Shown in pieces: positions 1 to 64,000 of a stretch of DNA of 64,000 nucleotides. Position 1 is the stretch's first letter. Each line of letters starts with the position of its first letter. Both the position numbers and the translations under genes were made by a program. Origin of the DNA: a virus; the IMG/VR virus record IMGVR_UViG_3300032163_000009, positions 1 through 64,000 of that record. The stretch is one strand, 5' to 3'. The notes beneath the pieces are model-generated. The model was not told where the DNA came from and ran no database searches. It saw only the letters and a program-made list of their open reading frames with translations.

Positions 1-1
1 A

Positions 2-97
2 GCCTTCACGCTTTTAGCCGGAACGCCAGTTGAAAACAGTATTCGCTTTTGTCCATTTTGCGGCGATGAAGTTTTGCAGACAGTGAGCGCAATCTAA
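2..97 (+). CDS. 3' end of small Zn-ribbon-like protein carried on attC cassette 1 (truncated by window edge)
   Basis: Frame 2 reads AFTLLAGTPVENSIRFCPFCGDEVLQTVSAI*. The stop TAA lies inside ATCTAAC, as is usual for cassettes. Similar to the 5329..5514 protein. Confidence 0.7.
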   Translation, partial: AFTLLAGTPVENSIRFCPFCGDEVLQTVSAI

Positions 98-185
98 CAC
101 CGGCTTGCACGCCGACTGTCTATCGTAGCGTCGATTATCGTAGTGGCTCGGCCATCGCCAGCGGGTGAAGCCGAGACCGTTCGAC
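92..185 (+). mobile_element. integron attC-like recombination site (cassette 1)
   Basis: Inverse core ATCTAAC 92-98; arms CGGCTT-G-CAC-G-CCG-A-CTG / CAG-CGG-GTG-AAGCCG with extrahelical bases; G|TTCGAC at 179-185. Confidence 0.8.
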
Positions 186-884
186 CCGAATACCTACGGT
201 GGGTTGGTGCAATTCATCCGCGACGATGAATTGATGCTGCCCCTGAATCGGCCAGGCTACAAGGCGTGGAAAGAAGAGATCAACGCCAAGATCGATCGCG
301 GCTCGCGGGTGGTGATCTGTCCGTCGTATGTTCGATATGACAGCAAGATCGAAGAGCAGACGGTCGTGTATCACCGCGAGCATTGTTACCCGCCGCGCCC
401 GCGCAATGGCGTCTACACGGTGCAGCGCGTGTTGGAGAAGTCCGATTATCATTCGCGCCGCTTTGTGATCTATCACAATCCACAAGACGAAGTTTACGGC
501 AATTGGTATCAGGACTCGCATACTCGCAAGCGCTCGATCGGCTATTACGTCTACGAACGCGACTGGTGGGTGTTGAACTACGATCGCATTTCGATCGACG
601 ATCTGGACTATTACATCGGATCACGCTTTGAGCGTGACGAATATCTCGACATTCTGCCACTGCTCTATACGCTGCGGCAGCATCGCTTGCAAGAAATCGA
701 ATGGGAAAAGAACTTCGTAAAATTGATCGGCAGCCGTCTGGCTTGCGACGAGGCGATCGTCTGGAAGGCGGTCAACTGGTGGAAGTTCAAAACATTAGTC
801 AAGCGGCCAGTGACTTCCGATGAGCCGAAGGCGCTGCGCATGATCGAACAGAAAATCAAACAGATCCAAAAGAGAGGTGAATAA
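165..884 (+). CDS. hypothetical phage protein, probably the C-terminal part of a gene split by cassette 1
   Basis: The GTG start lies inside attC with no RBS. Coding-like sequence begins at the crossover (FDPNTYGGLVQFIRDDELMLP). Confidence 0.6.
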   Translation: MKPRPFDPNTYGGLVQFIRDDELMLPLNRPGYKAWKEEINAKIDRGSRVVICPSYVRYDSKIEEQTVVYHREHCYPPRPRNGVYTVQRVLEKSDYHSRRFVIYHNPQDEVYGNWYQDSHTRKRSIGYYVYERDWWVLNYDRISIDDLDYYIGSRFERDEYLDILPLLYTLRQHRLQEIEWEKNFVKLIGSRLACDEAIVWKAVNWWKFKTLVKRPVTSDEPKALRMIEQKIKQIQKRGE

Positions 885-886
885 GA

Positions 887-1210
887 ATGTTGAGCAATGA
901 CTTGATGATGTTAGGCTTTACCGGCTTGATGCTGCTGGCCGCGTTCATGGGCATCTTGTTCGGCTGGTTTACGGCGGGTCGGTTTCATCGTTGGCGTGGC
1001 CGCAAAGTTTTGAACGAAGGTTCGGCTGATGATTTGAAGGAGCGCATTGAAATGCGGCGGGCGCTGCTCGGGCTGATTTATGAAAGAGCACACCCCGATC
1101 GAATACCGGCGAACAGTTTAATTCCACACTTGCACGACAGCACGCTGCGCCAATCGCTGCGGGCGATTCTCGATGAAGTGTGGCAAGACGAAATTCAATC
1201 GGAGGATTGA
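887..1210 (+). CDS. hypothetical protein with N-terminal TM helix
   Basis: GAGG RBS, hydrophobic N-terminus, operon spacing. Confidence 0.7.
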   Translation: MLSNDLMMLGFTGLMLLAAFMGILFGWFTAGRFHRWRGRKVLNEGSADDLKERIEMRRALLGLIYERAHPDRIPANSLIPHLHDSTLRQSLRAILDEVWQDEIQSED

Positions 1211-1212
1211 AC

Positions 1213-1737
1213 ATGATGCAAAGACCCCTATGCTTAAAATGCAATGTGGAAATGAAGCCAAAGAAAAACGGCGTGATGGTGGCGGAAACGGCCGGAGATT
1301 CATTGGCTGGCACGCTTCACTTCTATTGTTTGACGGCTGCCGACTTGCTGGAATGTCCGGTGTGCGGTTATGAGATCGTCGCCAATTATGCATCTCGACC
1401 GGCCTATCACGACGTCGGCGATCGAGCGCTGGAAGGCGTTGTCCGAAATTTACTCGATCACGATGTTCCGATCTATCTGTGCCATGAAATCAAAACGGCC
1501 CGCTTGATCGGGCTTGACTGGCCGGACTCGTTGCTGCCGTTGAAGGTGTGCAACAGATCGTATGACTGTCGCGCAGAAAAAGAAGGGCCGACAAATGCGC
1601 ACGGTTCACTGGACGAGACGCTGACACATCATCGCTATCACTGCCCGCGCTGCGACGTGCATCTCACCTCGTTGTTGTTGTGCTCCGGCTGCGGCACGCG
1701 CTATCGAATCGCTAAGCCGGTCGAGGAGCAAAGATGA
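1213..1737 (+). CDS. multi-CxxC zinc-finger hypothetical protein
   Basis: GGAGG RBS; CLKC, CPVC, CPRC and CSGC motifs. Confidence 0.7.
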   Translation: MMQRPLCLKCNVEMKPKKNGVMVAETAGDSLAGTLHFYCLTAADLLECPVCGYEIVANYASRPAYHDVGDRALEGVVRNLLDHDVPIYLCHEIKTARLIGLDWPDSLLPLKVCNRSYDCRAEKEGPTNAHGSLDETLTHHRYHCPRCDVHLTSLLLCSGCGTRYRIAKPVEEQR

Positions 1738-2123
1738 GCGGCGATCGACCGTATGCCCCGCTAAAAGTGCGTGACGCAATTGAGCAACGCGACAGCAAGA
1801 GGCCGTATCAGCCGATCGATCGAGACACCCAACAAAAAGTAGTGACGGCCTTTCATGTGCCGCTGCCGGGCAATCGCGGACCGAAAGGCTATTGCACCGA
1901 TAAGCAGCGCTATGATATTACGGCTTTCTTATGCGGTGGCAATGGGAGCAGCAAAAACATAAGTGAGGCGCAAGGTGTGGCGTTGATTGAGTGGTTAGCC
2001 AAGCCGGAGTTGGCCGCGCTGGAAATGTTAGCCATTCTCGACTTTGTGCAGACTGTCGCCAGTGCAGGCGCGTGGCCGACTGAGCCGCCGTTGCCGTTGG
2101 GAGCAGACGATGATCTATCTTAA
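1734..2123 (+). CDS. hypothetical protein
   Basis: ATGA overlap, GAGGAG RBS. Confidence 0.7.
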   Translation: MSGDRPYAPLKVRDAIEQRDSKRPYQPIDRDTQQKVVTAFHVPLPGNRGPKGYCTDKQRYDITAFLCGGNGSSKNISEAQGVALIEWLAKPELAALEMLAILDFVQTVASAGAWPTEPPLPLGADDDLS

Positions 2124-2277
2124 ATGCACTTGCCCGTTTTTAATCAGCAACGGGGTTGATGATCCACACCTGCCCGATTGTCCGCAGAGCCGCAACTATC
2201 AAGCCGCAACTCAAGCGTCAGTCGAGCAACCAACGCAATTACCTTTGTTGCAAGGAGCAGATGATGAGCAAGTCTAA
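2110..2277 (+). CDS. small hypothetical protein (CxC...HxxxC)
   Basis: GGAG RBS; fills the operon gap. Confidence 0.55.
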   Translation: MIYLKCTCPFLISNGVDDPHLPDCPQSRNYQAATQASVEQPTQLPLLQGADDEQV

Positions 2278-3202
2278 AAACAAGCCGATGCCGATTGAAC
2301 CGAAGGCTGCCGCTAAAGAGATCATCAACATCTTGGGAAGAATTTTGTCCAGCGGCCATCGCCCTAGCGAAATCTTTGACGACTGGATTGAGCAAGTGCA
2401 AGCCAGTCTCAAGCGGCTGCCGCATTTGGCTCAAGCGTCAGCGGAAGGCAAGTCGCTGCCACCTGACCCGCCCGATATACAAAAGATGTTCGAGCGAATG
2501 CACAGTAAATATACGCCAGTGTGTCACGAGACGTTTAGCAAGGCGCTGGCTCAATTAGTCATTGCAGCGGAGGCCAGTTGGGAAGACATCTTAGGCGATG
2601 TCTATATGCAGTGGGGCGCACCGTCGAACGGCCTCGGTCAATTCTTTACGCCGTGGTCAGTGGCCTCGATGATGGCGCACATGACGATGGGCGACATCGA
2701 GCAGCAAATCCATGAGCGCATCAAAGCCGCTGCAACGAAAACGATCGTCGGCCAAGCCTTACTGATGAGCAGTTTGATCATCGATACACCCGCAGACGCG
2801 CAGGAATTTTTCTTCACGCGCTTGCTGCCGGCCGTGCTTCAAGACGTGGAGCCGATTACGATCTGCGATCCAACGGTGGGCAGTGGGGTGATGTTGTTAG
2901 CCGCGGCGGAATGTGTGCCAACCTGGGCGCTGCAATTGGGCTTGGTGCAATTCTTTGGCATGGACATTGATCAGACGTGTGTCACGATGGCGAAGATCAA
3001 CGTCATGCTTCACGGCTTGAACGGCTACGGGCTGGAATGCGCCGATGCACTGACGAACCCGTTGCTGCTGGCAATGCCGATCGCTGAGGAAGTTTACGCG
3101 CCGCTGAAAGATGCGCCGGTGGAAGTGAAGCAAGAAGTTTCGCGCCAATTGCGAACCGGCCAATACCAAATGAATTTGTTCGAGACGGAGGCAAAGACCT
3201 AA
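2261..3202 (+). CDS. N-6 DNA methylase-family (HsdM-like) protein
   Basis: DILGDVYM, GQFFTP, DPTVGSGVML and GMDID motifs; no NPPY seen; C-terminal QMNLF. Confidence 0.8.
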   Translation: MMSKSKNKPMPIEPKAAAKEIINILGRILSSGHRPSEIFDDWIEQVQASLKRLPHLAQASAEGKSLPPDPPDIQKMFERMHSKYTPVCHETFSKALAQLVIAAEASWEDILGDVYMQWGAPSNGLGQFFTPWSVASMMAHMTMGDIEQQIHERIKAAATKTIVGQALLMSSLIIDTPADAQEFFFTRLLPAVLQDVEPITICDPTVGSGVMLLAAAECVPTWALQLGLVQFFGMDIDQTCVTMAKINVMLHGLNGYGLECADALTNPLLLAMPIAEEVYAPLKDAPVEVKQEVSRQLRTGQYQMNLFETEAKT

Positions 3203-3909
3203 TGGCAAGTAGTCAAATCGTCCGATATAATCGGCATGAATTTGATCTGCGCGAAACCGATCAAGTCAAGGCCCTGACCAACTCGTTGCGCACGTCGTTG
3301 AAATTTCCTGAGAAATTGGATCAGTTTATCGAATCCTCAGCGGCGGAGCGCGACCGCATGAAGTGGCAAATGGCGCGAGCGCTGGTCAAATATCTCGACG
3401 CCTTCCCGAAGAACCTGCGCTCGATCGTGCGACCATTGATCGTGGAGCACTACGCGCCGATCATGCGCAACGAAGAAACAACGGTGCGCGAAATGCTCCA
3501 CACCGCCGAGGTCATCCCGATCGGGCTGGAGCAAGACGATCGCTTGTCGATGTTAGGCTTCTCGCACTGGACACGGTTGGCCCGCGTCGGGGATGTCAAA
3601 CTTATCAAGCAGATGCTCGATCAAATTGTTCGAGAAGCCAGCGAAGCCACGCGCATTACATGCGAGTATATCGATCGCCTAAACATCTCGAACAAATTGC
3701 AAAGTGAAGGCTTCGGCAAGCCGGAGATCAACGCGCTGCTGCCGACGCTGGCACCGGCGCAGCCGTCCCACAGTCGTATTCAAGGTCAGGTCGAAGTTTA
3801 TCAAAACGGTCAAGGGCCGCGCAAAGTGATTTGGTTGCCGGTCGATGATCTACAATTTGCCGAAGGCGATCAAGTGATCGTCATTCGGCGCAAAGTGAGC
3901 GAGGAATAA
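3202..3909 (+). CDS. hypothetical protein
   Basis: TAATG overlap, 235 aa. Confidence 0.75.
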   Translation: MASSQIVRYNRHEFDLRETDQVKALTNSLRTSLKFPEKLDQFIESSAAERDRMKWQMARALVKYLDAFPKNLRSIVRPLIVEHYAPIMRNEETTVREMLHTAEVIPIGLEQDDRLSMLGFSHWTRLARVGDVKLIKQMLDQIVREASEATRITCEYIDRLNISNKLQSEGFGKPEINALLPTLAPAQPSHSRIQGQVEVYQNGQGPRKVIWLPVDDLQFAEGDQVIVIRRKVSEE

Positions 3910-3910
3910 C

Positions 3911-4171
3911 ATGGCAGAAAATAAATTGCCTTTGCAGGTGTGGTTTGACGATCACGATTGGGTCGTGGCGGAGACTGCGGCCGATGCTACCGACATCATG
4001 CACGAAGTCTACGGCAATGACAGTTCGGCGCAGCCGGAAGATTTCAGTCAGTTAAGCAGCGACGAATCTATCTCGATCTTCGACGGCGAGACAGAAGAAA
4101 CAGTCAAGCACACGGCCGCTGAATGGATTGCAAGCAATGGGCGAGGCTTACTGGCCTCGGTCGATTTCTAG
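3911..4171 (+). CDS. small acidic hypothetical protein
   Basis: GAGGA RBS, operon position. Confidence 0.7.
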   Translation: MAENKLPLQVWFDDHDWVVAETAADATDIMHEVYGNDSSAQPEDFSQLSSDESISIFDGETEETVKHTAAEWIASNGRGLLASVDF

Positions 4172-4179
4172 GCGCAGAG

Positions 4180-4869
4180 ATGAATACAGACGATCCGCAG
4201 ATCAAAGAACTACAAGAACGCGCGGCGCAGCATCGAGCGCGAGCAGCCGCACTGCGCCAGCGACGCGAGCACCGCTTCGACAATGCGCCCGGCTCATTCG
4301 TGACTGGTAGCAGCGGCCGCCGTCGATCGGGACTTGCCAAGCGCAGCGAACGCGCAATGGCCGGCGCACTGAACGACAGTCGCAAGGCGAGCTGGCACGA
4401 TGATCGAGCAGCGCATTTGGAATATCGAGTCAAGTGGCTGCTCGGCGAAGAACAACGATCAATCGATCGGCTTAAAGCGCAAGCCGATCAAAAAGCAAGC
4501 CGAGCAGCGGCTACCCGGCAACGGCGAGCGATGACTGCGCAAGAAAAATTGTTTGCCTATCACTGCGCCACAGGCTGGGCCTATGCTGATAAGAGCCGCT
4601 GGCAAGACAATGATTACACTTTGATCGCCATTCTCTTTGCCAGCGATTTGACGGTGAGTATTCACAATCCGTGCGCGCCTGACCTCATGGCTTTGATCGA
4701 GGCGGACATAGCGAAAATAAAAGCGCGAGTCGGTGAGAAGGTTGGGTATAACGGTGGCAGCACCTATTTTAGAATCGGTTACAAGTTGCCTGAATCAAAG
4801 GCACTGGACGAAGAAGAAGACCAACAATCTCGAAAGGCTGTGGAGGCATTGTATGCACAGATGGCTTGA
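4180..4869 (+). CDS. hypothetical protein
   Basis: Long ORF within the operon. Confidence 0.65.
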   Translation: MNTDDPQIKELQERAAQHRARAAALRQRREHRFDNAPGSFVTGSSGRRRSGLAKRSERAMAGALNDSRKASWHDDRAAHLEYRVKWLLGEEQRSIDRLKAQADQKASRAAATRQRRAMTAQEKLFAYHCATGWAYADKSRWQDNDYTLIAILFASDLTVSIHNPCAPDLMALIEADIAKIKARVGEKVGYNGGSTYFRIGYKLPESKALDEEEDQQSRKAVEALYAQMA

Positions 4870-5065
4870 CTGGTATGTAGCCCTGTCGGCTTTGTTCGGA
4901 GGCGGAGCAGCGGCTTTCTTTATGCTCGGCGCAATTAGCGCAGCGACTTATCCAGTCGATGCCCTATTCTGCATCTTGGCCGCGCTGGTGCTATTGCTGC
5001 TCGTTGCGATCGGCGGCATTGGGCTGATCTTGATGAGAGTGGCGGGCTTGAACAATGATCGTTAA
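4853..5065 (+). CDS. small membrane protein (2 TM)
   Basis: GGAGG RBS, two hydrophobic stretches. Confidence 0.6.
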   Translation: MHRWLDWYVALSALFGGGAAAFFMLGAISAATYPVDALFCILAALVLLLLVAIGGIGLILMRVAGLNNDR

Positions 5066-5309
5066 CCCTAGCCCGCCGTTTGCGGTTGAGCATGTGCTGC
5101 CGATCATGCGCGATGAAAAGACGCAGACGCGGCGCGTAGTTTGGCCTCAATCGAGTTACGCGTCAGCCGATTGGAAACCGAAGCACGGCCCAGTTGGCAC
5201 GCGCTGGTATCTGCGCGAAGCATTGGCGCGACACGACGGCGAGTCCGGTCGATGGATTTTGTACGCGGCCGATCACGCCTTCGCTAAAAACGACGCAGGT
5301 CAAGCGTTG

Positions 5310-5547
5310 TTAGGCGTTTGGGGGTCAAATGGAAAACACTTGTGAATGGGGTTATTTGGAAGATGACGATGTTTGGGAAACATCCTGCGATGAGATGCAC
5401 TATCTCAATAGTGGTGATCCCGAAACAAATCGGTATAAGTTCTGTCCGTATTGTGGGCAACGCCTAACAATGCGTGCAGTGGACGCTGCGCCGATTGAGG
5501 CGGATGAAGAATAAAGTTATGGCGGCTTGCGCCACTAACGCAAGCCG
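5310..5547 (+). mobile_element. integron-type gene cassette 2 (238 bp), attC at 5462-5547
   Basis: Starts TTAGGC (G|TTAGGC 5309-5315). Matching inverse core GCCTAAC 5462-5468. Arms GCGT-G-CAGTGG-A-CGC / GCG-CCACTA-ACGC. Ends AAGCCG. Confidence 0.85.
5329..5514 (+). CDS. cassette-borne small Zn-ribbon-like protein
   Basis: C..W, WETSC, GDPETNRYKFCPYCG; the C-terminus reads into attC. Confidence 0.75.
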   Translation: MENTCEWGYLEDDDVWETSCDEMHYLNSGDPETNRYKFCPYCGQRLTMRAVDAAPIEADEE

Positions 5548-6017
5548 AAATGGCGTTGGAAGAAAAGTAAACTGGCGTCGCTGTATATGCCAGCCAACTG
5601 CGCTCGAACGCGCCTGCTCGTCGTCGGGGTTCGAGTCGAACGCTTGCACGACCTCAGCGCAACGGATTGCCGCGCTGAGGGCTATAGCGCTCGAACCGAT
5701 TACTTTTCGGAATGGGACAAGATGAACGCCGATCGCGGCCACGCGGCTGAAACAAATCCAGTGGTATGTGCTTATACGTTTCTGCGAGAGCGGCCAACTT
5801 TTGTTGAGCGCTGGCGGACAGAATCAGAAGCACTAGGCATTCCGCTTTATAATCGCGCGACGATCGCCCAAATGAAAAGCGGCAAGGCGCGAGTGTTTCG
5901 GCCTGGTCATATCAACCCTGATAATTTCTTGCCGGAACCGCAAGAGTTCGACACCTACTATGCGGCCTTCGATTACTTGCAAGCCTATCTGCTGGCCGTT
6001 AAGGAGAAGATGCAGCG

Positions 6018-6485
6018 ATGAAAGTTCTATCTATTCAGCAGCCGTGGGCTTCTTTGATTATGGCCGGAGTGAAGCACGCCGAAACGCGATCGTGGTCAAC
6101 GCTGCATCGCGGGGAGTTAGGCATCCACAGCAGCGCCTCGATCGCAGGCTACATGCGCAACATTTACGAAGAAGATAGTTTGTTCTGCGCGTTGCTCAAA
6201 GATATTGGCGTGCTGAAATGGCCTGACATTTTCAAATTGCCGTTAGGCAAATTGCTTGGCACCGTCAACCTGATCAATTGCGTCTCCACGACCAGCGGCG
6301 ATCACTACTGGTCAACCGTTGAACGGGCGCTCGGAGATTTTTCGCGCGGGCGCTTCGCCTGGCTCTTTGACAAAGAGCGCACGGTGTACGCGCAACCGAT
6401 TCCGCTGCGCGGTTCACTGAGTCTGTGGACTTATAATCCGCCGACTAGCGCGACAAATGAGGTTGATCTAACGTGCCGAAATTGA
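6018..6485 (+). CDS. ASCH domain protein
   Basis: MKVLSIQQPWASLI..G.K..ETRSW.T.HRG.L.IH and PIPLRGSLSLW signature. Confidence 0.9.
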   Translation: MKVLSIQQPWASLIMAGVKHAETRSWSTLHRGELGIHSSASIAGYMRNIYEEDSLFCALLKDIGVLKWPDIFKLPLGKLLGTVNLINCVSTTSGDHYWSTVERALGDFSRGRFAWLFDKERTVYAQPIPLRGSLSLWTYNPPTSATNEVDLTCRN

Positions 6486-6958
6486 TCGCCGTTCCAATCA
6501 CACTCAGAGAAGCAAATAATTTTGTGTCTGAATACCACAGACACAATGGCCGTACAGCGCGTGACGGTGGAAAGTTTGCGATCGGCGCATCAACTGGAGC
6601 GGAATTAGTTGGAGTTGCAATAGTTGGTAACCCACTGTCTGCAACATATATGGACGGATTTACGGCAGAGGTTTTACGAGTTTGTGTTTCGCCCGCTTCA
6701 CCAAAGGGTACAAACTCGTTTTTATATTCTCGATGCTGGAAAGCATATCGAGCGATGGGCGGATTAAGATTGATCACTTATACACTCACTTCTGAAAGTG
6801 GCGCATCATTGCGCGGCGCTGGCTGGACTGTTCTGCATAAAACACAAGGACATGATGCTTGGGCGGCTAAATCTCGAATGGATGGCAAAGAGCGCCAATG
6901 GCAAAGTGTTTACGGCCAGCAAAAGATATGCTGGATTGTTGAAGAGGTGAAACCATGA
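6473..6958 (+). CDS. XF1762-family / Mom-like GNAT-fold protein
   Basis: PITLREAN.FV..HRH, VGVAIVG.P, EVLRVC, SFLY, ITYTL.SESGASLRGAGW. Confidence 0.8.
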   Translation: MPKLIAVPITLREANNFVSEYHRHNGRTARDGGKFAIGASTGAELVGVAIVGNPLSATYMDGFTAEVLRVCVSPASPKGTNSFLYSRCWKAYRAMGGLRLITYTLTSESGASLRGAGWTVLHKTQGHDAWAAKSRMDGKERQWQSVYGQQKICWIVEEVKP

Positions 6959-7074
6959 GACAAGAATCAGAGTTAGATAAATTCAAAGCCGCCCTTAAGA
7001 TCATTGTAAATGCTCCAAAGGAAAAGAAGCGCAAACCAAAGAAACCGAATAAGAAAAAGCGAGTAACGAAATGA
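6955..7074 (+). CDS. small basic ORF of the kind that follows IS1595-family transposases
   Basis: MRQESELDKFKAALKIIVNAPKEKKRKPKK; recalled resemblance only. Confidence 0.5.
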   Translation: MRQESELDKFKAALKIIVNAPKEKKRKPKKPNKKKRVTK

Positions 7075-7229
7075 AGTTCAGATTCTTTTTCGCGTGGTTC
7101 GATTTCTGGATCGGATTCTATTATGACGTTGGACATCGAACCCTGTATATAAATCCGTTACCGATGTGCGTATTTCGGTTTGAGTTCACGGGAAAAATTG
7201 ACGAATCGAAACACCGAACCGATCGCTAG
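7071..7229 (+). CDS. small hydrophobic phage protein
   Basis: MKFRFFFAWFDFWIGFYYD..RTLYINPLP; ATGA overlap. Confidence 0.6.
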   Translation: MKFRFFFAWFDFWIGFYYDVGHRTLYINPLPMCVFRFEFTGKIDESKHRTDR

Positions 7230-7232
7230 TGG

Positions 7233-7257
7233 TTTATGCGTCAAGTATATTATTGCC
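7233..7257 (-). mobile_element. solitary IS1595-family-like terminal inverted repeat
   Basis: Reverse complement is GGCAATAATATACTTGACGCATAAA; no partner end or transposase in the window. Confidence 0.5.
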
Positions 7258-7261
7258 CAAT

Positions 7262-7310
7262 AATTCGCAGACTTATCCCAGTTGTGATAAGTCTGCGAAT
7301 TTGGTATAAT
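7262..7310 (+). promoter_or_regulatory. 16-bp perfect inverted repeat followed by an extended -10 element
   Basis: AATTCGCAGACTTATC-N8-GATAAGTCTGCGAATT, then TGGTATAAT. Confidence 0.6.
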
Positions 7311-7443
7311 GCACAGCGGAGGCGCGCAAACTATGTTAGACGGTAACGATCGTCAAAGTGTTTTACCCGACTGGTAGCGCCGATCCCGCAAGGTGAATCG
7401 GCCTTTAGCAAAAACTGGTCGGTTCGCTATTATTCTTGAAATG

Positions 7444-7482
7444 AAAAGGCCGCGTTGATCATGATCAACGCGGCCTTTTTTG
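7444..7482. terminator. bidirectional intrinsic terminator where early and late units converge
   Basis: 36-bp perfect palindrome AAAAGGCCGCGTTGATCATGATCAACGCGGCCTTTT. Confidence 0.9.
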
Positions 7483-7489
7483 TTGTCTA

Positions 7490-7786
7490 TTACACTTCAA
7501 TCAACTTGCCGTCTGTTAAGAATCCGTGCCAACGATCGGGCTGGTCTTTCGCACCATGAACCAAGATCGACGGCGTGAGCGTCGGCACTTCTTTGTTGCC
7601 GTTCCACTGCCACACCGGATATTTTTTCGGCGCTAATTCTTTATCCAGATACAAGGCAGCCACCTCAAGCATTGCATCAGCGCCAAACCGGACAATAACC
7701 ATTAAGCCGTTTAGATCGGTGTTCATGAAACACCAATCGCCTTTTGCGCCATTGGTGTTTAGATCGCCCCAATCTTTTCTTAACAT
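7490..7786 (-). CDS. DUF6527-like protein
   Basis: WQWNGNKEVPTLTPSILV...WHGFLTDGKL motif; TGATG coupling to the upstream gene. Confidence 0.7.
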   Translation of the reverse strand: MLRKDWGDLNTNGAKGDWCFMNTDLNGLMVIVRFGADAMLEVAALYLDKELAPKKYPVWQWNGNKEVPTLTPSILVHGAKDQPDRWHGFLTDGKLIEV

Positions 7787-7938
7787 CAGCAACCCGCACT
7801 CGGTAGCAACGCTGCAATTATCAACAAACACACTGCCAGCAGGATCAACGTGATGCCGAAAATAATCAAGCGGCGACGGCGGCGATCGATCCCTTGATCA
7901 AAGAACGGCTGCAATTTCGGCGGCACGGGATCGGGCAT
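7786..7938 (-). CDS. 50-aa membrane peptide
   Basis: MPDPVPP...RRRRRLIIFGITLILLAVCLLIIAALLP; GGAGG RBS. Confidence 0.6.
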   Translation of the reverse strand: MPDPVPPKLQPFFDQGIDRRRRRLIIFGITLILLAVCLLIIAALLPSAGC

Positions 7939-7939
7939 G

Positions 7940-8221
7940 TCAATCCTCCGGCACAGGTGCATTGAAATCCAACTCGATCGAGCCGTTGACCGCTTTCAAC
8001 GTCATGCCGATCTCAGGATGTTCACGCAAATGCTTTTCGCGCTGCGGCCAGCGGGCCAACACATTCGCCGCTTGCTGCATATCTTTTATGAAATCGGGGT
8101 CGCGCAATTGCAAGGCGTCGCGCACGGTTTGACTCAACGGCACGACGAGCTGCGCATAGGGCTCAGGCTGTGAAGCAACGCGGGCGGAAATAAAACGCGG
8201 GTCTTCGATCGAGGCATTCAT
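7940..8221 (-). CDS. hypothetical protein
   Basis: AGGAG RBS. Confidence 0.65.
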   Translation of the reverse strand: MNASIEDPRFISARVASQPEPYAQLVVPLSQTVRDALQLRDPDFIKDMQQAANVLARWPQREKHLREHPEIGMTLKAVNGSIELDFNAPVPED

Positions 8222-8234
8222 TATTCGACTCCTG

Positions 8235-9086
8235 TCACTTGAGGGTAGGATTGCAATTTACACCGATTTCGGTCCACAGATGATCGGGGGATGAAAAAGT
8301 ATAACTCACTTTCAGATTGTCTTTCAGATGCGATAAGTCATTGTCTAGCCGCAGGGCTGATGGCAGCCAACGCCCGATCAAATCGTTCCAAGTGCCGACG
8401 TATAGGCAAGGCGGATAGGTCTTCCCCCCGTCTGCGATTGACCACTGGACTGCATCAACAAAAACCTGCTTAACTGATTCAGTCTGTGTCACATTCCTAT
8501 TTCCGTACCAAACGCTTTCGAGATAACTATTGCCGCTCGATGCACACTTGGTCAGCCTGGCCGTATAGAGAATTTCTGATGCGACGAAACGATAGGCCGA
8601 CGTGTCGCTGATGACTTCGGCTTCGCCTTGCAGAATCCTCGCCATTCTGGTTAGACAGCCATTGATCTTGAGATCATCAGGAATATCCAGCGCGGGCAAG
8701 TTGGCATTTTCAGGCGTCGGCGCCGGTAAGGCTATCGAGGCAACTTCGATCGGTGTCGCGGTAACGATCGGCGTCACCTTTATAATCGGAGCCGAATCAC
8801 TCTTTTTGATTTCGGCAACGGCGGCAGATGGCGTCACCAGCACCGCCGAATGTGCGGCGACTGGAAAGAACACAGACAGCCCAAAGATAGACACAGCAGC
8901 AATCGCCAATATCGCCACCAGAAGCGGAATGATGTTGAGGCTGATCTTTTCTTTGGCCTGCGTCGCGCTGCGATCGGTTCGAGCGCGCCACTCTGTTATC
9001 TTTCGATCGGTTTTGGCGGCACGATACGGATCGATTGAAGGATCGGCGGGTACGGCATGGGTAAGTCGATCGAGGGGTTGAAGCAT
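8235..9086 (-). CDS. membrane-anchored protein, possibly with a SleB/Hydrolase_2-like domain
   Basis: TM helix, P/T-rich linker, CLTRMARILQGEA segment. Confidence 0.5.
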   Translation of the reverse strand: MLQPLDRLTHAVPADPSIDPYRAAKTDRKITEWRARTDRSATQAKEKISLNIIPLLVAILAIAAVSIFGLSVFFPVAAHSAVLVTPSAAVAEIKKSDSAPIIKVTPIVTATPIEVASIALPAPTPENANLPALDIPDDLKINGCLTRMARILQGEAEVISDTSAYRFVASEILYTARLTKCASSGNSYLESVWYGNRNVTQTESVKQVFVDAVQWSIADGGKTYPPCLYVGTWNDLIGRWLPSALRLDNDLSHLKDNLKVSYTFSSPDHLWTEIGVNCNPTLK

Positions 9087-9162
9087 AAGGAAAGTGTATC
9101 ACTGTTTTACTCGCTTGATTCGCCGTCTAACATTTTCTAATCTTTCCAGTTATGTCATACTT

Positions 9163-9203
9163 AAAAGGGCGCGAAGATCATACGATCTTCGCGCCCTCTT
9201 TTT
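9163..9203. terminator. intrinsic terminator after the lysis genes
   Basis: AGGGCGCGAAGATC-ATAC-GATCTTCGCGCCCT flanked by A/T runs. Confidence 0.85.
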
Positions 9204-9298
9204 GTTGTTTTGAGCGGGTCGCGCTGCTATCTGCGGCAGCCCACTGCTCGGGTGTGTTTGCACTGCTAAAACACACCCGCAAGCAGACTTGCAGGCAT

Positions 9299-9856
9299 TC
9301 ATGTAGTCTTTATCGTTTTGGCTGGAATAGCCTCGTCTTGCATGGCTTCCGATTCGGCTTTAATCAGGGTCAGCGCTGCCGCTTGCTTGACAGCGGCCGC
9401 TTGAATCCCCGCGTCCTCTTTAGCGAAGGTATAGATCACTAGCACGACGATCGGCTGCAATGCGCCAATGGCAAACTTGACTGACTCGACTAAATCCGCC
9501 GTGCCGGATTTGGCGACGAAATAAGACACGAGGCTGATCGCATCGTTCACCAGCAGGGTGAGGAACTTGCGCGAATGCAGCAAGCTGACGATCACTGAAC
9601 CGATCGAGCCTTCGAAGGCGTCTACGTCGCCGCTGGCAACATTCTCAATCGAGACGGCATAGATCAACACCAAGAAAGTTGGCTGCAAGGCAGCGATGAG
9701 AAAATTAACATCGGCCTGCAACTCGATCGAACCAGACTTGCCGACGACGAACAGCGCGATCGAGATAATCAGATCGAGCAACATCAGCAAAAACTTTTGG
9801 GAGCGAAGCAGTAAACCGAACGTCGATATTTTTTGGGTGTTCTTTTGAGTGTTCAT
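9299..9856 (-). CDS. holin-like 4-TM protein with internal duplication
   Basis: Two copies of LL.S.KFL.LL..ALQP..LV.IY; lies in the lysis module. Confidence 0.65.
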   Translation of the reverse strand: MNTQKNTQKISTFGLLLRSQKFLLMLLDLIISIALFVVGKSGSIELQADVNFLIAALQPTFLVLIYAVSIENVASGDVDAFEGSIGSVIVSLLHSRKFLTLLVNDAISLVSYFVAKSGTADLVESVKFAIGALQPIVVLVIYTFAKEDAGIQAAAVKQAAALTLIKAESEAMQDEAIPAKTIKTT

Positions 9857-9879
9857 GGTTCTCCTGTTTTAGATAAGCG

Positions 9880-10341
9880 TCAAGTATTCGCGTGACTTAA
9901 TCTTGAAATTTCTTCATCGCGTGCGCGGATGATCTCGCCTAGCCTAACAATTTCAAGTCCCAGTCGCGTCACTTCATTACGACTTTCTTGCAACTTAGTT
10001 GACAGTTCAGAAATGCTTTTGGCGTGTGCACGAATCTCAATGCCCAGCGCCTCGGTGTCGCTGAGGTAGTTTGCCGCCAGCGCCTCATTTTCTTTCTTAT
10101 ACTCTTTCGCGTCAAGCAGAATGGAAGCCCGCAGCGACTCATTGTCCTTGCGGTACTCTTCAATTTGATCGGATAAATGCTCAGCCGTTTCAGTCAGTGT
10201 CTTGATCGCCATAGCATTGTTAAGATTACCTTGAGATCGATCGACGCCCGGTTTATTGCGAGCATTGATCTGCCCCCAAATGGCGGCCAGAGCTGTGATG
10301 AAGCTGCCGATTGCTACCAGTGCAACAAGATCGATGTTCAT
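9880..10341 (-). CDS. TM + coiled-coil lysis-module protein
   Basis: N-terminal TM followed by coiled coil; ATGA overlap. Confidence 0.6.
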   Translation of the reverse strand: MNIDLVALVAIGSFITALAAIWGQINARNKPGVDRSQGNLNNAMAIKTLTETAEHLSDQIEEYRKDNESLRASILLDAKEYKKENEALAANYLSDTEALGIEIRAHAKSISELSTKLQESRNEVTRLGLEIVRLGEIIRARDEEISRLSHANT

Positions 10342-10739
10342 GATTGATTCCTGAAAATCAAAAGGTATAAATTTGTTAGCGCCATCAGCGAGTAAACCGG
10401 CACGGCGGTTACATTTGCGTTTGCAATGGTAATCGTGACTGCGACGCATATCCAAAAAAACGCAGATAGGGCCAGGCTCACCTTCCTGACTACCTTGAAG
10501 CCGTAAGCAACACTCAAGAATGATAGTAAGCCCGCAAACGCTCCCAGACTGCCCCAGACGATCTCGCTATCGGCGGGTGTTGTCATTAGCTGACGCATAA
10601 TGGCAAATGAACTAGACTCAAAAGTGTTCCACCACGGCGATAGAATCCACATGCTGAATAGCGTCAAGATCAACGCTAGAAATAATTCTAGCGCTGACAC
10701 CTCGGATTGACTAAGGATGTATTTTAAGTTGTGCTTCAT
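10338..10739 (-). CDS. 4-TM membrane protein (holin-like)
   Basis: Start MKHNLK overlaps the lysin stop; four hydrophobic segments. Confidence 0.6.
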   Translation of the reverse strand: MKHNLKYILSQSEVSALELFLALILTLFSMWILSPWWNTFESSSFAIMRQLMTTPADSEIVWGSLGAFAGLLSFLSVAYGFKVVRKVSLALSAFFWICVAVTITIANANVTAVPVYSLMALTNLYLLIFRNQS

Positions 10740-13330
10740 ACCGCCTCGATGAAACTGCGTATAGCCCGCAAAATCGCGGGCTGATTCTGCAATGCCCAGT
10801 CGTCGTCTTGCCAGCGATAGAATGCCACGCCCGCGATCGGTTGATGCGCTTGATCGATATTCCATTGATGCAGGTATTTGACGCAGTGATCAATCCAAAC
10901 CGCCCCGGTGTCTTTCGACCAGCCTAACTTCGTTGAGTTGTCCAACCGCTGCGGGTTGGCCTCGGTAATATAGACCGGCAGATGCTTGAAGCGCAGCGGC
11001 ACTTCGGCGAGTGCGGTTTCTACCGCGCGGAAGTGCAGGAACTGCCAGCGCAGCGGATCGTCGCTGAACTTGGCATCGGACGTGATCAAAGTCGGGACGT
11101 TGGCTTGCGTCTTGCTGTGCAAGAACAGCGCACCGGCTCCGCTGATGCCGGTCAATATCTTCCGCCACCAGATTCGATTATCGGCTGGACACGCGGCTGG
11201 CAGCCACGCAAACTGCGGCCCGAAATAAGGATCAAGCGGTGCGGGTCCAAAAGCAACCGCGCGGGTCAGGGCTGCCCACACTCGATTGTAGGAAGCAATA
11301 TAACTTTCGGGCGTGATCGGTTGAATGTCCGCGCCTGGCTTGCCTATATCCGAATCGAAGCCCGGCCATTCTTGCGGGTTGTTAATCTCGTTGCCGTAGA
11401 TAAACGCCGCCGCGCCGGACGCGGGGTTGGCGTTGATCGTCTTGACGATCGCTTGTTCGAAGGCCGCTAGCCGATTCGGGGGCGGCAACGTGCCTGTGCC
11501 GTCGGCATAACCGTAGCCGAGTCGAACGACAACCTTGATTCCGGCTTGGGCGAATTTTGAAAAGTCTAGCGCAACCGGTTGATCGCTCACCTGCACCAGC
11601 GCCACGCACAACCCTTTCAAGTTGTTCTGCTGCATCCAGTCGCCACCGGCTGCATCATGCACGCCAATCAACAGCGGCGCAGCGAGGGGCTGAGGCGGTG
11701 TAATCGGCACAGGCTTTTGAATCTCCATGATCGACATGGGATCGATGACATCGGCCACAGAATAACCGCTCAAGCCATGACCGAGGGCTTGGATATTCAA
11801 ATGCAAATGAACCGCAGTGGTGCCAGTCAGTCCGGCTACACCGATATGCTGGCCGCGCTTAACGACTTGCCCGACCCTCACGTTGAAACTATTGAGATGG
11901 CAGTACCATGAGCGCCAAACTCGATCGGCGACCCGATGCTCGATGATCACATGCTGACCATAGTTTAGCGCTGGCGGTGACGCAAATCTGTCTGTCGCCA
12001 AAACGACCGTGCCATCGGCCACAGCGTAAACCGGCACGCTGGCGTGTTTCACATCGTCAAAGGCATCGAAGTCCGTGCCTTCGTGTAAGTGATTGGCATA
12101 CGCGGCCGGTGCGTTGAAAGGATTGGTCACGCGCAGCGGGATCGTCTCGATCGGCGACGAGATCACAAACGGAACAGGGGCGGGCGGCGGCTGAACCGTT
12201 GAGCCAAATTCTCTGAACTCGATATTGCGCACGCCGCGCGCCCGCAGCCAAGTCTCGATGTTGTCCGTCCAGCCTGATCGCTTGTAGACCACGACCAAAC
12301 TGTCGCTGCCTACTTTGGCCGAAGTGTTAATCACCACGGCATCATCAGCGCTTTGAGAGGCGGTGCCTTTGACTTTATCGCGCAGCGCGTCAAACTCTTT
12401 GACTTCGGCCTCGGTCAATTTCTGCGGAGCGAGATAGAAGATGGAGCGATACAAAGTGGAGGCCGGACTTGGAATCGGCGCAGGCACAGGCACGGTCACG
12501 GGTTGCTTGATGATTGCGGCGGCATACGCTGGCAGAATGGCTTTCAAGTTGGATTCCGAGCCGCCTAACTGAAAGCCGCACGCGCCGATCACATCAGCGT
12601 CGAGAATCAACTGGCTGTCGTATTTAACCATGCTGTCGATCCACTGCGAGCCGTTAGACGTGCCACCTGTGCCGAAACCATTGCCCGATGAAGCCTCGCT
12701 AATGATGATCGGTAACTGTGCATCGATCGGCAGCGCAGCCTTGATTTGTCGATAGCGCAGCGCGTTGTCAAAGTCGAGGCGCGGATCAGCATCTTCCCAA
12801 TAGGCATGCAGCGACAAAATCGCCCCCAACTCTTTGGCGCGACGCAGCGAAGGCAGCAAGTAGGGCAGGACGGATATTTCCGGCGCGCCGGTCGTGAATG
12901 ATCCGTAAGCCAGTTTGAAACCGTTTTGATAGGCGATTTCAAGCGCGGTCAGCATCCACACGTTAAACCATTCGGCTTTGGCCGGAACATCCGGCACAGG
13001 TTCATTCAACGGATCAAACCAATCAGCCGGATTCAAGCGCCAGTTTTGCATGAGCGTTCGCTTGTGCGAGTCGCGTGTCTTGGTCATCCACTCAAGGCAA
13101 TTGGCAACGGGATCGCCTTCGAGAAAACCGGGCGGTGTCCGATTGAACTCATCGGTTTGATAACGATATACCCATTTAGTCGTTGGGCTGAATTGGGCAA
13201 TGTCGCCGCTGATGTCTTCATCGACGGAGTAGATGATGCCGATCGGCCTTCCGCCGTTGGCACACGCTGCCAGCCAGTCTCCGAACCCGTCGCGCTTGCC
13301 GCTTGAAATATGGACGCTGAGTTTGCTCAT
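10736..13330 (-). CDS. multidomain endolysin: GH-like barrel + M23 peptidase + GH-like barrel
   Basis: M23 motifs HEGTDF, YGQHVII, YCHL and HLH. Flanking domains have NEP/LHAY/ISEA and GNEINN/LHSK/ITEA. Confidence 0.85.
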   Translation of the reverse strand: MSKLSVHISSGKRDGFGDWLAACANGGRPIGIIYSVDEDISGDIAQFSPTTKWVYRYQTDEFNRTPPGFLEGDPVANCLEWMTKTRDSHKRTLMQNWRLNPADWFDPLNEPVPDVPAKAEWFNVWMLTALEIAYQNGFKLAYGSFTTGAPEISVLPYLLPSLRRAKELGAILSLHAYWEDADPRLDFDNALRYRQIKAALPIDAQLPIIISEASSGNGFGTGGTSNGSQWIDSMVKYDSQLILDADVIGACGFQLGGSESNLKAILPAYAAAIIKQPVTVPVPAPIPSPASTLYRSIFYLAPQKLTEAEVKEFDALRDKVKGTASQSADDAVVINTSAKVGSDSLVVVYKRSGWTDNIETWLRARGVRNIEFREFGSTVQPPPAPVPFVISSPIETIPLRVTNPFNAPAAYANHLHEGTDFDAFDDVKHASVPVYAVADGTVVLATDRFASPPALNYGQHVIIEHRVADRVWRSWYCHLNSFNVRVGQVVKRGQHIGVAGLTGTTAVHLHLNIQALGHGLSGYSVADVIDPMSIMEIQKPVPITPPQPLAAPLLIGVHDAAGGDWMQQNNLKGLCVALVQVSDQPVALDFSKFAQAGIKVVVRLGYGYADGTGTLPPPNRLAAFEQAIVKTINANPASGAAAFIYGNEINNPQEWPGFDSDIGKPGADIQPITPESYIASYNRVWAALTRAVAFGPAPLDPYFGPQFAWLPAACPADNRIWWRKILTGISGAGALFLHSKTQANVPTLITSDAKFSDDPLRWQFLHFRAVETALAEVPLRFKHLPVYITEANPQRLDNSTKLGWSKDTGAVWIDHCVKYLHQWNIDQAHQPIAGVAFYRWQDDDWALQNQPAILRAIRSFIEAV

Positions 13331-13348
13331 GGTGCTCCGGTTGCCGCT

Positions 13349-13617
13349 TTACTTTTCTTTGGTGTGTGCGGCCTTGGGTGTGACAATCTCGAAATCGACC
13401 AGCACTTCTTGATTGGCATTTTCGGTCATGAACATTGGTGTAGTGAGGCCGCCAAGGTGAATATCCCGCTATTGTTGCCAGCGGCGGCCATGCCTAATGT
13501 TTCTTTCGCGTCTTGCACCAGCGACAGATTGGCACTATAGATAAACGGATTGGTGTCTTTGTCGGCGTTGGTGTTCGGTGTGCGCGAAACAGCGGTGACT
13601 TTGAATTTTGCTTGCAT
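13349..13617 (-). pseudogene. small phage protein with an apparent 1-nt frameshift
   Basis: MQAKFKVT..NNSG continues in another frame as IHLGGLTTPMFMTENANQEVLVDFEIVTPKAAHTKEK*. Confidence 0.55.
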
Positions 13618-13638
13618 GATATATTCTCCTGTGAAAAA

Positions 13639-14073
13639 TTAAGGACGCCTCGCGCTTCGCCGCGCGGCAGCGGGTTGTGCTTTCGGTTGATCCACTACCT
13701 GCACGTCTTCGGATTCAAAGACGATGCCTAGCTGCTCATAGAGATCGGCAATCTCTTTTCGCATTTGAAGCCATTGACCTTTCGGCCACACATATTCTTT
13801 GACGAGGCCGATTAGAAATTCGACCAAGTTGCGGTCCTTGATCTCTACCTTGAAGCGGTGTTCCTTGTCTTTCCACGAATACGCGGTGATGTCACGCCCA
13901 TCGGTGAGACGGGTTTCAGTTTGAGACCACCCGACCAAATCCCGATCCCGATCACTGAGTTCAATCAAATCCAGCAATCGACTGGCCTTGTGCATGATAC
14001 GGGCGGACGGTGCAATGTCGCCAACAATCGTAGCCAGGTTCACGCGCTGCCAAGTATTCAAAAGCAATTCCAT
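13639..14073 (-). CDS. hypothetical protein
   Basis: GAGG RBS, behind a promoter. Confidence 0.7.
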   Translation of the reverse strand: MELLLNTWQRVNLATIVGDIAPSARIMHKASRLLDLIELSDRDRDLVGWSQTETRLTDGRDITAYSWKDKEHRFKVEIKDRNLVEFLIGLVKEYVWPKGQWLQMRKEIADLYEQLGIVFESEDVQVVDQPKAQPAAARRSARRP

Positions 14074-14113
14074 TATTTTCCCTCACTGAAATTTAGGATA
14101 GACTGCCGCTTAG

Positions 14114-14142
14114 ATTCTATGCCTAATTCTGTGCGGTGTCAA
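14114..14142 (-). promoter_or_regulatory. sigma70-type promoter for the lysis module
   Basis: TTGACA-17-TAGAAT. Confidence 0.8.
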
Positions 14143-14150
14143 TCGGCTGG

Positions 14151-17100
14151 TTACGAACCCAAATTCCACACCCTCACCGTGCAATGCCAGGTCACGTTGT
14201 TGTTAAGCGCCCCAGTAATTCTTACCCGCGCCGTCGCCCCCGTCACATCGATCGTAGCATCCCAACCCGCCTGACTTTCTCCGAGAACGGTGGTTGTTGC
14301 CGAACCAACAATTGCCGTAGTCGGCGTACTGTTGCACTTGATAACGGCATAGACCACATATCCGGCGCTGTCATTGGGTGCGCCACTACTGCCGCCAGTT
14401 CTGCGCGCGGTTATCACTGCTTCAATTACACACGTCGTTGATGCGGCCACAGTGACAGTATGAAGCGTTGTTACAGTGGCATCGGTGGTCGCCGCCCGAT
14501 TCTGGTAGATGTTCTCAGTTGGATCATCATTGGTTGCCGTTGAAATATAAGTTTGAACAGCATTCCCCAGTGTGTCTTGCTGCACCTTGATCTCGCCGGT
14601 GCCTGCGCCAGTGGCTGAGCCGATATTAAGGCCACCCGTAATAATGCTGCTGCCTCGGACATCGAGCATTGCCGCTGGTGTGTCGAGTGCACCAATAACC
14701 AACCCGTCAAAAGTGCCTGCACTGGAATACAATTGTGCGCGGCTAGTGCTTGACCCGTTGCTGGTAAGATTAAAAAATGCTTGCACCGTTCCAGTTATAT
14801 TCGTGGTTTCAATAACAACGGTGGCAGATTCGGTAGCGGTCTTACTTAGTGCTTCAATAACTATCTGCGCATTTGTTCCGGCATACGTTGTCAGTACACG
14901 ACTTATATTCACTCCCCCATTGAACCAATGGACACCGTGAGTTGTTCCAGTTGCCGATGTAGCCGCGATTGATATTCCGGTAGAGTTCAGCGTAACATCT
15001 CCGCCACCTGCCGAGATTGAACCATCCGTATCCACATACGCCTGCACCGTCGTATTCCCTCGAAACTCCAACCGGTTATTCGACGTATTCCAATAAGCAT
15101 TTCCTTTCGATGCACCCACCACGCCCAGCGTCACATTGCCGCTTGTATCGACCGAAAAGTAAGTAGCGTCCACCGCGCCAGCCGATCGCGCAATAATGCT
15201 GATTGCACCGGCTGACACCTCCACGCGGCTTTGCGAATTTGCCACTTGCCCGACGATCACTTTGCCGCTCGTGTCCAGTTGCATATTGACCGTCGTATTG
15301 GTGCGGAACTGCGCCGCGCCGGCCGTGATCAAAATGTTGGACAACGACGCCCCCACCGCGCCGATGGTGATCACGCCCGCCGTGCTCATACTCATCTGCG
15401 TCGTATCCACCCCGCCGCCGCTGCGTGAAATGAAATTGACTGCGCCGGCTGTAATCTCAACCCGACTCAGTGAATTGGCGACTGTGCCCACCACAATGTT
15501 GCCGCTGGTGTCCAATGACAAATTAACGGTGGTGTTCGTGCGCAACTGCACCGCGCCCGCCGTGATGTATACATTGCTCAGTGATGCGCCGACTGCACCG
15601 ACAGTGATGTTCCCGCTGCCGTCCCACTGGCCGATCGTGGTGACGTTGTTAATAATCCGCAGCCCGTTCGTCGTGTCGAGCGTGATCGACGTTTGACCCG
15701 CTACTCCATACGAACCAAACCCTACGCCATAAGTATTTACGACATAGCCATAAGCCCCGTTTAAGTTACCGAGCCGCGTCAGCAAGGTCGTCGTGCTCCA
15801 CGGTGAACCGGCATGCGTGCCCATCGAGATATTCGGCGCAGAGCCAATCGTTCCATCGCTGCTCAACGAAATCCAAGATGAGCCACTTGCGCCGTAATCC
15901 ACCACTGCCGCACCTGCGGGAAAAGTCGCTGAACTGCCATTCATCAACGAGACATTGTAGGTGTAATACGTCACGCCGTTGCTGGTATTGATCGCATTGT
16001 CCACGCGCAACCAATTGTCTACCACGGCTGAACCGGTGAACGCCTTGAGGCGCAGAATATCACCGGCTGCGAATAAAGGCAGATGACCAGTTGGTGAATC
16101 TTTCACTTGAATCTGAGCGCCCGAACCATCTTGTAATGAACCAAGCCAGCGATGCTCGTTGTTCGTTCCACGCGGCCAGATCGTCAGGTTGTCAAATGTG
16201 TTGCTGGTATTAGTGCTATACAGGCCATGCAATGTGTAAGTCGAAGCAGGCACAGTGACAACGCCGAGCGCGACCTTAACATTATTGTAATAAAGTAACC
16301 CATTGGTGCCGTCGATAATCAACCGCAGCACCGCTCCCGCACTGTAAGTGGCCGCCGCACTGATCAAATTGGTTGTGACGCCCGCGACCACCTTATCCAA
16401 CTTCGCGTTCGTGCCATCATGATAGGCGATTAGATAGTTGCTTGTATCCTGCCAACGTGCCACGATCCCAGCCACGCCACCAGCACGAGTAACCGCCACA
16501 TCAATAATCGCGTCAGCGCACAGTGAATTAACGGTCGCAAAGCCATTGCCGCCACTCAACGTTGGACAATAAGCTGCATTCGTTGAAATTCCCCATGTGC
16601 CAACTTGTGCCGTATAGGCCAGTGCACTGATTATCTGCGAGTCCGGCCCGCTCGTTTCGGTGCTCGTCAGAGTGACCGCGCTATTCGCGCGCGCGAACGT
16701 ATCGTAGGCGCACGGCGCTGGAATATACAACTGAGTCGGGATTCGGAAATCATCAAAGGTCGCCACGCCGGTGTTGCCTTCATCCTGAATGGTTGGATAC
16801 AAATTCGCAGTGCCCGCCGACGACACCCAAACCAATGACCAATTCGTGTAAATGCCACCTTTGATGAAATACCATGCACCTGTTGATCGCAACACGACTG
16901 CCATTTGATAATCTGTGCCCGAAGACAGATTTGCACCCACCGCCTTTCCCGACGAATTGTCGCGTATGCTTAGTCCACCGCCACCACCAGAATTTTGATA
17001 AATAGTCGCAATAGGTGAAGTCGATGCAGTTTGATCACTATCCCAACCCATTGAGAGTGATCCGGCTGTCGTGAAATTATAGGTTCCTAATATGGCCAAA

Positions 17101-19328
17101 CCCGCTTGTCGCGTCCGCTGCGCATACCACAAACCGGTCACCGCTGAACCCGCTGCGATCGTGATCTTATTTGAAGCGATCGACAATCGGCTATTGGTGT
17201 CCACGACTACGCGCGTGCCGCCGCCCGGTTCTGCCGCAGTGCCGTTGACCGCACCCGCTGCCAAGTTAGTGGTGAATGAATCGCTGATGGTGTAAGCCGT
17301 GGCCGTGGTAACCGCTGCATACAAATTTCCTGCGGATAAAATCATAGCCGTGCCGCCAACCGCATGAATTTCACCGACCGTAAATACCGATGTGCGCATT
17401 TCGCCGCGCGCCGAAATGTTATTGAATTCCGCATTGCCAGTGTCGTTGATTGCCCAGCCGGTCAACCCTGATGTGAATGACGCGGATTGCACCGCATCAC
17501 CAGCGCCAAAGGCCAACACATTCGCAGCCTTGCGATTGATGGCCGCATCCGTGCCAAACACCACATTCGCCGTCGCCCCCAGATTAACCGTCGCGCCGGC
17601 CGCGCCCATATTGATCGTCGTACTTGCACCGGCGAAATTCAAAGTGGTGACCGTGGTGTTTAAGAGTGCGACCGTGGTTTGTGTGGACGTAATCGCAGAC
17701 GCACCTAATGCGAGCGTGGCATTATTGATCGTGGTTGTGCCCGTCGCCGCTCCCATGTTCAACGCCGTAGCCGCACCAGCGAAATTAACAGTCGTAGCCG
17801 TGGTATTCACCAAGGCGAAAGTCGTCGTGTTTGCCAGTAGGTTCACCAACGTCAGTTGTCCGCTTGCATCCGAAGCCAACAGCGAAGCCGCCGCGCCGGG
17901 ATTACTGGACGAAGTAATTGCGTGGCTGTGCGTTGTGCCGCTCACGCTATTGGTCGTTGAAACGGTCAAGGTGGTCGGCGTGCCGACCGCGATCACCTTG
18001 CTGGTAATCGTCAACCCCGCACCCGCCACCGCATCGGCTAACATCAGACCCGTTGAAATCTGCAAGCCCGATGTCGCGGCAAGTCGAACTTGAATGCTGT
18101 CTGCATTGATCGTCATTGATGTATCAGCCGTCGCCACATCGATCGTCCGGTTAGCCGATAGATCACCGCCGCCCGTTAAGCCTGCCCCCGCCGTAATCGT
18201 AATCGCAGCGCGTGCAATCGTTGAATCGATCGCGTGGGTGTGATTAACCACCGTGAAATCATTGGTTGATGAAGCCGTGAGCGACCCCGCGCCTAATGAA
18301 ATTGTGCCGGTAAGATCGGGCAAGGTGATGGTCTTGCCGCTGCTCGTCGGTGTCCACGTCAGTGTGCCGGTCACGCCGCCCGATTGCAGAATAATTTGAT
18401 TTGTAGTCGAGGCTAATTTCAAATGTTGCAGCGTCAGATCACCGGAAGAATCCGAAGCCAACAATGAAGCCGCTGCGCCCGGCGCGCTGGATGAAGTAAT
18501 CGCGTGACTATGAGTCGTGCCGCTGACGCTGTTGGTCGTGGCGACTGTTAAAGTGGTCGGCGTGCCGATAGCGATCACTTTACTCGTGATGGTCAGCCCG
18601 ACACCGGCCACCGTATCAGCCAACATCAAACCCGATGAAATCTGCAAACCGGAGGTCGAGGCCAATCTGACTTGCATCGAATCCGCGTTGATCGTGAGTG
18701 AAGTATCAGCGGTGACCACATCTAATACACCCGCCGTGTGAGTGAGTCCGGCACCGGCGAGAGTTGAAATCGATCGCCACGTCGCTGTCCACGGCGTAGT
18801 GCTTGAGCCGATGTACCCGTAGTCTGCTGCGCCGGAAGTGATACCGATCGAATCCGCTGCGACCGTGATCAGTGTGCCTGCCCCCACATCGATCGTTCGG
18901 TTCGCCGACAGATCTCCGCCTCCGGTTAAACCTGCACCGGACGTAATAGTGATCGCACTCCGCGCGAGCGTGCTGTCGATCGCGTGCGTGTGCGTGGAAG
19001 TTGTAACTGAATTGGTGGAGATCGAAGTGATCGAGGAGGGCGTGCCTAGTTGCAAGCCGCTGGAGATCGTCATACCGCTATTCGTGTTCAGGTTCACACC
19101 AACGCCCGACCCATCGCTCGTGATCGAGGAGTCACGCGTCGTCACCCGCACGGCTTGATAGGCGACGCGAGTGCCGCTGCCATCGGCGGAAGCATATTGA
19201 AGATGATCGTCGGCATTGAGATCGGTCAGCAGACTATGATCGTTGGTGCCGCCGCCCTGGCTGCCGCCGCTGACCGACATCATCTTCAGCCCTTCGTAAT
19301 TATCTTCGCCTCTGCCTAGTCTGCTCAT
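14151..19328 (-). CDS. tail fibre / receptor-binding protein
   Basis: 1725 aa, G/S/T/A-rich; AGAGLTGGGDLSANRT repeats; HxH motifs; after the tail-tip genes. Confidence 0.85.
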   Translation of the reverse strand: MSRLGRGEDNYEGLKMMSVSGGSQGGGTNDHSLLTDLNADDHLQYASADGSGTRVAYQAVRVTTRDSSITSDGSGVGVNLNTNSGMTISSGLQLGTPSSITSISTNSVTTSTHTHAIDSTLARSAITITSGAGLTGGGDLSANRTIDVGAGTLITVAADSIGITSGAADYGYIGSSTTPWTATWRSISTLAGAGLTHTAGVLDVVTADTSLTINADSMQVRLASTSGLQISSGLMLADTVAGVGLTITSKVIAIGTPTTLTVATTNSVSGTTHSHAITSSSAPGAAASLLASDSSGDLTLQHLKLASTTNQIILQSGGVTGTLTWTPTSSGKTITLPDLTGTISLGAGSLTASSTNDFTVVNHTHAIDSTIARAAITITAGAGLTGGGDLSANRTIDVATADTSMTINADSIQVRLAATSGLQISTGLMLADAVAGAGLTITSKVIAVGTPTTLTVSTTNSVSGTTHSHAITSSSNPGAAASLLASDASGQLTLVNLLANTTTFALVNTTATTVNFAGAATALNMGAATGTTTINNATLALGASAITSTQTTVALLNTTVTTLNFAGASTTINMGAAGATVNLGATANVVFGTDAAINRKAANVLAFGAGDAVQSASFTSGLTGWAINDTGNAEFNNISARGEMRTSVFTVGEIHAVGGTAMILSAGNLYAAVTTATAYTISDSFTTNLAAGAVNGTAAEPGGGTRVVVDTNSRLSIASNKITIAAGSAVTGLWYAQRTRQAGLAILGTYNFTTAGSLSMGWDSDQTASTSPIATIYQNSGGGGGLSIRDNSSGKAVGANLSSGTDYQMAVVLRSTGAWYFIKGGIYTNWSLVWVSSAGTANLYPTIQDEGNTGVATFDDFRIPTQLYIPAPCAYDTFARANSAVTLTSTETSGPDSQIISALAYTAQVGTWGISTNAAYCPTLSGGNGFATVNSLCADAIIDVAVTRAGGVAGIVARWQDTSNYLIAYHDGTNAKLDKVVAGVTTNLISAAATYSAGAVLRLIIDGTNGLLYYNNVKVALGVVTVPASTYTLHGLYSTNTSNTFDNLTIWPRGTNNEHRWLGSLQDGSGAQIQVKDSPTGHLPLFAAGDILRLKAFTGSAVVDNWLRVDNAINTSNGVTYYTYNVSLMNGSSATFPAGAAVVDYGASGSSWISLSSDGTIGSAPNISMGTHAGSPWSTTTLLTRLGNLNGAYGYVVNTYGVGFGSYGVAGQTSITLDTTNGLRIINNVTTIGQWDGSGNITVGAVGASLSNVYITAGAVQLRTNTTVNLSLDTSGNIVVGTVANSLSRVEITAGAVNFISRSGGGVDTTQMSMSTAGVITIGAVGASLSNILITAGAAQFRTNTTVNMQLDTSGKVIVGQVANSQSRVEVSAGAISIIARSAGAVDATYFSVDTSGNVTLGVVGASKGNAYWNTSNNRLEFRGNTTVQAYVDTDGSISAGGGDVTLNSTGISIAATSATGTTHGVHWFNGGVNISRVLTTYAGTNAQIVIEALSKTATESATVVIETTNITGTVQAFFNLTSNGSSTSRAQLYSSAGTFDGLVIGALDTPAAMLDVRGSSIITGGLNIGSATGAGTGEIKVQQDTLGNAVQTYISTATNDDPTENIYQNRAATTDATVTTLHTVTVAASTTCVIEAVITARRTGGSSGAPNDSAGYVVYAVIKCNSTPTTAIVGSATTTVLGESQAGWDATIDVTGATARVRITGALNNNVTWHCTVRVWNLGS

Positions 19329-20848
19329 GTGATCGTGTGCCTCATCACCAGCGTACCCATCGGGAATTCCGGCGTCGCTGGCCCCATCTCAACCTCTGCC
19401 ACAAATTGAATTCGCGGATCGTCTTCATCATGCCCGCTGATCTGCGTCGGCCCCACCGGCGCATCATCCAGTTGCAAGTTGTAGCCCGGCACCACGAAAT
19501 ACGGTTCTAGTTCGCCGCCGCTGGCATCATAATAGCGGCCCTGCCGATAATGGTAAGCGATAGTCCCCGGCGCAGGCTGATAGTCGAATAGCCGGCCGCC
19601 GTACACGCCCCCGATCCATTTTTGACCCGTATCATCGCCCGCATCGATGATGTCATTGATCGCTTGCCACGCTCGAATCGGCGCGCGATCGTCCACCAGA
19701 AAATCGGTTGAATTGGTTTCGATTTTGCCCGCTGTCACAAATTCAGATTGAGCGATCAGCGTGCTGATATGGGCGCTCATGGTCGCTGTGCTGCCGGCTG
19801 CCAGACAATATTTGTTCGCCAGCGTCTGTGAATAACCGTGCCACAAAATCGACAGATGATCGGGCTGACCCTGCGCCAGGCTCATATCGAAAGTAGACAA
19901 ATCATTGGGCGAGTGCGTGCGCGGCCATGCCGATTGCACCAGCAGTGTTTTGGCGCGAGCAATCGCTGCCGCCGCCGTGCTGCCCACCATCAGCGCGGCC
20001 AATTCAATTCGACCGAATTCACTCATCGAGCCGCTGTCGGTATACCAGCCCGTTTGCACACCGGGCAGCGGTTCATGGCGAGCCGTGAAGCCGTCACCAT
20101 ACACGCTGCCCGCCACGCTATCGGACAGTAATTTGATGTTGACCGTTCCACTGTAGGTGTTGCCAATGGGGATGCTGAATCTGATCCTATATTCACCGAC
20201 CACTAAATAAGTCCCTTCCGAAGCCAGTGATGCGCCTGTATCCGATCGCTGCGCGCTCACCCGCCAAGCGCCGCTGACAATGTTCAGTTTGCCTTCGATG
20301 TTGTAAGTGCGTCCAGCCACCACCGTGATTGCGCCAATCAACGCGCCGCGCACCGTCGTATCCGCCACCACCACCTTGCCCGAATAAGTCCCTTCATTCA
20401 CCCAATCCGTTGCTTGCGTGACGGTTGCCCCGTTGATCACCGTCCACGCCCCGGACTCGGCCCCGCCGTTCGTCAGCAGGTTGTCGAACAGCCGTGTGTA
20501 AATGGTTTTCGTCGCATTGTACACATTGATGATCGAGCGCGTGTACGTCACCCCGTCCAGTGTAAGATCGATCGAGGCTGCCAAGCCTTGCCACGTGATC
20601 AAGCCGCCGACTGTTTCTTTAATTTCACGCGCCAGCCCCTCCAAAAACATTTCCATCATTTCATCGCGAGTCCATCCGTGGCGCGGATCAGCCAGCAGGC
20701 TCTGGTCGTCGGACGTGCCCAGCCAGTAGCCGCCTTTGGCCCGAATCGAGCGCCGCCATGTCGGGCGCAGCGTCTCAGTCACGTCCCACAGCGGAGCGCC
20801 GCCACGCTTGATGGAATTGTGCAGAGTCAGCGCGTAATCTTGACTCAT
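19325..20848 (-). CDS. tail tip / hub protein with carbohydrate-binding-like insert
   Basis: Synteny; NLLTNGGAESG CBM4/9-like start. Confidence 0.65.
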   Translation of the reverse strand: MSQDYALTLHNSIKRGGAPLWDVTETLRPTWRRSIRAKGGYWLGTSDDQSLLADPRHGWTRDEMMEMFLEGLAREIKETVGGLITWQGLAASIDLTLDGVTYTRSIINVYNATKTIYTRLFDNLLTNGGAESGAWTVINGATVTQATDWVNEGTYSGKVVVADTTVRGALIGAITVVAGRTYNIEGKLNIVSGAWRVSAQRSDTGASLASEGTYLVVGEYRIRFSIPIGNTYSGTVNIKLLSDSVAGSVYGDGFTARHEPLPGVQTGWYTDSGSMSEFGRIELAALMVGSTAAAAIARAKTLLVQSAWPRTHSPNDLSTFDMSLAQGQPDHLSILWHGYSQTLANKYCLAAGSTATMSAHISTLIAQSEFVTAGKIETNSTDFLVDDRAPIRAWQAINDIIDAGDDTGQKWIGGVYGGRLFDYQPAPGTIAYHYRQGRYYDASGGELEPYFVVPGYNLQLDDAPVGPTQISGHDEDDPRIQFVAEVEMGPATPEFPMGTLVMRHTIT

Positions 20849-20849
20849 A

Positions 20850-22256
20850 TTAAGTTTCGTTGCCGCGCAGTGTGCGCCAGCGCGGTATATAGGTGTAAGA
20901 CATGTTGACCAGCTTACCCTTGACACTGCCGGCCGTCACGTCCTGCGCGGCCACCACCAAGACGGGGCTATCATCGTATGCCGGCAGCGCCCATTTGCCT
21001 GTCGGTTTGACGATTACAGAGTACAGAACGTTGCCACCTTCTTCAAATAAGGCGCCGAGGTCGTCCGTCACACGCTGAAAGACGTTAATTGATTTGCCGG
21101 TGGTCGTGACCCCGATCGGGGCGGATAACTTAACCATACCGTCGTCAACTGGAATGAGAATAAAACAGTCAACGTCGAGATAGCCAGCTCCGCTTAGCCG
21201 CTCGGCATCCAGCTGAATGGCGAAGTTTGTTAAAGTGTGCGTGGCATAGATGCGAGTCGGCGGAATAGACACATTCCCCACTTCGTACAGCCGCCAAGCA
21301 GTGCCGCTGACCACCTGCCGGGATCGAATGACGGGATTATAGAGAGTAATGCCCGGCGCGAAACCTGCTTCAATCCGGACCCGCGCCACACTAGCATCGC
21401 TCATTTTAGCGCGAAGCAAGACGGTGTAGCTTCCGCGCTGGTCTGCGTCGACCCCGGTTGAACCCCCTAACTGATTGATGCAGCGCGCCAGAAAAGTCGC
21501 TCCCGAAGCGAAAGTGCATTGCAGCTTATTGGTTCCGTAGGCTGTTCCGTCTGCCACTTGGGCCGTATCTGCGATAAGCGGCAAACCAGAATCGCCAATC
21601 GACCACACCGGCTGAAAATTAGCGGCCACTCCAAATCGATTGGTTTTCCAGCCCAGCCAATAATCAGACATCGGACTTACGGCATCCGGTGGCGTTAATG
21701 AAACCTTAGCAAGTCGGGCCGGCACATCGCCCCTAATCGTTTCACTCAACGTCGCCAGGCCGCCGATTGAATTGATATTCGTCTTGGCCGTCGTCGTCGG
21801 ATAGGCATACGGGTCTTCCCACCACGGCGTTCGCTCGATCGCAACTTGATAATCTTCAACGTCACTATCCAATTGCGCTTCAAGCGCCTGCACGGCGATC
21901 GCTGTACCGCGAATCGATTTGACCATCGCCTGCCGTTCCAGCGTCTCGTTGTTCATCTTCACCCGCAGCCAGACTTGATAGCGCTCCACGCCCGGATTCT
22001 TCAGCCAATCATTCACCTGCCTGATCTTGGTGTCTAATGCTTGCACCTGCGTAGCCAGGTTGTCGCTCGACGAACCTTTGATTCTGAATGTGAACACTTC
22101 CTGCACGCTGGTGTCGCTATCGCTCGCGATCGCCTGCACCCAGCCGTCGCGCTTCAACACGAAGCCCGTGGCCGCGCCCAGCCCGCCCATCAGATCGAGC
22201 GAATCGATATCAGCGGCCATATCGTCCAGCCACACCAGTTTGATCGTTGCCGTCAT
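20850..22256 (-). CDS. distal tail (Dit-like) protein
   Basis: Directly after the tape measure; GDVPA motif and YIPRW C-terminus. Confidence 0.65.
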   Translation of the reverse strand: MTATIKLVWLDDMAADIDSLDLMGGLGAATGFVLKRDGWVQAIASDSDTSVQEVFTFRIKGSSSDNLATQVQALDTKIRQVNDWLKNPGVERYQVWLRVKMNNETLERQAMVKSIRGTAIAVQALEAQLDSDVEDYQVAIERTPWWEDPYAYPTTTAKTNINSIGGLATLSETIRGDVPARLAKVSLTPPDAVSPMSDYWLGWKTNRFGVAANFQPVWSIGDSGLPLIADTAQVADGTAYGTNKLQCTFASGATFLARCINQLGGSTGVDADQRGSYTVLLRAKMSDASVARVRIEAGFAPGITLYNPVIRSRQVVSGTAWRLYEVGNVSIPPTRIYATHTLTNFAIQLDAERLSGAGYLDVDCFILIPVDDGMVKLSAPIGVTTTGKSINVFQRVTDDLGALFEEGGNVLYSVIVKPTGKWALPAYDDSPVLVVAAQDVTAGSVKGKLVNMSYTYIPRWRTLRGNET

Positions 22257-22257
22257 A

Positions 22258-25200
22258 TCAGCCGCCCATCCGCGCGTTCGAATAATCGATCAAGCGCCGC
22301 CGCTTCTGCTCATATACCTGCGCCAGCGCCAACCGATCGTTGATCACGATCGTGTCACCACCAAAACTATTCTGTGTCGAAGATGATTGACCGCCGCCCA
22401 ATGCCAATTTCTCCATCGCTTGAATCAAGCGCATCGAATCGGAATTGGTCATCACGAAGCCGCGCTGCGATGGGAAAATCAACTCCGGCCCGCCTTCACC
22501 GACCAGCGACGGCCTGTACGCCTCCGCCACCCCGCCGAATTGATGCGGCGTCGCAGTGGGATCAACGCCTCCGTTCGGCGTCGGATCAACATGCACCGCA
22601 TAATGAATCGTCCGCTCGATGTTCGGCAACTCCGATAATTTGGTGGTCAATAGAACCACTTTGCCCATTGTCGTTGTTGCGTGGCTGTCGATGCTGATGA
22701 GTCCGGCCACTGGCCCGCCGCCGCCTTTGCCGCCACGTCCGCCGCGTTCACCGGATGAATCGGTCTCGCCTGTTTCTTGAATTTTCAAACCGAGATTGCC
22801 CATCAGTCCGGTGGTGTTGTCAATGTGCGTTTGAACGCGCCCCAACGCCTCGCCGATGGCCGTTGCCAAGACCGGCGCAGTGGCTTGCCCGGTATGGTTC
22901 ATCGACGCATCGACGTCTTGCATCCCCGCGTTCACGTGCGGCAGGGTAACGGTTGCGACTGTTGATAAGGCGCCGTCAGCGCCCAACGTCGCGTCTCGAA
23001 TGCCCCACAGGGCCAACTGGAAATCTTTGCCGGATGAATTTGGATCAGCTAACACTTTTTGAAACTCGGCCGTATGGATCGCAGCGGTCAACTGACTTTG
23101 ATCAAACAGGCCAAAAGTGTAATTGATATTGCTCATGCGGCTTTCAAAGTCGGCCGCAGAAATCGCGCCATCTGCGAATTGCTTTTGCACGATGTCATAG
23201 GCTTTACTGCCGGCCGCCTGCACGTCGGCCGCCTTCATGGCTTCGATGGTGTCTAAAATTGCCTGGCGTTGTTCCAGTTGCTTGACCGTCGCTCCGCCTA
23301 AAGCTGCGGCGTGCGAACCCAAAGCGGCGGTGAGGGAGGCTACTTTGTTTCTGGCGTCCGCCACCTTCACGGCGTAATCAGCATCCGTGTCGCCTTTCTT
23401 CCGTTCGGTCGTCGTTAAATCTTCAAGCGCTTGCGCCAACTTCGCCTCAGCTAAGGCGCGACCTTCAGTCGTGAACTTTTTATTTTGCGCAATGCCGATT
23501 TGAGCCGAGCCAGCGGCCGCGATCGTTGCTTCTATGTCGGCCAACTTCTTTTGCTCGGTCGCCATCTTGGAAGCTTGATCGGTATAAGCAATGGCAATAT
23601 CGTAAGCCGTGGCAAAGATTGCGCCCTGGGCTTGCTGCGCAGCGGCATTCGCTTTCAGCGCGACCGTCATACTGTCATACTCGTTGACCGTGCCTGCAAT
23701 GGCCCGCGCTTGCTGCTGAGCAATTCGGTTTGTTTCGTCCAGTGCGCCACCTAAGCCATAAGCGCCCTGCATGGCTTCGTATTGCGCTCGCGTGTAGAGA
23801 TCGGTTTGCTTGGAAGCGTCATTCAGGATAACGATGTGATCGCCGATTTTTCGGTACACGACTGAATAACCGGCTGTGACTTTATCTAGCGAGCCGTCCA
23901 GTTCCAATTGTTTCTTGGTGGTGGCGTCGGTGATTTCGTTGAACTGCCCGGCGGCTACGCCTGTACTGACAATCCCGTTGGCATATTCGTCGTACGATTT
24001 TGAGGTCTTGAGGATTTGCTGCGCGTTGCCTTGAAAAGCCGAGGTCAGCCGATTGTTCCATGTAAATAGCAGATCCAGCGTGCCGAGTCCGGTGGTTAAG
24101 GTGTTGAAGAAATCGCCCAACACGGGCAGCAACCGATCGCCCAAGGCAATCTTGACGGCATCGAAAGAGGCTTCGGTTTTCTTGAGCTTGAAGTTGAAAG
24201 TGTCGCTGACGGTTGTAAAAGCCTTATCAGTTGCACCGGCAGCATGATTCATGGAGTCGAGCACCTGCGCGTAGGCTTCGCCTTGCGTTCCGGCTGTAGC
24301 GAGCACGCCGGTGAGGGCGCGGACATTTGGCACGATGTCGCCGAGCGTTTCAATGTTGCCTTGCGTGCGCTCCATCAAATCTTTTAGGGTGGTGAGCAGC
24401 CCTTTGTCTCGAATAGAGTTGCGGACTTCATCCGTAGACAAGCCCAATGAATGTAAAGTCTCCGTGGCTTGCCTGCTTGGATTGAGCAGGCTATTTAACA
24501 CACCGCGCAGCGCGGTGGCCGCCTCATCGGCCGATAGACCGATGCGCGTCATGGTCGCCATGCTCGCGCCCACTTGCTCGAACGACACGCCTAAAGCCGA
24601 CGCGATCGGCAGCACGCGACCGAGCGCACCAGCGAACGCTTCCGGCTCGCCTTTGCCTTCCTTGACGATCTGGATCAAGATGTCGGTGTAATGACCAGCC
24701 CGCTCAACAGGTTCTTGGTAAGCGTTCATCGCCGAGGTCAAGGCATCTGCGACAATTTTAGTTTGGCCCAATCCGGCAGCGCTGGCCTTCGCTGCTGCAT
24801 TGAGAATGGTCAAGCCTTTAGCACCGGCATAGCCCGATGAAGCAATAAAATATAAACCGTTGGCAAGTTCCTGCGGAGCCTTGCCGGTGCGCACACCCAT
24901 TTCGACAACGGCCTCCGTCATGCCGCCGATTTCAGCCTTGGAGGTATCCGTCAAGGCTTCGATGCGGTTCATGGCCGATTCGAAATCGGCCGCAGCCTTG
25001 ACCGATTCCAGCAAGCCAACGGCAAAAGCCATGGCCGCGACTTTCGCTAAGCCTAAGGCAACTTGCAACGCCTGCGCCCCGCGCTCCGAGGCAGCCAGTT
25101 CGGCTTGCACTTGTTTCAAGCCTGAGGTGTAGGCTTGCACATCGCCTGTCTTGGTATATTCGGCGTTGAGTCTGTTAAGTGAAGTAGCCGCTTGCAGCGC

Positions 25201-25506
25201 GGACGGTGAAACCAAACGTGCCTGCAATAAAGAGGCTTCGGACGCTCTGGTATAAGTCTCCGTCGAAATGCGGCCCGCGTTCAGTTCTTCGCGCAGACCA
25301 ATTTGAGATTGCTTGGTGACGTTGGCTAGACTGCTATTCTTGGTGAGCGATAGCGCGAGGGTGTTGTGCGCAATAGCCGACCTCACCGCTGCGGCTTGAT
25401 CTTGATCGAGACTGCGATTCAGTTCAGCTAATTCGCGCTTGGCGTCCGCCACGCCGGAGCCGGTTTTACTTGCGCGTAAAATGAGATTCAAAACTGAGTC
25501 AGACAC
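22258..25506 (-). CDS. tail tape measure protein (TP901-family core)
   Basis: AADFESAM..I.ALT, ELANGLY.IASSG and GLSADEAATALR; C-terminal GG..LVGEGGPEL. Confidence 0.95.
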   Translation of the reverse strand: MSDSVLNLILRASKTGSGVADAKRELAELNRSLDQDQAAAVRSAIAHNTLALSLTKNSSLANVTKQSQIGLREELNAGRISTETYTRASEASLLQARLVSPSALQAATSLNRLNAEYTKTGDVQAYTSGLKQVQAELAASERGAQALQVALGLAKVAAMAFAVGLLESVKAAADFESAMNRIEALTDTSKAEIGGMTEAVVEMGVRTGKAPQELANGLYFIASSGYAGAKGLTILNAAAKASAAGLGQTKIVADALTSAMNAYQEPVERAGHYTDILIQIVKEGKGEPEAFAGALGRVLPIASALGVSFEQVGASMATMTRIGLSADEAATALRGVLNSLLNPSRQATETLHSLGLSTDEVRNSIRDKGLLTTLKDLMERTQGNIETLGDIVPNVRALTGVLATAGTQGEAYAQVLDSMNHAAGATDKAFTTVSDTFNFKLKKTEASFDAVKIALGDRLLPVLGDFFNTLTTGLGTLDLLFTWNNRLTSAFQGNAQQILKTSKSYDEYANGIVSTGVAAGQFNEITDATTKKQLELDGSLDKVTAGYSVVYRKIGDHIVILNDASKQTDLYTRAQYEAMQGAYGLGGALDETNRIAQQQARAIAGTVNEYDSMTVALKANAAAQQAQGAIFATAYDIAIAYTDQASKMATEQKKLADIEATIAAAGSAQIGIAQNKKFTTEGRALAEAKLAQALEDLTTTERKKGDTDADYAVKVADARNKVASLTAALGSHAAALGGATVKQLEQRQAILDTIEAMKAADVQAAGSKAYDIVQKQFADGAISAADFESRMSNINYTFGLFDQSQLTAAIHTAEFQKVLADPNSSGKDFQLALWGIRDATLGADGALSTVATVTLPHVNAGMQDVDASMNHTGQATAPVLATAIGEALGRVQTHIDNTTGLMGNLGLKIQETGETDSSGERGGRGGKGGGGPVAGLISIDSHATTTMGKVVLLTTKLSELPNIERTIHYAVHVDPTPNGGVDPTATPHQFGGVAEAYRPSLVGEGGPELIFPSQRGFVMTNSDSMRLIQAMEKLALGGGQSSSTQNSFGGDTIVINDRLALAQVYEQKRRRLIDYSNARMGG

Positions 25507-25507
25507 G

Positions 25508-26079
25508 TTATTGTCCTAAGCGCCGATAGTAGGCGGTCTTGATCAGCTGACGGGCTTGAGCAATGGCTGGATGGGTAGGCAGTTTAGGCGGCGGCTGGTA
25601 GTGTTTCAAAAGAAGATCGATAATCGAGATGAAGGTGTCATCCAGTTGATCGATCTCCCATGGCCCTAGCGTTGTGCCTAAGTAGGTATTTATTTTTCGG
25701 GCAAGCAAGATCGTTGCCAGCAGCGGGTCATCGGTTAGATCGCCGCCGATGACCCGATCGGTTTTTTCAGCATGTCTGCCCGGTAGTCATCAACCAGCGC
25801 CCAGGCCCGGATCACGATCCAATCCCACAGTGCCGGATCGGTTTCGCTTATCTCTTGCAGCTCGTCGGCTGTCCAGTGCGTTTCAGGATCGTCGGCTTGC
25901 GATAGCCATTCCGCATACCAAGCCAGTGTCAGAACCTCATCGGCCAGCAGGGCGGCGTTGTGCCGAGCCGCAAAGGCGCGCGGCATGTTGACCCAAATTT
26001 GCAGCACTGCCTCAGCCAGTTGCGGCGAGTAGTCAGCGAGTGATAGCGGCTTCAATATTTTGACAAGTTTTATTTTCAT
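25508..26079 (-). CDS. tail assembly chaperone G (25735-26079) plus -1 frameshift extension GT
   Basis: Between tube and tape measure. Slippery CTG AAA AAA C at 25761-25770; the -1 frame stays open into LARKINTYLG. Confidence 0.8.
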
Positions 26080-26082
26080 GGC

Positions 26083-27096
26083 TTAGACCGTGTTGGTGTT
26101 GGTCACGACCGTTACGGCCAGCGCGTTGGCAAGATCGGTCGAGATCAAACCGTGAAAGAGAGCCTGATGTAGATTGTTGTTTTGCGATTCAGCATTCAGC
26201 GGCACCACTTTCTCCCACTGGCCCCAAATGTTGGTGGTCAGCGCGTGCGTGGAGTTGGTGTTGACAATGGCATCGCCCAACATTTTCAGTTGGATGGCGC
26301 GGAAAGTCTGCGCGTCACATTCATCGTAAATGACACCGGCTGCGGCATTGCCTTCCAGCGTCAAGGTCAGCATGGCTTGCACAAAGCCTTCGCCGTAAGA
26401 CGAGAAATACAGATTGGCGTCGCCAAAGAATTTCGGATGGTTGCCGTTCAGGATTTCCAGTTCAAAGCCGCGCAAGGTCGCCGTGACTTCGGTGTTGCCG
26501 GCTGCGGCCCACGTGCTGTCGTCATACAGTCGCGTTTTCTTGGCGCTCATGCTGGTCACGGCCGCTGCGACTAAGGACGCGGTAAAATTTTGCTTGGCAA
26601 CTTGCCGCGCAAAATAATTGGCCTCGATCTTGATCGGACTTTCGCTGCCGTCTTGCGCAATCTCCCCTGAGATTTTGATGTCCTTGAACATGCAATATTC
26701 TCGGACATACGCCTGCATGTCGTCACCGGCTTCCAGCGTGAACGTGTTGGGATTGTTAGCCGCGTTCAACGTCGGCGAGAACGTCCACAGGTAATCTGTT
26801 TGATTGGCCGTCACCGGCGCGGCTGTGACGCCGCCTTTCAAACCGTGCTTGAAGAAAAACGGCAACACTTGAAAATAGGCGTGGGGAATGCCGATGCTGT
26901 CTTCCACGAACAATTCCGATTTCAAACTGCGCCCGGACTCGATGCGCACGCCGAGATTGTCAGCGGGATAAACAGGCTTCCAATCCATCGGGATCGGCTT
27001 CTGCTCCGCCCCAATTAAGATTTTAGTCGCAGGCACAATTGTCCCGCGCGTTGCCTCAGGCCCATATTGATACTTAGAGAAAATTCTTTCACCCAT
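26083..27096 (-). CDS. major tail tube protein
   Basis: Position; YGPEATRGT, TFTLEAGD and GFELEI..G features. Confidence 0.8.
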   Translation of the reverse strand: MGERIFSKYQYGPEATRGTIVPATKILIGAEQKPIPMDWKPVYPADNLGVRIESGRSLKSELFVEDSIGIPHAYFQVLPFFFKHGLKGGVTAAPVTANQTDYLWTFSPTLNAANNPNTFTLEAGDDMQAYVREYCMFKDIKISGEIAQDGSESPIKIEANYFARQVAKQNFTASLVAAAVTSMSAKKTRLYDDSTWAAAGNTEVTATLRGFELEILNGNHPKFFGDANLYFSSYGEGFVQAMLTLTLEGNAAAGVIYDECDAQTFRAIQLKMLGDAIVNTNSTHALTTNIWGQWEKVVPLNAESQNNNLHQALFHGLISTDLANALAVTVVTNTNTV

Positions 27097-27129
27097 GATC
27101 ATTTACTCCTTCATTGAACAGGCTCAGCG

Positions 27130-27603
27130 TTAGGCGGCGACGGTTAACCCGACTGCGCCGCCGACGTCTTGCTTAACTTCCCACTGGACAACAATGCCCA
27201 AATGCGGTTCTTCGCTGCCATACTGCAATTTCACTGGACCGCGCACCGGAAAGGCAATGTCGCTGCGCGGCAGAAAATGCGAGACCTTGTTGTGTAAAGA
27301 CATATTCGCCGCCATTGCATTTCTGATCCGCGCAAACATCAGCATCAACTCTGGATAATGCGATCGGCTGGTGTCATCGTACAAATGCAATTCGGTAACG
27401 CCCGTCCAGAAATCAATCAGCGGCCCGCCAAAACTAAAGTTCGGCTTATAGCCTTCGGTGAACGTCAGGGCGCATGGAAAACTATTGATAGCGTCTGGAA
27501 ATTCGGCCTTGTCGTAAACGTGAAAGGCTTTTATCTTCTTGCCACCTGGTCCCACTAGCGCAAAGACATCAGCCACAGCATCGATCCAATCTTCCACGGC
27601 CAT
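27130..27603 (-). CDS. tail terminator-like protein
   Basis: Synteny and size. Confidence 0.6.
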   Translation of the reverse strand: MAVEDWIDAVADVFALVGPGGKKIKAFHVYDKAEFPDAINSFPCALTFTEGYKPNFSFGGPLIDFWTGVTELHLYDDTSRSHYPELMLMFARIRNAMAANMSLHNKVSHFLPRSDIAFPVRGPVKLQYGSEEPHLGIVVQWEVKQDVGGAVGLTVAA

Positions 27604-28094
27604 TAGCTGCCCCCGATGGCAAGCAAGTCCGTCAGCCGATCGGCGGCTACTTTGAACAAGGTCAAAATGTTCGGGATGTTTTTTTCATAGGCGCGCTTTA
27701 GAAACCAGTGCCCCTTGATGCCTTTGCGCCCAATGCTGCGAGCCACTACAAAAGCCAGCCCCGGCCCTAACACGGCATCGCTCCACACGCGGATCGCTTC
27801 GATCGGTGGCATCCGTGCGCCAGGCCGCCGCCCGGCTTCCATGACCAGCGGATAAATAGGATTACTCATCGAGGAGTAGACCTCACCAGTGATATAAGTA
27901 ACTTCGTTCATTACTCTCGAAGTCATGCTGCCAGCGAGTTCGCCGGTGAATCTAGGGGCAAGTGTTTGGGCATCAGCCGCGATCGAGGCCACGCTGGAGC
28001 GCATGGCGCTGTCGAGCTGCGTGTCCGACAATCGATCGTAGTTGTCCAACCTCGAAAGTTGTTCCGGCAGTCCCAAGATTTCCACTTCGTACAT
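27603..28094 (-). CDS. HK97 gp10-like neck/tail completion protein
   Basis: APRFTGELAGS, YPLVMEAGRRPG, PP..I..W, G.KGHWFLKRA. Confidence 0.85.
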   Translation of the reverse strand: MYEVEILGLPEQLSRLDNYDRLSDTQLDSAMRSSVASIAADAQTLAPRFTGELAGSMTSRVMNEVTYITGEVYSSMSNPIYPLVMEAGRRPGARMPPIEAIRVWSDAVLGPGLAFVVARSIGRKGIKGHWFLKRAYEKNIPNILTLFKVAADRLTDLLAIGGS

Positions 28095-28095
28095 A

Positions 28096-29088
28096 TTAGA
28101 GGCTCACGATTCGATAGTTCTTCATAATTCTTTCAAGCGGGTCTTTCGGAAATTCCTGATTGTAAAAGACTTCGCCTGTTTCGGGATTGCCGGTTTTGCC
28201 TGCAAAGCCGGTCTGCGACTTTTTGATCATCAGGGCGGCAATTTGTTCGGTCAAGTATCGGATGTCGTAAGGCGGCAGCACTCGCAACACATCAGCCGTG
28301 TTGTGAGCAGCGGCGCTCGTTCCGTTCACTGCGCGAGTGACATTGAACAGGCGGTAGGCTTCGAGTGCGGTGTTGGCACTGTGCTCCTGCCGCTGCGTGC
28401 CATTCCAACCGCGCAGCGCTGAACAACTATTCCCGTTGAGACTTTGCACGCGCAGCTGCTCGTGTTCCAGCCGGATGATTTCATTTACCTGAATGAGCGA
28501 GCCGTCAGAGATATTGAAGTCATTTTGAGAATCCGAAATAGTCTCAGTCAAGCGCAGCGTGCCAACGGTCAGGGGGGCCGCATAGGCTTCGACAACTTCC
28601 TGCTCGTCATCCAGCAGCAAGACCACGCCCGGACTGATTTGCGCGGCAGTGCTGACTTCAACGGTCGAGACGGTTGCATTCTGCACTACCGTCGTGCCGA
28701 GATCGATCGCGTCATCGTAAAGCGACCAGCGACCCGTGATCACGACCGTCGCCCGATTGCTTGACCACGAACTCAAATCTCGGAGTTCAAGCGAATTGTA
28801 GGGGCCGAGTGTCCAGTGGCGATTGAACGGCATCAAGAAGTAATCATCAGTCGAGAGCGTCCGACCATCGACTTCAAGGCTGATCAACTCCACCAGACTA
28901 TCGATCCAAAGCGTGCGCTGCCCGTAGCCGTCAAACGTGCGCGACTCTGTTTCCGCAATAAAGCGGCCTCGCCGGTCGATGACTTGCGAGGCCGCGCGAA
29001 TGAAGCGCAAAGGCTTGTCTACAAAGCGCGTGCCGTCAATCTCCAAATCATCGAAGATGTCGAGCAGTGAGCAGTAAGGTCGATTCAC
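28096..29088 (-). CDS. head-tail adaptor with inserted duplicated beta domains
   Basis: YCSL, IRAASQVID and ESRTFDG; two RG.NGT...H repeats. Confidence 0.75.
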   Translation of the reverse strand: MNRPYCSLLDIFDDLEIDGTRFVDKPLRFIRAASQVIDRRGRFIAETESRTFDGYGQRTLWIDSLVELISLEVDGRTLSTDDYFLMPFNRHWTLGPYNSLELRDLSSWSSNRATVVITGRWSLYDDAIDLGTTVVQNATVSTVEVSTAAQISPGVVLLLDDEQEVVEAYAAPLTVGTLRLTETISDSQNDFNISDGSLIQVNEIIRLEHEQLRVQSLNGNSCSALRGWNGTQRQEHSANTALEAYRLFNVTRAVNGTSAAAHNTADVLRVLPPYDIRYLTEQIAALMIKKSQTGFAGKTGNPETGEVFYNQEFPKDPLERIMKNYRIVSL

Positions 29089-29090
29089 GC

Positions 29091-29531
29091 TCAGGCGTCC
29101 TTCAATTCTTCGTCTTCGGCTGCATCTTTAGCCGCTTGGCGATCGGCCTTATCTTGCGCCTTCTTTTCCTTCGTGGTCAAGATGGCGGTCGTCAACGGCG
29201 CAGCGTCGAATGCAGCGGTGAGGGGCTGATGAGTCAACACTCGCTCGTTCGCGGCCAGCGCCTCGGCTTCCGCTGCGGCTTTATCCAACCGCGCCTGCTT
29301 CGCTTCGGCAACGGCTTGCGCGTCAAGCTCGGCCTTGTCTTTCGCAGCCTGCGCGTCGATCGCCTGCTTGGCTAACGCAACTTTATCCGACACCTTTACC
29401 TCATCGAAGGTGTCGGGCGCGTCGGTCTGCAAGAAAGCCGCGATGGAATCTTCGACTTCAATCACTCCGGCTTCAAAGTGCAGGTTGCGAGGCGGGTTGT
29501 CGTACTGGCTCAGACAAATCAATTTCTTCAT
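29091..29531 (-). CDS. small head-associated hypothetical protein
   Basis: AGGAG RBS, position. Confidence 0.65.
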   Translation of the reverse strand: MKKLICLSQYDNPPRNLHFEAGVIEVEDSIAAFLQTDAPDTFDEVKVSDKVALAKQAIDAQAAKDKAELDAQAVAEAKQARLDKAAAEAEALAANERVLTHQPLTAAFDAAPLTTAILTTKEKKAQDKADRQAAKDAAEDEELKDA

Positions 29532-30315
29532 GGGAATCTCCTGTAGTGTCGTGATCTAAGGGTTTACCGGCCAGATCGTGGGACCACTCGCCCCACGCGC
29601 CGGTGTTTGGAAAATTCGCGCGCCCAACATGGGCGGCCATTACCTTTTGAGTCGCACAGACTCGCGCACCGGCTGCCGCTGCCAGTCGTGAGAAGTGCCA
29701 GTCTTCCGGCTCGACGTCCGCGTACCACAGGCCGTCGTCTCGTTTGAAAATCGCGTCGTTTATTTCAAACCAGCAGCGCTCAATCCACGGCTTGCGAACA
29801 TCAATGAGCAGCAAGCCCGTATTCACTAGCAGCGTGGGCGACGTGGATTGATCTTCGAACACGCGCTGAAGGTCGAGGGCATCAAACGTCGGTGGCAGGC
29901 TGGCGGCTTCTTTGAGAGTCAAGCGCTGTCGCCGGAACTCACGGCGACCAACGGGATCGGCTTCCCCCGTTACATCCGGCAGCAAGGCGGTTGAAGTCAA
30001 GCCCTTGCCGTCTTTGATTGCCAGCACTGTGCCCAACACATCGGCCTGACTGCGTACCATCTCCTCCCACAAAACCGCTAAGAAGCCCGGCTGTGGAATC
30101 ACGTCGGCATGCCAAATGAGCAGGTGCGTGATCTCCGGCCGATTGTTCAGCGCGATACAGAGCAAGGCATTGTGGGCATAGGCCAACAGTGAAGCCGTCT
30201 TGAAGGCGACGGTGTAAGGCGGGCAGTGGGGTTGTCGGCTTTCACTGAGCAACAAGCCGCACGCCGCCGCCTTCACCGTGTCATCGTAAGTCGGGACGCC
30301 GATTAAGATGGTCAT
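29473..30315 (-). CDS. GT-A fold glycosyltransferase within the head genes
   Basis: ILIGVPTY, THLLIWHADV, NTGLLLID, EDWHFSR and H.G motifs. Confidence 0.8.
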   Translation of the reverse strand: MTILIGVPTYDDTVKAAACGLLLSESRQPHCPPYTVAFKTASLLAYAHNALLCIALNNRPEITHLLIWHADVIPQPGFLAVLWEEMVRSQADVLGTVLAIKDGKGLTSTALLPDVTGEADPVGRREFRRQRLTLKEAASLPPTFDALDLQRVFEDQSTSPTLLVNTGLLLIDVRKPWIERCWFEINDAIFKRDDGLWYADVEPEDWHFSRLAAAAGARVCATQKVMAAHVGRANFPNTGAWGEWSHDLAGKPLDHDTTGDSHEEIDLSEPVRQPASQPAL

Positions 30316-30725
30316 GCTGGCAGCAAAATTCCAACCAGAATCACGTCCATGTCGATCGTGTTGGCGGCAAAGTTCGCATCAGCTACGATGTCCACGCCCA
30401 CGATCTTGCCCGCCGCGATTGAGCCGACATTCGGGCGTTGCGTGGTGCTCCCGACTTGCGTGCCAGCGGCAATCGCTACGGTTGGGCCAACGGTCACGGC
30501 CACGGCATTGGCCGTTACCTTGAACGTCGCATTGCCCGCGCCGGGATTGGCGTTCGCTTCGCCGTGGAGCAGCATCGGGTGAAAATTATAGCCGGATGGC
30601 ACCTTTAAGCCTGCGCCACCGTTGGGCATGATCAAGTGAGTGTCTGCATTGGCCGCCACATTTTGAGCGCCGAAATGCAAAGTGATCGGCAACCCGAAAT
30701 CGTAAGTCAAATCATCTGCTGACAT
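30312..30725 (-). CDS. capsid decoration/cement-like protein
   Basis: Directly after the capsid gene; small, A/G/V-rich. Confidence 0.55.
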   Translation of the reverse strand: MSADDLTYDFGLPITLHFGAQNVAANADTHLIMPNGGAGLKVPSGYNFHPMLLHGEANANPGAGNATFKVTANAVAVTVGPTVAIAAGTQVGSTTQRPNVGSIAAGKIVGVDIVADANFAANTIDMDVILVGILLPA

Positions 30726-30786
30726 GATAGTTCTCCTATAGGTGTGTGAGTGTTCGACAGTGCTGACTCAAGCGTTCAAAATTCTC

Positions 30787-32151
30787 TTAGGAGCGCTTGA
30801 TATAATGGATGCCGCTGGTGTGAGTGGCGGTGCTGCGCACGCCACGGCAAGCTACGGCAATGCGGAACGAAGCCACCATCACGAACTGACGCTTCTGAAT
30901 CAAGCGATCCATTTCGATGAGCAACTGGCGGCGGAAGCCGACGCGCCAATCGTTGCGATGATAGATGGCGATCGTGCCATACACATCATTGGTCGCAGGT
31001 GACGTGGTGGTGTATTTGCCGTCCGTGTCCGTTTCGGCCATCGCGCCGGTCACAATCAACGGGATGTTGGCATACTTCGCCAGCTCGCCGCTGAGGATCG
31101 TGGCGTTGGGACCGAACTTGTCCATGGTGGCGACATTGGGCAGCCCCAACATGCCGATATAGGTTTTGGCATCCATTGCCATTGCCAGTTGTCCGACGTT
31201 CGCGCCGTAGCGCCCCATGCGCCCTAAACCCGCCAGCGTCAAGCTGTCGGTCAAGGTGGTGTTCAACGCCACGCCTTGCGCGGTGTTGTCCACGAGGAAC
31301 AAGTGACGGATGCCGTCCTGCCCGTTGGACAGATAGTAGGAATCGTCGGGCGGATTCGCGTCGTCACTGTTGATGTTGCCGGTGTTGGCGTCCGTCGAAT
31401 CGGCGTTCAAGATGAAGCGATCGATCTGTTCCGCGCCGTCTGCCACCAGTGAGGCGCGCAGTGACGGCAGGACAGCGATGATCGAATCTTCATCGAGATC
31501 GTAACTCCAATCGACTTCGTACACCTGCTCAGTGCTGGTCAGCGTCGCCTTGGCGGTCGTCGCATTCTGCGGTGTGATCGCCGTGTTCTGCGTGCCTTTG
31601 CGCCACGCGCCAGTGACCCAGCCTAACGGGATGTCGAACGGGTCGGTCGGCATGGGAATGACAGAGATCGTGCTGGCAACCTTCGCGGCCAAGAACATAT
31701 CCTGCCACAGTTCAGCCGCCATGCCCGTTGGCACAAACTCATCGCCGCTGCCAGGCGTAACGGTGTCCAGCGCCTTGTCCACAACGGCCTTTAAGTCTTT
31801 TGACGGCGGCTTCACGCTGTCGCGTCGAACTTGACCGGCGCGTTCCAACAGCCAGTGCGTGAAGATCAAGTCATCGACCTTCTGGCCGTCGAACTTGCCG
31901 CCTTGCACCAACCCCTTGCTGCGGGCTTGTGCGCCGGGCAGCCCGACTAGCTCGCCGCGCCGAATCGGGCGGTTGGCTTGCTGCTCGCTCAGTCGTTTTT
32001 GAACTTGGGCATCGACTAAGCCGGTTAAATGATCGGCCAGTCGATCGATGTCCAAGGTAGCCTTGTCGGTTTGATGATCTTTCACCGTCGCCGTTAAGGC
32101 GGCTACTTCCGTTTTGATTTCTTCCAACGTGGTGGGATTTTGAGCACTCAT
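30787..32151 (-). CDS. major capsid protein (HK97 fold)
   Basis: KALDT..G.G.EFVPT, LDEDSII and EQIDRFILNAD; N-terminal delta-like domain. Confidence 0.92.
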   Translation of the reverse strand: MSAQNPTTLEEIKTEVAALTATVKDHQTDKATLDIDRLADHLTGLVDAQVQKRLSEQQANRPIRRGELVGLPGAQARSKGLVQGGKFDGQKVDDLIFTHWLLERAGQVRRDSVKPPSKDLKAVVDKALDTVTPGSGDEFVPTGMAAELWQDMFLAAKVASTISVIPMPTDPFDIPLGWVTGAWRKGTQNTAITPQNATTAKATLTSTEQVYEVDWSYDLDEDSIIAVLPSLRASLVADGAEQIDRFILNADSTDANTGNINSDDANPPDDSYYLSNGQDGIRHLFLVDNTAQGVALNTTLTDSLTLAGLGRMGRYGANVGQLAMAMDAKTYIGMLGLPNVATMDKFGPNATILSGELAKYANIPLIVTGAMAETDTDGKYTTTSPATNDVYGTIAIYHRNDWRVGFRRQLLIEMDRLIQKRQFVMVASFRIAVACRGVRSTATHTSGIHYIKRS

Positions 32152-33641
32152 TTTGCGTATGCCTCCATGACAATTTGCCTAAGTTCGATAAGTAAAGCGC
32201 TCAGCTCTTTAACATCTGGCTGCTCGCCTTCGTTCACAGGTTTTGAGAAAAGCGTCTCCGCTGCGGGTGACAGCGCGACCGTCAATGGCTCACCCGCTTC
32301 ATGCGTCAACACGGTAGACACCGCATCGGTTACGGTTTCGGCCTCGACTTGCTTGAGAACTTCACCGACTTTATCAGCAGCGCTCTGCGCGTCCTGCTGC
32401 GCTGACTTCAATTTGCTTTCGTTGGTGGCGCTGAGCACGCGCCCGCGTTTGGTCTGCAAGGTGTCCGGCGCAGCGGCCAGTTCGATCGGATCGCCTGCGC
32501 CTCGATCAACGGTTGCTTGGGGCGAGGCGTCGGCTGACAAGTGCGCAGCTTGACGGTGCTGCAAGGCTTTCAGCATCTTCACCGCACTGGCTAACGACTT
32601 GCGCGTAACGATGTCGATCGGCAGGCCGGTCGCATGGACTTGCCAGCCTTTGACGATCTCGACAGGCGGCAAGGTGGCAAGCACCTCGCTCAACTCGATC
32701 GACTTCCAATAGTCGGCAGCCAGCAAATCATTATCGGAACAATCGCGGCGCTCGATTGCATACACTGCATCGCCATCAGCCAAGAGCAGCGGCGGTGTGA
32801 ACATGACTGTTTTGAAAGTGACTGTTTGACCGGCTTCGGGGTGGGGGACTTCGCGGCATTCGCCTAAAGTGAAATCCATTTGCAACAGCGTTGCGTCAGC
32901 CGGTACGCTGATGGCGTTCTGCATGAAGCACGCAAACAATTCTTGGTGTTGATCGGTTTCAACCGTGAAGCGGCGCAGCCAAGCCCGCGCGATCGGCTCA
33001 GGCGCAGCCGGTTCGTCGGTTGGCGACACGCTGGCCGCGGGCATCTCGCTTGAACCTGTTTCGGAGGTAGCGAGCAAGGCGTCTTTGTTCGAGGCGACGA
33101 TCACGATCGGCAAGGCCGCCGGAGCGACTAAGCCGCCGAGCGCGTAGTGTGGAATCTCTAGGCTTTTAACGGCCAAGCGCAAGGCTTCCGCATTGGATGG
33201 AATCGGCACCAACGACCACTCCAGCAATTCCCATTCGGTGTAATCGTGTCCGCCAATATTGTTGGGCTTGCCTGCCAGCGGAATGAAACCGATCGAGGAA
33301 GTTTTGATCCATTCGCCGTCCCACAAAAGCCGGACGATGTTTTGAGGATCGGCTTCATTGGCGGCGGGTCGCAATTCAAAGTCAGCGACCAAGCCATCGG
33401 CGGCGCGAATGAGGGTCAATGTGCGGCCGATCGTGGCGAATGGGTCTTTGTAGTTGTGACCCCATTGCACGACCGGATTCTTGAGGTAATTGTCGAACCG
33501 CCCGCCCGCGGGAAAGACGTGATCGCTATCGCGGTCAGCCGCAGCGGTATTGATCACGATGCGTCCGCCGTCTTTGCGTTTGTCTAAAATCTTGATCTCG
33601 AACGTCTTGTGGGTCAGGGCAGGATCAAATTGGATCGGCAT
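32148..33641 (-). CDS. HK97-type prohead protease with long C-terminal extension
   Basis: DRDSD, NPVVQWGH, SSIGF and ELLEWSLVPIPSN; KRGRVLSATNE motif. Confidence 0.9.
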   Translation of the reverse strand: MPIQFDPALTHKTFEIKILDKRKDGGRIVINTAAADRDSDHVFPAGGRFDNYLKNPVVQWGHNYKDPFATIGRTLTLIRAADGLVADFELRPAANEADPQNIVRLLWDGEWIKTSSIGFIPLAGKPNNIGGHDYTEWELLEWSLVPIPSNAEALRLAVKSLEIPHYALGGLVAPAALPIVIVASNKDALLATSETGSSEMPAASVSPTDEPAAPEPIARAWLRRFTVETDQHQELFACFMQNAISVPADATLLQMDFTLGECREVPHPEAGQTVTFKTVMFTPPLLLADGDAVYAIERRDCSDNDLLAADYWKSIELSEVLATLPPVEIVKGWQVHATGLPIDIVTRKSLASAVKMLKALQHRQAAHLSADASPQATVDRGAGDPIELAAAPDTLQTKRGRVLSATNESKLKSAQQDAQSAADKVGEVLKQVEAETVTDAVSTVLTHEAGEPLTVALSPAAETLFSKPVNEGEQPDVKELSALLIELRQIVMEAYAK

Positions 33642-33656
33642 AATGGCCTCATCGGG

Positions 33657-33753
33657 CAAACAAAAAGCGCCCGCTCGACATGATCGAGGGGGCGCTGCGT
33701 AATATGTCAGCCTTAACATGGATTATTTTACATCGGTTGACGGTCGATTGTCA
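33657..33753 (-). promoter_or_regulatory. promoter + short leader + terminator upstream of the protease
   Basis: TTGACA-18-TAAAAT; AGCGCCC..GGGCGCT-TTTTGTTT hairpin. Confidence 0.7.
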
Positions 33754-34097
33754 ATAGGCAATTTCTTTTCCTTGTCGGGGGCCTTGTGCAGCTCAACGAA
33801 TTCAACCTCAATCGTCAAGCCAGCCGCCAAGGCAATAGTCGGGACGTGCGGCTCGTGACTGTCGTCCGCAGACTGTCCAGCCGCAACGATCGACCCGCCC
33901 ATCACTTCGCTCAAAAGGGTCAACAAGGCCTTGTGCGAGACGTGGGCCTTGTCGGTGGCTGACTCCGGCAACGGTCGGGCTTGCACCTTGAGCACCGGCG
34001 CTAGTTCGTCTTGATCTTCAACAACTTTTAAGGCATAGCCTGCCTCGTGGGCGGCCGATTTCAATTCAGTCCAGCGGGTAGCGAATGGATATTGCAT
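33723..34097 (-). CDS. hypothetical protein
   Basis: GAGGAG RBS. Confidence 0.65.
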   Translation of the reverse strand: MQYPFATRWTELKSAAHEAGYALKVVEDQDELAPVLKVQARPLPESATDKAHVSHKALLTLLSEVMGGSIVAAGQSADDSHEPHVPTIALAAGLTIEVEFVELHKAPDKEKKLPIDNRPSTDVK

Positions 34098-34321
34098 GAT
34101 GAACTCTCCTCGTCAAGTATTGGGTAACCACTTCAAGCGTACATCTTCACTGACCGTGAAGTTATTGCCGTTGAAATAAACGACGATCGCGCCAGGCTGC
34201 TGCCGTCGTTCCATCGAACGCATCAGCTCCACCACGCTCATTTCGTCTGTGCCTAAAGCCGAGGCCGTCGAACTGGCCGCGCTTTTACCGCGCCGTAGTG
34301 AGGGGCTGTCAGTTGATAGTG

Positions 34322-35686
34322 TCATGCGCTAATCGTTTCCAGCGTGCCGTGTCCGTTTTGCTTAGCTGGTGTCGCGGCCGGTGCAGCCACTGGTGCAGGA
34401 TTCGGATTGATTTGAGGCGCAGGCTTAGGCAAGGCCGCGACGGGCACTTCCGGCCCCGAGATTGGCATGAGGGTTTTACTCATCCAAGCCACGTCGCCCC
34501 ATGGCTTCGGCTTTTGTCCGCGAGCAGTCAGCCAATCGTTGACGGTCAAAACACCCCGATCAATCTTTTCCCGATCGCGCTTCCACTCGTCATTTTCTTC
34601 CTCGCCTAATTCAGTCACTCCGCTGTAATCGGTGTGCAGGAATTCGTCGTCGCGCATCGCATTGTTTCGCTGAAAGAACTCCGTCAGGTGGGTGTCACGA
34701 TAAGCGAGCAGCGGCTTGATGGTCAAGGTGTATAAGGCTTCCACGGCGGCCGACCGTTTCTCCGACGTGTCGTAACTGTCGTTGCCGAAGCCCATCAAAA
34801 TATCCGGCACGCCGAAGCCACCGGCCACTTCGTCGCGGCTCATTTGGCGCAGCGGAATGCCGCTCAAATCTTTAGGCTTCCACGAGAGAATCTTGATGTC
34901 GGTAATAGACTCCTCAAGGACAATCGGTTTGCCGACGTTGCGAGATCCGCCATATTTGAGTGTAATCTTTTTCTCGATGTCGTCGCGTTCGCGCTGCGTC
35001 GTGCCTTGCGGCGTCACGATCGCATACTCGGGGCGAGCGTTGTTTTGATAAAGATACTTCTCCCAAGATTGCGCAAACACGTCTACGGCGATTGCCAATT
35101 GCAGCGCTATCAAGACCGGCAAGCCGCGCCACGGGTTGCGCGGATTATAAAATTTGAAGTGAATAAACTCATCAGGTGGTAGAAAATAAGGCTCGCCTTG
35201 CTTGTCGTCAATCTCGTATTTTGCCACTTCAAGGTAGCGGCGGCGCGCAGGATTAGGATAGACGTTGAAGATGTTAGGTTGACGCGGCCAAATTTCAGTG
35301 TACTGGCCGCGCCCGCTGCGCACCAATTCAAAACCGACTTCACCGCCGAGCAGTTGATCGATCGTCCACTGCCGCCACAGATCGCCGGAGGACATGGCGT
35401 CGTTGACATCGGTTAGCAAGTTGACGACCTCATGCTGCTCTAACCGCTCTTTGCCGCGCGTGCAATACACCGGCAGCGAAGCCACTGCATCCGAAATAAC
35501 CTTGATTGCTTTTTGAACCCACACATAGGTTTCGTAGGTAACAATGGCGGAGAGATAAGTATACGGAGCAGCCGCTTGCATGTCGGAGCGAATGCTAAAC
35601 AAGTGCTCGCGCTCCGTCATCTCTGGATGTTGATCGATCAGCGCCTTGCCACTGACTCTCGATTGAATGCGATCTCGAAGATTCAT
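34322..35686 (-). CDS. portal protein (HK97 family)
   Basis: VASLP, IHFKFYNP..WRGLP, NNARP, FGVP and LTVNDW..RG..P..WGD. Confidence 0.95.
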   Translation of the reverse strand: MNLRDRIQSRVSGKALIDQHPEMTEREHLFSIRSDMQAAAPYTYLSAIVTYETYVWVQKAIKVISDAVASLPVYCTRGKERLEQHEVVNLLTDVNDAMSSGDLWRQWTIDQLLGGEVGFELVRSGRGQYTEIWPRQPNIFNVYPNPARRRYLEVAKYEIDDKQGEPYFLPPDEFIHFKFYNPRNPWRGLPVLIALQLAIAVDVFAQSWEKYLYQNNARPEYAIVTPQGTTQRERDDIEKKITLKYGGSRNVGKPIVLEESITDIKILSWKPKDLSGIPLRQMSRDEVAGGFGVPDILMGFGNDSYDTSEKRSAAVEALYTLTIKPLLAYRDTHLTEFFQRNNAMRDDEFLHTDYSGVTELGEEENDEWKRDREKIDRGVLTVNDWLTARGQKPKPWGDVAWMSKTLMPISGPEVPVAALPKPAPQINPNPAPVAAPAATPAKQNGHGTLETISA

Positions 35687-35693
35687 AATGACC

Positions 35694-35939
35694 TCAATTC
35701 AACCCGCTGCGCAGGTGTACTATCAAATAAAAGTTTTGGTGGCCGAGGCGTTGAACTCGCCGCCGCAAAGATTCATCAGCCTTGAAGCGCTCAGCAATCT
35801 CAGCCACCTGCTGCCCGAAAGCGAGTTGCAGCGCGAGGTCAAAGGTGTTGGAATTCTCCAGCATATACTTACCGAGACGATCGAGCGTTCGACGGATTTC
35901 TTCGGCTTCAAGTTGTAACTGATGATCACTTGTTGACAA
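35694..35939 (-). CDS. hypothetical protein
   Basis: AGGAG RBS. Confidence 0.5.
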   Translation of the reverse strand: MSTSDHQLQLEAEEIRRTLDRLGKYMLENSNTFDLALQLAFGQQVAEIAERFKADESLRRRVQRLGHQNFYLIVHLRSGLN

Positions 35940-36225
35940 GCTGATCTCCTGCTTTGAAACTTTCGATCAAGCCAACGACCAGCCGATGTAAAATGCCATA
36001 CACGATGCCCGCGCCGCCGCCGACGACAATTGAAAACAGATCGAGGCCTAAGATAAAGAGACTGCGGAGAGCAGCCAGCAACCACACCATGGCCCCAATC
36101 ACCCAATGCCATTCCTGCTGCGCGGCTGAGTTCAGCCGATCAAGTTCAACGCGCAGCCACTTGCGAGCGCTGCGCAAAATTAACTGAACGGCCGTCTGTA
36201 GTCGGAGGAAGGTGGAAGTCGGCAT
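35926..36225 (-). CDS. small 2-TM membrane protein
   Basis: Hydrophobic segments; upstream of the portal. Confidence 0.55.
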   Translation of the reverse strand: MPTSTFLRLQTAVQLILRSARKWLRVELDRLNSAAQQEWHWVIGAMVWLLAALRSLFILGLDLFSIVVGGGAGIVYGILHRLVVGLIESFKAGDQLVNK

Positions 36226-36229
36226 GGAA

Positions 36230-36349
36230 TATAAAAGGATACCGAAGCAGGCATCGGTATCCTTATCCTTGAAATGAAGCACAGCATTCGACGGTGGGTC
36301 TTGGCTGCGCCAACGGTTCTAATATACGCCGATTATTTGCGCGTGTCAA
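36230..36349 (-). promoter_or_regulatory. promoter + short leader + terminator upstream of the portal unit
   Basis: TTGACA-17-TATATT; AAGGATACCGA/TCGGTATCCTT-TT hairpin. Confidence 0.7.
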
Positions 36350-36674
36350 TAGGCAGCACTTCGATCGAATCAATTTGGCCTGTCAGCAAGTCTAGCAGCG
36401 CGTGCGGTTTGATCGCATGTGCTCGCGCCTTGTGCCGTAGTTGCTGATAAGTATTCAGGAAACGGGCATCGTCTTTCGTAACGAATAGACGCACTAAACT
36501 AGGGGCTGACTGCGGCACAGGCGCAAGACAATCCAGCAACACCGCAGAACAATTCCGGCAAAGGTCGTTGGCATCCGTCACCCATTCGGCGCCGACGTGT
36601 TCTAGTTCAAGCCACGGCAAGCCGCACAAGGATTCTTGATCGTTCAAAGAACGTCGCAAGTGGCGATCAGACAT
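36333..36674 (-). CDS. hypothetical protein with Cys motifs
   Basis: H..SLCG and CRNC. Confidence 0.55.
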   Translation of the reverse strand: MSDRHLRRSLNDQESLCGLPWLELEHVGAEWVTDANDLCRNCSAVLLDCLAPVPQSAPSLVRLFVTKDDARFLNTYQQLRHKARAHAIKPHALLDLLTGQIDSIEVLPIDTRK

Positions 36675-36755
36675 CTAAGTCTCCAGCCCGCTAATTTCAA
36701 AACGTCCGAGTTGTCTTGGCTCATCAGCTGTCCTTGTGGCGAGTATCTGCTTGCC

Positions 36756-38204
36756 TTAATTCTTTGCCCGTGCCCACACCCATGTGCGAAAGGCATCCGC
36801 CGCATGGTTGTTTTCGTCCAATGGTTCTTCTTCGTCGCGACGGCTGCCTTCCGGCGCATACCGATAGCCAGCCGTGACTTCCTCGATGATATTCTTGCAG
36901 CGACGATGAACTGCCACGGCCCGATAGCCTTGACCATCGCAAAATAATTGGCGCACGATCGGGATGCCGTCGATAATCTTATGCACACCGACCCGCGCCG
37001 GGATGTTGGCATTCCGAAAGCGCCGGTGCAGCGCAGGCGCTTCATGCGACACGATCGCAATTTCCGGCAACTGCGTGGAGCGACTCCAACCGGCTTGCAA
37101 GCGCTGCTCGGCTTCCTCTGGGCTCGGGGCAGGCACGACCTCATACTTATCATTCAGCCACTGCCAGCCGTAATGCTTGCCGAACAACTCGATCGCTTCT
37201 CGAATGCAGACTTCTTCAAGGTGCTTGCGGTGATACAGTTCATCGAAAATTAAAATGCGCGTCGGCTGACGCTGAATGAGCAAGATAGCCCGTGGATCAA
37301 TAAAGCCGTCGTCGCACGCCAATTCAAACGGCAGCGTCAGATCAGGTTCGTCGTCGGTCAAGTTACCGATCGGCCAATCCTCGGCGCTGAAATTATCGTA
37401 GACCATACCCTCGAAAGCGGCTGACTCGCCTAAGAACAAACGCGCCCGCAAATTGCCAACCAACGAACTGAGTGTGTCGTAAACTTGTAGCCCTTCGACT
37501 GTCCACTGCCCGTTCTGCCACCAGCGCGGATTGTCGATCAACTGCGCTCGATGAATGACGAGTTTGCCCTCCTGCTGGCGCTTCCACGTCCAGTGCGACG
37601 GCGGCGGCGGATTCATGTCGCCAATGATTTGCGAGTAGCCTAACTTGAAGCGTGTCAGCCGCGTGGTAAGTTTTTGCCATTCATCCAGCGACAACTCCGG
37701 CGCTTCGTTGACGTAGATCAAGTCCCATTCCGTGGACATGATCTTCTCAGTTTGATCCTTGCCGCTCTGCCGAAAGCCACCTACCACAATTTGGCTGCCG
37801 TTCTCGTATAAATAAACATCGCGGTTCTTGCGCTGCGGTGCGCCTTGCAAGACAAAATGATCGGCGGGAATGACATCGAGTTCGAACGTCGCCAGCGCAG
37901 ACTCCGACAATGATTCACGCGTCTTGCGCAGAATGAGAAAGCGGCAACCGGGGATCGTCTCGGCTAAGTGATGCAGCTTATACAGAATGCCGAACGTCTT
38001 AGCCGCGCGGGCTGGCCCGCTCAAGATCACTTCGCGGCGCTGCTCCGTTTGAACGGTCAGCGCTGCGCCGCGCAACTCCGGCACAACCTCAGCCGTCAAC
38101 GAGGTTGCTGTCAGTTGTGTCGCTTGCTCGAAGTGCCGATTGACGCGGCTGATCAAGTAATCGATTCCAGTCGGCTTGGATGGCGGCAAGAGTGGGTTTA
38201 TCAC
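36756..38204 (-). CDS. terL: terminase large subunit
   Basis: Walker A variant GPARAAKT, IYVNEA and GDMNP; nuclease ACDDGF and NNHAADAFR. Confidence 0.93.
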   Translation of the reverse strand: MINPLLPPSKPTGIDYLISRVNRHFEQATQLTATSLTAEVVPELRGAALTVQTEQRREVILSGPARAAKTFGILYKLHHLAETIPGCRFLILRKTRESLSESALATFELDVIPADHFVLQGAPQRKNRDVYLYENGSQIVVGGFRQSGKDQTEKIMSTEWDLIYVNEAPELSLDEWQKLTTRLTRFKLGYSQIIGDMNPPPPSHWTWKRQQEGKLVIHRAQLIDNPRWWQNGQWTVEGLQVYDTLSSLVGNLRARLFLGESAAFEGMVYDNFSAEDWPIGNLTDDEPDLTLPFELACDDGFIDPRAILLIQRQPTRILIFDELYHRKHLEEVCIREAIELFGKHYGWQWLNDKYEVVPAPSPEEAEQRLQAGWSRSTQLPEIAIVSHEAPALHRRFRNANIPARVGVHKIIDGIPIVRQLFCDGQGYRAVAVHRRCKNIIEEVTAGYRYAPEGSRRDEEEPLDENNHAADAFRTWVWARAKN

Positions 38205-38922
38205 TTATATGCTCGAACACGGCGCGGGTGAGGGCGTCGTATAGAATGGCAACTTGCGTGAGACTGACATACGTTTGAGCGTCCAACTCACGCTTGGACT
38301 CCGTTTGAACCAACTTGCGTTTCAATTCGATCAAACGATTCAACTCATCAAACAGCGCCCCTTCACGATTGCCTTGCTCTAACACACTTTGCAGCGCGAC
38401 TACGGCTTGGCCTTGCGCTTGAGCGATGGCGAAACTTTCTGTTTTGAATTCAGCACTGTCGGGATCGGGATTGATCGGCTTGCGCTGCAAAGTGAGCAGC
38501 AGCTCGCGCAAATTTCCTCGGGCTTGCTGCCAGGCCGTCATGCCTGCGCCGGTGGTGCTTAGGCGCTGCATCACACCGATAATTTGAGCGTCGAGCAAAG
38601 CGATGTCGGGGCGCAGGCCGATCAAAGACGGATCACTCAGCGCGTCGTCAAAGGGAATCTTCCACCGCGCAGGCAGGTGCGGCAGATAGCGGCTGCTCCC
38701 TTTGCCTTCGTATTGCGGGCTGGCAATGCCGCTCGGTGTCTTGCCGCCGTGTCGATCGCAGCGGTGATTCAGCATCGGCGTCTTGAGACACGGCCCCGCT
38801 GCGCCGGACGACTTCTTGGCTCCGCAGACCCGCTTGCCTTTTTTTGTGCCTTCAACGCCCAGGCAATAACCGTCGGCATCCAGCGGCAGGTTAAACAGAT
38901 TCCCGAAGGGCTGATTAGGCAT
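38089..38922 (-). CDS. terminase small subunit-like (HGGxSTG-type)
   Basis: CGAK..C..RC.RHGGKTP; upstream of terL. Confidence 0.8.
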   Translation of the reverse strand: MPNQPFGNLFNLPLDADGYCLGVEGTKKGKRVCGAKKSSGAAGPCLKTPMLNHRCDRHGGKTPSGIASPQYEGKGSSRYLPHLPARWKIPFDDALSDPSLIGLRPDIALLDAQIIGVMQRLSTTGAGMTAWQQARGNLRELLLTLQRKPINPDPDSAEFKTESFAIAQAQGQAVVALQSVLEQGNREGALFDELNRLIELKRKLVQTESKRELDAQTYVSLTQVAILYDALTRAVFEHISDKPTLAAIQADWNRLLDQPRQSALRASDTTDSNLVDG

Positions 38923-39388
38923 CGATGACCTTGCGGCGACGCGCGACGCGGCGCTGGCGGCCTTGCCTGCGGCCTGTCTCGTAAATGGTAATGCCGTGCA
39001 AGGCTTTCATGAGCTTCGCCTTGAGGATATACAGGCGTGTTCGAACGCCCTTGAAATCTTCTACAACCTTTTGACCGTTCTCGATATAAACGAAATCGGC
39101 CATGTAGGTTGCGATGTGGAGGCCGTTCACGTCCAGCGAATACTCGACTTGCAATTCCAGATCGGTAATCTCACCGGCGCGCTCCCGTATCTTCAACTGG
39201 CTGTACCGAGTCGCTTCGCCTTGACTGGCAAACCGGATGCCATCTACCCAGGTAACCTTAGCCTTGAACTTGTTTTGTTTTTTCGGGGCGTGCTGGATCA
39301 GCGCTTGGTATTCTTCGGACGTGTATTCTTCGATCGGTTGATCGGCAACACGCGGCAAGAGCAGCGCTGTCGAAATAGAGCGCTTCAT
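38915..39388 (-). CDS. DUF1064 family (PD-(D/E)xK) nuclease-like protein
   Basis: NKFKAK..VDGIRFAS..EA.RY, YMADFVY, VVEDFKG. Confidence 0.9.
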   Translation of the reverse strand: MKRSISTALLLPRVADQPIEEYTSEEYQALIQHAPKKQNKFKAKVTWVDGIRFASQGEATRYSQLKIRERAGEITDLELQVEYSLDVNGLHIATYMADFVYIENGQKVVEDFKGVRTRLYILKAKLMKALHGITIYETGRRQGRQRRVARRRKVIDA

Positions 39389-39921
39389 AGTTGGACCAGC
39401 CAGACGCGGCCAGCGACGAGAAAGGTCGGTTCGCGTTCCGGCCAGTATTCTGAAAAGGCGCGGACCACGCCTTCCTCCCAATAATCATCACCGCAGACAA
39501 GGCCTCCCGGCTTCACCTTTGGCACCCACAATTTCAAATCTTGGATCACCGCTTCGTAGAAATGGCTGCCGTCGATAAACAGCAGGTCTAACGATCTGTC
39601 GCGGAACAACGGCGCGGCGTCAGCACTACTTTTGAAAATAGGCACGATGCGGTGTAGCACACCGGCGCTCTGCACATTAGACAGGAACGATTGATAGAGC
39701 TTTAAGGGTTCATCCACAAGGCCTGTGCCGCTGTCGCTGCCTTGCCAGTGATCGATACAATACACCACGCCTGCGCTGTGCTGCGCCAGCGCAATAGCCG
39801 AATGGCCCAGCCACGAGCCAACTTCGGCAATAGCCGATTTGCCTTGCGCGACGTTAGCCAAAGCCTCAAGCATTTCTTTCGGATGCCAGTTGTCTGGCAC
39901 GGCAATTGTATTGGAGTTCAT
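39385..39921 (-). CDS. class I SAM methyltransferase (Methyltransf_24-like)
   Basis: EVGSWLGHS, CIDHW, LFIDGSH.YE, KPGGLVCGDDY. Confidence 0.9.
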   Translation of the reverse strand: MNSNTIAVPDNWHPKEMLEALANVAQGKSAIAEVGSWLGHSAIALAQHSAGVVYCIDHWQGSDSGTGLVDEPLKLYQSFLSNVQSAGVLHRIVPIFKSSADAAPLFRDRSLDLLFIDGSHFYEAVIQDLKLWVPKVKPGGLVCGDDYWEEGVVRAFSEYWPEREPTFLVAGRVWLVQL

Positions 39922-40796
39922 AACGACACCACCTTTAAGAATTCTGCACGAGTCGAAAGGTCTGTTCTAAACGCGCCACGCATGACAGATGTTTTCATGG
40001 TCAGCGGCGTCTTGATGCCGCGCATGGCTGCGCAGGTATGCACACCCTTGGCAAACACGGCGACATCAGGTGTGCCGGTGACTGCGCTGATGTCAGTCGC
40101 AATGTCAGCGACCAGCCGTTCTTGAATCTGCAACTTGTGCGCGTGCTTGTGGGCAATGCGGGCGAACTTCGACAAGCCTAAAACTTTTGAGCCGGTGAGC
40201 ACGCCGATCGACAAATCACACCAGAACGGCAAGAGGTGATGTTCGCACAAACTCCATACCCGAATGTCTTGCACGACAACCATTTGATCGGCTTCAACTA
40301 CTTCAAACGTGGAGTCTGCATTCGTTTCTTTATAGCGCATGAACTCCAGCCACGCGGCGGCGGCGCGACGCGGTGTCTCGATCAAGCCTTCGCGCTGCGG
40401 GTCTTCGCCAATCGTTTTCAGCAAGTCTCGATACAGGCGCTCCACCTTCGTGATAAATTTGGCATCAGTGAGCAGCGGCGCAGGCGGAGAGAGCAAGACG
40501 ATCGTCTCCGTGTGGCGAGTGGAATATAACTGATAACGCTGCTCGATCTTTTCCGCTGTTTCCATTTGCTGCGCGAACACATATAGCCCCAAGCCTGGCA
40601 GTTCGCCATCGATGACCGTGACTTTAACCGGCTGGCCTTCAAAGACAGCATCATCGGATAGTCCAAGCCGTTGCCCGGCGTTGACATCGCGGACAAAGGC
40701 GGCGGATTGATCGCCGCGCAGTTCGACGCCGTACGGATAGGTCTTCATCACTTGCAAACCGGCAAAGTGCATGTGTTGTGGATCAGTGAGTATCAT
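39918..40796 (-). CDS. folE: GTP cyclohydrolase I with ~110-aa N-terminal extension
   Basis: REGLIETPRR, SLCEHHLLPF, GLSKFAR, LQIQERL, HTC..MRG. Confidence 0.95.
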   Translation of the reverse strand: MILTDPQHMHFAGLQVMKTYPYGVELRGDQSAAFVRDVNAGQRLGLSDDAVFEGQPVKVTVIDGELPGLGLYVFAQQMETAEKIEQRYQLYSTRHTETIVLLSPPAPLLTDAKFITKVERLYRDLLKTIGEDPQREGLIETPRRAAAAWLEFMRYKETNADSTFEVVEADQMVVVQDIRVWSLCEHHLLPFWCDLSIGVLTGSKVLGLSKFARIAHKHAHKLQIQERLVADIATDISAVTGTPDVAVFAKGVHTCAAMRGIKTPLTMKTSVMRGAFRTDLSTRAEFLKVVSL

Positions 40797-40815
40797 TTTA
40801 CTTTTACCTTCGCCT

Positions 40816-41664
40816 TTACCTTCTGATTGGGATTTTTCTCGGCGCGGAACTCGACGCGAGGTAATCACCGGCCATGTATTCTAAAGCGCGGCCGCGTGCA
40901 TTCTTGCCGCCGACCTCAGCCGCGATAGCGTCGATCGCTTGATTGATCACGCCTTGCTGACTGGCATGCACTAGAAAGGACAGATAGCCCCAATCTTTTT
41001 GAGGCGGCGACACCTGCTTGGACACCAGCAGCATGATCGCCTGCTCATCTTCCGTGACACCGTGTTCCGCCTTGAGGCCGTCCAGCGCTGCTCTAAATTT
41101 TTGGGCTTCGCTGCGCGGCAGGGTGAACAGGAAATTGACGTGCGCAATCAGCGCACCTTTTGAATCAGCCGCCGCGCGGGCTTCACCTTCTCCGCCTGCG
41201 TTAGCGCCGTCCAATATCTTTTGCCAATCGACACCCGCTGTAAAGTTTGCGATATAGGCGGGGCTGAGTCCGGCATACTTGATCAGCACAGACGGATCGG
41301 GCAGCGAGCTAACCAGTGCGGCCATTTTGGTTACGTCATTGCCACCGCGCAGCGCATTCAAAGCAATGGTCAACGTCTTCGCTTCGTCGTCCGTGCCTTC
41401 CCATTCGATGACAGGAAACAATGGCTCAGTGGTTAGCAACAATTCTCGATAGCGTTGTTCACCGTCCACGATTCGCCAAAAGTCGTCACCGGCCTTGCGT
41501 CGCCCTGGAAACACATGCTGACATAGGATGCCACCGAACATGCCGTATTGATCCAAGGTGTTGCCCAACGACGCGTGAGTATCGGCATCCATTTCATTCG
41601 GATTCCACGGATTCGGTTTGATCTTGTCGCGCGGCACCATGATCACTTGATTGTAGAATTTCAT
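40816..41664 (-). CDS. ParB/Srx N-terminal domain protein
   Basis: PNPWNPNEM, IVDGEQR, TIALN.LRG. Confidence 0.9.
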   Translation of the reverse strand: MKFYNQVIMVPRDKIKPNPWNPNEMDADTHASLGNTLDQYGMFGGILCQHVFPGRRKAGDDFWRIVDGEQRYRELLLTTEPLFPVIEWEGTDDEAKTLTIALNALRGGNDVTKMAALVSSLPDPSVLIKYAGLSPAYIANFTAGVDWQKILDGANAGGEGEARAAADSKGALIAHVNFLFTLPRSEAQKFRAALDGLKAEHGVTEDEQAIMLLVSKQVSPPQKDWGYLSFLVHASQQGVINQAIDAIAAEVGGKNARGRALEYMAGDYLASSSAPRKIPIRR

Positions 41665-42617
41665 TGCCACACCACTCCCCGCGTGCGCCACAGGTCAGTC
41701 ATGTTGCGCTCTACCTGCCATAGCACTTTCAGGTTAGCCAAAAAGACTTTGCCTGTGACCGCTCGCTTCGAACCTGAATCAGATTGCGCATTGTCAAAGT
41801 CAAACCATTCACGGGATAGTCCTTGATGCAGCAGCTTGTCGATGTCCAGCGGGTCTTTGGCTTGATGCTGGCCGATGCGGGTAAAAGACATCTTGCCTTC
41901 GGCGGGCGAAAATAAAGACAAGCCCCACAGCGCGGCGGACTTCCACGAAATCGAATCGACGCTATACACGGGCAGCGCTTGCATGAGTGCGATCGAGGTC
42001 GCCTTGAATAAGTGCGTCTTGATCTGACGCTGGTAGGCATCGACCGCCACGCCTCTGATCAACGCTTGAGCAGCGGGCGTGCCGCTGCGCATGATCTCCG
42101 CACCGGCTGCGAGGCCGATATACTTCAAGCCTTTGCGCTTGATGAGACTTTGATAGCCAGCCCAGCCGTCTAACGGCGACCACACATATAAAATTTCAAT
42201 GCCAGTTTCTTGGGCGACGGCTTGCCACACTTCATCGCGCCATCGATCGATCACGTCGATCCCAAACTCCATTTGCAAATCCAACTCCACCATGTAGTTA
42301 GGCTTCAGCGGACAGGTCAAGACTGTTTCCACATATCGATCGCGGAAGCGGCGGGCTTCGTCAATCTTGATTCGTTCGCCGCGTCGAAAGCGCTGATGAA
42401 AAGAATGCGCGCCGGAGTCGAGGAGCACATCACACGGATCAAGCGCAGCGTGCATGGCTTCCAAACAGTTGCGCAGCGAGTTGGCGCCGCTGCTCTTGGT
42501 CTTATTGTGCTGAACGATCGAGGTGAGTAAATGGATCTTCGGCGGTCGCGCAGGTAAAGCCGTCTCGACCCACTTCACTTTCTGTTTGCTGTCTACACCG
42601 GCGAGTAAGACATTCAT
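41661..42617 (-). CDS. TGT-fold (DpdA-like) deazapurine DNA transglycosylase
   Basis: LLDSGAHSF, ELD, KTHLF and SVDSISW motifs; context. Confidence 0.75.
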   Translation of the reverse strand: MNVLLAGVDSKQKVKWVETALPARPPKIHLLTSIVQHNKTKSSGANSLRNCLEAMHAALDPCDVLLDSGAHSFHQRFRRGERIKIDEARRFRDRYVETVLTCPLKPNYMVELDLQMEFGIDVIDRWRDEVWQAVAQETGIEILYVWSPLDGWAGYQSLIKRKGLKYIGLAAGAEIMRSGTPAAQALIRGVAVDAYQRQIKTHLFKATSIALMQALPVYSVDSISWKSAALWGLSLFSPAEGKMSFTRIGQHQAKDPLDIDKLLHQGLSREWFDFDNAQSDSGSKRAVTGKVFLANLKVLWQVERNMTDLWRTRGVVWQ

Positions 42618-43624
42618 GTCCGCAGCCTCGTGACAATACCTTGCGCGTTGTCTGACCAGCGCGAAGTATAGGCTAAAGCGAGAGGTTCGAAGTCGCGGTG
42701 ATGCAGACGCTCGACTAATTGATCGAAGGTGGAGTAGAGGGCTTCACTTGAAACCATTTCGGGATAGCAAGCCCGATCAGGCACGAGGACTTCACAGCCG
42801 TACAAGATGGCTTCTTGCAGCGCGTAGCCGAATGTCTCTTGCTGCGCCGTGCTCAGAAACCAACGGGCGTGTTTGACGAGGCTGAGATATTCCGTTTTGG
42901 TTAAGCCTGCTTCATACGACACATTGAGCGGCAGGTTCGGCAGCGCTCGACCGTTGCCGCAAGAAGTGATCAAGAAATGCAAGTCGGGCACGGCCGCCGC
43001 AGCGGCGAGGAATTCGGCCAAGCCTTTTTCAGTTGCGGGGCGGTGCGGCCAAATGCAGTAATTCTGTTTAGCGTGCGGTGTTTGCCAACTGACTAATTGA
43101 TTGTACCAATTGATATTCCAGATCAAGCCGGTGACGCGCACCTTGCTGTCCGGCAGATCAAAATACTTTCGCACGCGCTGCGCATGGAACTCGCTGCCCA
43201 CATAAATTTCAGAGGCCAGTTGATGCCAGCTCCGTTCAGCGTTATCGCTCCAGCGGCGCAACTGCTGGACGAAATCTGTTTCATCGGCGCGTCCGGCATA
43301 GTTGAAGCCAACGATTCGGATAGTCAGTTGCTGCAATTCAGCGAGGTAGCCGATGGCTTCCAAGCCCGGAAAGAATAAGTCGCCAACGAGAAAGACGTCG
43401 CCGGAGTGAATGAATTTCTGCGCAAAGAGTTGCGTGACCATTTTGAGTTGTTCGGCCTTGAACGCAATGGTGTTGTTCACGTCCAGAAATTCACCTGACT
43501 GGATTAAGACGCGCTCAAAGCCGTCGGGGTAAAGCGTGACATCTATCAGCGGGCGCAGCGTCTCATTCATCATGACGGTGTAGCGATTGACGATGTTCTC
43601 GATCGGCAAATAATACAAAGTCAT
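42614..43624 (-). CDS. GT-B (GT4-like) glycosyltransferase
   Basis: WPHRPATEKG and STAQQETFGYALQEA..GC..P....YPE. Confidence 0.9.
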   Translation of the reverse strand: MTLYYLPIENIVNRYTVMMNETLRPLIDVTLYPDGFERVLIQSGEFLDVNNTIAFKAEQLKMVTQLFAQKFIHSGDVFLVGDLFFPGLEAIGYLAELQQLTIRIVGFNYAGRADETDFVQQLRRWSDNAERSWHQLASEIYVGSEFHAQRVRKYFDLPDSKVRVTGLIWNINWYNQLVSWQTPHAKQNYCIWPHRPATEKGLAEFLAAAAAVPDLHFLITSCGNGRALPNLPLNVSYEAGLTKTEYLSLVKHARWFLSTAQQETFGYALQEAILYGCEVLVPDRACYPEMVSSEALYSTFDQLVERLHHRDFEPLALAYTSRWSDNAQGIVTRLRT

Positions 43625-44634
43625 TTCTCGACCTCATTGCCCTTGAACATATTGACTTGAATGTGGCCTTGACTGCGGGCGTTGAACAAACGCCCTTCGG
43701 GGCAGTGCTGACACATCTCAGGCTTGTCCGTCGATTTCATGCGGCGGCGAAACTCGGCATACTTCGGCCCGTTCCAAATCTCCAACGGCGATTGCTCAAA
43801 GATGTTGCCCATCACATTCAAGCCAGCCCAATCCCGATCGCACGGCACGACATTGCCATTTACATGGATCGTCATGCCGTAAAACGCCTCGCGGCAAACG
43901 TCGTCCGGTTGCAGCCCGCCTTTGTCGGCGATCTCGCCTCGGAAAGAATCGAGGAACTTGTAACGCACTTCGTCAGCGTGCAAGCCGCCTGTCCAGTCAA
44001 TGAACTGCGCCTCGGTGTATTCCGGCACGCCATTCAGCATGATCGTTTGAGCCACGGCATACGGGCGCTGCTCGCGCGACAGGATATTGATCACGCGCTC
44101 CCGCAGCAAGTCCAGTCGACCGTTCACCCGCATACTCGCATACCGATCGGGATCGAGGCTATCCACATCCATCACAAGGAAATTCAAGCCAGCGGCAAAG
44201 GCGCGATCGAGTTTGTCGGGGGTAGCGGGCAGCAAGTTGGAAGCAATGACGGTATAGATATTGCGCTGCGTGCAAGCGGCAATGTAGTCGGCAATATCGT
44301 TCTGCATGAACGGCTCGCCAAAATGAAACAGTTCGAGCGACTTCACCCACGGCATTTGATCGAGGATCGATTCGAATTGACCAAGCGGCATCACTGCATT
44401 CAAGTCGCGTTGGCCGTGAACTTTGAGATCGGTGGTGCGCGGACAAAACGGACAGGCGAGATTGCAGCGCGAAGTCGTTTCAACTTGATACAAGCGCGGC
44501 AACGTCACCGGCTCGATCGTGAACCGATCCTGCTCTACTTCGGAGAGCAGCGCCGGAAAATCCATTTGCTCAAAAGTAAAATCGGGCAGGTTACTCAGCA
44601 CACCTTTCAAGCGTGGGTCGTGTTGATCGATCAT
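43621..44634 (-). CDS. radical SAM enzyme with SPASM/Twitch domain
   Basis: CNLACPFC and FGEP; C-terminal C..F..I..NG.V.PC..D..GNI..IWN..CQHC. Confidence 0.92.
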   Translation of the reverse strand: MIDQHDPRLKGVLSNLPDFTFEQMDFPALLSEVEQDRFTIEPVTLPRLYQVETTSRCNLACPFCPRTTDLKVHGQRDLNAVMPLGQFESILDQMPWVKSLELFHFGEPFMQNDIADYIAACTQRNIYTVIASNLLPATPDKLDRAFAAGLNFLVMDVDSLDPDRYASMRVNGRLDLLRERVINILSREQRPYAVAQTIMLNGVPEYTEAQFIDWTGGLHADEVRYKFLDSFRGEIADKGGLQPDDVCREAFYGMTIHVNGNVVPCDRDWAGLNVMGNIFEQSPLEIWNGPKYAEFRRRMKSTDKPEMCQHCPEGRLFNARSQGHIQVNMFKGNEVEK

Positions 44635-44981
44635 GCCGCTGCCTCCGTCTCAACCGTTGCGCCGTTCTCGCCGTCCTCACTGACTTCCACTTTGAACCAA
44701 CGCCCGGCATAATTCAATTCACACCATTTGAGCAGCGCGGTCGCCATGACTTCGCAACTCTCGTCGCCGATGAGCGTGGATTGGTAAGTGGCAAACCATT
44801 CGATGGCGTGACTTTGCAGCGCGTGGTATTCGACATCGCGCTCAGTGTGCGTTTGCTCGAAGTCAAGGCGCACTTTGAAAACGTGCCGATGCGGACTCCG
44901 CAGATAAGCGGTATCCAGCGGCGCGTCCGGCCAGCGATGGAAGCCGATTTGAGAAAAGGTTACGAAGCCGGTGAGTTTCAT
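44631..44981 (-). CDS. QueD-like T-fold protein (DpdL-like, putative CDG decarboxylase)
   Basis: H.WP, LRSPHRHVF (LxxxHRHxF), SCE.MA, VSEDGENGA. Confidence 0.8.
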   Translation of the reverse strand: MKLTGFVTFSQIGFHRWPDAPLDTAYLRSPHRHVFKVRLDFEQTHTERDVEYHALQSHAIEWFATYQSTLIGDESCEVMATALLKWCELNYAGRWFKVEVSEDGENGATVETEAAA

Positions 44982-45021
44982 AGACTGCTCCTGGTAAGGT
45001 TAATCAACGACAAGGGTTGAA

Positions 45022-45732
45022 TCACACGCCGCGTCGATTGCCGAACAGTTCAATGTGAAAGCGCGGCGTCAAATGATAACCACGCTGCAAGATAGCCGGC
45101 AATAGTTCTTGAGCGCGTCGTTGCAAGACTTGTTGATCGATGCCTTCCAACATGATGTAGACGTGGGGCAGTGGGATGGCGTGCGCCTTGACCAGCTCAT
45201 CGACTTCAAGCAAGTCTTGTTCGTTCATCACGACAAACTTAAACCACGCGATCGGTGAACGCGCAAACCAATCAAGCGTTTCAGGATGGTAGCGCTTCTT
45301 GAGTGCATTGCCGCTATTGATCAATTTTGGGCTGACGTTGTATTGATCGGCAAAGTAAGGCGTCGGGGGTGTGACGGTGCCAGCCGTTTCGATCTGGACA
45401 CGCCACTTCAGCACGCGCAGGCGGTCGATCAATTCTCCGAGGCTGCGCCATTGCAGCATCGGCTCGCCGCCCGTCACAACGAGGGACTTGATTAACGGAT
45501 TGTGTTGCCCTCTCTCTAATATCCTCTCAAGACAGTGTTCAACCGACATAGACTTGATCTCGACGTTGGGATCAAACTTTTCCCAATTCCAAGTATACGG
45601 GGTGTCGCAAAAAACGCATTTCAAATTGCAGCCCGCCAATCGAAGGAAGTATACCGGCTCTCCGATCGACACCCCTTCGCCTTGAATCGTTTCGCCGAAC
45701 ACCTCGGAAATCGCCAGCCGCTCATTCGACAT
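45022..45732 (-). CDS. queE: 7-carboxy-7-deazaguanine synthase
   Basis: TIQGEG, FLRLAGCNLKCVFCDT, TGGEP, ETAG, VSPK, KFVV. Confidence 0.95.
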   Translation of the reverse strand: MSNERLAISEVFGETIQGEGVSIGEPVYFLRLAGCNLKCVFCDTPYTWNWEKFDPNVEIKSMSVEHCLERILERGQHNPLIKSLVVTGGEPMLQWRSLGELIDRLRVLKWRVQIETAGTVTPPTPYFADQYNVSPKLINSGNALKKRYHPETLDWFARSPIAWFKFVVMNEQDLLEVDELVKAHAIPLPHVYIMLEGIDQQVLQRRAQELLPAILQRGYHLTPRFHIELFGNRRGV

Positions 45733-46204
45733 ACTGCACCTCGCACACGGCGGAAGTCTTCGGCGTCTCTTTCACTTCAACGCTGGACACCCACACCCCT
45801 TGCCCATCTAGCAAGCGGCTGGCAACTTGCTGAAAAAAGATCGCCAGACATTCAGCAGTAGTGTCGCCTACGTTCAGCAAGGCAACATCTTCAAGCGGCA
45901 AGCTATAAGACTTTTGATTGTGTTCAAACAAAACGAAGCGATCTTCAAACTCTTCCACCAAAGCTGCTGGTAGCAGCGTCCGGTGATCGAGGTGATCGTC
46001 CAGCCAATTTTTGAACACGCCGAGATCGGTGTAGTCTTTGATCCAATTCTGGTTAGTCAATGGGCCGGAGAGCGTGAGGCTGACCAACCAGTTGTGGCCG
46101 TGCAAGCGGCCGCACTTGTGATCAGGTGGAACGGTGAATAAAATATGCGCAGCGGAGAACTCAAATACTTTGGTGATCGTTAGTTTAGTTGAAAGCGCCG
46201 GCAT
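45722..46204 (-). CDS. queD: 6-carboxy-5,6,7,8-tetrahydropterin synthase
   Basis: FSAAH, CGRLHGHNW, LDH, TTAECLA, VKET. Confidence 0.95.
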   Translation of the reverse strand: MPALSTKLTITKVFEFSAAHILFTVPPDHKCGRLHGHNWLVSLTLSGPLTNQNWIKDYTDLGVFKNWLDDHLDHRTLLPAALVEEFEDRFVLFEHNQKSYSLPLEDVALLNVGDTTAECLAIFFQQVASRLLDGQGVWVSSVEVKETPKTSAVCEVQYVE

Positions 46205-46223
46205 CAGTTACTCCTTGCGCGTC

Positions 46224-46253
46224 ATTATGCCACGAATGGGCAAGCGCTGTCAA
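46224..46253 (-). promoter_or_regulatory. sigma70 promoter of the modification operon
   Basis: TTGACA-18-CATAAT with TG extension. Confidence 0.7.
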
Positions 46254-46259
46254 TTAGCT

Positions 46260-46418
46260 AAAACAAAACGACTCGAACTTCTGCGCAGAGTTCGAATCGC
46301 TTCGTGTCATCCGTAAGATGGACGTCGCTATTATAAAATTATGCCGATCGTGCGGCCTCGTCGGCGCGAAGCCGCACACTACAAAACAGCAACTCGATCG
46401 GAGGGATCGAAGAACACG
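46260..46418 (-). ncRNA. putative ~160-nt small RNA with an anti-SD (CCUCC) loop
   Basis: TGGTATGAT upstream; three hairpins with G-U pairs in the minus sense; terminator hairpin + TTTTGTTTT. Confidence 0.55.
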
Positions 46419-46535
46419 CTGGCATCATACCACACTTTGTCAATGGCCGTCGAAGGGCAGCTCAGTCAAGACATTTAAGAGATCAGTCAACAGGCAGTCC
46501 TGTCTAAGCATTTGCACCGGCAGTGTTAGGTGGGC

Positions 46536-47037
46536 TATATCTGCTCAAAGACAAACTGAGCAGGCAAGATATTACGGCACAAATAAATACTTTGAAAGGT
46601 ACAGCGTTGGAGAACCTGGCTTTTCTCTCATAATCAATGCGCTTGTCGAATACCATAATTTCAAACTTATTGGTGGACAGCAATTGAAAGCGAATTTTGC
46701 TATCAAATAAACCAGAGTCATTCAGTAGCATGGCAAACGGTTTTTGGAGTGCATACAATCTTTGAAGTATAGGCTCTCTTAGGCTATATGGCGGATTTGA
46801 AATAATCACGTCATATCTTTTTGGCTCATACCGAAAGAAATCTTGACCTGTTTCAATGTGCGAATTGGTTACGGTGAAACCGTGTGACCTGAACACACTG
46901 ACAAATTTACTATACTCTTTATCGAAGGGACACCAGACGATTGAACCGGTTTTTACATATTTCACAAGCGGCTCAATTGCATAAGCCTTTGTGTAGCTTT
47001 CATCGTGCCTGTTGAACTTGTATTGACGTGTGGACAT
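46536..47037 (-). pseudogene. AT-rich adenine DNA methyltransferase with a frameshift near the C-terminus
   Basis: VWCPFD, GQDFF and IISNPPYS. An alternative frame gives SIYLCRNILPAQFVFEQI*. Confidence 0.75.
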
Positions 47038-47266
47038 GTATCACCTATCTGATATTCGAGTGTGGCGGGCCGATCAATTCTCGCCAATCTGGATAGTCGT
47101 TGAATTCCATTTTATTTTCCTCACGGCAGAGCAGGGGGTTTGAATTGAGCATAATCCGGTAGCGTGTGAGTATTGAACTCAATACCCGTTTAGTCTGTTG
47201 CTCGTTGGACGTAATTTTCAATATGTTCAAAAGCCATTCAAGTGAAAAACATCTCCCCTGCCCTGC

Positions 47267-47872
47267 TCAGCGGTGCTTAATTGTTACCTCGTCTTCTTCA
47301 TCCAAGAAAACTGTTCGATCGCCGAAAGGCGTGCGCTGCTCTTTCGCTTTCAGTTGTGCGACAAGGTGTGCAGGCAGAGGACGCGGCGCACGCGGCTGAA
47401 TGGGTTGCAGCCAGCCGGAGCGCTTAAGCACCAAGGCCGTGATCACAATGACCGCCCCAGCGACGACGAGCAAGGTAACAATGGGGCCGAGGACTTGCCA
47501 TGCATCGGGCTTGGCGATCTTCACAAACTCCGGCACAGCGATCGGCGCGGCCACTGGCGCAGTGATCGGCTCAGCTACAGGTGCGGCGACTGGCACAGCC
47601 ACCGGCGCGGCGACCGGCACAGCGACATGACTAAGCAACGACACAGCGACGAAGCCCAACACCAAGACAGCGATGCCGATCAAGGCGAGGCCGCCGATCG
47701 CGCTGCGGCGTTCAGCCCCCTGCCCGCTTGTGTCACGCTCTGGCACTGACGCAGTCGCCGTGGCGTGGCCGCCTTGCATGGTGTAATGCTGCGGTCGCCC
47801 GACGATACGCGCCACGATGTAAACCGCCCCGACAAAAATGATCAACGCCCAACCTTCAAGTGTGATGTGCAT
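47267..47872 (-). CDS. 3-TM membrane protein with VAAP/VAVP repeats
   Basis: Hydrophobic segments; 12-nt repeat tract at ~47535-47625. Confidence 0.7.
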   Translation of the reverse strand: MHITLEGWALIIFVGAVYIVARIVGRPQHYTMQGGHATATASVPERDTSGQGAERRSAIGGLALIGIAVLVLGFVAVSLLSHVAVPVAAPVAVPVAAPVAEPITAPVAAPIAVPEFVKIAKPDAWQVLGPIVTLLVVAGAVIVITALVLKRSGWLQPIQPRAPRPLPAHLVAQLKAKEQRTPFGDRTVFLDEEDEVTIKHR

Positions 47873-48023
47873 TTAAGCCCCCTGCTCCATTGTTACCTTT
47901 GTTTTCATTGTTTCTGCCTTTGTTCTCTCTTGTACTCGAATGTTCTGTATTGTCTCCGAGCACAGACTTTGGGCGACCACTCCCCGCGCTTGGGGCAGGG
48001 GAGTGGTCGCCGCCTTGAAAAAT

Positions 48024-49217
48024 CTACAACCCGTTATCTCGGATGTGGCGGAACAGTTTGATCAAAGTGTCATGCTCGCCGACGAGATGGTTGCCGCCGT
48101 CCTCGCCCTGCCCCGGTTGGCTGATCACATAACCGGCACGCTGCAAAGGCTCAATCCAGTCCGACCATTTCTTGGAAGTATAGTTGGGCAACCAACGGAA
48201 GCCTGGGATCGTGTCGGAGTTTTCGGTCCATTGATACGGCAGTTTGTTGCGTTTGCCTTTGGCGCGCATGGCGGCACTGAGCAAGGCAACGACATGCTTG
48301 CGTTCAATGAATTTCTTTTGACGCTCTGCGAGTTCGGCTGGATCATCGGCGTAGAAAGTTTCGCGTCCGAGATTGCGGATCAACACACCGCTGGGCGTTG
48401 TCGGCAACGCGCCGGAAAAATTCTGACCTTGATGACTAACGACTTCGGCCTTTGGAGTTTCGGCGGCTGAATCCGCAGCCGGTGGTGTAAAGAATTCCTG
48501 TGGCTCACTTAGCCTCGAAGTCGGCGCAGCCAGCAAAAGAATTTCAGCGCCTTGCAACTCGCCCCAGCGGTTGTACCTCAATTTCAACCAGCCGCGATCC
48601 TTGTCCCAGAACGTGGTCGTTTTCGTGTTCAAGTGTCGCAGCAAGATCGCCAGTCCGATGATCGCCGCCAAGACACCCGCTGCCACTAAAAAGCCGATCG
48701 CCAATCGCCCGACGCCGTTGTTGTAATTGGATTGATCGATCGAGTCGTGCAAGTCTTGCGCGGTCTGCGTCGCTTGCACCATGGTATTGGTTTGCTGGAT
48801 GAGCGCGGCTTGCTGCGTCGCGCTCAGTGACACTTGCGACTCGATCGCCAGCGCGGTCGCGGTCGCTTTGACGATGGCCGATTTTTCTTGCAGCGCGATG
48901 GCCGTTGCTTGCAGGTTCAAGGCTTGCACCGTTGACGTGAAGATCAAGGCTTGGGCTTGCTGCGTCGCCATGATCGAGCGGCCTTGCGCATCGACTTGCG
49001 CCTGAACCTGCGCGGTCGCCTCGGCAATCCTCACATTCAAAGCTTGCTGCGTCGCGCGCAAATTATCTTGTTGGGAATTGATCGACACCGATTGACCCGC
49101 CAGACCGATCGACGGCGGTTCACTTTGATCAGCTGAACTCACCGCGAAGCAACCGGCCAAAATAAAACTAGACAGTCCGATCGCCGTCAGTGCCAATAAT
49201 TTTCGGTTAGTCATCAT
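48024..49217 (-). CDS. lipoprotein/membrane protein with ATQ/TA-rich coil
   Basis: Lipobox LAGC, ATQQA repeats, one TM. Confidence 0.75.
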   Translation of the reverse strand: MMTNRKLLALTAIGLSSFILAGCFAVSSADQSEPPSIGLAGQSVSINSQQDNLRATQQALNVRIAEATAQVQAQVDAQGRSIMATQQAQALIFTSTVQALNLQATAIALQEKSAIVKATATALAIESQVSLSATQQAALIQQTNTMVQATQTAQDLHDSIDQSNYNNGVGRLAIGFLVAAGVLAAIIGLAILLRHLNTKTTTFWDKDRGWLKLRYNRWGELQGAEILLLAAPTSRLSEPQEFFTPPAADSAAETPKAEVVSHQGQNFSGALPTTPSGVLIRNLGRETFYADDPAELAERQKKFIERKHVVALLSAAMRAKGKRNKLPYQWTENSDTIPGFRWLPNYTSKKWSDWIEPLQRAGYVISQPGQGEDGGNHLVGEHDTLIKLFRHIRDNGL

Positions 49218-49638
49218 CACTCTCCGTCGCCCGTCGTTCGTTCAAGATCATTTCCAATTGGGTAGCTGCTTCATCAATGCTCGTCCGATCAACGCTCGGC
49301 AAGAAATCGATCGTCGGTTGCGGCCATTCAATTTTCTCCGGCGTGTAATTCGGGCGGCTGCTTTGAACTCGATGCAAAAACATTCGAGCGCCTTCATCAC
49401 TGAATCCCATTTGTGTTTTGTGTTTCATGATCAAGCGGTCGAGCCATTGGCGCTGGCGGGGCGTGATACGATCCGACTTCGCCAACTGCTGAACAAATTT
49501 ATCGGCCTGATTGAACGCGCCAAATTTGCAGCGACTCAATTTCTTGATCGCCTCGCGCTCCGCGTCTGTCTGATCAAACCACACCACCGGCACTTTGGTT
49601 GTCATTCGCTGTCCCCTCACCTGCTTCATTTGCTTCAT
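49207..49638 (-). CDS. hypothetical protein
   Basis: Operon position. Confidence 0.6.
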   Translation of the reverse strand: MKQMKQVRGQRMTTKVPVVWFDQTDAEREAIKKLSRCKFGAFNQADKFVQQLAKSDRITPRQRQWLDRLIMKHKTQMGFSDEGARMFLHRVQSSRPNYTPEKIEWPQPTIDFLPSVDRTSIDEAATQLEMILNERRATESDDD

Positions 49639-49888
49639 CTATTTCTTGCCACCGCGCAGGTGGCACATATTGACTGCCCACAATTTTCAATTCATACCAA
49701 GTGCGCCCGACGATCACCAGTCCCTCTTTCGCCAAGGCGTTCAAAATATATTTCAAGTGACTGGCTGACGACACCTTGAACCGTTTGATCACCTCAGCCC
49801 GATCAGGCAACGCGCCTTGATGATCGATCAAGTATTGAACAAGGTAACGGTAGAGGGCGTGATAGTTTTTCTTGCGTGTGCCTGACAT
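49574..49888 (-). CDS. LexA-like winged-helix DNA-binding protein
   Basis: Y...H...P.RAEV...F.VSS.S.....L..L.KEGLV. Confidence 0.7.
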   Translation of the reverse strand: MSGTRKKNYHALYRYLVQYLIDHQGALPDRAEVIKRFKVSSASHLKYILNALAKEGLVIVGRTWYELKIVGSQYVPPARWQEIDEANEAGEGTANDNQSAGGVV

Positions 49889-50305
49889 GCCGGTATCTTA
49901 GTTCATAACGCCTAAAATGTCCAGTGGCAATTTTAAGCCGTGCGGTAGACACCGCAGCGATGCATTGGCGCAGCGCGGCAAAGAATAACGGCAACGCCTA
50001 CGGTTGAATTTCAACGCGGCTGGACTAAAATGATGTGGACTATGTGTTCGCATGTGCGACGCGCTGCTGTGTGCTTTTAGCACTGCAAACAATATACCCA
50101 AACTGCGCAGCGCGTCCTACCCGTTTTGGGGCGATTTTGGTCCCGCCGTCCAGCCCCTAAACTGCCCGCAGGACGCTTGAGAACCCAAAAGAGCGCCCCT
50201 ACAGCCCTATCTATATGTAGGAACAGCCCCAAATAAGCGCTGCGCAACGCTGCAAACAACCCCCAAAACTGACATTGTAGACCCCTCTTTTTGCCCAGTT
50301 GATAG

Positions 50306-50334
50306 TTGACATTTACTGTATAAACGTTTATACT
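50306..50334 (+). promoter_or_regulatory. consensus sigma70 early promoter with overlapping palindromic operator
   Basis: TTGACA-17-TATACT; 16-bp palindrome GTATAAACGTTTATAC at 50318-50333. Confidence 0.88.
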
Positions 50335-50340
50335 GTTTTT

Positions 50341-51095
50341 GCAACAAGCAATTGCAACGCGCAGATGGATAGCAAGACACACAACGGTTTGGGAACGTAA
50401 AAGGAATTTCTGCACAGGTTTCCCACCCGATCTAGGCGCGCAAAAAACAAAATGGAACGGTACTGCGTTTAAGAGTTTGTGTGTTGCGCAGTGCAGCAGG
50501 TTGAGGAATGTTTGTGAAGTGCAGATGGCGGTCGTTTTTTCGGGCAGCGCGCCAGCAAGTGCAAAGTAACAAAAAACATTCAACCTAAAGCACAGCGCGT
50601 AGAACGCTAAACAAACCACAGGCCACATTTTGAAATAGCAGTTGTGCAAATAGTGTGAGGAGTTGTTAGCATGTGCGAACGGGCTAACATGCGCAGCAGA
50701 AAATAATAGCTGCGCAGGATCGCTACACTTGGGGATGAACACGCTCCAGAAAATTGAGAACTGTTTGTGGACTGGGCTACATGCGCAGCAAACAAACTGA
50801 ACAGCAAATTGTTCGTAACCTCTCAAATCCATTTAGTCCACTCACTGCCGCACTTGTAGAAAGTTTACAAGGCGACAAACAAAACACCTACATCCGGCCA
50901 GACCGGTGACATACTTTGCAAATCGTTTGGACTAGAAAATTGTTAGGCGCTGCGGACTGCGAGCAGGTTTGCACACGTTGCAAAATAACTCCGCTGGACA
51001 GCTTCAACGTCCGTAACCCGCAGCGCCTAACCCAACGATTGAAAATAAATTTTGCAGCCCGTTCGACGCGCTGCAAAATTTGCGTTCAACCAAAT
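50341..51095 (+). ncRNA. putative large structured non-coding RNA / leader
   Basis: No credible ORF; at least 8 stems, several nested, with G-U pairs in the plus sense. Confidence 0.6.
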
Positions 51096-51124
51096 CCAAA
51101 ACGCAGAACACAGGAGAACAAAAA

Positions 51125-51811
51125 ATGGCACTGCAATCGAAACAAAGCGTGGTAAAGGAAATTACGAAATTGGAATTGAAACTGCGCGGCAAGTTTTTTC
51201 AAGAGCGAGGCCGGACGTGGTTTAGCAGCAAGTTGACTCGCAAGCAACGCGCTGACATTGAATGGCGGGTCGCAGTGCATCATCGTTGGTTCGAGATGCA
51301 CTTGACCGCAGCCGAATACAAAAAACTGAAAGCAGAGTACGGCTGTGAACGCAAAGGCTGCTATGTGTTCGTCACCGCGCAGTTAGAAACAGTGCGCGTG
51401 ACGATCCCGGCGGCTAAGTTCAGCGGCAAACAAACGCGCGAAAATTTCCAAATCGATTTTATCGAACGCGACTACATGGCAAAGCAAGTGCAACGCACAA
51501 GGAGCAATGACATGCACAACAAGGTAATTAAAACCGATCTTAAGACTTTTGAGCGCGACCGAGAAACTGCACTGAAAGAATTTTGCGTTTGGCACAATTT
51601 GAAAATTGTCAAACGCTATACGACGCGCACCGAATACGCCGTCCCCAAAGGCAACTTACTGCGCGGCGGCGACACAAACGATCGCGTGCTGATGGCATGT
51701 GGTTGCCGATTGCGCTACGAATATTTGAAAGGTTGGCGGTTTGCAGATAAACACGCAGCCCGACATGAAACAAACTGCGCTGACAATGAATTCAACGGTT
51801 ACGTTTGGTAA
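51125..51811 (+). CDS. hypothetical early protein
   Basis: AGGAG RBS. Confidence 0.7.
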   Translation: MALQSKQSVVKEITKLELKLRGKFFQERGRTWFSSKLTRKQRADIEWRVAVHHRWFEMHLTAAEYKKLKAEYGCERKGCYVFVTAQLETVRVTIPAAKFSGKQTRENFQIDFIERDYMAKQVQRTRSNDMHNKVIKTDLKTFERDRETALKEFCVWHNLKIVKRYTTRTEYAVPKGNLLRGGDTNDRVLMACGCRLRYEYLKGWRFADKHAARHETNCADNEFNGYVW

Positions 51812-51840
51812 CCACTCAATCACCTCAAGGAGAAAATAAA

Positions 51841-52413
51841 ATGTCCGACAAAAATTTGAATCAACTATTGAAGAAGGCCGACGAAGCCCGCAGTCAAGTG
51901 AACTACTTTACAGACGCCCAGTTAGCTTACCGGTTAATCGCCCGACGCGGCTCCAAAGGTTTTGTGCGCAGCGCGAAAGAAGGTCAAGTGTACGACCAGA
52001 TGGCGTGCGTGGCAGTGCAATTGAAGAAGGATGTGCTTGCCGGTGACACCACACACATTTCATTGAGCATCGGAGCAGCCAAAGAACTGCGCAGCCAATT
52101 GAACACCGCGATCGAGCAGTATGAATTTGCAACGCGACAAGATGACATTGAAACGCGAGCACGCGAGGACGCCAAGGCGGGCTTGAAGCCGCTGATGATT
52201 TGGACGGCGATTGTGGAATGGCGACTGTGCGGCAGCAACACTGTAGGCGGCAAAGAAGTGATCGAGCGCGAAGAAGTAGATTTGCAAATCCGCAGCGACG
52301 ATCGAACGATTGCGCGTGAGGCAATGAAAGAGGAACTGTCGCGCAATTACCGCGAGGGCGGCAAAATTATTTCGATGGGCAAGCGCGGCAACCTGTCCGT
52401 TTATCAACTGTAA
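51841..52413 (+). CDS. hypothetical early protein
   Basis: AAGGAG RBS. Confidence 0.7.
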   Translation: MSDKNLNQLLKKADEARSQVNYFTDAQLAYRLIARRGSKGFVRSAKEGQVYDQMACVAVQLKKDVLAGDTTHISLSIGAAKELRSQLNTAIEQYEFATRQDDIETRAREDAKAGLKPLMIWTAIVEWRLCGSNTVGGKEVIEREEVDLQIRSDDRTIAREAMKEELSRNYREGGKIISMGKRGNLSVYQL

Positions 52414-52423
52414 AAGATTCGAA

Positions 52424-52551
52424 CGCGCTGCGCAGTGCAACGCCCTCACCCACCGGCGAGGAGGCAAGACTTAGGCACTGCGCAGCGCGGGTTATTGTTT
52501 TGCCCGCGTGTGCGTTGGCAACGACGCATAGGCGGGCAAGCCGGTAACGGT
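52424..52551 (+). ncRNA. intergenic structured RNA element with GNRA tetraloops
   Basis: 15-bp perfect stem 52424-52438/52475-52489; GCAA- and GTAA-capped hairpins. Confidence 0.55.
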
Positions 52552-52581
52552 TTGACTACATTTTGATCGGAGAAAAATAAA

Positions 52582-52860
52582 ATGGCACACCTTGAAAATG
52601 AAATCGCTCCACTATCATCTAGCGTAAAAAAGGAAATCAGAAACAAACTCGACGGGCTGGCAGACAAAGTTACTTTCCACCGCGACGGCAGTATCGAGAT
52701 TCGCTTCGGCTTCTTTTATCGTCACGGCATGACGACCGAGACTTGCAAGAAAAATGTATTGGCCGTCGTGCCCGATGCAAAATTTGTCGAAGATGAATGC
52801 TTTGAGAATTGGCAGCCGTGGCCGCGTGACTCTTACTTCAAGATCACCTTCAAGATTTAA
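52582..52860 (+). CDS. hypothetical protein
   Basis: ATCGGAGA RBS. Confidence 0.7.
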   Translation: MAHLENEIAPLSSSVKKEIRNKLDGLADKVTFHRDGSIEIRFGFFYRHGMTTETCKKNVLAVVPDAKFVEDECFENWQPWPRDSYFKITFKI

Positions 52861-52893
52861 GATCAATTCCAAATTTCAATCGGAGGCAGTGAC

Positions 52894-53193
52894 ATGATTA
52901 AAACAATTCAATATACACTCAGGTTCACTGAGGGCATTGCTTCATCGATGAAGCACCATATAACAATAACGTGTGGGAGTGTAACTGGAAAGGCGACTGT
53001 CGAAATTACAGAAACAGATGACGGCCGGCTTGGTGATGGCTCTAAGGAAAATCCGTTCATTGGGCGACTGTTAGAAATGGCGGACGACCATGAAGTGAAT
53101 CTAAGCGGGCCGTATGACGCACGCGGGAATTTCAGAAACTTGAGCGGCGCACATGAATATGGTTCACCGCGCAATCTGGACATCGAGAAGTAA
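52894..53193 (+). CDS. hypothetical protein flanked by direct repeats
   Basis: AAATTTCAATCGGAGGCA on both sides. Confidence 0.65.
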   Translation: MIKTIQYTLRFTEGIASSMKHHITITCGSVTGKATVEITETDDGRLGDGSKENPFIGRLLEMADDHEVNLSGPYDARGNFRNLSGAHEYGSPRNLDIEK

Positions 53194-53215
53194 AATTTCA
53201 ATCGGAGGCAACGAC

Positions 53216-53485
53216 ATGCTCGCTTTACATCGCACGGCCAAGACGCAGCGTCAAACCAACAGCACATTGACGGACTGCGTCGTTAAGACTTTCCTGATCG
53301 AGATCGAAGACGCGCTGCGCACTTACTGTCAACAGCACGGCTTCACGATCGACCGGCGCCGGATCGTGTTCATCAAAGAGGCGCGCAACATCGGCGCGCT
53401 GACCGTCAACATCGCGCTGGTCAAGCGCGGAGGTCGGCACTTCACGCTATACGAACAAAACGCGCAATGGTGCAAAGTCAACTGA
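53216..53485 (+). CDS. hypothetical protein
   Basis: ATCGGAGG RBS. Confidence 0.65.
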   Translation: MLALHRTAKTQRQTNSTLTDCVVKTFLIEIEDALRTYCQQHGFTIDRRRIVFIKEARNIGALTVNIALVKRGGRHFTLYEQNAQWCKVN

Positions 53486-53514
53486 ACGACATTCAAATGA
53501 TCGGAGGATCAAAA

Positions 53515-53757
53515 ATGACTGAGCAAGAAGCAAATCAATTGAAAGCCGTGTTAGGCGGTGAGGTATTGCAAACGGGCGGCGGTGTGTATGTGCTGATCCT
53601 AAAAGAAGTCAACCGGCCATACTGCGACGACGCTCGCGTGTTGGTGTTTAGCGGTGAAGTGATTGCGGAATACTTTAGCCGCGAGTTCTTTGACGATGGT
53701 ATGCAACCAGCCGCAGAGTATGACTTAGACACGGTGGTTAATTATGACCAAAGTTAA
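53515..53757 (+). CDS. hypothetical protein
   Basis: ATCGGAGG RBS. Confidence 0.65.
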   Translation: MTEQEANQLKAVLGGEVLQTGGGVYVLILKEVNRPYCDDARVLVFSGEVIAEYFSREFFDDGMQPAAEYDLDTVVNYDQS

Positions 53758-54274
53758 TTACGATCGCACGGACGTTCGCGCGACGGTCGAAGCAGCGCAT
53801 CGCGTGATCGGCAGCATCGAAACTTCCAAAGTGAAGTTCGTGTATGCGACGGCCAACGGCTTTGTGGTGTCCGGCGTGAAGCCGCCGATCGCTCAAGACT
53901 ACTACCGAGTGACGTTCGACCAGCACGAATTGATCACGGCCAACCCGCAAGAGTATTATGCGTTTGGCTTCGTGATCGCCACGGCCAACAACGGCGCGAA
54001 AGACACCTGTACCTACATGGGCAATGAAGACACACTCGACAAAGCGATCGAACGGGTGACCGGCGCAGTCATTAGATACATGCGCGAGGGCGTGATTGTT
54101 TATCGCGCCGAAGTCAATCGCATGTGCAAGCGCTGTAATTTCACCGGCACGATCGGCAAGATCGGCCACGCGCAGACTTGCCCTAGTTGTCGGGGTGCGC
54201 CGTTGATGAAGGTTGAGCGCGTCTTGATCGACTTGCCTTTTACAGCGGGCAAGGTGTGGAATGTAAAGGATTAA
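53744..54274 (+). CDS. hypothetical protein with DnaJ-like CxxCxxxG zinc motifs
   Basis: CKRCNFTG and CPSCRG. Confidence 0.65.
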   Translation: MTKVNYDRTDVRATVEAAHRVIGSIETSKVKFVYATANGFVVSGVKPPIAQDYYRVTFDQHELITANPQEYYAFGFVIATANNGAKDTCTYMGNEDTLDKAIERVTGAVIRYMREGVIVYRAEVNRMCKRCNFTGTIGKIGHAQTCPSCRGAPLMKVERVLIDLPFTAGKVWNVKD

Positions 54275-54297
54275 ATCTGATTCGGAGAAATCGAAAA

Positions 54298-54567
54298 ATG
54301 AAACACTCTAAACGTCCAGCACTATTGGCCGCCGCTGAATATCTTGGCACTTACTGCCTGATGCAAATGCAGGTTGAACGCTTGATCGAATTGGTGCGCG
54401 AGCATCGGCACACCGACATCACGGCCATCCGTGATCAAAGCCAACCGCGCTGCTTCAAGGTGTCCGTCGCACACAACAATGATTGGGATCGCAATGACTA
54501 TTTGAATCTGGCCGCATTTGTAGCAAGGGCGGTTACGGTCTTGCCAGAGGCACAGCATGTCGCCTAA
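54298..54567 (+). CDS. hypothetical protein
   Basis: TTCGGAGA RBS. Confidence 0.6.
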   Translation: MKHSKRPALLAAAEYLGTYCLMQMQVERLIELVREHRHTDITAIRDQSQPRCFKVSVAHNNDWDRNDYLNLAAFVARAVTVLPEAQHVA

Positions 54568-54898
54568 AGTCAGAATCGTTCACGTCAAGCGCGGCATGAC
54601 CGCCGCGAATGTGATCAAGCACCTGCGCGTGATACTCGAAGCGCAGCGCCAGTCGTTGATCGACAACACTGCGCAGGAATGGGTGGAGTATTATCACAAC
54701 CAAGTCCAGCAAATGATCGCCGCGATCGGCGCACTGGATGGCGGCGCTGATATTGTGACGGTGTTGGCGCAGGTGAAGAAATTTATCAACGGCAACTACT
54801 TGAGTTCGATCGCGCGGCTGTATGAAGCCAATCGCTACGGCTTTAAGCCCGACGACAACTGGCAAGTCATTGACGGCGATCTCGTAAGGCAAACCTAA
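54557..54898 (+). CDS. hypothetical protein
   Basis: Overlapping operon gene. Confidence 0.6.
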   Translation: MSPKVRIVHVKRGMTAANVIKHLRVILEAQRQSLIDNTAQEWVEYYHNQVQQMIAAIGALDGGADIVTVLAQVKKFINGNYLSSIARLYEANRYGFKPDDNWQVIDGDLVRQT

Positions 54899-55302
54899 TG
54901 CCCAATCAAGAACTGTTTCAATGGCTAAGCCAATTTCGCAACACCAGCAACGGCGACACGTTTAGAATCGGTCAAGCCGACTTGATGATTCACTCGCAAC
55001 GCCACACCACTGATCGCGTGAACTTGGATGAGATCGTGACACGCGATCGAGGCCGCGGCTACGGCGGCACAGCACTGAAAGAATTTTGCACTGCGCTCGA
55101 TCGTTGCAAAGTGACTTGCGTGCTGGTGTGTGAACCGTTTTCAGTAACGTATCACACGCTTGACGGCGAGGAAGAAATCATCGCGCCGTCGCAGTCGTGG
55201 CGACAACTGCAAGCGTGGTATCGAAAGTTTGGCTTCAAGGGCAGCGGCAAGGTCATGATTCGCAGGCCGCAAAGCCAGTTCGCCGAAGGAGATAAAAGAT
55301 GA
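54898..55302 (+). CDS. GNAT-family acetyltransferase-like protein
   Basis: RGRGYG acetyl-CoA loop; L..WYRKFGF. Confidence 0.75.
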   Translation: MPNQELFQWLSQFRNTSNGDTFRIGQADLMIHSQRHTTDRVNLDEIVTRDRGRGYGGTALKEFCTALDRCKVTCVLVCEPFSVTYHTLDGEEEIIAPSQSWRQLQAWYRKFGFKGSGKVMIRRPQSQFAEGDKR

Positions 55303-55736
55303 CGGATGTCGAACAGGACTTGATGGACTATTTACGCAGTGTAAGCGAGATGACTCAAGGCCGATCGCTTGAAGGCGTGGTGTTGAAGCACGTCCGAATC
55401 TGCCTTGCACAGAAGTTACCGTCCGGCTGCAAGCGCGGGCCTAAAGGCATGTGCTTCATGAACGCCTACCATCTAGTTTGCTCCAAGCCGGAGTTGTCGT
55501 ATGTGGAAGGCTTCGCTATGACGGAGGTTGTGCCAATCGCTATTCGGCACGCTTGGGCGGTTGATAAACAAAATCAAGTCTACGACAACACTTGGAAGAC
55601 AGTCGGGGTGGCTTACTTCGGCATTGTAATGAAGTTGAATCAAGTCAACAAGATAATTTTTGAGACAAAGCGCTACGGCGTGCTGGATTTTTCCAGCGCA
55701 GCGTTCCGAAAGATGGTGGAGGTGAAGGATGCCTAA
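55299..55736 (+). CDS. hypothetical protein with C/H/D (transglutaminase-like) motifs
   Basis: CFMNA, YVEG, HAW, YDNTW, YFG. Confidence 0.6.
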   Translation: MTDVEQDLMDYLRSVSEMTQGRSLEGVVLKHVRICLAQKLPSGCKRGPKGMCFMNAYHLVCSKPELSYVEGFAMTEVVPIAIRHAWAVDKQNQVYDNTWKTVGVAYFGIVMKLNQVNKIIFETKRYGVLDFSSAAFRKMVEVKDA

Positions 55737-55935
55737 GACGCTTGTTTCATCCCCGCAAGTGGTGCGCTATCAGAAAGAATTTGTCAATCGCACCTGGCGC
55801 GTTGTGCCGCACATTTTCGACAACGGCGAAAAGGCTGACGAATGGGCGGCGAGTCACCGCTGGCTGCACTGGGTTGTCCCCGCTGATTTTGGCGGCCACA
55901 AAGTTCTCGACGCGATCGATCATCGCGGCGAATAG
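55729..55935 (+). CDS. hypothetical protein
   Basis: GGAGG RBS. Confidence 0.5.
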   Translation: MPKTLVSSPQVVRYQKEFVNRTWRVVPHIFDNGEKADEWAASHRWLHWVVPADFGGHKVLDAIDHRGE

Positions 55936-55944
55936 GAGCCTGAC

Positions 55945-56358
55945 ATGAAAAACAAATCAACGCGATCGAGTCCAACGATCGGCGCTTCGACACTGCCGAT
56001 TAAATATGCCGTGAAAGACGCCGGGCGCGTGCTGCCCTCGACGGTGGCGGCGAAAGTGCAATTGCTGGCTGAGGCGTTCAATCAATCAGCGCGTGAACGC
56101 AATGCCAACACGACCGGCTCGATCGTTCCATTGATTGTCAAGTTTCGGTTGCATACAGTGATGGCGCCGATTGTTGGCTACGCAGATGTGCCACTTGACG
56201 CCATGCTGTTTCAAGACAATCGAGAAATTAAGCCGATGACCAAAAATCTCGACAGTCGGCGCGGCGACACTTATGCCGTGCGGCTGATGGCGCATGAAGG
56301 CAATCACTTTTTGGAAGTGTATCACTACACATGGCAAGCGGAGGTTGAACATGCCTGA
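55945..56358 (+). CDS. hypothetical protein
   Basis: AGGAG RBS. Confidence 0.6.
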   Translation: MKNKSTRSSPTIGASTLPIKYAVKDAGRVLPSTVAAKVQLLAEAFNQSARERNANTTGSIVPLIVKFRLHTVMAPIVGYADVPLDAMLFQDNREIKPMTKNLDSRRGDTYAVRLMAHEGNHFLEVYHYTWQAEVEHA

Positions 56359-56620
56359 TCAATTGCGCAAAATAAAAACGATCATCGGCTATACCGCCGA
56401 CGCCCGCTTTTACGCAGAAGCGAGCGACGAGATTGTCGGCTTCGTCAAACGGCGTTCTGAAATTCCTTCACCGTACCGTTACTCACCAACGCATGAAGTG
56501 CTGCTATTCAAGGGCTTGAAAGTCATTCACGTTGAAACGGCACATCGCCGCTATGAAATTTTCGACGTGAGCGATCTGCAAATCTTCGCAACCGAAGACG
56601 AAGCGATGAATAGCGCTTGA
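56351..56620 (+). CDS. hypothetical protein
   Basis: GGAGG RBS. Confidence 0.6.
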   Translation: MPDQLRKIKTIIGYTADARFYAEASDEIVGFVKRRSEIPSPYRYSPTHEVLLFKGLKVIHVETAHRRYEIFDVSDLQIFATEDEAMNSA

Positions 56621-56624
56621 TTGA

Positions 56625-56653
56625 TTGTCAAGAATTGTATAACCATTTATAAT
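56625..56653 (+). promoter_or_regulatory. sigma70 promoter
   Basis: TTGTCA-17-TATAAT. Confidence 0.75.
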
Positions 56654-56674
56654 AATCCTCGGAGGCATTCCAAT

Positions 56675-57136
56675 ATGGACGAAAAATTGTTAGGCACGAA
56701 TGTAAGCGATCGGCGGATCGGATTTTGTTTGGTCTGCGGCGAGGTCGGCGCAGTGGCGATCGAGATTGGCGGCACACTGATCATCTCGACCAATTATCAA
56801 AACATCACCGGCGCAGAACATCCTAACGCGCTGCGCTCGATCGATGTTGATCACGGCAACGGCCAAGCGCATTGTCGGGCCGAAGACTTGGGCTTGCTGG
56901 AAATTCACCAGACGGCACAGCTCTCCGGTAGCCACGATCAAACGATCTACAAGGCGATTCAACGCAAGCGACTGAGCGCGACAACTTTGCCGTTCACCGG
57001 CAACCGGCAATTTATTGATCCGATCGACTTGCCGCACTACTGGCTGACCGCGAAAGCGGGCCGCCCGAAAGGGCCACGCAGCAAGCCGTATCAATACAAA
57101 AAGAAAGAACCGGAGGCTGCTATCGCCAATAAATAA
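56675..57136 (+). CDS. DNA-binding protein (excisionase-like HTH + GRP hook)
   Basis: LLEIHQTAQLSG...TIYKAIQRKRL.A; KAGRPKG. Confidence 0.6.
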   Translation: MDEKLLGTNVSDRRIGFCLVCGEVGAVAIEIGGTLIISTNYQNITGAEHPNALRSIDVDHGNGQAHCRAEDLGLLEIHQTAQLSGSHDQTIYKAIQRKRLSATTLPFTGNRQFIDPIDLPHYWLTAKAGRPKGPRSKPYQYKKKEPEAAIANK

Positions 57137-57188
57137 TATCGACGCGTTCAAAAAAAGAGTTCTACTATCTGATTCGGAGGAATCGAAA

Positions 57189-58715
57189 ATGTTATCAACA
57201 AAATCTGCTCGGCAGGCAGGCGTCCCCCTCATTGTCGTTGAAACCAACGACAGCGCCCAATCGGTTAAAACATTTCGCGCGGAGTTAAATGGTCGGGCTG
57301 ACACCAGTCCGATGATTTCGCACGATCTAGGCAGCGGCGTGCAAGCCTACAACGACGTTGGCGGAGAATTGCTGCAAACCTTGTGCGGCGACGAAGATCG
57401 CACCGGCATGAATCCAGCCACGTTCTTAATCAATGTAGCGAAGCTGCGCAGCCTGGAAGTTGAGCAACCGGTCTATGTGTTGCTGTTCAATCCGCAGTTG
57501 TATTGGAACTTGGAGTCCGGCATCACCATTCAGCAAGCGGTCTGGAATCTGCGCGACGTACTCAAGCCCTCGAAATCTCAACTGCTCATGTTCGTGCCGA
57601 CTGGCACGCAATTGCCCGACGTGTTGAAGTCGGACGTGCTGGTGTTGAAAGACACGCTGCCCACGCCTGCGGAGTTGACCGAGATCATCGAACGCACGCT
57701 GAACAGCGCAGTCAAAGCCGGATTGGATGCCAAGAAAATCCCTGATCGCGTGACCATTCTCAAGACACTGACGGGCTTGCCTGCGTTTCCAGCGGAGCAG
57801 GTGTTAGCGATGTCCATTAGTCGTGAGGGCGTTGACACGAAAAATTTGTGGGAGCGCAAGCGCCAAGCGATCGAACAAACGCCCGGCCTCAGCGTGTGGC
57901 GCGGCGGCGAATCGTTTAACGACATTGGCGGCTACGAGAACGTCAAAGAGTTCATGCGGCGCATTATCGGCGGCCGTGACGCGCCGAACGCGATCGTTTA
58001 TCAAGACGAGATGGAAAAGTTTTTCGGCGCGAACGTGACCGGCGACAATACCGGTGTCACGCAAGATCAGTTAGGCGTGCAATTGGCTTACATGCAAGAC
58101 ACCAACGCGCTCGGCTGCATGTTCCTCGGTGTGCGCGGCAGTGGCAAGAGCGCGATTGCCAAAGCGATCGGCAACGAAGCTGGCATCCCCACGATCGCGC
58201 TAGACTTGGGCGGCATGAAGGCGGGCATCGTGGGATCTTCGGAAGCGCGGCTGCGCAGCGCATTCGATGTCGTTAGTTCAATCTCGCAGGGCCGTGTGTT
58301 GTTCATTGCCACCTGCAACTCGGTCGCCACGCTGCCACCGGAATTGCGACGGCGTTACAACTACGGCACTTTCTTCTTCGACATCCCCGACAGCGCCTCG
58401 CGCAAAAAGATTTGGGACATTTACAAAAAGAAGTATCCTGAACTGGCGAAAGAAAAAACGCCATCGGACGAAGGCTGGACGGGCAGCGAGATTCGAAACT
58501 GCGTGATGATTGCGTGGAACTTGAAGATCACGCTGCTGGACGCGGCCAAGTACATTGTGCCGGTGACCGTTAGCGACGCAGTGGCGACCACGCGCCTGTT
58601 AGAGAGCGCCAACAATCGGTATTTGGATGCGTCGAGCGCGGGACTATTCCAATACAAGTCGAAGTCAAAGAGCAGCGCAGCCAATTCGGGCGAGCGCAAA
58701 ATGGAGTTGGATTAA
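57189..58715 (+). CDS. Ycf46-like AAA+ ATPase with permuted Walker B/Walker A order
   Basis: FNDIGG, then IVYQDEMEK, then GVRGSGKS, VGSSE and IATCN..LPPELRR. Confidence 0.88.
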   Translation: MLSTKSARQAGVPLIVVETNDSAQSVKTFRAELNGRADTSPMISHDLGSGVQAYNDVGGELLQTLCGDEDRTGMNPATFLINVAKLRSLEVEQPVYVLLFNPQLYWNLESGITIQQAVWNLRDVLKPSKSQLLMFVPTGTQLPDVLKSDVLVLKDTLPTPAELTEIIERTLNSAVKAGLDAKKIPDRVTILKTLTGLPAFPAEQVLAMSISREGVDTKNLWERKRQAIEQTPGLSVWRGGESFNDIGGYENVKEFMRRIIGGRDAPNAIVYQDEMEKFFGANVTGDNTGVTQDQLGVQLAYMQDTNALGCMFLGVRGSGKSAIAKAIGNEAGIPTIALDLGGMKAGIVGSSEARLRSAFDVVSSISQGRVLFIATCNSVATLPPELRRRYNYGTFFFDIPDSASRKKIWDIYKKKYPELAKEKTPSDEGWTGSEIRNCVMIAWNLKITLLDAAKYIVPVTVSDAVATTRLLESANNRYLDASSAGLFQYKSKSKSSAANSGERKMELD

Positions 58716-58716
58716 C

Positions 58717-58989
58717 ATGCCTTGCGATACAGTTCAAATCACGGGAATTCAATTAGGCAAAGTCGATGCCGCGCTGCTGGAAGCAGCGATGGCGAGTTTG
58801 GACTATCAACGCTATCAATGGAAGTTGATCGGCGAAGAAGTGCAAGTGCGCGGCCAGCGGCTGACCGATGAAGATATTTCAGCGGTCAAGGTGGCGTATT
58901 CGCAGCAGGTGGTGAAGCAGACGGCTAATAAGTTTGGCTGGCAGTTGAAGCAGATTAGCCCGACGCAGTTTGTGGCGGTGAAGCGATGA
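58717..58989 (+). CDS. DUF1257-like protein
   Basis: LL.AA...L; AYSQQVV...A.KFGW; follows the AAA gene. Confidence 0.7.
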   Translation: MPCDTVQITGIQLGKVDAALLEAAMASLDYQRYQWKLIGEEVQVRGQRLTDEDISAVKVAYSQQVVKQTANKFGWQLKQISPTQFVAVKR

Positions 58990-59198
58990 ACGGCGACGAA
59001 ATCAAGATTGAGATTCTCGCAGACGGCACGATCAAGATCGAAACCGATCGCATCGGCCCCGCCAATCACTTGAGCGCCGAACGCTTCATCAAAGAAGCGC
59101 AGCGCTTGGCAGGCGGTGCGACTAAAATCACCCGCAAGGTTGGCAAATTCTTGCGCGGTCAACACGATCATTCACATACTCAAACCGGAGGGCATTGA
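58986..59198 (+). CDS. DUF2997-like protein
   Basis: IKIEILADGTIKIET; context. Confidence 0.7.
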   Translation: MNGDEIKIEILADGTIKIETDRIGPANHLSAERFIKEAQRLAGGATKITRKVGKFLRGQHDHSHTQTGGH

Positions 59199-59202
59199 GA
59201 GC

Positions 59203-60228
59203 ATGGCAAACAAAACAGCAACACCTAAGAAATTGAGTCGGCAGGTTATCCGCAGCGTGGAGCAGGCTTTTGGCGAAGCCGACAAACCAAGCGGCAGTCA
59301 AACGATCGGTCTCGACGTGTTAGCGAACGCGGCGTTATTCACGTTCACTTTTCACCGCTGGGGCAATCGGCGCAAAGCCGACACCACGCCCGAAGGCGCG
59401 ATCGATGACGAAGACAAGGCGAAGAAGCGCGTGCGATCGACGCTGCGCTTAATTGAGAGCGAAGCGTACGATACCATCAATAGTTATATCAACGAAGCGC
59501 GGCAGTGGCTATTGGGGCGGTGTATGCCGTCCTACATGGTCAAGGGCGTGTTTTTCGTTAAGTTGGATCAAGTCGAAACGTTTGAGGCGAAGATCGCGGA
59601 AGTGAAAGAATGGATGTCCAAGACCGGCTTGCCGGATTTGCTGAGCGACTATGAGCGCGCCATTGATCAAGCGGAAGTAGACTTGCGGGCGGTGTCTCGC
59701 ACACTGCGCAGCGCGGAGTTATTCAATCGCGCCGATTATCCCAAGCCAAACGACTTGCGGTCGCGCTATTATGTGACGCACAACTGGATGAGCTTCGGCG
59801 TGCCGCAGAACTTGCCGCTGAAGATACGCGAGCAGGAAGAGACGAAGATCAAAGCCAAGTTCGAAGACGCAGCCGCCGAAATTACCGAAGCGCTGCGGGC
59901 GGCTTTCAACGAACTGCTCACCACGGCGACGGCGCGACTGACCGCCAACCCCAACGGCAAGAAGATGATCATTCGATCGGCGCTGGTCGACAACTTCAAC
60001 GAGTTCATCGAGACGTTCAACGCGCGGAACTTGACCGACGATCGACAGTTGGAACAACTGGTTGAGCAAGCGCGAGCATTGATGAAGGGGGTCAGCGCCG
60101 AAACACTGCGCACGCGCCCGACGGTGCGGCGCAGCGTGGCCGCGCAGTTGTTAAACTTGCAAGCGGCCGCAAAAGAACTGGTCATCGAGCGACCGGATCG
60201 AAAATTCGACTTTGATGATGAGGAATAA
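59203..60228 (+). CDS. DUF3150-like protein
   Basis: WG..RK, FNRADYP, F...NLTDD.QL..LV.QAR. Confidence 0.65.
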   Translation: MANKTATPKKLSRQVIRSVEQAFGEADKPSGSQTIGLDVLANAALFTFTFHRWGNRRKADTTPEGAIDDEDKAKKRVRSTLRLIESEAYDTINSYINEARQWLLGRCMPSYMVKGVFFVKLDQVETFEAKIAEVKEWMSKTGLPDLLSDYERAIDQAEVDLRAVSRTLRSAELFNRADYPKPNDLRSRYYVTHNWMSFGVPQNLPLKIREQEETKIKAKFEDAAAEITEALRAAFNELLTTATARLTANPNGKKMIIRSALVDNFNEFIETFNARNLTDDRQLEQLVEQARALMKGVSAETLRTRPTVRRSVAAQLLNLQAAAKELVIERPDRKFDFDDEE

Positions 60229-60230
60229 AC

Positions 60231-60581
60231 ATGCCAACTGTCAGTGACGCCAAACAAGATGAAGTCTGGCAGCACTTGATGCAGTTGCCTGCGTCACACC
60301 GCCCTAACGGTGTGACGCAGGCCAGGCTGGAACGCATCAAGGCGCAGGTCTACCAATACCCGTTCTTCTGGCAAGATGTCGTCGTGCGACATGGCTTGCT
60401 CGATCGAACGCCGGAGCAACTGAAAGCCGCTGATCTCGCGGCCTACGAACACATGCTCGGCAATGCGTGGGGCATGATAGCGACGCTGGTGCAGCAAATG
60501 CTGCTCGCGCCGGAGCAGCCCGAGGTGATTAAGGAGCAGCATGAGCAAAGAGATAGTGCGCAGTGTGCGGCTTTGGAATAA
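60231..60581 (+). CDS. hypothetical protein
   Basis: GAGGA RBS. Confidence 0.6.
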   Translation: MPTVSDAKQDEVWQHLMQLPASHRPNGVTQARLERIKAQVYQYPFFWQDVVVRHGLLDRTPEQLKAADLAAYEHMLGNAWGMIATLVQQMLLAPEQPEVIKEQHEQRDSAQCAALE

Positions 60582-61092
60582 CACCGATCGGCACGACAAG
60601 GTGTACGAGATCGATCTGGTGCAGCCTGACGGATCGAAAAATCTGTATGAAGTGCAATTCCGTTACGGGCGGCGCGGCACCAATTTGCAAGTCGGTGTGA
60701 AGGTGCGCGACGTGTCGCTGCTGAAAGCCGAAGCCGTTTACGCTGACCTGTTAGCAACAAAGCGCGGGCGCGGATATGAAATCTTGGCTTACCAATCGGT
60801 ATCCAGCCTCGGAGAAGCCCGCGCTGAGCGAGTTGAATGGACAGGCGAAACGCTGGCAGATAAATCCGAGAAAGCCGCACGCGAAATCTTGGCACAACGG
60901 CAGCGTGAGAGAATCACTGAAATAAACCGGCGCGGAATCAAGCGCTCATTAAGCGACGAAGACATTCTTCTGCGGCGCGTCACGCAAACAACGCAGGCCA
61001 AGCCAGCCGCCAAGCCACCCGCAGGCAAATCGAACACGACTAAACCGATCGGGCCGACCGAGCGGAAATTTACTTTTGACGACGAGGAGTAG
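60541..61092 (+). CDS. WGR domain protein
   Basis: HDKVYEI, V.FRYGRRG, K..RGY. Confidence 0.85.
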   Translation: MSKEIVRSVRLWNNTDRHDKVYEIDLVQPDGSKNLYEVQFRYGRRGTNLQVGVKVRDVSLLKAEAVYADLLATKRGRGYEILAYQSVSSLGEARAERVEWTGETLADKSEKAAREILAQRQRERITEINRRGIKRSLSDEDILLRRVTQTTQAKPAAKPPAGKSNTTKPIGPTERKFTFDDEE

Positions 61093-61095
61093 GAC

Positions 61096-61590
61096 ATGGA
61101 TCAAGAACAATTGATAGAAGAAATTAGAGTGTTGGCACTGGCCCGCGAAGAACTCGCCAAAGCCAAAGATAAAGCCAAAGCGCAGCGCGAGGCGTTCGAT
61201 CAATCGCTTGAGCGGCAGGCAATGCTTGCACAGCAAACCATACTGGAAGCCAGTGTGACAAACATCGAAGCCGAGTTGCGCAATGAAATGGCGCGGCACT
61301 ATCAAGCCACCGGCTTCAAGTCGTTGGCGGATGGCGCGTTAGGGATTCGCGTGTCGAAGGCGTTTCACTATACGCCCGACGAAGCGACGGCGTGGGCCAA
61401 GTCAAACGCGCCGGTGCTGCTGGTGTTGGATCAAAAGGCGTTCGAGAAAATGATCGGCAGTCTGGAGCACAAGCCCGCTTTCGTGATCGAGACGCCGGAC
61501 GTGAAGGCGACGATCGCTACCGATTTGAGCAAGTATCTTAAACCCGAAGGAGGTGAGGCTGGCACGAACACGCAAGCAACGAGCGACTAA
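61096..61590 (+). CDS. Gp157/Gam-like coiled-coil protein
   Basis: Coiled coil; G.KSL..G.LGIR; LDQKAFEK. Confidence 0.55.
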   Translation: MDQEQLIEEIRVLALAREELAKAKDKAKAQREAFDQSLERQAMLAQQTILEASVTNIEAELRNEMARHYQATGFKSLADGALGIRVSKAFHYTPDEATAWAKSNAPVLLVLDQKAFEKMIGSLEHKPAFVIETPDVKATIATDLSKYLKPEGGEAGTNTQATSD

Positions 61591-61612
61591 TTGATACCGA
61601 TCGGAGGATAGT

Positions 61613-62014
61613 ATGGCAAGAACTTATGTGCAAGACAGAACCAAAAAGCGTCGCGTGAGTGTGTGGCAAGACGACGGTCGCACGGCCTCAGCGCATGCCG
61701 CCCAGTGGTGTGTGTGTGGTTACTGTTGGGGGCCGGTGGTGGAACGCTACGACGAGGAATTGAAGCGTTGGTATGCGTCCTGTTCGAATGAACTGCATCG
61801 CGGCTTTCACCACTTCGTCTTTGTCGAGCGCACGAAATCGGCGCACGCGCTGGAGGTGCTGGAAGTCAAGCACTTCTATTCGCGGACGCCGCTGGCCGCT
61901 GCGCTCGGCTTTGAACCACCGCTGACCGGCGACGCGCTTCAAGCCCGATTGAAGCAGAACAAACAAGTATTGGGCCAAAGTGATCTCAACCTAGGAGCAA
62001 ATATAAATGAGTAA
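61613..62014 (+). CDS. hypothetical zinc-binding protein
   Basis: CGYC and C....H. Confidence 0.6.
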   Translation: MARTYVQDRTKKRRVSVWQDDGRTASAHAAQWCVCGYCWGPVVERYDEELKRWYASCSNELHRGFHHFVFVERTKSAHALEVLEVKHFYSRTPLAAALGFEPPLTGDALQARLKQNKQVLGQSDLNLGANINE

Positions 62015-63257
62015 AGGACCCGTAAGAATGGCGCTGCGCGGAGAACGGCAAGTCGGTGATCCGTTTCCAACGTTCGCTAATATCCGCAAAGGCGCGCCTA
62101 AGATCGATCGTGTAGATGGGGCCAGCGGCCGCGGGTATCAAGTGGTCGGGCCGAACTTGAAGCACTTTCGATTCACCGCGTTCAATGAAACGAACGAGCG
62201 ACTGGTCGCGTTCATCAAGTCGTTGGGCGATGAACCCAATCACATCCCGTTCTACTTTCCAGCGCGGGCGATCGACAACAACTTCATGTTCCGCAATGAA
62301 GGCTATCGCGGCAGCGTGATGATTCACCGCTGCATGCCGGACGAATCGCGCTTGGTGCTAACGGACTTGAATCCCAAGACGTTTGCGCAGCGCGTCAAGC
62401 AAGGCAAAAGTGTCGAGACTGGGCAGCCGGTGCAGTGCGAATGTCCTGAGCAGCCGTTGTATCTGGATGGCAAACAGAAGCCGGTCAATTGCAGTCCGGT
62501 GGTGCGAATGCGAATCATGATTCCAGGCCAAGGCGAGATCGGCGAGCCCGGCTGCTTTCAGGTGTTGAGCACGTCGGCGTATGACGGTATCTACCTCACG
62601 CGCCAACTTGAAGGCTTCTACGAACTGTTGACGATGAACGCGCAGATGGAAGCCAACGGGCTGCGCGGCGTGCCGTTCTACTTGAATCGCTCGATGCGCC
62701 CGATCAAATATCGGGACGACAGCGGCAAGCTGATCAGCCGCGAAGAGTCTTTGCTGTGGCTGGAAATCGATCCCAAGTTCGGCGCGACGCTGCTCGATCG
62801 CATGGTGCAAGAAACACTGGCCGCTGTGAAAGATCAGCCGGTGTTGATGCCTGCTTCAATCGCCGACGAACTGCCCGAAGGGGGCGGACACACCGACAAC
62901 GAAGAACTGTTGAGCATCGTTAGCGGCAGCACAGACAGCGCCGACAGTGCGCCTGATCTGGATTTGACGACGCCGCCCGCTGAGCCGCAACAAACCAAGC
63001 CGCCGACCACGCAAGCGGTCGCAGTGCGCAGTCCGCAGCCCCCGCCCGTCGAAACGGCCTATGCCGCTGATGACTTACCGGGCAACGGTCAAGGCTTTCT
63101 CGACTGGCTCAAGGAAAAGAAGTTCAAAGGGGAGTGGGTGGTCAAGGTGTTAGGCATGGATGCCAAGAAGTATCAGCGCGAGCTGCAAGTCGATTGGCGC
63201 ACGATCGCGCAAATCTTAGTCGACGCGAAAGCGAAGGAAGCGACCACGCCGAAGTAA
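62007..63257 (+). CDS. Gp3-like / recombination-directionality-factor-like protein
   Basis: FP....IRKGAPK, HFRF, ST.AYD and GVPF.L.R; recalled family resemblance. Confidence 0.65.
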   Translation: MSKGPVRMALRGERQVGDPFPTFANIRKGAPKIDRVDGASGRGYQVVGPNLKHFRFTAFNETNERLVAFIKSLGDEPNHIPFYFPARAIDNNFMFRNEGYRGSVMIHRCMPDESRLVLTDLNPKTFAQRVKQGKSVETGQPVQCECPEQPLYLDGKQKPVNCSPVVRMRIMIPGQGEIGEPGCFQVLSTSAYDGIYLTRQLEGFYELLTMNAQMEANGLRGVPFYLNRSMRPIKYRDDSGKLISREESLLWLEIDPKFGATLLDRMVQETLAAVKDQPVLMPASIADELPEGGGHTDNEELLSIVSGSTDSADSAPDLDLTTPPAEPQQTKPPTTQAVAVRSPQPPPVETAYAADDLPGNGQGFLDWLKEKKFKGEWVVKVLGMDAKKYQRELQVDWRTIAQILVDAKAKEATTPK

Positions 63258-63351
63258 GCCGCAGGATGAGGTTGCCGGAACACATTTCAACGCAGCCGAT
63301 CGACGGCAACTCGATCGGCTGCATCAAATTTAATCGGAGAACAATAAACGC

Positions 63352-63711
63352 ATGGAAAAGAAAATGGAAAAGAAAAAGGTAGTAGTGAAGCAGGTAGTGA
63401 AGCAAGCGCCGAACTTCTTGACTGTCGATCAGATTCAAACGACCGGCGATCAAGTTTACTCGCGCTGGTGCAAAGGCGTGATCGACGGCACGCCGTTTGA
63501 TTTGCTGGCCGCGCAGTTGGCTGTGGAGTTTGTGCCGCAAGTCAAGAAGGGTCAAAAGGCGACGGCGATCGAACAACTGCGCGACGCCTTCAAAGAGATG
63601 TGGCAGGCGCGCAATCGCAGCGACCGTGCCGTGTACGATCTCGTGTTGGAAGAATGCGTGTTGGTGCAGTTGAATCCGGCACTGGCAATGGAACTGGCAG
63701 GTGTGGCATGA
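63352..63711 (+). CDS. hypothetical protein
   Basis: ATCGGAGA RBS. Confidence 0.6.
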   Translation: MEKKMEKKKVVVKQVVKQAPNFLTVDQIQTTGDQVYSRWCKGVIDGTPFDLLAAQLAVEFVPQVKKGQKATAIEQLRDAFKEMWQARNRSDRAVYDLVLEECVLVQLNPALAMELAGVA

Positions 63712-64000
63712 CGGCCAGCAAACAAGGCACACTGACTGACATTCGGCGCGAGTTGATCGATCGCAACCCCGACAACATGCGCAAGATTTTCGATGAAGCG
63801 AAGTTGCAGGAACTAGCGCAGTCGATCAAAGAGCACGGCTTGAATACGCCAATCGTGGTCGCCGAGCGCGGCGATCGGTACATGCTGATCGCCGGTGAAC
63901 GGCGCTTCCGCGCGGCCACACTCATTGACCTCGACGTGCTGCCTGCTTTCGTGAAGGTGGGGCTGGACGATAAGCAAATCGCTATCGCATCAGCGGTAGA
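63708..64000 (+). CDS. ParB/Spo0J-family protein (truncated by window edge)
   Basis: MTASK..NPDNMRKIFDEAKLQELAQSIKEHGLNTPIVV...LIAGERRFRA. Confidence 0.9.
   Translation, partial: MTASKQGTLTDIRRELIDRNPDNMRKIFDEAKLQELAQSIKEHGLNTPIVVAERGDRYMLIAGERRFRAATLIDLDVLPAFVKVGLDDKQIAIASAV

Follow-up and report, generated by a model that had tools for sequence, protein, structure and literature searches.

Introduction

In P-loop ASCE ATPases, it is taken as given that Walker A comes before Walker B, and models such as Pfam AAA have this order built in. To our knowledge, all described AAA+ proteins carry Walker A before Walker B. Altered motif order is known from the circularly permuted P-loop GTPases (YlqF/RsgA/YqeH), in which the three-dimensional active site is kept; these are TRAFAC GTPases, not ASCE/AAA+ proteins, and the whole domain is permuted, with new termini and the order G4-G5-G1-G2-G3.

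Among phage proteins, the systems closest to the one described here are the normal-order Ycf46-like AAA ATPases, in which a degenerate N-terminal AAA-like domain is likewise followed by a classic AAA domain. Examples include L135_8 (IMGVR_UViG_3300047160_036174), Aeromonas phage HJ05 (WEV89366.1), Agrobacterium phage JP1_048, Pseudomonas phage SM1_026, and Stenotrophomonas phage DLP_5 gp086. These proteins share the DIGG motif, the VGxSE pore loop, the DEhEK...GD.SG...TWMQ[DE] string, ATxN, LPPEL[RK]R and WTGAEI, as well as the partners DUF1257, DUF2997 and DUF3150. A similar gene set is found in cyanobacteria and plastids, where Ycf46 occurs with Ycf35 (DUF1257) and DUF2997; the DUF2997-ycf35 cluster has been reported to be conserved in cyanobacteria (PMC4284462).

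Here, a phage gene of this kind is analyzed in which Walker B precedes Walker A. Its product is very probably a functional AAA+ ATPase of the classic clade and of the Ycf46-like kind found in phages, with a nucleotide-binding core that runs in a non-standard order, although no biochemical data exist for any member of its family. The Ycf46 name follows the source-given label "SpoVK/Ycf46/Vps4 family" and an automatic "ycf46" among the nearest ESM Atlas clusters; no bona fide Ycf46 was compared.

Results and discussion

Gene and domain layout

The window analyzed (a stretch of 64,000 nucleotides) belongs to a 77.7-kb contig of an uncultured tailed phage and contains the 508-residue open reading frame at 57189..58715 (+) as previously described. 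Its product, P0001, is a two-domain AAA+ protein with swapped Walker modules, supported by a Pfam AAA (PF00004) match of 44.5 bits against a gathering threshold of 21.2, by more than 1000 full-length homologs and by an AlphaFold model. A non-catalytic N-terminal domain is followed by one classic AAA domain, the architecture of a Ycf46-type module.

The N-terminal domain (residues 1-231; 57189..57881, +) has an AAA+-like alpha/beta fold without Walker motifs, as judged from alignment with the N-terminal region of normal-order phage relatives and from superposition. In a whole-protein alignment with the D1-D2 tandem of Cdc48/p97/VAT, Rix7/NVL and other classic-clade unfoldases (Z 19-20, about 400 residues), it falls on p97/Cdc48 D1; taken by itself it resembles clamp-loader/ORC-type folds (Z 8-10.6). 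A linker, the DIGG motif and helix 0 follow (residues 232-267; 57882..57989, +), collinear with a profile of normal-order relatives up to profile position 265 and ending in the "APN/APR" loop found just before strand 1 in normal relatives.

Two blocks then stand in exchanged positions. Block B (residues 268-309; 57990..58115, +) comprises strand 3 with Walker B (D273/E274), the pore-loop-2 region and helix 3, which ends in MQD, and it is placed ahead of Walker A. Block A (residues 310-369; 58116..58295, +) comprises strand 1, helix 1, strand 2 and helix 2, with Walker A (G314-S321) and pore loop 1 (343-349). Residues 370-480 (58296..58628, +) hold strand 4, sensor 1 (N377), the Arg fingers (R388/R389), strand 5 and a helical lid with the WTG[AS]EI motif. 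A C-terminal tail predicted with low confidence (58629..58712, +; pLDDT 49-55) ends in RKMELD and includes R503, which is nearly invariant across the family.

Walker B precedes Walker A

The motif order given in an earlier sequence-only reading was confirmed: DIGG at residue 245, upstream of both Walker motifs; the Walker B string IVYQDEMEK at 269-277 and AYMQD at 300-304; Walker A, GVRGSGKS, at 314-321 and VGSSEARLR at 348-356; and finally sensor 1, VLFIATCN, at 370-377 and LPPELRRR at 382-389. The usual succession of Walker A, pore loop 1, Walker B and sensor 1 is not kept, with Walker B (273-274) standing before Walker A (314-321).

Against a profile HMM built from four normal-order phage relatives, the native protein aligned in four pieces, at model coordinates 14-265, 346-384, 286-344 and 385-433. 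When residues 268-309 and 310-369 were exchanged in silico, a single collinear match from 14 to 433 was obtained, and the score reached 145.9 bits versus 108.3 bits for the native whole sequence. Block-wise local alignment to L135_8, the closest normal-order relative, placed block B at 341-378 (z 7 versus shuffles), block A at 283-338 (50% identity, z 25 versus shuffles) and the region from strand 4 to the lid at 383-495 (z 38). Plain BLASTP of P0001 against L135_8 was unsuitable for this purpose, as it returned one long gapped alignment that masks the swap; block-wise local alignment is required. Furthermore, the matches of the family profile to the solved VAT ATPase are out of order in D1 as well as in D2, its two AAA domains. 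The profile pieces, the L135_8 mapping and the VAT matches agree with the earlier proposal that two adjacent blocks have changed places, and the collinear full-length alignment to normal AAA proteins that would have refuted it does not exist.

Pfam AAA captures this arrangement only in part. Its best stretch in P0001 covers profile positions 2-63 of 131; isolated block A matches positions 2-55, whereas isolated block B gives no Pfam AAA match at E<=1. The expectation of two out-of-order Pfam matches accordingly failed for P0001 itself but was met by P0224, a more typical member, in which residues 263-309 match positions 58-106.

The inversion of motif order is far beyond chance, and the alignments support an exchange of the neighbouring units [strand1-helix1-strand2-helix2] and [strand3-helix3], with DIGG and helix 0 unmoved before them and strand 4, sensor 1, Arg fingers, strand 5 and lid unmoved after them. 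The sequence-only reading had called the core rewired and non-circularly permuted. The rewiring holds, yet in formal terms the internal segment that spans strand 1 to helix 3 has been circularly permuted. It is not a whole-domain permutation: helix 0/DIGG still opens the domain, strand 4 to the lid closes it, and only residues 268-369 are permuted. The circularly permuted GTPases are a natural precedent; the swapped ATPase differs from them in that both ends of its domain have stayed in place and the permutation is confined to an internal segment.

Predicted fold and co-evolving contacts

Structure prediction had been proposed as a check, and the AlphaFold model of P0001 is confident (pLDDT 93.7, pTM 0.87), including across all three junctions. 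The predicted, not solved, structure contains an AAA+ alpha/beta core with a helical lid. Superposition of its AAA domain on p97 D2, Vps4 and spastin gives Z 14-15.7 and rmsd 2.5-3.4 Å over about 200-216 residues, with Z 15.0, rmsd 2.5 Å and 203 of 247 residues aligned for p97 D2 (3cf0_A) and Z 15.7 over 213 residues for Vps4 (6bmf_B). The shortfall in aligned length equals one block, which is what would be expected if the aligner keeps chain order. Neither VIA-align against 48,161 PDB representatives nor the top 1000 Foldseek matches gave a single-domain match in which over 216 residues of the AAA domain were aligned. A solved structure with this chain order was thus not encountered, which does not exclude that one exists.

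The rearranged chain runs helix0 - strand3 - helix3 - strand1 - helix1 - strand2 - helix2 - strand4 - helix4 - strand5 - lid, and its strands still seem to form the usual parallel sheet 5-1-4-3-2. Couplings from mean-field direct coupling analysis (DCA; Meff about 266, with some noise pairs) fit this strand order: 312-397 links strands 1 and 5, 311-372 links strands 1 and 4, and 270-372 and 275-374 link strands 3 and 4. In addition, 293/294-338 couples helix 3 to strand 2, eight pairs join helix 3 and helix 2, and residues 246/249 co-evolve with P-loop residues 318/319. AlphaFold and DCA share the same co-variation and are not fully independent.

It is improbable, if still conceivable, that the fold is truly different, with the relocated strand elsewhere in the sheet (for example at its edge), a rebuilt active site, and both topology and architecture new. 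Strand order was not read directly from the model coordinates, the linker from DIGG to the first strand is shortened by about 10 residues compared with normal-order relatives though it must reach two strands further, and some top DCA pairs, such as those of helix 3 with the lid, remain unexplained. The couplings nevertheless link the moved strand with strand 4, and helix 3, which moved along with it, with both strand 2 and helix 2; all of these are normal neighbours. No coupling joins the moved strand to strand 1, and a single weak pair connects helix 3 with strand 5. Moreover, the pair 268-366 retains the old contact at the once-covalent helix2/strand3 junction, and the remaining domain fits p97 D2 at 2.5 Å, leaving exactly the strand-3/helix-3 slot. 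On the strength of DCA and the aligned-length argument alone, the moved strand appears to occupy its normal AAA+ position, flanked by strands 4 and 2. With the sheet kept in this way, Lys320/Ser321, Asp273/Glu274, Asn377 and Arg388/Arg389 would come together at the ATP in the manner usual for AAA proteins.

Catalytic residues are kept

P0001 has a complete GxxGxGK[ST] Walker A (GVRGSGKS, G314-S321), an hhhhDE Walker B (IVYQ-D273-E274) that aligns to its counterpart in normal-order relatives and in solved VAT, and a second region of homology with the sensor-1 polar residue and Arg finger. Conservation over 321 diverse members bears out the earlier claim that all catalytic residues are retained: K320 is found in 320 of the 321 and S/T321 in all; for Walker B the counts are 318/321 (D273) and 321/321 (E274); N377 and R389 are invariant (321/321 each), and R388 is present in 309/321. 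Like the classic clade, P0001 combines sensor 1 and paired Arg fingers with a lid GAE motif, which in that clade takes the place of the sensor-2 Arg. The swapped family is unlike Cdc48/p97/VAT in the chain order of its Walker modules and in an N-terminal domain without nucleotide-binding motifs; its pore-loop-1 aromatic position is usually Leu/Ile, and its partners and biology also differ from those of Cdc48/p97-type unfoldases.

Could the upstream hhhhDE be no functional Walker B at all, being a leftover or a part of the N-terminal domain or linker, so that the AAA domain binds ATP without hydrolyzing it? Pfam AAA recognizes only profile positions 2-63 of P0001 and not block B alone, and the N-terminal domain, too, has an AAA-like fold, in degenerate form. 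However, block B follows the DIGG and helix 0 of the C-terminal domain and aligns to the segment from Walker B to helix 3 in normal-order relatives and VAT; D273/E274, K277, D286 and G289 are 96-100% conserved over the 321 members, which would not be expected of a relic; and co-evolution binds block B to the C-terminal core. Only about 3 residues are left between helix 2 and strand 4, so there is no other Walker B. A non-hydrolyzing domain is therefore very unlikely.

Some relatives contain inteins, at GPPG|C and GK|S in Walker A and at AT|CN in sensor 1. Homing inteins typically sit in conserved active-site motifs, and these positions were counted as support for kept function. P0001 is itself slightly atypical: its Walker A reads GVRGSGKS versus GPPGAAKS in the family, with V315/R316 in the P-loop, and Q272 precedes Walker B where the family has I/V/L/M. 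Since these departures from consensus lie beside catalytic residues, the activity of P0001 is less certain than that of the family. For the reading of P0001 as a working AAA+ ATPase with a reordered core, ATP hydrolysis and the formation of a hexamer ring are inferred.

An old phage lineage with a single origin

At E<=1e-30, 1055 clusters (50% identity) match the protein. Homologs collinear with the query numbered first 15 and then 120; the B-then-A order was found in all 252 proteins with both motifs detectable and in 321 of 321 aligned members by block HMMs, which answers the proposed search for homologs with the same order. They come from hundreds of independent samples and include bacterial genome bins as well as a cultured phage with a known host, Tunturiibacter phage Tunturi_3, whose gp103 (XOB77284.1) is thereby the experimentally tractable member. 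Annotated only as "ATPase", gp103 is 37% identical over 95% of the query, carries Walker B at residue 284 ahead of its GVPGVSKS P-loop, and has DUF1257-, DUF2997- and DUF3150-like genes downstream.

An assembly or annotation artefact confined to this window, such as a chimeric contig or a local rearrangement, is for practical purposes refuted: although the window derives from a metagenome-assembled viral contig, and the only sequencing run in which the stretch was listed (a DNA run; none of RNA) may be that of its own source sample, every aligned relative is swapped, more than 1000 of them independently assembled, a second assembler applied to a sediment metagenome run at about 11x depth returned the stretch and its junctions unchanged and without joints, the reading frame stays open, and all three junctions are modelled with confidence.

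In a phylogenetic tree, a branch with SH-aLRT 100 sets apart the 45 swapped rows, which adjoin the normal-order phage Ycf46-like ATPases and form a clade of their own. On this sequence-based evidence, the swapped order arose once and is a trait of a whole old phage lineage, not of P0001 alone. The exchange would have taken place in an ancestor of the swapped proteins, between a unit of 42 residues (strand3-helix3) and one of 60 residues (strand1-helix1-strand2-helix2). The most likely route is inferred to be a tandem duplication of the internal segment followed by loss of both outer halves. A screen of 80 normal-order and 321 swapped proteins (401 in total, out of a larger set of 5346 matches) revealed no A-B-A or B-A-B intermediates, so the duplication-loss route remains unsupported.

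What the rewiring may mean

No description of such a swap was found in the full-text literature on permuted or swapped Walker motifs or on Ycf46 and the DUF names in phages, a search that left subscription journals uncovered. The family could be the first described natural AAA+ (ASCE P-loop) ATPase lineage with inverted Walker order, an old and successful internal circular permutation, but this remains a tentative claim that may well not hold. In this reading, helix 3, with its MQD resembling an inter-subunit signalling element, feeds strand 1 and the P-loop and no longer strand 4 and sensor 1, and helix 2, behind pore loop 1, leads into sensor 1. Because these covalent couplings are changed, the allostery among nucleotide state, pore loop and neighbouring subunit may work differently than in any AAA motor studied so far; in that case, the family would be a natural experiment on the effect of topology on motor mechanism and folding.

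A large, old phage lineage with inverted order, kept catalytic residues and an apparently kept three-dimensional core would mean, if the reading of a reordered but working core holds, that the AAA+ fold tolerates rewiring of its central strands. It would also provide natural test pairs for folding, allostery and motor mechanism (P0001 or Tunturi_3 gp103 versus L135_8 or HJ05 gp65), and the swap would account for the partial annotation of these proteins by profiles, with half-domain matches and "hypothetical protein" labels.

The neighbouring gene module

The ATPase gene stands first in a DUF1257 / DUF2997 / DUF3150 / WGR module of unknown function. Immediately downstream lies a gene for a 90-aa DUF1257 (Ycf35)-like partner (58717..58989, +), which has no direct Pfam match and was identified by hhalign to a DUF1257-positive family (probability 94.8%, E 5e-8). 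The next gene encodes a 70-aa DUF2997-like partner (58986..59198, +; hhalign to a DUF2997-positive family, probability 94.9%, E 4e-8), relatives of which in other loci match Pfam DUF2997 (best 1.6e-15). Cross-controls for the DUF1257-like hhalign match gave low scores. The gene linkage with DUF1257 and DUF2997 that marks a Ycf46-type module is present in the window through remote members (hhalign about 95%), and Pfam matches are seen in related loci.

A 341-aa DUF3150-like partner follows (59203..60228, +), six cluster members of which match Pfam DUF3150 (best 1.1e-7). Of 77 related viral loci, 62 contain such a gene, in every case on the strand of the ATPase and mostly 0-2.7 kb downstream. 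Its predicted structure (pLDDT 88) found no match at E<=0.001 in a PDB fold search, and hence no functional hint. The three partner genes of the window have no direct match in Pfam, PHROG or NCBIfam, and a word-based search for partner homologs found only 8. A WGR-domain protein is encoded further downstream (60541..61092, +; Pfam WGR 2.9e-6).

DUF1257, DUF2997 and DUF3150 neighbours are common to swapped and normal-order loci. The AAA + DUF1257 + DUF2997 set of cyanobacteria and plastids thus recurs in phage; relative to the Ycf46 module, the phage version adds the DUF3150 and WGR proteins and, in this lineage, the swapped core. The inferred role of the ATPase is that of a substrate-threading or remodelling motor of the phage early region, working together with its partners DUF1257, DUF2997 and DUF3150. 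The AAA/DUF1257/DUF2997/DUF3150 module, widespread in phages and Acidobacteriota genomes, is marked out as an unstudied machine.

The C-terminal tail of the WGR protein, ERKFTFDDEE, nearly repeats the tail of the DUF3150-like protein, and the tail of the ATPase also resembles those of both.

Motif order in the ATPase and its host contig

The ATPase gene (57189-58715, + strand) is an open frame of 508 codons, and its product, P0001, carries its motifs in the order that the sequence-only reading had described: DIGG (residue 245), Walker B, P-loop, VGSSE and ATCN. The hydrophobic strand IVYQDEMEK ends in D273-E274, followed by K277. Next are a loop rich in Gly and Asp and a helix whose last residues are AYMQD (300-304), and the P-loop GVRGSGKS (314-321) lies C-terminal to both Walker B and AYMQD, followed by the pore-loop/helix segment VGSSEARLR (348-356), VLFIATCN (370-377) and LPPELRRR (382-389). 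The source record is linear and 77,735 bp long, with an estimated completeness of 73% (IMG/VR), and the window encodes a tape-measure protein, portal, large terminase and head protease, which identify a tailed phage; tRNA genes were looked for and none was found. A 1725-aa ORF (14151-19328, - strand) adjoining the tail genes has no PHROG match at 1e-5, and two other ORFs without a PHROG match (26083-27102, 338 aa; 30787-32151, 453 aa) may encode major structural proteins.

A large family with the swapped order

The swapped order is real, old and widespread. A word-indexed search retrieved 1027 full-length homologs of P0001 (42-54% identity among the 120 matches listed), and HMMER, run exhaustively over 1.84 billion cluster representatives, returned 1055 of them at E<=1e-30; members are labelled 'AAA family ATPase' or 'hypothetical protein' in databases. 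The order hhhhDEhEK ... TWMQD ... GPPGAAKS ... VGxSE ... ATCN ... LPPELRRR is common to the first 15 and then to all 120 aligned members, and a motif scan placed Walker B before Walker A in 252/252 proteins with both motifs. Homologs sharing this order were also sought with HMMs specific to block B (residues 268-309; strand 3, Walker B and helix 3) and block A (310-369; strand 1 to helix 2, including Walker A and pore loop 1). All 321 family members were 'BA', whereas 66 normal-order phage relatives were 'AB' and 14 more distant ones matched block A only. Swapped members were found on 132 IMG/VR contigs, in a cultured phage (Tunturiibacter phage Tunturi_3, gp103) and at 158 places in GTDB species genomes, most of them Acidobacteriota (Bryobacterales, Terriglobia) and often with several copies per genome.

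Misassembly as the cause of the swap is excluded, as the order is common to all aligned relatives, many contigs, a cultured phage and genomes. Faulty block junctions, which would have refuted the swap, were not seen in the window either: in a sediment metagenome run re-assembled by Logan, positions 57700-58500 are unchanged and without joints in one 35-kb contig at ~11x depth. This run may be the source sample, and it shows only that a second assembler agrees.

Among the GTDB genome contigs (L167-L246), Acidobacteriota (Bryobacterales, Solibacter, Terriglobia) are strongly over-represented for the swapped ATPase; JALHNH01, CAWHRX01 and JAIEPW01 have four loci each, and some loci lie on Mb-sized contigs. 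The multi-copy genes in these bins suggest prophages or another multi-copy integrated element. A close homolog, P0017 (48% identity), is labelled by NCBI as belonging to a Thermoplasmata archaeon MAG; its 59.9 kb contig may derive from an archaeal virus or may have been mis-binned from a phage.

Conservation of the active site

The catalytic residues are retained despite the swap, as the sequence-only reading had claimed. Across 321 diverse family members, Walker A is conserved at G314 (320/321), G317 (321/321), K320 (320/321) and S/T321 (321/321), and Walker B at D273 (318/321, the remaining 3 having Glu) and E274 (321/321). Sensor 1 N377 and the Arg finger R389 are invariant (321/321 each), and the Arg finger R388 is found in 309/321. 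Outside these positions, the pore-loop G349 is present in 321/321 and G432 of the lid motif WTGAEI in 318/321. P0001 itself is somewhat atypical, with V315/R316 where the family usually has P-P and Q272 where it has I/V/L/M.

Five relatives outside the window (P0146, P0239, P0224, P0128 and P0193) contain inteins with canonical ends, at three sites: in the P-loop, GPPG|C (n=2); splitting Lys from Ser in Walker A, GK|S (n=1); and directly before the sensor-1 Cys, AT|CN (n=2). Homing inteins typically occupy the most conserved catalytic motifs, so their positions in the P-loop and sensor 1 fit a functional site. Some inteins of the family carry LAGLIDADG or HNH homing endonucleases.

Exchange of two blocks relative to normal-order AAA proteins

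Based on an HMM built from four annotated phage ATPases of normal order (Aeromonas phage HJ05, Agrobacterium phage JP1, Pseudomonas phage SM1 and Stenotrophomonas phage DLP_5), native P0001 aligns in four pieces: residues 5-256, 269-307, 309-367 and 369-416 correspond to model positions 14-265, 346-384, 286-344 and 385-433. When residues 268-309 and 310-369 are exchanged in silico, one collinear alignment results (positions 14-433), and the score is 145.9 bits versus 108.3 for the native whole sequence. Local alignments to L135_8, the closest normal-order relative, gave the same arrangement: the pre-block region 200-260 matches 210-271, block B (269-304) matches 341-378 (z 7.1 against shuffles), block A (311-366) matches 283-338 (28/56 identical, z 25), and residues 370-480 match 383-495 (z 38).

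A search of PDB sequences with a profile of 120 family members gave non-collinear matches in each of the two AAA domains of the solved VAT ATPase, with profile 300-351 at chain 44-95 and 255-307 at 98-151 in the first, and 299-353 at 320-374 and 256-307 at 376-429 in D2. The out-of-order Pfam AAA matches anticipated for P0001 itself did not appear: only profile positions 2-63 match, the isolated block B being too diverged for Pfam. Such a match was obtained for P0224, a more typical member (263-309 to profile 58-106).

Predicted fold

P0001 is predicted to adopt a known AAA fold. The AlphaFold2 model from the 120-sequence alignment is confident (pLDDT 93.7, pTM 0.87), with dips confined to residues 281-290 around pore loop 2 and to the C-terminal tail, and its C-terminal domain has five strands (268-272, 308-314, 335-338, 370-376 and 394-397). 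Taken whole, the model can be superposed on the tandem D1-D2 domains of p97/Cdc48, Rix7 and NVL (Z 15-20, ~400 residues); for the AAA domain by itself the matches are Vps4, spastin, FtsH and p97 D2 (3cf0_A; Z 15.0, rmsd 2.5 A, with 203 residues of the stretch 232-478 aligned). The 40-odd residues left unaligned against p97 D2 equal one block in size, as expected of an aligner restricted to chain order, which could not match a moved block. The N-terminal domain (57189-57881, residues 1-231) alone resembles clamp-loader/ORC-type AAA+ modules (e.g. 2gno_A, Z 10.6, 172 residues); being AAA+-like without Walker motifs, it is a degenerate second AAA-like domain.

Mean-field DCA on the 321 sequences (Meff 266) gave top couplings between strands 1 and 5 (312-397) and strands 1 and 4 (311-372). 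The moved strand 3 is coupled to strand 4 (270-372, 275-374), and helix 3 to strand 2 (293/294-338, 303-335), to helix 2 (eight pairs) and to pore loop 1 (eight pairs). The pair 268-366, once the covalent junction of helix 2 and strand 3, ranks third overall. DCA yielded no coupling of the moved strand 3 to strand 1, and only one weak pair between helix 3 and strand 5. The normal AAA+ core has the sheet order 5-1-4-3-2, and the DCA partners of the moved elements are their neighbours in that core.

The most economical reading, inferred from the predicted model and DCA without a solved structure, is a normal AAA+ architecture with new connections, an interpretation that is unproven but well supported. 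Helix 0 would lead into strand 3; from helix 3 the chain would cross over strand 4 to reach strand 1, and from helix 2 it would cross over strand 3 to reach strand 4. By inference, all three would be parallel right-handed crossovers.

Origin of the swap

A maximum-likelihood tree was computed for 45 swapped members, with their blocks re-ordered to align homologous columns, together with 66 normal-order phage relatives and 4 distant AAA proteins. In it, a branch with SH-aLRT 100 sets every swapped row apart. Closest to this clade among the normal-order rows are L135_8, L137/139-141, L146 and L151 (joint support 94), and L135_8 and the swapped clade have family-specific motifs in common, e.g. 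WTGAEIRACC...AAKNVVPV. Given this one-sided clade and its adjoining normal-order rows, the simplest history, as judged from sequence comparison, is one old rearrangement among the Ycf46-like ATPases carried by phages.

The P-loop fold had been called non-circularly permuted; the rewired core is upheld, but in formal terms the internal strand 1-helix 3 segment, not the whole domain, is circularly permuted. A full-text literature search turned up no account of an AAA+ protein in which Walker B precedes Walker A. The nearest precedent known to us is the circularly permuted GTPases, which belong to another P-loop class and have the whole domain permuted, whereas only an internal segment is affected here. 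Permutations usually arise when a segment is duplicated in tandem and the two outer halves are then lost; applied to the strand 1-helix 3 segment, this would yield the swap. With block HMMs, no duplication intermediates were found among 321 swapped and 80 normal-order proteins, so this route stays a hypothesis.

Gene neighbourhood and likely role

Downstream of the ATPase on the same strand (+) lie four genes: DUF1257 (Ycf35)-like (58717-58989), DUF2997-like (58986-59198), DUF3150-like (59203-60228) and one with a WGR domain (60541-61092). The three DUF-like genes of the window are too diverged for direct Pfam matches. Nevertheless, hhalign connects the partner families, including those of the first two genes, to Pfam-positive families (~95% probability, low cross-controls); six members of the window's DUF3150-like cluster match Pfam DUF3150 (best 1.1e-7), and partner relatives in other loci match DUF2997 (1.6e-15) and DUF1257 (5.7e-6). 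These homology-based assignments, though indirect, are solid. The DUF3150-like gene stands beside the ATPase in 62/77 viral loci, on the same strand in every case, and the partner set is shared by normal-order phage ATPases. In cyanobacteria, a DUF2997-ycf35 gene cluster is reported to be conserved (PMC4284462).

The biological role is unknown. No published function for the phage AAA/DUF module was found in the full-text literature search, and the DUF3150-like protein model (pLDDT 88) has no solved structural look-alike. Because of the classic-clade fold, pore loops and Arg fingers, our best guess is a ring-shaped, ATP-driven remodeller or unfoldase acting with or on its partners early in infection; ring and ATP hydrolysis are themselves inferred. 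Genes further downstream (61096-61590 and 62007-63257) place the module in a DNA-metabolism/early region: they include a Mu Gam-like match, which at E 0.008 is weak and misses the Pfam cut-off, and a Gp3-like domain, 'recombination directionality factor-like' (5.8e-10).

Three module proteins end alike: the ATPase in ...GERKMELD (58695-58712), the DUF3150-like protein in ...DRKFDFDDEE (60196-60225) and the WGR protein in ...ERKFTFDDEE (61060-61089). In the relatives, the pattern R-[RK]-hydrophobic-x-hydrophobic occurs 3-6 times more often at the C-terminus than in random internal windows; this tail may be a shared docking peptide. In Tunturi_3, ORF96 (L001:9597-10631) is annotated 'HNH endonuclease', probably wrongly, judging by its match to the HMM of the DUF3150-like partner family (E 7e-88). 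Two small proteins not seen in the window recur near the module in related viral loci: one of ~108 aa with a conserved RASHVEP motif, in 15/77 loci (e.g. L012:8434-8772), and a SWIM-zinc-finger-like protein, in 5.
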